DNA from: an uncultured Gammaproteobacteria bacterium
GTDB lineage: Bacteria > Pseudomonadota > Gammaproteobacteria > JAURND01
Assembly: GCA_963714975.1 (NCBI GenBank)
Contig: CAVQQD010000003.1
Coordinates: forward strand, 320,001-384,000
DNA: 64,000 nucleotides
Direction of reading: 5' to 3'
Shown: in pieces, positions 1 through 64,000 of the stretch
How the letters are laid out: every line of letters begins with the position of its first letter
How positions within the stretch are numbered: position 1 is the first letter of the stretch
The notes under the pieces: generated by a model
Databases searched by the model: none
The model's input: the letters and a program-made list of their open reading frames with translations, nothing else
Told to the model about the DNA's origin: nothing
Program-made: the position numbers and the translations under genes

Positions 1-1161
1 ATAAATGTCATTTGACCATTTTAGGATATCATCACTAATATCCCCATTAAAAAATTTAGGGTCGGAGAGGACGGTGCTGAGATCAGGTCGATGGCGAGGA
101 TTTTCCTGGGTGAGGCTTCTTATTAGAGCTATTAATCGCGTTAAACTAGCTTGCTCCTCTGTGGATAGGGTACATTGCTCTTGTTGTGCTTGAGATTCTA
201 TTTCTTTAAGAGACTCTGCAACAACTTGGCATTTATTACTGCCATCAGTCTTTGAAAATTTGGAAGTAACTTGAACTCCCCAGGCTGGATAGTGAGAAAA
301 TACCGCAATTAAGCCTTGGTAGAGGGTCATCCCTAGGGAAAAGACATCAGCTTTGGGTAAGCTGGGTGGGAAAATTTGCAGTTGCAAAAGTTCTGGTGCG
401 CAATATAGGAGTGTTCCAGCCTGGTTACTCGCGTTATTGGCTTCGACCATAGTCCCAAGGTCACAGTATTTGAGGTATTCAGTACCATTATTGGTTCGAA
501 AAACCAAAAAATTCTCAGGCTTGATATCCCGGTGCACCCAGCCCTTTTGATGTAATCTGTTGGTTAGCGTGATCAGATGTTTAGCAATGAGTTCTAATGT
601 GGATAAGCTCTTGATTTTTTTGTCAATATAATGAGATAAGTCAAATTCAGCTGCGACAAAAATTTCTTGTGAAATAAATTTTGTTTTTGTGATAGGAAGA
701 TTCAAATCTTGAATTATCTGAGATTCATAAACTTCTGCAGTCCCAACTGCTCTATACGCTAAAGGCCAGGCAATAATATTGGCCGGCATGTTTTCGTTGC
801 TTAATTGCTCTAGCGTCTTGAAGGATAACTGCGAATGTCGCTCAAGGCGCACCAGAGCAGAATTTTTCTCCCACACAAATTGGGTTTCTTCGTTAGATAG
901 ATTTTCCTTGATTTCTTTAGTCTCTGCAGTTTCTTGGGTTGGATAGGGAATTCCGCGAAATTGCTGGCTAATTTTTAGTTGTTTGCTTTGGATGCGTTCT
1001 ACCTTTTTAACCTCGGAGCCCGTTGCCATTATATTTTCTTCCGCATTCTGAAATACAGAGGCTATCCAGCTAGCATTGAAATCTGGATTTGGTTTGACAG
1101 TAAGGGGCTTGTTCTGTGTTAAGCGTTCTAGCTGTTCTAACTGTTGTAACTTTTCTAGCAT
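1..1161 (-). CDS. Hanks-type Ser/Thr protein kinase, candidate Dot/Icm effector (3' end runs off the window)
   Basis: Manual translation from ATG at 1161 (MLEKLQQLEQ...) stays open to base 1. Contains WVHRDIKPEN, CDLG (DFG-like), GTLLYCAPE and ADVFSLG. Absent from the ORF track because there is no stop in the window. Confidence 0.85.
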   Translation of the reverse strand, partial: MLEKLQQLEQLERLTQNKPLTVKPNPDFNASWIASVFQNAEENIMATGSEVKKVERIQSKQLKISQQFRGIPYPTQETAETKEIKENLSNEETQFVWEKNSALVRLERHSQLSFKTLEQLSNENMPANIIAWPLAYRAVGTAEVYESQIIQDLNLPITKTKFISQEIFVAAEFDLSHYIDKKIKSLSTLELIAKHLITLTNRLHQKGWVHRDIKPENFLVFRTNNGTEYLKYCDLGTMVEANNASNQAGTLLYCAPELLQLQIFPPSLPKADVFSLGMTLYQGLIAVFSHYPAWGVQVTSKFSKTDGSNKCQVVAESLKEIESQAQQEQCTLSTEEQASLTRLIALIRSLTQENPRHRPDLSTVLSDPKFFNGDISDDILKWSNDIY

Positions 1162-1195
1162 AAAATTCCTAAGGTTTTACGTTGAGTTGTTGAGT

Positions 1196-1227
1196 ATCAT
1201 AGCAGTTCAGGCTTAGTATTTTCTTAA
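1196..1227 (-). promoter_or_regulatory. PmrA-type box plus -10 upstream of the kinase
   Basis: Minus strand reads TTAAG-aaaata-CTAAG, with TATGAT 15 nt after the start of the second half-site. Confidence 0.65.
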
Positions 1228-1306
1228 AGCTAGGTATTTAGATCAGGCAATGCGTTTGTTGGATGAGTGTATTGCTCAGCTAGCAGCTTTTTGCTATGGT
1301 TGCTCC

Positions 1307-1828
1307 ATGCGTTATTTGCTTCCCTTACTGATATTTGCAGCATTGGCGGGCTTGTTCTGGAAAGGATTACAGCAAGACCCACATCAATTGCCCTCGGCTT
1401 TTATTAATAAACCATTACCGACTTTTCGTTACTCGAGTCTTGGGGATTCTTCGCGTATCATCAGTAATCAAGCCTTGTTGGGTCATGTGTTATTGCTGAA
1501 TGTATGGGCAACTTGGTGTGTAACCTGTCGCGCAGAGCACGCGGTGTTGATGGATATCGCTCAATCTAAGCAAGTAAAGGTAATTGGGCTCAATTATAAA
1601 GATGACGAGAAGGCGGCTCAAGCATGGCTCAAGCAGTATGGCAACCCCTATCACGAGGTTATATTTGATCCGCAGGGGACATTGGGTATTGATCTTGGAG
1701 TCTATGGTACTCCAGAAACCTTTGTCATCGATGCGAATGGGGTGATTCGTTATAAACATGTTGGTCCGCTGAGTCCTAGTGCTTGGCGGGAAAAAATTGC
1801 ACCGGTAGTGAGGCAATGGTTAAGTTAA
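1307..1828 (+). CDS. ccmG: Thiol:disulfide interchange protein CcmG/DsbE
   Basis: NVWATWCVTC and GVYGTPETF motifs; N-terminal TM segment; likely start MRYLL at 1307. Confidence 0.92.
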   Translation: MRYLLPLLIFAALAGLFWKGLQQDPHQLPSAFINKPLPTFRYSSLGDSSRIISNQALLGHVLLLNVWATWCVTCRAEHAVLMDIAQSKQVKVIGLNYKDDEKAAQAWLKQYGNPYHEVIFDPQGTLGIDLGVYGTPETFVIDANGVIRYKHVGPLSPSAWREKIAPVVRQWLS

Positions 1829-2235
1829 TCCTAATGAGTTTCATTGGCCTATGTTGTCTGGCAGCCGGGGCACAAGCAGTAGAAACTTATCACTTTGCTT
1901 CCAAGCAACAGCAAGAGCAGTTCAGGTCCGTTACTCAGGAATTGCGTTGTTTGGTCTGTCAGAATGAAACCATCGCGGATTCCAATGCCCCCTTAGCCCG
2001 AGATTTACGCAGCCAGGTCTATCAGAAAATTCTTGCTGGAGAAGATAAAACTGCAATAATTCATTATTTAGTCGAGCGCTACGGGCAATTTATTTTATTT
2101 AAGCCCGCCTTTAATTCCGCTACTTGGGTGTTGTGGCTGTTCCCAGTTATCTTTATTTTGCTAGGATTTATTTTTGTGCTACACCTAATTCGCCGCGCTA
2201 AAGCTAGGATCCCCTCTCCTCCGCCTGAGCGTTAG
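1816..2235 (+). CDS. ccmH: Cytochrome c biogenesis protein CcmH
   Basis: LRCLVCQN and RYGQF motifs; follows ccmG. Confidence 0.9.
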   Translation: MVKLILMSFIGLCCLAAGAQAVETYHFASKQQQEQFRSVTQELRCLVCQNETIADSNAPLARDLRSQVYQKILAGEDKTAIIHYLVERYGQFILFKPAFNSATWVLWLFPVIFILLGFIFVLHLIRRAKARIPSPPPER

Positions 2236-2320
2236 CGAAGGAAGGTGGGAGAGGGGGTGGACGGGCCTGACTCACCCCTCATCCGGCCTGCGGCCACCTT
2301 CTCCCACAAGGGGAGAAGGA
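2208..2320. repeat. REP-like palindrome family A (CCCTCTCC...GGAGAGGG / CCTTCTCCCACAAGGGGAGAAGG)
   Basis: Two GC-rich hairpins; related copies occur throughout the window. Confidence 0.8.
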
Positions 2321-2336
2321 ATAAGAGAGGCTTACT

Positions 2337-2747
2337 ATGATAATTTTTTGGTCCATCATTATCCTCATGACATTACTGGCAGTAGGAATTTTCTTCTTCC
2401 CATTACGTCACTGGATCTTGCTTAAACCGGGTAGGGCAGTGGCGATTTCCCTTGGAACCACTTTCAGCCTTGGTCTGATGGCGGGTGGGCTCTATTGGAA
2501 ATTAGGCGCTAGTCAGCCGCTTACGGATTATTTATTAGCAGAAAAAAAACAGGCGCAGATTGTGGCCGAATTAGCTCGCTTAGGTAGCGTGGAAAACATT
2601 ATTGCTCAGCTGAAGCAGCGCGTTGAGCAGCACCCTGATAGTCGTGGTTGGTATTTGTTGGGACGTTTGTACTTACAAACTCAGCAATTCGAATTGGCAG
2701 CTCAGGCTTTTGAGAAGGCTAAATCCCTTTTAACCCCCTCTCCCTAA
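2337..2747 (+). CDS. ccmI: Short CcmI/CycH-like TPR protein
   Basis: Two TM segments, YWKLG, TPR-like GWYLLGRLY; lies after ccmH. Confidence 0.7.
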   Translation: MIIFWSIIILMTLLAVGIFFFPLRHWILLKPGRAVAISLGTTFSLGLMAGGLYWKLGASQPLTDYLLAEKKQAQIVAELARLGSVENIIAQLKQRVEQHPDSRGWYLLGRLYLQTQQFELAAQAFEKAKSLLTPSP

Positions 2748-2775
2748 CCCTCTCCCCCCTTCTAAATCTCCTCTC

Positions 2776-2912
2776 CACCCCTCCGTCATCCTGAGCTCCA
2801 CCCCTCCGTCATCCTGAGCTCCCCCTCTCCGTCATCCTGAGCGAAGCGAAGGATCTCCTGCAACTGGCATGGAGATCCCTCGTTGCAAGCTCCTCGGGAT
2901 GACGGAGAGGGG
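2776..2912. repeat. REP-like palindrome family B with tandemly amplified left arm
   Basis: About three 22-bp copies of CCACCCTCCGTCATCCTGAGCT, then GAAGGATCTCC...GGAGATCCCTCG...GGGATGACGGAG. Confidence 0.8.
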
Positions 2913-2970
2913 GGATTGCCTGTTGACGACACTGCCAAACTTTGCTATCTATGTTTCCCCGTTCTCGGAT

Positions 2971-3047
2971 GCGCCCGTAGCTCAGCTGGATAGAGTACCT
3001 GGCTTCGAACCAGGTGGTCGGGAGTTCGAATCTCTCCGGGCGCGCCA
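2971..3047 (+). tRNA. tRNA-Arg, anticodon TCG
   Basis: GCGCCCG acceptor stem, CCTGG-CTTCGAA-CCAGG anticodon arm, GTTCGAATC T-loop, CCA end. Confidence 0.93.
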
Positions 3048-3071
3048 AATTTCTCCTGAGGAGACAGCTTT

Positions 3072-3947
3072 ATGTTTCACGGCAGTATGGTGGCCTTAGT
3101 AACCCCTATGCTTGACGATGGCGTAATCGATGTTGAAAACTTACGTCGTTTGGTGGAATGGCATATTGAACAAGGCACTCAAGCTCTAGTCATTTTAGGA
3201 ACCACTGGTGAGGGTTCTACCATTAATCATGCCGAACGTGGTTTAGTCATACAACAAGTAATTGCCCAAGCGCGTGCACGGATCCCGGTAATAGTGGGCA
3301 CGGGTACTAATTCCACCGAAGTCTCTATTCACCGCACCAAAGAAGCCATGGAATTGGGCGCCGATGCTTGTTTGTTAGTGGTTCCTTATTATAGTAAGCC
3401 CACTCCAGAGGGGCTTTATCAGCACTTTAGAGCAATTGCTCAAGCGGTGCCGATTCCGCAAATTCTTTACAATGTACCGGCACGTACTGGCTGTGACTTA
3501 AAGCCAGCTACTATTGCGCATTTAAGCTCCTTCCCTAATATTATTGGCATAAAAGAAGCGAGTGGTGATATCAGTCGACTACAGGAAATTACGAGCTTGA
3601 TTGACCAAGAATTAGATTTGTTTAGTGGAGATGATGCGACTTGTTTCGATTTTATGTTAGCCGGAGGTCGGGGCGTCATTTCAGTGACAGCGAATGTAGC
3701 TCCTAAGCAAATGCGTGCGCTCTGTGATGCCACACTCAAAGGTCGGCAGGACGAGGGTAGAAAATTAAACGAGCATTTAATGGATTTACATAAAAATTTA
3801 TTCGTAGAAAGCAACCCCATTCCGGTAAAATGGGCCTTGCATAAGATGGGCATGATTCCGCGAGGAATACGCCTTCCATTGACCCCTTTATCTGAGGAAT
3901 ATCATCAAGCAGTTGGCAATTCTTTAGATAAGATTATTTCAAGTTGA
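3072..3947 (+). CDS. dapA: 4-hydroxy-tetrahydrodipicolinate synthase
   Basis: GTTGE, LYNVPART, GIKEASG and ESNPIPVK motifs. Confidence 0.97.
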   Translation: MFHGSMVALVTPMLDDGVIDVENLRRLVEWHIEQGTQALVILGTTGEGSTINHAERGLVIQQVIAQARARIPVIVGTGTNSTEVSIHRTKEAMELGADACLLVVPYYSKPTPEGLYQHFRAIAQAVPIPQILYNVPARTGCDLKPATIAHLSSFPNIIGIKEASGDISRLQEITSLIDQELDLFSGDDATCFDFMLAGGRGVISVTANVAPKQMRALCDATLKGRQDEGRKLNEHLMDLHKNLFVESNPIPVKWALHKMGMIPRGIRLPLTPLSEEYHQAVGNSLDKIISS

Positions 3948-3957
3948 GGAGAAACAA

Positions 3958-4614
3958 ATGCAGCGCTATGGAAACTTACCATCAAATCCCCTCTCCCCTT
4001 GTGGGAGAGGGTTAGGGAGAGGGGAGCTAAGACTGTTCCTTTCTTCCCTGATTCTATCTGGAGTCGTAGCTTGTACTACTACATCGCCAGAAAAAGTTGC
4101 AAGCCGAAGTCAGATCCCGCAGATACCCCAGCAGGCTCAACTAGACAGCGTAGCTTCTGTTACGGTTCCGGCGGATTTAAGTGCTTCCAATATCAAAAAT
4201 AATTATGCTATTCCTGAAGCAGAAGCGACTGAACAGCCTAGTTCTTTAGCCCCTCCAGGGAGCAATTTGCAAAAAATTCAGGCGCAAAATCAACCTGCCA
4301 CGGCGCAAGCGGCAACTTTTAGCGGCAGCAGTTTGCAGTTAAATATGCCATTTGCCACCGCTTGGAATAAGGTAGGCAGGGCCTTGCCGGCAGCTGGATA
4401 TCAAGTTATGGAAAAATACAGTTATTCTGGAACCTATTATATTTTGGATAAAGCCGGTACTGGTGGCGTAGTGAAGCGAGATACCCAAATTTATCAAGTT
4501 CATTTGCAGAAAAATGGTGATGCCACAGCCGTTAGTTTGTTAAATGATAAAAATCAGTCTGCAGATTCGGCAATCTCTGGACGTATCTTAGGCGCATTAA
4601 AAAATAAGTTGTAA
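3958..4614 (+). CDS. bamC: BamC/NlpB-like outer-membrane lipoprotein
   Basis: Lipobox VVAC; conserved dapA-bamC-purC gene order; family A REP in the N-terminus. Confidence 0.65.
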
Positions 4615-4616
4615 AT

Positions 4617-5357
4617 ATGCTAACTAAGCAAGATTTCCGCTACTCAGGTAAGGCGAAGTCCCTTTATACGACTGAAGACCCGCATTACCTCATTATGGAG
4701 TTTCGAGATGACACCAGCGCCTTTGATGGTAGCAAAAAGGCGCAATTAACGCATAAGGGAGCGATTAATAATTGCTTCAATGCCTTTATCATGCAGCATT
4801 TAGAAGCAGCTGGGGTTGAGACACAGTGGGTCGAGTTATTTTCTGACCATGAATCGGTGGTAAAAAATTTGGACATGATCCCAGTTGAATGTGTGGTACG
4901 CAATATTGCTGCTGGCCATTTATGTAGTCGCGTTGGCGTTGCAGAAGGGATGGACCTCATTCCCCCGACTTTTGAGTTCTTTTTAAAAAATGATGCCTTG
5001 CATGATCCGATGATTAATGAATCAATCATTAGAACCCTGGGTTGGGCCAGTGAAGATGAAATGGCTTTTATGCAGCAACAATCGCTCAAGATCAATGAAA
5101 TATTAAAATCTTTATTTAGTCAGTCTGGGCTGTTGTTAGTCGATTTTAAACTCGAATTTGGGCGCTACCAACAGCATCTAATTTTAGGCGATGAATTTAC
5201 CCCCGATGGTTGCCGGATTTGGGATGCAATAACGCGTAAGAAATTAGACAAAGACCGTTTTCGTCAGGACTTGGGGGGCGTGATTGAGGCTTATGAAGAA
5301 GTATCCCATCGTTTAGGTGTTTCTTACGAAACTGGAGAGGTACCGAAGCGGTCATAA
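4617..5357 (+). CDS. purC: SAICAR synthetase
   Basis: GKAK, ECVVRN, DFKLEFG and DKDRFR motifs; stop codon lies inside tRNA-Ser. Confidence 0.97.
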
Positions 5358-5422
5358 CGGCGCCGACTCGAAATCGGATGGGGCGCAAGCCCACGTGGGT
5401 TCGAATCCCACCCTCTCCGCCA
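5334..5422 (+). tRNA. tRNA-Ser, anticodon CGA
   Basis: GGAGAGG/CCTCTCC acceptor stem, CTCGAAA loop, long variable arm, GTTCGAATC, GCCA end. Confidence 0.92.
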
Positions 5423-5448
5423 AAATTTAATCTAAGAGGAAATTAAAT

Positions 5449-6480
5449 ATGACAACTGAATTACGCGGCAAAGAGAAGATATTGTACGAATATGCTGTAA
5501 TCCCACCTGAACGTTCCCTTCAAGCAAATCCAGGCGAGAAAACAACAGAAAAATTGCTAGAAGAGCGTATTAATGGCATTTTTCTTAATGAGATTGAGCA
5601 TATTTTAGCCGAGACGAAGGGTGGTCATTCAGAACAAATATTTTTGGGAGATTATCAAGTTACTAGTATCCAAGATGGATTGTCAGAGTCAGCGCAGGGA
5701 TTCCAGCTAACTCATGTCGGGGGTTTAGAGGATGCCAAAAAAAAAGATCGAGAAGTAGAAATTGACGAGCTTGTCGATCTCTTAAAGCAAGACCTCGGTT
5801 TTAAAGGTGGCAAAGCACCTAAATCGCCAATGCGTCGTCCTCATTGCAAAATTTGGGCAGCAGGTCAAAGTCCAATGACAAACGATCCTTTTCCTATATT
5901 TAGATTGGTTGATCCGCCCAAGGAAAATGTTTATACGTTTCTAAAACCTCTTAGTCTGGTCAAGCATTACTACTCCGCAGAGCAGCTGCTAAATGCTAAA
6001 GCTTCTGGAGGAGAATATCACGGGTTTTCTAAGGACAGGACCCGAGCTTGGTCAGATAACAAACCACCATACTATACAGCCCACTATAGGCATCTAGAGG
6101 AGAAGAGGAGCTCAAATACAACCGTACCATACTATCAGCAAGTGAAATGCTCTGATGATGATTTGGGGCATGGACTCAAGGATTTTTATTTTGACTATGA
6201 GGCTTTTAATATAAACAAGTCAACATTTGTTGCAAATACCTATAAACCAGTCAGTGCTATAGCAGCGACGGCGATAGCCGGAAATGTTTTATTTTTTCAT
6301 TTTGTATCACTACAAGACCTGAGAGCACCAATGTTTGGTGCGATCCCTGTTGTACTAGCAGAGGTCCTTCTTTTGTACCTTCTTGTAGTATCAATTAGCG
6401 CGGAATTTACTCGACAACAGGATGAATATTTTGAAACTGCTTGTATTCAAAGAGATCCTGAATCAATAGTACTAACTTAA
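5449..6480 (+). CDS. Hypothetical effector-like protein with two C-terminal TM helices, paralog of 10815-11876
   Basis: Long shared peptide blocks such as DLLKQDLGFKGGKAPKSP and YYQQVKCSDDDLG; RBS GAGG. Confidence 0.8.
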   Translation: MTTELRGKEKILYEYAVIPPERSLQANPGEKTTEKLLEERINGIFLNEIEHILAETKGGHSEQIFLGDYQVTSIQDGLSESAQGFQLTHVGGLEDAKKKDREVEIDELVDLLKQDLGFKGGKAPKSPMRRPHCKIWAAGQSPMTNDPFPIFRLVDPPKENVYTFLKPLSLVKHYYSAEQLLNAKASGGEYHGFSKDRTRAWSDNKPPYYTAHYRHLEEKRSSNTTVPYYQQVKCSDDDLGHGLKDFYFDYEAFNINKSTFVANTYKPVSAIAATAIAGNVLFFHFVSLQDLRAPMFGAIPVVLAEVLLLYLLVVSISAEFTRQQDEYFETACIQRDPESIVLT

Positions 6481-6497
6481 GAAATAGTGATGGAACT

Positions 6498-6592
6498 ATT
6501 CACCACGATTTTGCCTCTCCCCTTGGGAGAGGCCGCCGCGCCGTAAGGCGCGCGGGTGAGGGGTAAGCAGCAGTTAGCATTTAGCTAATAAA
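6498..6592. repeat. Half of a family A composite (REPIN-like) element
   Basis: Near-identical to 61447-61542. Confidence 0.8.
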
Positions 6593-6787
6593 CCTAAAAA
6601 CGGCAGTTGAAGGACTTCCTAACCCATAAAACTCTGATCAAATATCTTCCAACAAAGTACCTTTTTTTCAATTTTATGTGGGTGCTGATAAACCAAGTGG
6701 TGGCTGCAGCGACTTTCCATTTAAATATTTTCCTACTGCTTGACTCAAAATTCGATACCAACATTGATCATGTGTTAACTGCTCCGG
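6593..6787 (-). pseudogene. 3' remnant of an IS, probably IS1380-like
   Basis: Minus strand reads PEQLTHDQCWYRILSQAVGKYLNGKSLQPP...stop, followed by a CCTAAAAACGGCAGTT terminus; family recalled from memory, not searched. Confidence 0.45.
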
Positions 6788-6966
6788 GTGAGTAGACCAG
6801 GGCATTTCAGCCCCAGCCCCTCTCAGAACAGTGCATGAACCTCTCGATTCACACTGCTCCCATTAAGCAAATTCCCCAATCCAACCCATACGTCAGTGCG
6901 CAAATAAATTTCGGTTAGTTTTAGCAATATTTTCTAAAACTTTTCCTGCTTTCGCTTTACGCCCCA
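6788..6966 (-). ncRNA. Group II intron 3' fragment (domains V-VI plus decayed IEP C-terminus), class D-like
   Basis: GGAGCAGTGTGAATCGAGAGGTTCATGCACTGTTCTGAGAGGGG...GTCTACTCAC, preceded by the peptide NRNLFAH*RMG. Confidence 0.85.
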
Positions 6967-7010
6967 TCTAATTCCCATAAATGATACCCTAGGTGCGAAT
7001 AGTAATTTAG

Positions 7011-7301
7011 TCACATTGAGCTTTTTATTTGTTTTTTTAGAAGGCTATAAAAATTTTCGTGAGGGGCAAACGAGACCAAGGTTAATTCATCCGTTTCTTC
7101 TTCATAAAGGTAAGCAAGCAATATTAATTGCTGTAAAATACGAAACTTATAAACACGAATCCCAGCTAAATCTCCCTTCTTTAATTCACCAATAGGAGGG
7201 TCGTTCTCAATTTCCTCAATTGCTTCTTTAAGCGCAACCAATTGATTACGATGCAGCTTTTTCGCTGCGCGTAAGAAAGTATTGGTTCGTAAAACCTTCA
7301 T
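7011..7301 (-). CDS. RelE/ParE-family toxin
   Basis: 96 aa; GELKKGDLAGIRVYKF and C-terminal HENFY. Confidence 0.88.
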   Translation of the reverse strand: MKVLRTNTFLRAAKKLHRNQLVALKEAIEEIENDPPIGELKKGDLAGIRVYKFRILQQLILLAYLYEEETDELTLVSFAPHENFYSLLKKQIKSSM

Positions 7302-7522
7302 AATTCATCCGGATCATATTCTTGAACATTACCAAGTCGCACATCTTCGAGACCCAACAAAATTCCTTTAACAGCCTCATAGTTAAGGTCTGGATTTTCT
7401 TCAGCAATACGACCTATTTTGGCCCAGTGCTCGATCTGCTTAGGGACGGAACGGCTTTCTGCTCTAGAATAAGAACGCGCAATACTAACTAAGTCATTAT
7501 CTAAATTAACAGCAATTCCCAT
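7298..7522 (-). CDS. ParD-like antitoxin
   Basis: RSVPKQIEHWAKIGRIAEENPDL; ATGA overlap with the toxin. Confidence 0.88.
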   Translation of the reverse strand: MGIAVNLDNDLVSIARSYSRAESRSVPKQIEHWAKIGRIAEENPDLNYEAVKGILLGLEDVRLGNVQEYDPDEL

Positions 7523-7889
7523 GATCTACCTCCAATAATTTACTTAACTAAAGTATACAATATAATATTGCTTAATGCAATAAGGAATTACAATATATAA
7601 CATTACATTAAGCTTGATTATTGACTCTTCAGCCTCATTACCATATCCAACGGTCAAATCCAATTCGAATGACATTAATTAAAATGATACGGAACACTTC
7701 CGCCCTGAGAAAAGGCATAACAATTGCTAAACCCACGTAAAAACTGACTAATCCCTGAGCAAGATCAGTTAAAATCGCAGCCCGGCTCCTATCGGTTCAA
7801 CAAGAAGATAAATGTACTGTAGTGTCTACCTGTTTTGGATTCGCTTTTTACTGTATTGAGTTTGGCTTTGACCAGAATATAATAGCCGC

Positions 7890-9086
7890 ATGAAAATACA
7901 ACAAGCATTTAGATTCCGTATTGAGCCGAATGGTGCGCAAAAACGCGCGATGAGTCAGTTTGCGGGTAATGCACGTAAGGTTTGGAATTTAGCATTAGCG
8001 CGTCAACAAGAGCTCTATGCCGAAAACAAACCGTTTACCCATAGCTTTGGTATGAATCACTGGTTGTTAGTATGGAAAAAAGCAATGCCCTACCTGCAAC
8101 AATCGCCTTCCCAAACCTTGCAACAAGTCACCAAGGACCTTGATCGCGCATTTAAAAACCTCTTCGCCCACCGTGCTGCTTTCCCAAAATTCAAGAAAAA
8201 AGCTCACTCATCAGCTAGTTTTCGTTTTCCACAAGGGTTTAAGCTCGATCAAGATAATAACCGTATTTTTCTGCCAAAGTTGGGATGGATACGCTATCGC
8301 AACAGTCGCGATGTAGTAGGGAAAATTAAAAACGTCATCGTTAAGCAATGCAATGGCTTGTGGTTTGTATCAGTGCAGGCCGAGCGTGAAGAGAGTCAAC
8401 CCTTGCCAACAGCTACTACCCCAGTGGGTATCGATATGGGTATTGCACGTTTTGCTACGATGAGTGATGGGACCTATGTCGAACCCGTGAATAGCTTCAA
8501 AAAACATCAAGCACGTAACGTCGCCTCAAGCGTAAGAAAAAATTTAGTCGTAATTGGATAAAAGCCCAAAGACGGGTTCAAAAGACTCACAACACGATTG
8601 CCAATGTCAGACAAGATTTTCTGCACAAAACCAGCACCGCGATCAGCAAAAACCACGCGCTCGTCTGTGTTGAGGATTTGCAGATAGCTGCAATGTCGAA
8701 ATCTGCCCAAGGCAATTGTGAGCAGCACGGTCGCCAGGTCAGACAAAAGGCAGGTTTAAATCGTGCCATACTGGATCAGGGTTGGGGCGAATTTCGACGC
8801 CAATTAGCTTACAAGCTTGAGTGGAACGGCGGCATTTTTCTGGCGGTGGATCCCGAAAAATACCAGTCGAACCTGTCCTGCCTGTCAGCACGTTTGTGCA
8901 GACAATCGCAAAACGCAAGCTGAGTTTGTTTGCGTGCGTTGCGGCTATAGCCACCATGCCGATGTGGTTGGCGCGATCAATATTTTAGAGCGGGGGCACC
9001 GCTTGCTAGCTTGTGGAGAGAAGACGCAGTCAGGTCGCTCGAGGAAGCAAGAACCCACCGAAGCGAGTTGCGCACAGGTTGCGTAA
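7890..9086 (+). pseudogene. tnpB: TnpB RNA-guided nuclease (IS200/IS605 family), frameshifted
   Basis: N-terminal HTH; RuvC motifs GIDMG, VEDL and HADVVGA; CPAC..CVRC Zn finger; split over three frames by a short deletion near 8515 and an extra base near 8853. Confidence 0.92.
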
Positions 9087-9136
9087 CCGCAGTAGGAATC
9101 CTCGCCCTTTAGGGCGAGGAGATACCGTCTCATCTG

Positions 9137-10102
9137 TCAAGCTAATTTTAATATATTTTGATCAAACACGGTTTCAGATTTTAGTATCCCGTAAATCATA
9201 TGAACAAGCTTTCTCATTACTGCGCCAATAATAACCATTTTGTGTTTGCCGGTTTTTTCTAGTCGCATAGAAAAATTTCTGAGTATTGGGTTATGTCTCA
9301 TGGCGACAACAGCGGGCATATAAAATGCTTTTCTTAGAGCCGAATCACCTGTTTTAGAGAGTCTAGCTCTACCATTGATAGAGGTTCCTGATTGTCGTTG
9401 CTTGGGATTAAGACCAACGAATGCCGCCAATTCTTTCGCATTATTGAATTTACTCACATTCCCAATAAAAGCCAATATCTGCGCTGTAGTTGCTTCTCCA
9501 ATACCAGGAATAGATTGCAATAGCTTGCTTTTTTTCTTCATGTCAGGATCGCTATTTATGTGATTTTTAATGACATTTTTAACTTCCTTAATATTGTTTT
9601 CTAAGTGGATAATGTTCTCTTGTATGTGCTCCTTTAAACAATCATCAGAGACTTCTAATCGGTTTGCTTCTTGCCTGTGCATAGCGATTAAATCATCCAA
9701 TCTCCTAACCCATTGCTGTAATATTTTAATCGGTTCAGGAGTTGGTTGCCATAATTCTGGGCCTATCAACTTACAAAATCTTGCAATTAATTTTGCATCA
9801 AGAATATCATTTTTAGAGCGGGCTAATTCACTTTGAGAAAATCCTTTAATTCTCGCAGGATTAACAACGCTTATAGGGATTTCTTGAGCATAAAGAAATT
9901 CGGCTAATGCCTGCCCGTAAATACTGGTTGCTTCCATACAAGCTTGAGACAACACGATTTCCTTCTGGTTTAGCCATACAAGTAATTTATTAAAGCCTTG
10001 CTCGTTATTGTTGAATTTTTGAGTTTTTATCTTATCTTCCATTAGCACAGCTACATCAAATGTATTTTTACTGATATCAATGCCTAGAAATGCTTTCTTC
10101 AT
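9137..10102 (-). CDS. IS110 bridge recombinase (DEDD plus Tnp_20 domains)
   Basis: GIDISK, MEAT, KNDILDA, SIPGIG and RQSG motifs; 321 aa, intact. Confidence 0.96.
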   Translation of the reverse strand: MKKAFLGIDISKNTFDVAVLMEDKIKTQKFNNNEQGFNKLLVWLNQKEIVLSQACMEATSIYGQALAEFLYAQEIPISVVNPARIKGFSQSELARSKNDILDAKLIARFCKLIGPELWQPTPEPIKILQQWVRRLDDLIAMHRQEANRLEVSDDCLKEHIQENIIHLENNIKEVKNVIKNHINSDPDMKKKSKLLQSIPGIGEATTAQILAFIGNVSKFNNAKELAAFVGLNPKQRQSGTSINGRARLSKTGDSALRKAFYMPAVVAMRHNPILRNFSMRLEKTGKHKMVIIGAVMRKLVHMIYGILKSETVFDQNILKLA

Positions 10103-10139
10103 AGTAGTATCCTACATGTTGCGAATAGCTTGGATAGCT

Positions 10140-10330
10140 TTATTCGGACCAACCTTGTGAATACAGGATCATTGATATTTACCTCAAGTCCTAAGATACC
10201 GTCCGGTCTGTATGAATAAAGTACGGGGTAAATTGCTAAAATCTCCTCTACAGGCTTAATGCCTTAGGAAGTCACCGGCATATTTACCCCTATCCAAGTG
10301 CCCTTGGATATTTAACCACATTGAGTGATT
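10140..10330 (-). ncRNA. IS110 bridge RNA (boundaries approximate)
   Basis: 5' hairpin at 10291-10310; target loop closed by GGGGTAAAT/ATTTACCCC and holding TGACTTCCT and AGAGGAG; donor loop holding ACGGTATCT and ACAAG. Confidence 0.85.
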
Positions 10331-10368
10331 GGAATTAAGATACAAGGATGTCAAAACTTTTAGGGGTA

Positions 10369-10438
10369 CCAGAATAAGAGAATAAGTGAAATTTGTTCGG
10401 TAGCAAGGGAACAAATTTCACTTATTCTCTTATTCTGG
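10369..10438. repeat. Perfect 30-bp inverted repeat with 10-nt loop
   Basis: CCAGAATAAGAGAATAAGTGAAATTTGTTC followed by its exact reverse complement. Confidence 0.9.
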
Positions 10439-10814
10439 GGGAGAGTGGTAGTTATAAAAATATTCTCGGATTCACCTGATACAAGGTTGTAGGCTTTTTA
10501 GTATGGGTCAATTTAATGGGAAGACTAACTATATTACGTTGATGCAACCAAACTAATACTTTGGCCAATCGCTCGGGTTTGCGAAACCTTAATTTTCCTG
10601 TTCCCTGGATCCCTGTATCCATGTAGGGATGACGGGGGCTGCGGTGATTCGCCGAGAATTAGTTAGGTCGTGAATTAAATTCCCACCCTCTCCGCCGATT
10701 CCATTTTAGAATTGCTGCGTGTCGCTGTATCCTAAAATAACTTTGAACAATGTATCAGCATAAATTAGTTGTTTAGAAGGCTGCCCTGGAAACAGGAAGG
10801 GCAGCAATGAGAGT

Positions 10815-11876
10815 TCACTTTATAGTTGTATTTGGCGTTGATTCAGGATCTCTTTCAATAAGAGCAGTTTCTAGATATTCATGCTTTTGTCGATTATATT
10901 CCCCGTCAATTGTTACTATAAGAAGTACAAAAAGGAAGGCTTCCGCGAATATAAAAGGTAGAGGTCCAAGCCCATCCAGCGATCTCCCAATGTCTTGTAG
11001 TGATACAAAATGAAAAAGTAAAACATTTCCTGCTATCGCCGCTGCTGCTATAGTACTAACTGGTTTATAGGTATTTGAAACAAATGTTGACTTATCTACT
11101 TTAAAAGCCTCATAGTCAAAATAAAAATCCTTTAGCCCACGACCTAAATCATCATCAGAGCATTTCACTTGCTGATAGTATGTTACGGCTGAATTTGAGC
11201 TATTCTTGTCTTCTAACTGCTTATAATGGGCTGTATAGTATGCTGATTTGTCTGACCATGATTGTCGTTTCCGTGCCTCAGAAAACCCGTAATATTCTCC
11301 CCCAGGAGCTTTAGCATTTATCAGCTGGTTTGGGGAGTAATACTTGCTTCGACTAAGAGGCGTTAGAAATGTATAAACACTTTTGCTTTCCCCTTGAGGT
11401 GGCTCAAGCAATCTAAATATAGGAAAAGGCTCGTCAGTCATTGGACTTTGACCTGCTGCCAAAATTTTGCAATAAGGACGGCGCGTTGGCGATTTAGGTG
11501 CTTTGCCGCCTTTAAAACCGAGGTCTTGCTTTAAGAGGTCGACAAGCTTGTTAATTTCTACACCATCTTGCTCTTGCTCTTTAGCCTCCTCTAAACCCAC
11601 GACACGTGTTAGCTTGAATCGTTGTCCTGACTCTGACGATTCATCGTTGATACTAGTAACTTGGTAATCCCCCAAGAATATTTTTTCTGAATGACCACCC
11701 TGCGTCTGGTCTAAAATATGTTTGATCTCATTAAGAAAAATGTTATCAATACGCTCCTCTAACAATTCTTTACGTGTTTTCTGGTTTGGTTTAGCTAGAA
11801 CGGAAGGGTCAGGTGGGATTACAGCATATTCATACAATGTCAACTCGTTGTGTAATTCAGTTGTACCTTGTTGCAT
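10815..11876 (-). CDS. Hypothetical effector-like protein, paralog of 5449-6480
   Basis: High visible identity to the paralog; same upstream leader. Confidence 0.8.
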   Translation of the reverse strand: MQQGTTELHNELTLYEYAVIPPDPSVLAKPNQKTRKELLEERIDNIFLNEIKHILDQTQGGHSEKIFLGDYQVTSINDESSESGQRFKLTRVVGLEEAKEQEQDGVEINKLVDLLKQDLGFKGGKAPKSPTRRPYCKILAAGQSPMTDEPFPIFRLLEPPQGESKSVYTFLTPLSRSKYYSPNQLINAKAPGGEYYGFSEARKRQSWSDKSAYYTAHYKQLEDKNSSNSAVTYYQQVKCSDDDLGRGLKDFYFDYEAFKVDKSTFVSNTYKPVSTIAAAAIAGNVLLFHFVSLQDIGRSLDGLGPLPFIFAEAFLFVLLIVTIDGEYNRQKHEYLETALIERDPESTPNTTIK

Positions 11877-12216
11877 ATTTAATTTCCTCTTAGATTAAAT
11901 TTTGGCTAATTTATCAAATAATTCGTTGTTTTACAATTAATTGTTTTTGGGTTAGCGGCAATTTAGTAATGTCTGCTGGAGAGAAAGAAGCCTTATCTGA
12001 GTTATGAAAAGGTGATATTTCTAAATTGCTTTACTATCGAAGGTTATTGGTGGTATTGCGGCCGTGGGCTTATGCCCACGATTCTTGCGATTAATTATGG
12101 CCTTTTTGTGAAAAGCAAATTTTCGTTACAACAGCACTCAACGAAATACGGTATTGATAATTCTCTCTCGACATTTATAGTGAGCAGCCTCTGCCACTAC
12201 TTTATGCGAGAAAATT

Positions 12217-13221
12217 ATGTCCCCCAAAAATAAAACTATTGATCTTCCTGTTCCTAATACTCCTCACGACAATTTTTTTGTGAACTGCTTGTCAGACTTA
12301 ACCACCGCTAAGGAATTTCTATTACAGCATCTTCCACAACCACTGTTGGATGTCTTGGATTTGACCACCCTGGAAATAGATCACAGTCGCTTCGTGAGTT
12401 CTATTTTATGTTCTCGCTATGCCGATATTGTATTTAAGGCGCGACTTAAAAATTCCCAACAAACAGCCTTGATCATTACCCATATTGAGCATCAATTGAC
12501 TCCAAAGAGGGATATGCCAGTACGTGTTTTGCTTTATCAGACCGGAGTTATTAAAGATTATTGGTACCGATGCAAACAAATTCCCCTGGTGTATTCGATA
12601 GTTTATTACAATGGCAAAGAGGTTTGGCATTATCCCACTGACCTTAAGGCGATGATCAATGCGTCAGCGGATCTAATTGACCGTTATTTTCTCCAGCCTT
12701 TTCAATTAATACACTCAAAAGAAGTCCCTGATGAAGCATCAGGGCAAACTTTCCTGTTGGATTTGATGCAAATAACCATGGGGCATATTCACGATAGTGA
12801 TATGCTACCAGTATTTAAAGAGAAAATAATGGGCAGGTTAATTACCGCTGAAAAACACGGTAGACAAGATTTAATCTTAATCGTAATATACTATATTATA
12901 AGTACCGGTGAAATTAGCGATAAAAATGCTTTTTATGCGCTGGTTGATTCCCAATTATCTCAAGAAACTGGAGAAAAAGTTATGACTTTAGCACAACAGT
13001 GGCGTGAAGAAGGGCGCCAAGAAGAAAGAGAAAAAACTATGACTTTAGCTCAGCAGTGGCGTGAAGAAGGACGCCAAGAAGAAAGAGAAAAAACTATGAC
13101 TTTAGCACAGCAGTGGCGTGAAGAGGGGCACCAAGAAGAAAGGTTGATAGTAGCTGCTTCTATGTTAGAACAAGGCTTTAGTCCCGAAGTGATTGCTCAA
13201 GTCACCGGCTTATCTGTGTAA
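12217..13221 (+). CDS. Rpn/YhgA-like (Transposase_31) nuclease
   Basis: PHDNFF, ADIVF and IEHQ PD-(D/E)XK motifs; C-terminal MTLAQQW repeats; IAQVTGL tail. Confidence 0.92.
   Translation: MSPKNKTIDLPVPNTPHDNFFVNCLSDLTTAKEFLLQHLPQPLLDVLDLTTLEIDHSRFVSSILCSRYADIVFKARLKNSQQTALIITHIEHQLTPKRDMPVRVLLYQTGVIKDYWYRCKQIPLVYSIVYYNGKEVWHYPTDLKAMINASADLIDRYFLQPFQLIHSKEVPDEASGQTFLLDLMQITMGHIHDSDMLPVFKEKIMGRLITAEKHGRQDLILIVIYYIISTGEISDKNAFYALVDSQLSQETGEKVMTLAQQWREEGRQEEREKTMTLAQQWREEGRQEEREKTMTLAQQWREEGHQEERLIVAASMLEQGFSPEVIAQVTGLSV
12982..13140 (+). repeat. 57-bp tandem repeat x3 in the Rpn C-terminus
   Basis: MTLAQQWREEG(R/H)QEE units starting at 12982, 13039 and 13096. Confidence 0.95.
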
Positions 13222-13499
13222 AGGTTTATCAAATTGCGCTGAAAAACACCTTCCTTCAGGAAGGTGATGAAAAACGCGCATTTTTCTTTTGATTGTTTTG
13301 TAGGTCAAGAGTATACTTCACGAATGAAATTTTAGCGGCACAAAAATTCGTAATTCTCTTTAATGCAGCTCATCAAAAGTATCCAGGCTATTATCGAAAA
13401 ACTAATCAGGTGAGTAAATGTAGTTCGTACCTCAATCCACTTTCCCTTGGGAAATTATTTTTGTCCCCTACAGAGATGCTGTACTTCTTACTGAGGTTG

Positions 13500-13531
13500 T
13501 TAATATTCAGTTAAGTTTTATGAAATAGAAT
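13500..13531 (+). promoter_or_regulatory. PmrA-type box plus -10
   Basis: TTAAT-attcag-TTAAG, with TAGAAT 15 nt after the start of the second half-site. Confidence 0.75.
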
Positions 13532-13577
13532 GGCTTAATATTGAATGGTGAAAACAACCTAATAATGAAACTAGGGT

Positions 13578-16500
13578 ATGGCCAAAACTAACGAGCCCAA
13601 GACACAGGTGCATTCTGTGGTAAATAGTCTTTTTTATCCTAAAACCAAAGCAGGTAAGGTAGCGCTGGTCAGCAGCAAAGCCGTGCTTGTTGGCACTGCA
13701 AGCCCTGCTGTAGTGGCTTTCATCTGTTATGTCCTGCCGCTAGGAATCGATTATTTTGCCGCCAATATTCTAGATAAATCAGATGTAGATGCGGCAGGTA
13801 AGGTAAAAGCTTGGACAATAGAGCATATTGAACAACTGAAATTGACCGCAGAAATTTATGGGGCAGCGATGGGCTTGCTGTTATTAGCAGCTCTTGCTGC
13901 TGCTGCGTATGCCAATTGTCAATCTAAGGTTCCAGATAAGAGTATAGGTTCTCCCGTTGAGGAACGAAAAATAAGGTCCTTCTCCAAGGAAGAGAATCCC
14001 TATACTATCCGAACTCGGCACGATGTAGCAGAGACTGATATCCAAAAATTCCAGAAAGAGAATAAAGAGGCAAAATTAAGGGTTTATGGGCCCGATTGGA
14101 TCAAGGAAGAATTGAACAAAATTTGGGGGGAATTTGCAGGCAAACATTTCAAAATTATAGATGGTCAGGGGGTAGAAATCCAAACCCTTATTGTTCCCAA
14201 AGAGCCCAGCTTAGAATTTTTGCAGTTATTGGCTCGTAATGAAGAAATGAATACCAATGGAGAAATAAAAACAGCTTATTACAATAATTTTCAAGGAATT
14301 AGTCGTAAGGCAGTGCTCACTCTTAAAGATTTGGTAAGGCACACGCTGCTTATCTCTAAAGCAAAATTTAAGAGCGAGGGGGGCTATAAAGGAAGAATAG
14401 TAGAGTATAAAAGACCTAAAGAGGCCTATATCATTGACTTATGTGGCCCTCAATTTCAGCAAAAATATAATTATGGTCGCAATTTATTTATTCCCCAAAC
14501 ACCCTATCCCCCTGATAAGAGCGCCACTGTTTATGAGCGATTAACGGGGCATCCACCCCTGCTTTTTGCTGATATAAAGCAGAAAATAGATCGGGGTGAC
14601 CCCTCTTATACTCAACGATATACCTTTTTCACCTGGAGGGGTGACTTGGGATATTTTGATCGCTATGCGTATAAGCAGATGGTGAGCCAAGATTTTTATT
14701 TAAGTGCCATGGCAATCCAGGATTTGGCCCAAGCAGATCAGCAAGAAATCGATTTTCGTTTTTTATCCTATGGAACAGGCGCTTTTGCCGGCCCATTTGC
14801 TACTATACTCAAAGCCAATATCTTAGATGGGGTGCTGGATGGTCTAGAAAAATTAGCAGCCCAGGGTTTCTTTCCTTCGCAAATCAAACGCCTCACTTTT
14901 CCTCATTACGATGGAGCAAGTTGGGAGCAGAAGCAAAAAATTCAAGCGTTTTGTACGCGTTATGGTCTCGATTGCGAATTCACGAGCCAAGATGCTTTAT
15001 ACCAAAACCCTAATAAAACACCATACACCATCGCTGTTACTTCGACAGGGGACCCGAATGCTCCATTTGCTAATGAAGTCCGGTATCGTAGTAGTGTCGA
15101 TGCCATGTTAGGCTGTAATGAGGTAAATCGGGGTCTGGGTCTGCATCCTCTACTAGTTAAGCCCACTGAGCACTTAATTGCTATTCCAATGGCCCGGCCC
15201 TTGAGTATGGATTACTATAAAGCAGCACAGTATGTGGAGAAGGAGTATAAAGATTCTAACCTTATTCCCAGCTGTGCCAGCTATTATTTCCTGCCTGTGG
15301 TATTGGATTTTCTTATCGCAGATGCTACAGATCCGAAATTAGTAAAGTTTTGTAAAAATATTGCCAGTTCTCCTCAGGCTTTGGCCAGGCTGCGTGCGGC
15401 CCTGCTTTTTACCCTAATCGAAAAATCGAGCGAGTCGCCACCCAATATAGCCCAAAATATGGCTGATTATTTTAGTTCTCAAGGAGTTCCTGTTCACACC
15501 TCCAAAATATTTGCTGAGGCTTTAAGGGAGATGCATAACTCAGAATGCAAATTCTCTTGCCCTGAAGCGAGATACCTTAAAGACTTACTTACTTTCAGCC
15601 ATAAGCTAGTTAAAAAAGTCGACCTGCAAGAGTTACAGAAAGTTTACACAAAAGGGGAAATTACCGGGGAAAAGTTAAAGATTTTACAAAACTATGCAGC
15701 AGAGTTGATCGAAGCTGCGAAGGAAATAAATACTGGGGATAAGGTTTTAGAACAGATGGCGCTTGTACCCAGCCCTGAGTTTTATTCTAGATCGGAAAAG
15801 CTAAAAATTAGGGAATGTAATGAAGTAGTTAGAGCACCCATTGTTGGGTTGAGTCTAGTGAGTCTCTTTGCTAAAAAACCTTTAGCAACCGCTCTTAAGG
15901 GAACTGATTATGTATTTGTGCCCGATCAAAGACAATTTTTGTATGATACCGAACAAACCATCCAGCTTGCCTCGTTACCAATGGAACAAATCCAAGCACA
16001 AAACTGCGCTACCACGTTGCAGAAGCAATTGGATCAACAAGGAGCTTGGGGGCTAGCTGCTTCTATCAATAATGGACGAGTCTATATTACCGGGGACCCT
16101 GAGGTCCTCAAAACTTTGCGGGCCCCCACCGCTGCTGAATTTAAACCAGAACTACCAGACTTCAAGCCTGCTATTCAGGTAGGTAACTTACTGAGGGCTT
16201 TGATTGAGAATAAGTTATCTGCTGGTTTACACGGTTTTGAGGTGCAAGCCAATACTTGTCCGCAAAATGTTATGGCGTTGAGTAATCACTTGAGCATTGA
16301 TTCTGCCGACCAGGCGCGAGAGTTAGGGGGAAAACTTAAAGAACTTAATAAAACTCACCTGCCAGGTTCAGGTGTGTACCTGACTTTAACTCGAAATCAC
16401 GATAATTTGTACCAAATTATGCTGTTAGGTAGTCCCAGAGCCTTGCAGAATTTTATATTTGAGAGCTCTCGTTTGCTCGAAAATCAAAAGAACTATAGGC

Positions 16501-17471
16501 CTCTTATAAAAGAACCGCCGGAAGAGACACCTCAAGAAATAAAGTTTCGGTCCACAAGTTTGCCAGATGCCTCCTCTCAGCAGATTATTGGAAACCTTGA
16601 TAGTGGAAAATCAGGCTTCACAACTACACCATTAGATGAAGCCAAGCAGTATGTTTTCCCCCCAGAATTTTTCCAATCTCCAGGTGCCAAAGAAATTTTA
16701 TCCGAATCCGAGCGAGAAGAATTTGAAAAAGAATATAAACAATTATTAGCAAGGGGAACTTTGATTTATCAAGTAGAAAGCAAGAGAATATCTCTCGTAT
16801 ATATAAAAAATATTGGAGGAGAAGAGGGTTTTGGCACTTCCGCAATGAGTCATTTGATGAAATTAAGCTTTGCTATGAAAAAGCCGCTTTATACTAACGC
16901 GGTTGAATCCTCCCACGGTTTTTACGACAAGATGGGCTGGATTCCAGCACGAAAAACTTGTTCCTATGTTTATGAAAAATATGGAGCACCTGCTGGTGAT
17001 GCGGTAAGTAAGTTATGTTCCTGCTCTCCAGGGGCCGATATAGCTCAGATGGATGGCTTAGATATCAAGGAGTTAAAAAGAATCTTAAGCTCGGAAAAGA
17101 ATTTCCCAACGGAAACAATCACTGCTGACATGCTCCGGGAGGAGCAGGGATGGTTTGCTGAATTACAGAAAAAAACGTTGCCTTACTGTAGCAATTACTA
17201 TATTCCTGCCCGGCTTTTGGCATTGAAAAAAGGTGAAAAACGTGACTCATCTGGATGGATGGACCCTGAGGAGATGATCCCTTCGTCTCTGGGCATAGTT
17301 CGCTGGAAAGAGTCTATAGAGCAGAACAAAAATTTCGAGCCATTTCGTGATTGCGCTCATCTCGTACCCTTTATGACTCCTGAACAGAGAGCAGCGCGAG
17401 ATCAAATTCTTGCTAGCACTGACTTATCTTCTTCCTTATCAAATTCAGTTTCGTTGAGCACGAATAGCTAG
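13578..17471 (+). CDS. Large multidomain candidate effector (TM, macrodomain-like region, C-terminal GNAT-like region)
   Basis: 1297 aa; two N-terminal hydrophobic helices; SYGTGAFAG; GFGTSAM...SSHGFYDKMGW; Ser-rich tail; PmrA-type box. Confidence 0.7.
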   Translation: MAKTNEPKTQVHSVVNSLFYPKTKAGKVALVSSKAVLVGTASPAVVAFICYVLPLGIDYFAANILDKSDVDAAGKVKAWTIEHIEQLKLTAEIYGAAMGLLLLAALAAAAYANCQSKVPDKSIGSPVEERKIRSFSKEENPYTIRTRHDVAETDIQKFQKENKEAKLRVYGPDWIKEELNKIWGEFAGKHFKIIDGQGVEIQTLIVPKEPSLEFLQLLARNEEMNTNGEIKTAYYNNFQGISRKAVLTLKDLVRHTLLISKAKFKSEGGYKGRIVEYKRPKEAYIIDLCGPQFQQKYNYGRNLFIPQTPYPPDKSATVYERLTGHPPLLFADIKQKIDRGDPSYTQRYTFFTWRGDLGYFDRYAYKQMVSQDFYLSAMAIQDLAQADQQEIDFRFLSYGTGAFAGPFATILKANILDGVLDGLEKLAAQGFFPSQIKRLTFPHYDGASWEQKQKIQAFCTRYGLDCEFTSQDALYQNPNKTPYTIAVTSTGDPNAPFANEVRYRSSVDAMLGCNEVNRGLGLHPLLVKPTEHLIAIPMARPLSMDYYKAAQYVEKEYKDSNLIPSCASYYFLPVVLDFLIADATDPKLVKFCKNIASSPQALARLRAALLFTLIEKSSESPPNIAQNMADYFSSQGVPVHTSKIFAEALREMHNSECKFSCPEARYLKDLLTFSHKLVKKVDLQELQKVYTKGEITGEKLKILQNYAAELIEAAKEINTGDKVLEQMALVPSPEFYSRSEKLKIRECNEVVRAPIVGLSLVSLFAKKPLATALKGTDYVFVPDQRQFLYDTEQTIQLASLPMEQIQAQNCATTLQKQLDQQGAWGLAASINNGRVYITGDPEVLKTLRAPTAAEFKPELPDFKPAIQVGNLLRALIENKLSAGLHGFEVQANTCPQNVMALSNHLSIDSADQARELGGKLKELNKTHLPGSGVYLTLTRNHDNLYQIMLLGSPRALQNFIFESSRLLENQKNYRPLIKEPPEETPQEIKFRSTSLPDASSQQIIGNLDSGKSGFTTTPLDEAKQYVFPPEFFQSPGAKEILSESEREEFEKEYKQLLARGTLIYQVESKRISLVYIKNIGGEEGFGTSAMSHLMKLSFAMKKPLYTNAVESSHGFYDKMGWIPARKTCSYVYEKYGAPAGDAVSKLCSCSPGADIAQMDGLDIKELKRILSSEKNFPTETITADMLREEQGWFAELQKKTLPYCSNYYIPARLLALKKGEKRDSSGWMDPEEMIPSSLGIVRWKESIEQNKNFEPFRDCAHLVPFMTPEQRAARDQILASTDLSSSLSNSVSLSTNS

Positions 17472-17645
17472 AGATTTCACTCCTGCGCTTGTATTGTAAT
17501 TTTTTTTTTGGTACATTGCCGTTTGCTATTTTGTGGGATGCTTTAGCTTTCTAGCTAGAGAGGAGCCAAAATAACTCGCGGGATATGGGCTTTCCCTTTC
17601 CAAAATGTTTGAAATAATATTCCTAAATAAATGGAGATTGAAATT

Positions 17646-18284
17646 ATGCGTATTTTCTTGGCTTTTTTGGCAGCTGCGGGAGTAGCTTTAGCTGCAGGTT
17701 GCCAAAAACATGAACAAACCACATCGGCTGAAACTAGCGTTGCTACCCCAGCAGAACCTACAACTACCGGTGATGAAACAGCAACGCCTGCTACCGAACA
17801 ACCGGCTCCCCCTTCGGTTCCTCCGGCTGCCCCTTCGGTTCCTGATACCTCTGGAACTAACAATGCTCCAATAACCGATCAGCAAGTAACTCCGCCGGCG
17901 CCAGTCACGGATCAACAATCGGTTGCACCATCAGTTCCCAATTCTTCAGATCAATCATTAAATACGTTAGATCAGTCTAACACTTCCAATGCGCCTGCTT
18001 TAATTGAGCCAACGCAGCAGCAGTATCCATCAGCTTCTGGTGCTCCTACACCTAACACGCCGTCTACTTCGCCGGGTATGCCTGGTGACACTTCTGCTCC
18101 TGGTGCCGCCCCAACCACACAGCAACCAGCTGCGCCTGCTACTGACATGAACCAGCCATCTACAGTTCCTGGAACAGACAATAACGGCGCTTCGCAACCG
18201 GTACCTGCTTATCCAGCACCTTCGGACAATACAAACCCGAGTTCTGCTGTGCCTGGAACATCAGATCAAACCAATACTGACTAA
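17646..18284 (+). CDS. Pro/Thr/Ser-rich lipoprotein
   Basis: Lipobox LAAGC followed by low-complexity sequence. Confidence 0.75.
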   Translation: MRIFLAFLAAAGVALAAGCQKHEQTTSAETSVATPAEPTTTGDETATPATEQPAPPSVPPAAPSVPDTSGTNNAPITDQQVTPPAPVTDQQSVAPSVPNSSDQSLNTLDQSNTSNAPALIEPTQQQYPSASGAPTPNTPSTSPGMPGDTSAPGAAPTTQQPAAPATDMNQPSTVPGTDNNGASQPVPAYPAPSDNTNPSSAVPGTSDQTNTD

Positions 18285-18306
18285 ACAGGGGGGTTGGTAG
18301 AATTAT

Positions 18307-18350
18307 AAAGCCGCTATTTGCTGTATAAGTAATAGCGGCTTTGTTTTTTT
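18307..18350 (+). terminator. Rho-independent terminator
   Basis: AAAGCCGCTATT...AATAGCGGCTTT followed by a T-run. Confidence 0.7.
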
Positions 18351-18360
18351 GAGAAAAACT

Positions 18361-18900
18361 ATGTCTATGTACAAGTGCTTAATTATTTTAATCTGTTCCA
18401 TTTTATTAGTAGCTTGCGCTTCAGTTACACCAGAAGGACTGGGGATTTCTCAGGATCAGTGGAATCAATATAGTCAAGCCCAAAAAGAACAAATTGTTCA
18501 GGGCTATCATGAAGTGCAAAAATTACCAAAACAAAAATACCGAACTAGCCGTAATTCTGTGTTATCGGTAACCATCAGTGGTGGCCAGGCGTTACTGCCA
18601 CCTTTTACCCATTTGCAATCTTATCAGCCAATTGCTTTTGAGATTAAAGAAGGGGATTGCCAGATTAAGCTTCCTGTGAAGCCGTCATCTCAATCTGGGC
18701 AAAAAGGAACTACTTTAAAGGCTTGCTATAAAGGGGGTACCTTATTTCTCGATCCCAGTGTCTATTTGCCCAGTCAAGCAAATGGTTCCATACAATTTGC
18801 TGCTATGCCAGTCTGGAATCGTGGTTTTAATTACCCTGGGGTCAGCAGCTCAGGCATAGTCAAATTGACGCATGTGAATGTTTATATCAAAGAGCATTAA
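18361..18900 (+). CDS. Hypothetical lipoprotein
   Basis: Lipobox LVAC. Confidence 0.7.
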   Translation: MSMYKCLIILICSILLVACASVTPEGLGISQDQWNQYSQAQKEQIVQGYHEVQKLPKQKYRTSRNSVLSVTISGGQALLPPFTHLQSYQPIAFEIKEGDCQIKLPVKPSSQSGQKGTTLKACYKGGTLFLDPSVYLPSQANGSIQFAAMPVWNRGFNYPGVSSSGIVKLTHVNVYIKEH

Positions 18901-19758
18901 GTGTCGCGTATTTTAGCCATTGAAACTAGTTTGCAGGCCTGCGCTGTCGCCATCCAGATAGGATCACAACAGCATTATCATGCTAAAGTTGCTGGGCAAC
19001 AGCAGTCTCATCATGTCTTGGAGTTAATTGCGCAGGTACTGGCAATGGCTAAGGTTAATTTAAATCAATTAGATGCCCTGGCGTTTGCAGCAGGCCCAGG
19101 GAGTTTTACCGGTATTCGTTTAGCGGCAAGTGTTGCGCAAGGGATTGCCTTTGCTGGGAATTTACCTGTAATCCCGGTGTCTACCTTGCGCACCCTTGCT
19201 CAAGTGGCGCATACCCAATTAGCTGCAAATTTAGTGATGGTAGCGACGGACGCCCATCGGGGCGATATTTACTGGGGAGTTTATCAATTATCTGCGGACG
19301 GAATAATGCATTCGATGCAGAGCGATGCTCGTTGTAAGCCGATTGAGGCTTTTGCCCGTGGGGTGCAGCACAATACTTTGGGAGTTGATCAGCAATTTCC
19401 GCTCTTCTGTAGTGTAGATCCGACGGGTGACGCGCAGGCGGGGACCCCAGCGCGCGCAGGAACGAGCACGGTGGGGTGCCGCAGCGGCAGGACCCGTCGA
19501 GAATCAGGGCTTCAGCGGGAATTGCTGGGAATTGGTGAGGGCTGGAGGCTTTATCAACCAGAATTACAGGCTAGATTTCCACAGATTACGATAGCTTCTG
19601 GGCCTATTGAGGCCCATGCGCAAGAAGTGGCTAAAATAGGCACCGCTGATTTTTTACGCGGTAATTATGTCCGACCTGAAGCAGCCTCGCCGAATTATTT
19701 ATTGGATGCGAGTAGTTGGTCTCCTAAATCCCCCTCTCCCCCACCAAATCCCCCTTAG
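18901..19758 (+). CDS. tsaB: tRNA t6A biosynthesis protein TsaB with an in-frame palindromic insertion
   Basis: LAIETS, GPGSFTGIR and VSTL motifs; 46-aa insert. Confidence 0.92.
   Translation: MSRILAIETSLQACAVAIQIGSQQHYHAKVAGQQQSHHVLELIAQVLAMAKVNLNQLDALAFAAGPGSFTGIRLAASVAQGIAFAGNLPVIPVSTLRTLAQVAHTQLAANLVMVATDAHRGDIYWGVYQLSADGIMHSMQSDARCKPIEAFARGVQHNTLGVDQQFPLFCSVDPTGDAQAGTPARAGTSTVGCRSGRTRRESGLQRELLGIGEGWRLYQPELQARFPQITIASGPIEAHAQEVAKIGTADFLRGNYVRPEAASPNYLLDASSWSPKSPSPPPNPP
19390..19527. repeat. RPE-like 138-bp palindromic element within tsaB
   Basis: Terminal IR CAGCAATTTCCGCT/AGCGGGAATTGCTG; inner IR CGACGGGT/ACCCGTCG; GC-richer than its flanks. Confidence 0.8.
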
Positions 19759-19878
19759 CCCCCTTCTGACCCCCTCTCCCACCTTCCCTCGCTGGCGCTC
19801 GGGTGGGGGAGAGGGGGTCAGAAGGGGGGGTAGGGGGGATTTGGAAGGCGGGAGAGGGCTGGGGAGAGGGGGATTTAA
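19725..19878. repeat. Nested family A palindrome between tsaB and hemL
   Basis: TAAATCCCCCTCTCCC...GGGAGAGGGGGATTTA enclosing a second long IR. Confidence 0.85.
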
Positions 19879-19892
19879 TCGGAGGAATATGC

Positions 19893-21176
19893 ATGTCCCA
19901 ATCCATTGCTTTATTTGCTGAAGCACAACGTTACATCCCAGGAGGTGTGAATTCTCCGGTGCGTGCCTTTAAAAGCGTCGGGGGTAACCCCTTGTTTATT
20001 TCCCATGCTCATGGTCCTTATATTTATGATGTGGATCAAACGCAATATATCGATTATGTGGGCTCATGGGGCACTGCATTACTTGGCCACGCGCATCCCA
20101 AAGTAGTGGCTGCGGTGCAAGCTGTGGTTGCTGATGGCTTGAGTTTTGGGGCGCCGACTGCGCGGGAGGTTGAGTTAGCAAGCAAAATTTGCCAACTAAT
20201 GCCAGCCATTGAACAACTGCGATTAGTAAGTTCAGGAACTGAGGCAACGATGAGCGCAATTCGTTTAGCACGCGCTGTCACCGGGCGTAGCAAGATCTTG
20301 AAATTTGCAGGTTGCTATCATGGTCATTCCGATTCGTTATTAGTTGAAGCCGGATCAGGAGGGCTCACTTTTGGGGTGCCCAGTTCTCCTGGAGTTCCTC
20401 TATCGTTAGTGCAAGAAACCTGCGTCGCCACTTACAATGATTTAGATTCTGTGGATGCTTGGTTTCAACAAGTTGGGGAAAAGATTGCGGCCGTGATTGT
20501 TGAACCTGTGGCCGGCAATATGAATTGTGTCCTACCTCAGCCAGGGTTTTTGCAGGGCCTGCGCGATATTTGTGATCGTTATCATAGTCTGTTGATTTTT
20601 GATGAAGTCATTACTGGTTTTAGAGTGGGTTTGCATGGCGCACAAGCGCACTACAGGGTAATTCCAGATTTAACTGCTTTGGGCAAAGTGATTGGGGGGG
20701 GAATGCCTCTGGCTGCTTATGGTGGCAAGAAATCGCTGATGGAACAAATGGCTCCGAATGGACCTGTTTATCAGGCAGGAACTTTATCAGGAAATCCCGT
20801 GGCAGTAGCAGCCGGGTTAGCAACGCTAGAAGAAATCACCCGACCTGGGTTTTATTCTGAATTGACAGCGAAGACCCATACTTTAGTGACTGGCTTAACA
20901 GAACGGGCTCGTGCTGCGGGTGTTCCATTGGTCACTAATGCTATAGGCGGCTTATTTGGTTTCTTTTTTAGCCCCGAACCCGAAATTTTCAATTTAGCCC
21001 AAGTGAATGCCTGCGACCTGACTCGATTCCGCCAATTTTTTGGCAAAATGCTGCAAGGAGGTATTTATCTTGCTCCTTCAGCTTTTGAAGCCGGGTTTAT
21101 GTCCATTACCCATCAAGAGGCAGATATTCAAAAAACTTTGGATAGGGCAGAAGAGGTGTTTGATGAGGACGCTTGA
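19893..21176 (+). CDS. hemL: Glutamate-1-semialdehyde 2,1-aminomutase
   Basis: [18 protein letters not shown] and LGKVIGGG motifs; RBS GGAGG before the ATG at 19893. Confidence 0.97.
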
Positions 21177-21180
21177 AATG

Positions 21181-21297
21181 GTCGTCGTCCCGGCATGAAA
21201 TACTCGTCGTCCCGGCATGGATGCCGGGATCCAGGGCGCAGGAAGCGAAACTTTCACGTCCCTGTGAACTGGATCCTTGCATCCTGCAAGGACGACG
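21181..21297. repeat. REP-like palindrome family C (CGTCGTCCCGGCATGGATGCCGGGATCCAG...CTGGATCC...GACGACG)
   Basis: Partial copies near 10600-10637, 60145-60172, 60731-60763 and 63960-64000. Confidence 0.75.
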
Positions 21298-21319
21298 CTA
21301 ACTCCCGCGAGAAGAGATT

Positions 21320-21604
21320 CTAGTGCGTGTGGTGTGTAGTAGTTTTACGGGCTTCAACGATATCTTTGATATCAGTCAGCGTGTCGTTGATGGTGAATAG
21401 CACAATCACATATTCACAGACCATCCTGACAAACAATGGCCCTAAAATAAGTAGGATCAATCCCGGTAACCATTCTTTTTGGGTAAAATTAAAAATTGCC
21501 AACAGAATGGCTGCTGCCACACCAATCCAAAAAATAAATCGCACTAAAGTAGGGATCAGCATCCGCTTAAAGCTGAAAAATTCCTTGATAGATCTTTTAA
21601 CCAT
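21320..21604 (-). CDS. DUF4282-like small membrane protein
   Basis: FFSFKRMLIP, two TM segments, RMVCE..IVLF.I. Confidence 0.75.
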   Translation of the reverse strand: MVKRSIKEFFSFKRMLIPTLVRFIFWIGVAAAILLAIFNFTQKEWLPGLILLILGPLFVRMVCEYVIVLFTINDTLTDIKDIVEARKTTTHHTH

Positions 21605-21708
21605 TATTTCCTCCTAGGTTGAAATAGCTGTTACAAAAAGGCTTGACCTTTACAGACTGAAGGAGTTAGTCTCCTCACAAAAATCGTTCCTATTGTATTC
21701 GATAACTT

Positions 21709-22971
21709 ATGCGTAATCTATATTCATCGCTGTTTTATTTAGCGCTGCCCTTTATTTTTTTTCGCCTATGGTGGAAAGGGCGGCGAACTCCAGGTTACCG
21801 TCAGCGCTGGCGTGAACGCTTGGCTTTAATTCCTGCTTTGCCGGAGCGGCAGGGGTGCGTTTGGGTTCATGCTGTTTCTTTAGGGGAAATGATTGCAGCC
21901 AAGCCGCTGATTTTAGCGTTGCAGAAAGGTTATCCCGATTATAATTTTGTCATTACTAACATGACTGTCACGGGTTCTGGGATGGCTAGCCAATTAAAAG
22001 GGGAGAATATCTTTCATTTTTATGTTCCCTATGATCTTCCTGATGTGGTGGAGCGTTTTTTGGAGCGGGCGCGGCCAAGCATGGCTATTATCATGGAAAC
22101 TGAATTATGGCCAAATTTACTGCATTATACGGCTGCAAAAGGTATTCCTATTTTCCTTGCCAATGCACGCTTGTCTGATCGTTCGTTACAAGGTTATAAA
22201 CGCATCCGAAGTTTGGTTACTCCTATGCTGCAGTCCTTTATTTTAATTTTGGCGCAAACCCAAGAAGAGGCGAGGCGTTTTATTGAATTAGGGGCAGATC
22301 CGCAAAAAGTGCAGGTGACAGGTAGTATTAAATTTGATGTGCCTTTACCAACAGAATTAGTAGCAAAAGGTCGAGCGTTGCGTGTGAGTTGGGGAGAGCG
22401 ACGACCCACGTTGATTGCTGCCAGCACCCATGGCGGTGAAGAAGAAAAAATATTGCGGGCTTTTGCCGAATTGCGAGCAGTGTGGCCTACTGCGTTGTTG
22501 GTTTTAGTACCCCGGCATCCAGAACGCTTTAATGAGGTTGCCTTATTGTGTCAAAAACATAATTTTCAGCTGATTCGTCGCACGCAAAATCTCCCTTGTC
22601 AGCAAGATACCGCGGTTTTTCTTGGCGATACCTTGGGAGAATTATTTGCCTTTTATGCTCTAGCAGATATTGCCTTTGTGGGTGGGAGTTTTGTTGCCGT
22701 GGGGGGACATAATCTCTTGGAGCCTGCTGCTTTAGCTCTGCCAATTATCACCGGCCCGAATTTGTTTAACTTTACGGAGATTTTTAATTTGCTTAATCAA
22801 GTAGGAGCTGTGGTCCAGGTGGAAGACGAGCAGCAATTAGTTGAAGCCTGCGAAGCATTACTGGCAGAGCCAGAACGAGGACAGGAAATGGGAACCCGAG
22901 CACTCAAAGTTGTTGAGCAAAATCGTGGTGCTTTGCAAAAGCATTTAGATTATATTGAAGCAACATCATGA
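21709..22971 (+). CDS. waaA: Kdo transferase
   Basis: WVHAVSLGE, ETELWPN, PRHPERF and GGHNLLEP motifs. Confidence 0.97.
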   Translation: MRNLYSSLFYLALPFIFFRLWWKGRRTPGYRQRWRERLALIPALPERQGCVWVHAVSLGEMIAAKPLILALQKGYPDYNFVITNMTVTGSGMASQLKGENIFHFYVPYDLPDVVERFLERARPSMAIIMETELWPNLLHYTAAKGIPIFLANARLSDRSLQGYKRIRSLVTPMLQSFILILAQTQEEARRFIELGADPQKVQVTGSIKFDVPLPTELVAKGRALRVSWGERRPTLIAASTHGGEEEKILRAFAELRAVWPTALLVLVPRHPERFNEVALLCQKHNFQLIRRTQNLPCQQDTAVFLGDTLGELFAFYALADIAFVGGSFVAVGGHNLLEPAALALPIITGPNLFNFTEIFNLLNQVGAVVQVEDEQQLVEACEALLAEPERGQEMGTRALKVVEQNRGALQKHLDYIEATS

Positions 22972-24281
22972 AGTATCTGGAAGAATACCAACACCGTCGC
23001 CAACAGGTCTTACGAGAAATAGGGGGAGATGCGGTGGCGATTATTCCCGGGGCGAAGGAAAAACAGCGCAATGCAGATAACACCTACCCATTTCGTCAAT
23101 ACAGCGACTTTTACTATTTAACGGGATTCAATGAGCCCGAAGCAATCGCAGTTTTAGCTCCAGGTTGTGAAAAAGGACCCTTTCTTTTATTCAATCAACC
23201 ACGTGATCCAAACAGCGAAATATGGCATGGCGCTCGAGCTGGCCAAGAAGGCGCTTGCGAGATTTATGGAGCTGATGGTTCTTTTCCTATTGAACAACTC
23301 GATGCCGAACTACCCAAATTATTACGCCAGGCTCAACGCGTTTATTACCCCTTTGGGCGTGATATGGCTTTCGATCGGCGTGTGTTCTCCTGGATCAACT
23401 CGGTTCGTTCGACAACTCGCGGCGATACCAACGTACTCAATACAATTGTGAATGTGGAACCCATTATCCATGAGATGCGGCTACACAAGAGTCCACTGGA
23501 ACTGCAGTTGATGCGCAAAGCAGCGGCAGTATCGGCTGAAGCACATTGTGCGGCCATGAAAATTTGTCGGCCTGGTTTGCATGAGTATGATTTAGAGGCT
23601 GAGCTACAATATTGGTTTACTCATTATGGTAGCCGGGCTCCTGCTTACAACCATATTGTAGGGACGGGCGCCAACACCTGTACACTCCATTACAATGCCA
23701 ATAATGCCTTGATCCAAGATGGAGATTTGGTACTAATTGATGCAGGAGCCGAATTTGATTATTATGCCGCAGATATTACCCGGACATTTCCTGCCAATGG
23801 GCGCTTTAGCCCGACGCAGCAAGCCGTTTACGAGGCAGTGCTAACGGCGCAGCTGGCGGTGATTGATTTAATTAAGCCAGGGGTTCCCTGGGGGAAATTG
23901 CAGGAAGAATCGGATCGTGTCATTACTGAGCAATTGTTACATTTAGGACTGTTATCTGGGAATCTTGCTGAATTATTGGAAAAAGGGGCCGCACGTAAGT
24001 TTTATGTGCATAAAATTGGCCACTGGTTAGGCCTTGATGTGCACGATGTGGGCAGTTATCGGAGCGATGGTCAATGGCGCCTGCTGGAACCCGGCATGGT
24101 CGTGACGGTTGAACCAGGGATTTATATCCCTGCAGGTAGCGAGGGGGTAGCAGAAAAGTGGGGGAATATTGGGGTACGGATTGAAGATGACGTTCTAGTG
24201 ACCGATCAGGGCTGTGAAGTGTTATCCGCAGGCGCTCCCAAAACGGTAATGGATATTGAGGCACTAATGGAAGGTATTTAG
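22968..24281 (+). CDS. pepP: Xaa-Pro aminopeptidase
   Basis: DFYYLTGF, DITRT, GHWLGLDVHD, VEPG and RIEDD motifs. Confidence 0.96.
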   Translation: MKYLEEYQHRRQQVLREIGGDAVAIIPGAKEKQRNADNTYPFRQYSDFYYLTGFNEPEAIAVLAPGCEKGPFLLFNQPRDPNSEIWHGARAGQEGACEIYGADGSFPIEQLDAELPKLLRQAQRVYYPFGRDMAFDRRVFSWINSVRSTTRGDTNVLNTIVNVEPIIHEMRLHKSPLELQLMRKAAAVSAEAHCAAMKICRPGLHEYDLEAELQYWFTHYGSRAPAYNHIVGTGANTCTLHYNANNALIQDGDLVLIDAGAEFDYYAADITRTFPANGRFSPTQQAVYEAVLTAQLAVIDLIKPGVPWGKLQEESDRVITEQLLHLGLLSGNLAELLEKGAARKFYVHKIGHWLGLDVHDVGSYRSDGQWRLLEPGMVVTVEPGIYIPAGSEGVAEKWGNIGVRIEDDVLVTDQGCEVLSAGAPKTVMDIEALMEGI

Positions 24282-24282
24282 G

Positions 24283-24996
24283 ATGAAGCTATACAAATTG
24301 ATTCTCACTATTATAAGAAATTATTTCGTCATCTATCCTCACATTTGGATTTTAGTGGCGCTTTCTTCAGCAGCACATTTGATAGTGCCATGGTTTTTCG
24401 TCTTAAACCCAGCTTATGGCTTAGTGGCGTTTATTGGCTTCGTGCTGTTAACTTGGTTTTTCTATACGGCTATTTTAAACACTTCCCAGGTGGCATTGCA
24501 GGGAGGGCACATGAAGCTCAAGGCAGCATTTCGTTTATCGCGCCAGCGCTATCTTTATATCTTGGGTAGTAACTTATTATTTTTTGCCATTGGCGCTTTA
24601 TTAATAGTTTTTGAATATGGCTTGAATCTGTTATTTGACCTAGTCCATCAATTTCCTATTTTTGTTGGGTTGATCGTGATTATTAATGTCTATATTTTTG
24701 TCAGGCTTTATTTTGCTATCCCTTTGATTGTCTTAGATCATGGGATGCGTATATGGGCAGCATTTGTTGAAAGTTTTCAGATGGTGAGACATCATTGGTG
24801 GCAAACTTCTATCGTGTTATTTCTAGTTGCGATGGTGATTCTAGGTTTTGAGGCTTTGGGCATTTTAGTGACTGGCAAAGATCGCATGGTTTTATTTACG
24901 CTCTATCACTTTTTATTGCAGATGCTATTTTATCCGCTGATCATTTCTGCCACTTTGGTGTTGTATCGTGATTTAAAGCCCGACGAAGATATATGA
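24283..24996 (+). CDS. Hypothetical multi-pass membrane protein
   Basis: About six hydrophobic helices; in an operon with pepP and ubiH. Confidence 0.75.
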   Translation: MKLYKLILTIIRNYFVIYPHIWILVALSSAAHLIVPWFFVLNPAYGLVAFIGFVLLTWFFYTAILNTSQVALQGGHMKLKAAFRLSRQRYLYILGSNLLFFAIGALLIVFEYGLNLLFDLVHQFPIFVGLIVIINVYIFVRLYFAIPLIVLDHGMRIWAAFVESFQMVRHHWWQTSIVLFLVAMVILGFEALGILVTGKDRMVLFTLYHFLLQMLFYPLIISATLVLYRDLKPDEDI

Positions 24997-25004
24997 GAGG
25001 GGGC

Positions 25005-26198
25005 ATGAAAAACGACTTCGACATCCTAATCATTGGCGGTGGCTTGGTGGGTGCTTCTTTGGCTTGTGCTTTGGCTAATCGGCCCATAAACATAGGCATC
25101 ATCGAATCTCATCCCCTCGGCACTGCGCGTGGTATTGATTGGTCCTTAGGGCTTTCTTTGCCCAGTGTGCGGATCTTGCAAGCTTTAGAACTTTGGCCTG
25201 CTCTTAAAACTTATGCAACCCCGATTGAGCAAGTACATATTAGCAATGCGGGACAATTTGGGACTGCACGCTTTTCCGCCCAGGACTATCATGTGAATGC
25301 TCTAGGCTATGTCATTCCTGCGCAAACTTTATTGCGTGTTGTGCAAGAGCAAAGTTTAGCTTCTAATGTGCATTGGTATTGTCCAGCAGAATTACAGGCT
25401 CTTGAACCCAGTCCCCAAGGTTATTCTGTTAGAGTGCAGGTTCCCCCCCGTCATCTCGAGGAGCTTGCGACGACGGGAGATATGCAGCTCACGACTCGTT
25501 TGTTGGTAGCGGCAGATGGCAGTGATTCTTGGGTGCGTCGATGTTTAAATATCCCAGTGAAAATTCAGGATTATTCCCAAGTGGCGTTAATTGCCAGAGC
25601 GGATTTGGCCCGTTCCCACCAGCAGATTGCTTATGAACGATTTAATCAAAACGGTTCCATAGCGGCTTTACCTTTGTCAGGCAACCGCAGCGGTATCATT
25701 TGGGTGCTTGATGCAGCCCAAGCGAATCGTGTTGCGGGTTTAAATGCTTTAGATTTTAGTCAGGAATTGCAAGCTGCTTTGGGGGGGCGGTTGGGGCGTT
25801 TACTGCGGGTCGAGCGCCAAGGAACGCTGCCCATTAAAACTGTAGCGGCGGAACAACAGATTCAGAACCACTTAGTATTATTGGGGAATGCCGCGCATAT
25901 GCTGCATCCAGTTGCGGCACAAGGATTTAATTTGGGTTTGGCAGATATGTTTTGTTTAGCTAAAACGCTCATTCAAGCGACGCAGCAAGGTACTGAGATT
26001 GGCGCCCCCGCAGTTTTACAAGCTTATTTGCGTAAACGTCGCCGCAAGCAAAAAATTGCCCAGGGCTTTACTTCAGGGCTCGTGAAGGTATTTTCCCCAC
26101 AAACTTTCCCACTTCCACACCTGCGAGGTCTGGGTTTGTATGGACTAGATAATGCGGCTTGGCTTAAACGAGCCTTAGTCAGGCATATTTTAACCTAG
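25005..26198 (+). CDS. ubiH: FAD-dependent 2-octaprenyl-6-methoxyphenol hydroxylase
   Basis: GGGLVG, AADG and GNAAHMLHPVAAQGFNLG motifs; downstream of pepP. Confidence 0.88.
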   Translation: MKNDFDILIIGGGLVGASLACALANRPINIGIIESHPLGTARGIDWSLGLSLPSVRILQALELWPALKTYATPIEQVHISNAGQFGTARFSAQDYHVNALGYVIPAQTLLRVVQEQSLASNVHWYCPAELQALEPSPQGYSVRVQVPPRHLEELATTGDMQLTTRLLVAADGSDSWVRRCLNIPVKIQDYSQVALIARADLARSHQQIAYERFNQNGSIAALPLSGNRSGIIWVLDAAQANRVAGLNALDFSQELQAALGGRLGRLLRVERQGTLPIKTVAAEQQIQNHLVLLGNAAHMLHPVAAQGFNLGLADMFCLAKTLIQATQQGTEIGAPAVLQAYLRKRRRKQKIAQGFTSGLVKVFSPQTFPLPHLRGLGLYGLDNAAWLKRALVRHILT

Positions 26199-27146
26199 TT
26201 ATTCCGAAAACATCGAACTGACCGATTCTTTATGGATCACGCGATAAATAGTTTTAGCTAACAAGCTACTAATGCTAAGTTGGCGAATTTTCTTGATTTT
26301 TGTTGCTTCCTGGGTCAGGGGGATAGTGTTTGTAACCACAAGTTCATCCAACATCGATTGCTCGATATTAATAAGCGCATTGCCTGAGAGTACCGGGTGA
26401 GTACAATAAGCTGTTACCGTGGCCGCGCCACGTTCTTTTAAGGCCTGCGCCGCTTGGCACAAGGTTCCGCCGGTGTCGACCATATCATCCACTATGATGC
26501 AATTGCGGTTTTCAACTTCACCAATGATATTCATCACTTCGGCTTGATTGGGTCGTGGCCGACGCTTATCAATAATGGCTAGATCACTATCATTCAACAA
26601 TTTGGCAGTCGCCCGCGCCCTTAAAACCCCCCCCACATCTGGGGAAACGACTAAAGGGTTGGTTTTGCCCTGATAAGCAATATCTTCCAGCATAATAGGA
26701 GTCGCATAAACATTATCGACTGGGATATAGAAAAAACCTTGAATCTGATCCGCATGAAGATCGACGGTGATGATGTGATTAATCCCGACGATCGACATCA
26801 TATCAGCTACTACTTTTGCTGTGATCGGAACGCGAGCAGAGCGAGCGCGCCGGTCTTGGCGGCCATAACCAAAGTAGGGTACCACGGCGGTGATGTTAGA
26901 GGCGGAAGACCGTCTTAGGGCATCGGCAATCACCAGTAATTCCATGAGACTATCATTAATGGGCGCGCAGGTGGGCTGGATAATGAAATTTTCATAGCCA
27001 CGAACATTTTCCAGAATCTCTACTAAAGTTTCGCCATCACTAAATTTGCCCACAATGGCTTTGCCTAACGAAGTTTGTAGGTGCTCAGCTACTTGTTTAG
27101 CAAGTTCTGGGTGGGCATTACCCGTGAAAATTTTCATTTTAGGCAA
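26199..27146 (-). CDS. prs: Ribose-phosphate pyrophosphokinase
   Basis: [17 protein letters not shown] and [10 protein letters not shown] motifs. Confidence 0.98.
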
Positions 27147-27177
27147 GGGACATCTCTCTTAAAATAGTGTAGGAAAT

Positions 27178-27252
27178 TGGCTGGGATGCTAGGATTCGAA
27201 CCTAGGTATGCGGGGATCAAAACCCCGTGCCTTACCGCTTGGCTACACCCCA
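27178..27252 (-). tRNA. tRNA-Gln, anticodon TTG
   Basis: TGGGGTGTAGCCAAGCGGTAAGGCA...CGGGG-TTTTGAT-CCCCG...GCCA; typical position upstream of prs. Confidence 0.95.
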
Positions 27253-27311
27253 AAATGAAGAAGCGCTTATCTTATCGGATGATTTGCCGATACTCAAGAC
27301 CATTATTCCTC

Positions 27312-27489
27312 TCTTCGTCATTCCGAGGAGCTGGTCTTCGTCATTCCGAGGAGCTGGTCTTCGTCATCCCGAGGAGCTGGTCTTCGTCATCCCGAGGAGC
27401 TTGCGACGAGGGATCTCCATGCCAGTTGCAGGAGAATCCCTCGCCGTTGCTCGGGATGACGAAGAGTGGGCGGGATGACGAAGAGCCGG
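27312..27489. repeat. Family B element with four 23-bp tandem left arms and an extra right arm
   Basis: TCTTCGTCATYCCGAGGAGCT at 27312, 27335, 27358 and 27381. Confidence 0.88.
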
Positions 27490-27517
27490 GGGGGAAATTA
27501 TTTTTCTCACCTTCTTA

Positions 27518-27549
27518 TTAATACTCTTTTAAGTTTACGGTGGTAATAT
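27518..27549 (+). promoter_or_regulatory. PmrA-type box plus -10
   Basis: TTAAT-actctt-TTAAG, with TAATAT at +15. Confidence 0.7.
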
Positions 27550-27579
27550 AGAAACTATCGAAAATTACGGGGGGGTGTT

Positions 27580-27975
27580 ATGCCTGATGAAGATAAAGAT
27601 AAAGATAAAGAAAAATCTAAAGCATGGTCCACAGGTAAAAAAGTTGCTGTTGGTGTTGTTGGACTAATGATAGCGGAACCTGTAATAGCGTTAGGGAGTC
27701 GAATCTACAATGACCTCCAGGGTGACACGCCTGCTGAGGAAGCGGATTTTACTACGCAAAATACCAATCCTGATTCTCAGGCGCTTAGTGATGTTCAAGC
27801 GCCAGTGCAGGCTCAAGCTCCTCCTTCGTGGATGAATTCTGCGAATGATGCCTCCAAGGGTCTAGACCTTTCCGGCGTAGATGCCGCTGGTACTGATCTT
27901 GGCGCCGGCGCCGGTACTGGCTTGGAAGGAGCTGATGTGGGTGCTGATCTCTCTCAAATACCTATTCCTTTCTAA
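27580..27975 (+). CDS. Small acidic hypothetical protein with one hydrophobic segment
   Basis: 131 aa; G-rich RBS; PmrA-type box. Confidence 0.7.
   Translation: MPDEDKDKDKEKSKAWSTGKKVAVGVVGLMIAEPVIALGSRIYNDLQGDTPAEEADFTTQNTNPDSQALSDVQAPVQAQAPPSWMNSANDASKGLDLSGVDAAGTDLGAGAGTGLEGADVGADLSQIPIPF

Positions 27976-64000: not shown

Follow-up and report, generated by a model that had tools for sequence, protein, structure and literature searches.

The window, a stretch of 64,000 nucleotides from an uncultured Gammaproteobacteria bacterium, contains a TnpB element of the IS200/IS605 type whose right end (RE) is interrupted by an IS110-family element. Proteins resembling the GyrB of this genome point to Pseudomonadota. 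The main features of this nested locus are listed below by their positions in the window.

7811–9121, plus strand: TnpB element of IS200/IS605 type that hosts the insertion (PF12323, PF01385 and PF07282 on ORF pieces, for the HTH, OrfB_IS605 (RuvC) and zinc-ribbon TNB domains)
7890–9086, plus strand: frameshifted tnpB, seen as ORF pieces
9100–9119, plus strand: subterminal hairpin of the RE, CCTCGCCC-TTTA-GGGCGAGG, last stem of the presumed omegaRNA scaffold (Rfam matches below threshold)
9122–10346, minus strand: IS110-family element, 1225 bp with the CT core counted once, its other copy lying at 9120–9121
9135–9140, minus strand: TTGACA, putative -35-like hexamer in the right end of the insertion sequence (read from the sequence)
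9137–10102, minus strand: recombinase ORF, 321 aa, with a DEDD RuvC-like domain and a Tnp domain (Pfam and PDB matches)
10103–10346, minus strand: non-coding left end, 244 nt, with the predicted bridge RNA (fold and covariance model)
10347–10354, plus strand: cut-off RE tip GATGTCAA, the element boundary following TCAA (copies diverge after GTCAA)

Reading directly across the locus with positions 9122–10346 excised, ...CCTCGCCCTTTAGGGCGAGGAG meets GATGTCAA... and a TnpB right end is restored, as an earlier interpretation made without database searches (the sequence-only reading) had stated. The insertion point lies 8 bp inside the RE of the frameshifted TnpB element. The IS110 is bordered on the plus strand by AG (9120–9121 and 10345–10346), which corresponds to CT when the element is read in its own direction; minus-strand reading gives TGACATC-CT-TGTAT on the left (flank, core, left end) and ACGGTAT-CT-CCTCG on the right (right end, core, flank). 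These exact ends are shared by the four full-length copies in the genome, which are 99.3–99.8% identical. All four copies have CT on both sides and an open recombinase frame, and scarless removal gives an RE resembling both the unoccupied REs and the unoccupied site ...GGGCGAGGAG|GATGTCAA... found on a contig of one sequencing run (X4).

The recombinase exceeds the curated cut-offs of both PF01548 (E=3.5e-24) and PF02371 (E=9.5e-29), and among PDB entries it matches the IS621 transposase 8wt6 over residues 5–315 (E=1.3e-72) and ISCro4 9t56 (E=2.3e-74), which bears out the earlier assignment to the IS621 type. Joining the ends of the element in a circle would set TTGACA 17 nt from TATCTT (10337–10342). 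A sigma-70 scan of the linear sequence found no promoter above shuffles, a junction promoter being invisible to a linear scan. We read the insertion as an IS621-type IS110 element that is probably active or was recently so.

The host element is one of several in the genome. Full-length TnpB copies elsewhere are 95.8–96.1% identical to it, four of them with an intact 402-aa ORF, and the Y1 TnpA domain PF01797 occurs at three loci, one of them intact. The RE hairpin region matches the 3' ends of two Rfam families below threshold, namely HgcC (28.2 bits against a cut-off of 50, E=0.0011) and sot0042 (17.8 bits against a cut-off of 88). In the comparison of copies, the hairpin followed by ...GTCAA| is common to two TnpB families, with flanks diverging beyond it. 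In the omegaRNA of ISDra2, nucleotides -6 to -2 are described as a conserved pseudoknot between stem 4 and the guide (PMC10097598), and the cleavage motif is placed at the RE boundary (Meers preprint).

The predicted bridge RNA lies in the non-coding left end, where its parts were assigned as follows.

10291–10310, minus strand: 5' stem-loop, 8 bp (fold)
10225–10290, minus strand: target-binding stem-loop, outer stem GGGGUAAAU/AUUUACCCC, inner hairpin AGGC/GCCU (fold)
10266–10274, minus strand: left target guide (LTG) UGACUUCCU, 8/9 to the target (read from the sequence and by copy comparison)
10243–10249, minus strand: right target guide (RTG) AGAGGAG, which would pair with CT-CCTCT, 6/7 at the window site
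10147–10208, minus strand: donor-binding stem-loop, outer stem GACCGG/UUGGUC (fold and per-sequence helix measurement)
10194–10202, minus strand: left donor guide (LDG) ACGGUAUCU, 9/9 to the right end of the insertion sequence plus core
10144–10152, minus strand: right donor guide (RDG) AUUCACAAG, 9 nt, 7/7 to core plus left end (CTTGTAT) with a 2-nt bulge

The left end has a fold z-score of -3.2 and, when folded with the guides held unpaired, forms a 5' stem-loop and, after it, a pair of stem-loops containing internal loops. A covariance model derived from 43 relatives, from which the lineage of the window element was excluded, matched 10139–10302 on the minus strand (68.9 bits, E=1.3e-17) as its sole significant match in the window; such a model had been proposed earlier as a check. 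In a MAFFT alignment of 45 relatives, RNAalifold found covariation in the inner stem pairs of both the target and the donor loops, with compensatory changes in 10 of 11 consensus pairs; it recovered the inner stems alone, the outer stems being out of register in that alignment. Measured sequence by sequence, the outer helix of the target loop reaches at least 6 bp in 42 of the 45 relatives, with a modest contrast between its median of 8 bp and the shuffle mean of 5.4 bp. Two compensatory pair changes in this stem distinguish the window element from its relative L073. The LDG and RDG are conserved in the 45-sequence alignment. Rfam 15 yielded no match to a bridge RNA family for the element, and the traJ-II, mir-1006 and Dianthovirus matches were set aside as chance matches to hairpins.

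Most of the guide assignments of the sequence-only reading agree with the sequence, namely the LTG TGACTTCCT at 10274–10266 with 8/9 to the target, the RTG AGAGGAG at 10249–10243 with 6/7, and the LDG ACGGTATCT at 10202–10194 with 9/9 to the donor. For the RDG, the proposed ACAAG is present, at 10148–10144 on the minus strand, ten positions from the 10158–10154 that had been given. The full 9-nt RDG resembles that of IS621, in which nine nucleotides pair discontiguously with seven (PMC11208160). Since the guide positions were set by homology, with no search for matches, the agreement between guides and site is more than chance; by our own arithmetic, 6/7 and 4/5 non-core matches at preset positions would arise with a probability of about 2e-5.

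BLAST of the genome with the IS110 located it at six places. Three of the four full-length copies sit in separate TnpB copies at an identical RE position, with differing flanks past the RE and always in the direction opposite to tnpB. The copies are thus not mainly in unrelated sites, the pattern that had been named in advance as contrary to TnpB targeting. The fourth full-length copy, at C2:1202799, lies at an unrelated site within a host ORF, with a poorer guide match. A 713-bp partial copy and a 34-bp remnant adjoin RE tip sequence (TTTGACTTC and TTTGACATC). The window copy matches its site with 8/9 for the LTG and 6/7 for the RTG, and its two sister copies, at C3:467739 and C2:654158, with 9/9 and 6/7; both sisters have A at base 5 of the LTG (TGACATCCT). 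The partial copy, which bears the LTG TGACTTCCT, adjoins TGACTTC. Two other places in the genome drew attention. A 14-mer, TGACTTCCTTGTAT, at C2:541139 was considered as a left-junction relic and, lying within an ordinary coding region, was treated as a chance occurrence. The RE of a mini-element at C1:120404 (...GGACAAGGAAGTCAAG) might be a relic of insertion and deletion, a suggestion based on three nucleotides.

Outside this genome, the same target was found for L073 and one low-depth contig only. L073, a metagenome contig, encodes a recombinase 76% identical to that of the window and sits at the same RE position in an IS605-type element with TnpA beside it; its host TnpB, which matches all three of the Pfam families given above for the window TnpB, is 49% identical to that of this genome. 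The proposed survey of homologues thus yielded a further insertion in a TnpB right end. The RTG of L073, CGGGGAG, carries two changes and matches its own site CT-CCCCG with 7/7, and its LTG matches with 8/9. On the second contig, from one sequencing run (X3), the right end of the insertion sequence is joined at the homologous position to the RE hairpin of a second type of TnpB. No RNA sequencing run containing the stretch was found, and neither the window joint nor a circle junction appeared in the contigs of four runs, in any one of which most of the element is uncovered. No recombinase closer than 55–56% was found in 40 relatives, in 8 further genomes from the order, in 400 from the class (without G254), or in genome contigs (50 loci); among plasmids, all of 57 records fell below 60%. 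Other relatives have other targets. The same guide columns, compared with each relative's own flanks, match 7/7 on both sides in L107, 7/7 and 6/7 in L109–L113, and on the right side in L108. With L073 included, agreement between guides and flanks extends over five lineages whose targets are unrelated. At 36 cyanobacterial and enterobacterial loci, the end was located in 33, where the flank starts with AC in 31, AA in one and AG in one. At none of these 33 ends does a TnpB hairpin come next, and the target is therefore not common to those lineages.

The specificity of the guides was assessed by scoring 288,341 CT sites with the window-copy guides in the genome from which the IS copies had been taken out. 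No site had zero or one mismatch, 11 had two and 112 had three; the occupied sites comprise three of the 11, one of the 112 and none of the remainder. TnpB REs make up six of the 11 best matches. No host repeat fits the guides better than the TnpB RE; an abundant REP-like repeat with more than 150 BLAST matches is absent from these 11. The RE variant AGGAAGTCA, which the sequence-only reading had predicted from the LTG, does occur at two unoccupied sites (C1:102453 and C2:610798). Empty REs at C1:102453, C2:610798 and C3:268409 have as few mismatches as occupied ones, so the quality of the match is not in itself enough to determine occupancy. These counts also bear on the alternative that the element is RNA-guided while the TnpB RE is its best near-match, the true target being something else with the sequence TGACTTC-CT-CCTCT and absent from this genome. 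In favour of it speak the lack of any site with fewer than two mismatches, the five non-TnpB sites among the best 11, and the RTG AGAGGAG being perfect solely at the non-TnpB site C2:1202799. Set against it, none of those five two-mismatch sites is occupied, the LTG of two copies fits the RE with 9/9, the L073 RTG fits its own RE with 7/7, and three different TnpB families have been entered at the same position. We regard this alternative as improbable.

A common origin of the occupied sites was also weighed, in which one IS110 entered one TnpB and the composite was then multiplied by TnpA or recombination, the site being shared by descent. All three occupied REs carry one variant, GAGGAG|GATGTCA, as common descent would give, the TnpA gene in the genome could act on the distant cleavage motif, and an AU test did not reject a single clade of occupied TnpBs at 0.05 (p=0.076). 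Such a composite predicts equal divergence of its two parts, whereas the three host TnpBs differ pairwise at 46/1284, 21/662 and 21/661 positions (3.2–3.6%) and the IS110s at the same loci at 7, 7 and 2 of 1225 (0.16–0.57%). Furthermore, for every occupied TnpB an empty copy is nearer than the other occupied copies are, the occupied TnpBs were monophyletic in 0 of 200 bootstrap trees, the IS110 moved alone to the non-TnpB site, and different TnpB families carry the insertion at this position in L073 and on the X3 contig. Descent from a single composite is consequently very improbable, and because of the unequal divergence the three RE insertions look independent of one another. Finally, a recombinase that reads its site through the protein or the adjacent DNA hairpin alone, with incidental guide matches, is scarcely credible: a strong hairpin does adjoin the site and ISPpu10 is reported to need one beside its target (10.64898/2026.03.19.712850), yet the flank of the fourth copy, of which part was read, bears no likeness to the RE hairpin while the RTG matches there with 7/7, the guides fit the flanks in five lineages with unrelated targets, and matches at preset positions are as rare by chance as calculated above. 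A contribution of the hairpin added to guide pairing is possible.

Altogether, site reuse, the L073 and X3 insertions and the guide-site matches support the earlier proposal of TnpB-RE targeting, and the element is very probably an IS621-type IS110 whose bridge RNA target loop matches TnpB right ends, which it has repeatedly used as insertion site. The donor loop (LDG ACGGUAUCU, RDG AUUCACAAG) would recognise the joined ends of the IS110 itself, and the target loop (LTG UGAC[U/A]UCCU, RTG AGAGGAG) would recognise TGAC(A/T)TC-CT-CCTC, which in this genome is the complement of the region of the last ~14 nt of the TnpB REs (...GAGG-AG-GA(T/A)GTCA A|). By recombining at the CT core, the IS110 would come to lie 8 bp inside the RE boundary. 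By analogy with IS621, the element would pass through a circle whose junction forms a promoter (TTGACA-17 nt-TATCTT), and strands would be exchanged under RNA guidance. By analogy with ISDra2 and IS608-type elements, the insertion would split the last scaffold hairpin from the omegaRNA pseudoknot strand and guide, and the TnpA-bound hairpin from the cleavage motif, so that an occupied TnpB copy would lose both homing and excision. The IS110 would gain a landing site that is repeated, harmless and travels horizontally. The term 'hyperparasite', the separation of scaffold from guide and the disabling of both omegaRNA and TnpA cleavage are inferred from these analogies.

A more far-reaching interpretation, which we advance tentatively and consider possible rather than probable, is that two RNA-guided elements are in ongoing conflict, with the IS110 specialising on the TnpB guide-RNA gene and guides and targets co-evolving in nature. 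The IS110 lineage would here be directed at the most conserved portion of that gene, comprising last stem, pseudoknot strand and cleavage motif, and insertion would silence the TnpB copy. Guide polymorphism in the IS110 affects LTG base 5 within the genome and RTG bases 1 and 3 between lineages, and variation among the TnpB REs falls on guide-read positions, namely omegaRNA -6 and one stem pair. Since the TnpB landing pad moves from host to host, the IS110 would be carried along with it.

Bridge recombinases and TnpB are both heavily studied as compact genome editors, and to our knowledge little has been written on natural bridge RNA targets other than REPs. The window element would provide a natural bridge RNA whose target is a guide-RNA gene belonging to a different RNA-guided system. 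Its small guide changes appear to follow target variants within the genome and between lineages, which would amount to natural re-programming on the scale of single bases, and the IS110 with its sites offers naturally occurring examples, useful for tolerance studies, both of sites used despite mismatches and of sites left empty despite matching. In addition, whether one transposon disables another can be tested here, and annotators should be aware that an IS110 insertion may lie behind a TnpB right end that looks truncated. No report of TnpB right ends as an IS110 target was found in the literature, although such targets may be included in the supplementary target tables of PMC11208160 and PMC11187229.

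Among known systems, the closest counterpart is IS621 of Escherichia coli (Durrant et al. 2024, PMC11208160; 8wt6), with which the window element shares a two-domain recombinase, a CT core and, apparently, the lack of terminal inverted repeats. The two also share a left-end RNA with a 5' stem-loop, a target loop with 9-nt LTG and 7-nt RTG and a donor loop with 9-nt LDG and 9-for-7 RDG, as well as a -35 box, putative in the window element, in the right end pointing at the circle junction. The window recombinase is ~45–49% identical in protein sequence to its enterobacterial relatives. Unlike that of IS621, the target is a TnpB right end and not a REP, as judged here from sequence alone; in mechanism, the element would be a further member of the IS621 kind. 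IS4321/IS5075 and the attC-targeting IS1111 elements (PMC11187229, PMC11208160) likewise have a DEDD transposase and aim at the end of another mobile element, namely Tn21-family inverted repeats or integron attC sites. They differ from the window element as members of the IS1111 group, in which the guide RNA lies downstream of the gene and the inverted repeats are subterminal, and in having a target that is not an RNA-guided element, with no guide-RNA gene cut. ISPpu9, ISPpu10 and ISPa11 (PMC1525189) resemble the window element in being described as inserting beside a repeated hairpin, at a constant point of the repeat that serves as a multi-copy 'safe' site. Their reported targets are REPs, host repeats mobilised by RAYTs, whereas that of the window element is the functional end of an IS200/IS605 TnpB element.

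Removal of the IS110 element in silico rejoins ...CCTCGCCCTTTAGGGCGAGGAG to GATGTCAA, which bears out the sequence-only reading that it lies within the right end (RE) of a TnpB element of IS200/IS605 type. The encoded recombinase is homologous to the solved transposases of IS621 (E=1.3e-72) and ISCro4 (E=2.3e-74), and CT is found on both flanks when read in the element's own orientation. Only 15 nt of the element are left downstream of the recombinase ORF.

Features of the occupied right end (window coordinates)
7811-9121, plus strand: TnpB element, left of the IS110 element, with tnpB broken by frameshifts
9122-10346, minus strand: IS110 element, 1225 bp
9137-10102, minus strand: recombinase ORF, 321 aa, with the two IS110-family recombinase domains PF01548 and PF02371
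Upstream of the recombinase ORF, minus strand: non-coding left end, 244 nt
10274-10266, minus strand: left target guide (LTG), UGACUUCCU
10249-10243, minus strand: right target guide (RTG), AGAGGAG
10202-10194, minus strand: left donor guide (LDG), ACGGUAUCU
10152-10144, minus strand: right donor guide (RDG), AUUCACAAG

[quoted passage not shown] The left end gave a stronger fold than its own shuffles (z=-3.2), and exactly this architecture was recovered when the four guide stretches were held unpaired. Because no family in Rfam 15 matched the left-end bridge RNA, a model was constructed from the left ends of 43 relatives, excluding the window element's own lineage. At full length this model matches 10139-10302 on the minus strand (68.9 bits, E=1.3e-17), its sole significant match in the 64-kb window, and it also matches the other copies of the element in this genome (G000) and that of L073, a metagenome contig whose recombinase is 76% identical. 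The four guides proposed from sequence alone were exact in everything except the RDG coordinates, which were 10 too high. When 45 left ends were aligned, the target guides formed the most variable columns and the donor guides were conserved; the inner stems displayed compensatory changes at 10 of the 11 pairs in the consensus. In the target loop, the outer helix retains at least 6 pairs in 42 of the 45, with quite different sequence between lineages (median 8 pairs against a shuffle mean of 5.4, a modest contrast), and two of its pairs are altered on both strands between the window element and L073. Judged by its sequence, the window element is an ordinary IS621-type element in mechanism and family, with every sequence-testable family feature present.

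Six element-like places were found in G000 (2.56 Mb; contigs C1, C2 and C3), four of them full copies, one a partial copy of 713 bp and one a relic of 34 bp. When the flanks were compared with IS200/IS605 right ends, the check proposed earlier, three of the four full copies proved to occupy an identical TnpB RE position, with different DNA beyond the RE in each; the fourth lies in a host ORF, close to its start, at GTCCTTC-CT-CCTCT. Only the left flank survives in the partial copy (TTTGACTTC) and in the relic (TTTGACATC), and in both it resembles the RE tip. The partial copy (L103, C1:90926-91638) is cut at element position 713, and its recombinase frame continues into an unrelated frame resembling the ORF at window 12217-13221. 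In addition, G000 carries a second IS110-family element, with a 29% identical recombinase, in four copies of about 1.2-1.3 kb (L019-L022; C2:68799-69689, C3:402869-403759, C3:459871-460761 and C3:520638-521528). Their flanks are mutually different, and no TnpB hairpin was seen in the parts of them that were read.

With the four IS copies removed, 288,341 CT sites were scored against the window copy's guides at 7 left and 5 right positions.

CT sites of G000 by mismatches to the window copy's guides
0-1 mismatches: 0 sites, 0 occupied
2 mismatches: 11 sites, 3 occupied
3 mismatches: 112 sites, 1 occupied
4 or more mismatches: all remaining sites, 0 occupied

TnpB right ends make up six of the 11 two-mismatch sites, and the calculated chance that three of four random sites would land in the best 11 is about 2e-13. 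Three unoccupied TnpB right ends have mismatches as few as the occupied ones. None of the six copies of a second TnpB family (family 2; RE ...GCCGGAGAGGATGTCAA) is occupied in G000, and the RTG matches these at only 4/7. An abundant REP-like palindrome (window 2271-2324, 52129-52169, 57575-57738 and 61568-61615, plus over 150 further BLAST hits across G000; core CCTTCTCCC-CTTGTG-GGAGAAGG, then GGCCG..GGATGAGGGG) was absent from the 11 best guide matches among all CT sites scored. No TnpB end fits the RTG as well as the lone off-target site does. For IS621, about half of the insertions at non-target sites are reported to involve substrates that match one half of the bridge RNA (preprint 10.64898/2026.08.31.748434), and such matching may account for the site of the fourth copy. 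The window copy has one mismatch per side to its own site; since bridge RNAs are able to work in trans (PMC11208160), this copy could have been placed by the RNA of a sister copy.

Guide changes were found to track the sites. Element position 77, the fifth LTG base, is polymorphic among the G000 copies and reads the base at which RE tips vary (GA?GTCAA, where ? is T, A or C). Copies C3:467739 and C2:654158 carry A, giving an LTG (TGACATCCT) that matches their own occupied sites at 9/9; T is found in the window and off-target copies and in the partial copy, which adjoins TGACTTC. Furthermore, the L073 element occupies the matching RE position in an IS605-type element, at a distance of 8 bp from the boundary; the TnpB of this host element is only 49% identical to that of G000 and is adjoined by a TnpA gene. 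The RTG of the L073 element, CGGGGAG, matches the site TGACGTC-CT-CCCCG at 7/7, and among the target-loop guides it differs from the window element in two RTG bases only. Weak evidence, owing to low depth, comes from one contig each of two sequencing runs: in X3 an element 95-99% alike has its right end joined, at the homologous position, to a hairpin of the family-2 type, and in X4 an unoccupied site joins ...GGGCGAGGAG to GATGTCAA. Among relatives with other targets, the guide rule holds at the same alignment columns, with matches of 7/7 left and 7/7 right in L107 (site in a REP-like palindrome), on the right side in L108, and of 7/7 left and 6/7 right in five copies of a relative genome (L109-L113 in G063).

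Multiplication of a single TnpB::IS110 composite, instead of independent insertions, would accord with the one RE variant common to all three occupied ends and with the flexible cleavage-motif spacing reportedly tolerated by IS200/IS605 elements (Meers et al. preprint), but it is very improbable. The occupied TnpB copies differ pairwise at 46/1284, 21/662 and 21/661 aligned positions (3.2-3.6%), against 7, 7 and 2 differences per 1225 positions in their IS110 inserts. The nearest relative of each is an unoccupied copy, not another occupied one, and an occupied clade appeared in 0/200 bootstrap trees, with an AU test of only p=0.076. Because the hosts differ more than the inserts and group with unoccupied copies, the TnpB elements appear to have diverged first and the IS110 element to have arrived afterwards. 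An RNA-guided IS110 lineage with TnpB right ends as its target is highly probable; the occupied ends (three of four full copies), the share of best sites (6/11) and the L073 RTG (7/7) support the earlier reading of a bridge RNA aimed there.

Copies of both TnpB families diverge directly past ...GTCAA, so the RE boundary is placed there. The IS110 element entered 8 nt short of this boundary, with the last hairpin on one side and GATGTCAA on the other. In ISDra2, the omegaRNA scaffold terminates at the element boundary with the guide beyond, and nt -6 to -2 form a conserved pseudoknot gripped by TnpB, immediately preceded by stem 4 (PMC10097598). For TnpA, the cleavage motif lies at the RE boundary, and a DNA guide close to the hairpin pairs with it (Meers preprint). 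If this TnpB family shares that build, insertion would part the omegaRNA scaffold from the pseudoknot strand and guide, and the hairpin from the cleavage motif. By analogy, it is reasonable to infer that insertion disables the host TnpB. Support for this homology is partial: below threshold, the intact RE matches two Rfam families, HgcC (28.2 bits, E=0.0011; consensus ...GGGCGGGGAGGAGGUCAG) and sot0042, in each case at the family's 3' end. Both of these RNAs are located at the 3' ends of tnpB genes. The tnpB gene is intact (402 aa) in four other G000 copies. It is intact in one of the three occupied elements and degraded in two, and intact in three of the four unoccupied long copies, the other being without its first 20 codons and left end; both samples are too small to argue from.

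Several further observations concern the TnpB copies and the surroundings. Three Y1 TnpA genes lie near family-2 TnpB copies (C2:659197-659559, C2:509016-509378 and C1:106334-106696), two of them with one in-frame TAG each. TnpB copies C1:103775, C2:609477, C3:489119 and C2:358165 share an identical 40 nt upstream of where similarity to the window copy starts, which therefore indicates a larger repeat or a true left end further out; C3:470260 and C1:120585 start with the hairpin CTTATGTGGAGCTCCACATAAG instead. A mini element of about 180 bp (C1:120404-120585) contains nothing of the TnpB family but parts of the left and right ends, and its RE (...GGACAAGGAAGTCAAG) faintly resembles an IS110 left junction. 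Directly past the TnpB right end in the window, a long near-perfect inverted repeat spans 10366-10442 (CCAGAATAAGAGAATAAGTGAAATTTGTTC ... GAACAAATTTCACTTATTCTCTTATTCTGG); its Rfam matches to traJ-II and mir-1006 were put down to chance. Two clearly related ORFs, 5449-6480 (plus strand, 343 aa) and 10815-11876 (minus strand, 353 aa), point towards each other from either side of the TnpB/IS110 region; each starts ...LYEYAVIPP... and ends in a hydrophobic stretch. Two small ORFs at 7011-7522 (minus strand; 96 and 74 aa), close upstream of the TnpB element, overlap by 4 nt in a toxin-antitoxin-like layout.

No statement of an IS110 element aimed at an IS200/IS605 or TnpB end was found among the openly available full texts searched, or by term look-up within the main texts of PMC11208160, PMC11187229 and 10.64898/2026.10.21.760802. 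The natural targets described there are REP sequences for IS110 elements (PMC11208160, PMC1525189), and Tn21-family inverted repeats and attC sites for the IS1111 group (cited in PMC11187229). Unlike both, the window element appears to be directed to a TnpB right end; its natural target is its unusual feature, and represents a new and topical target class beside these known systems.
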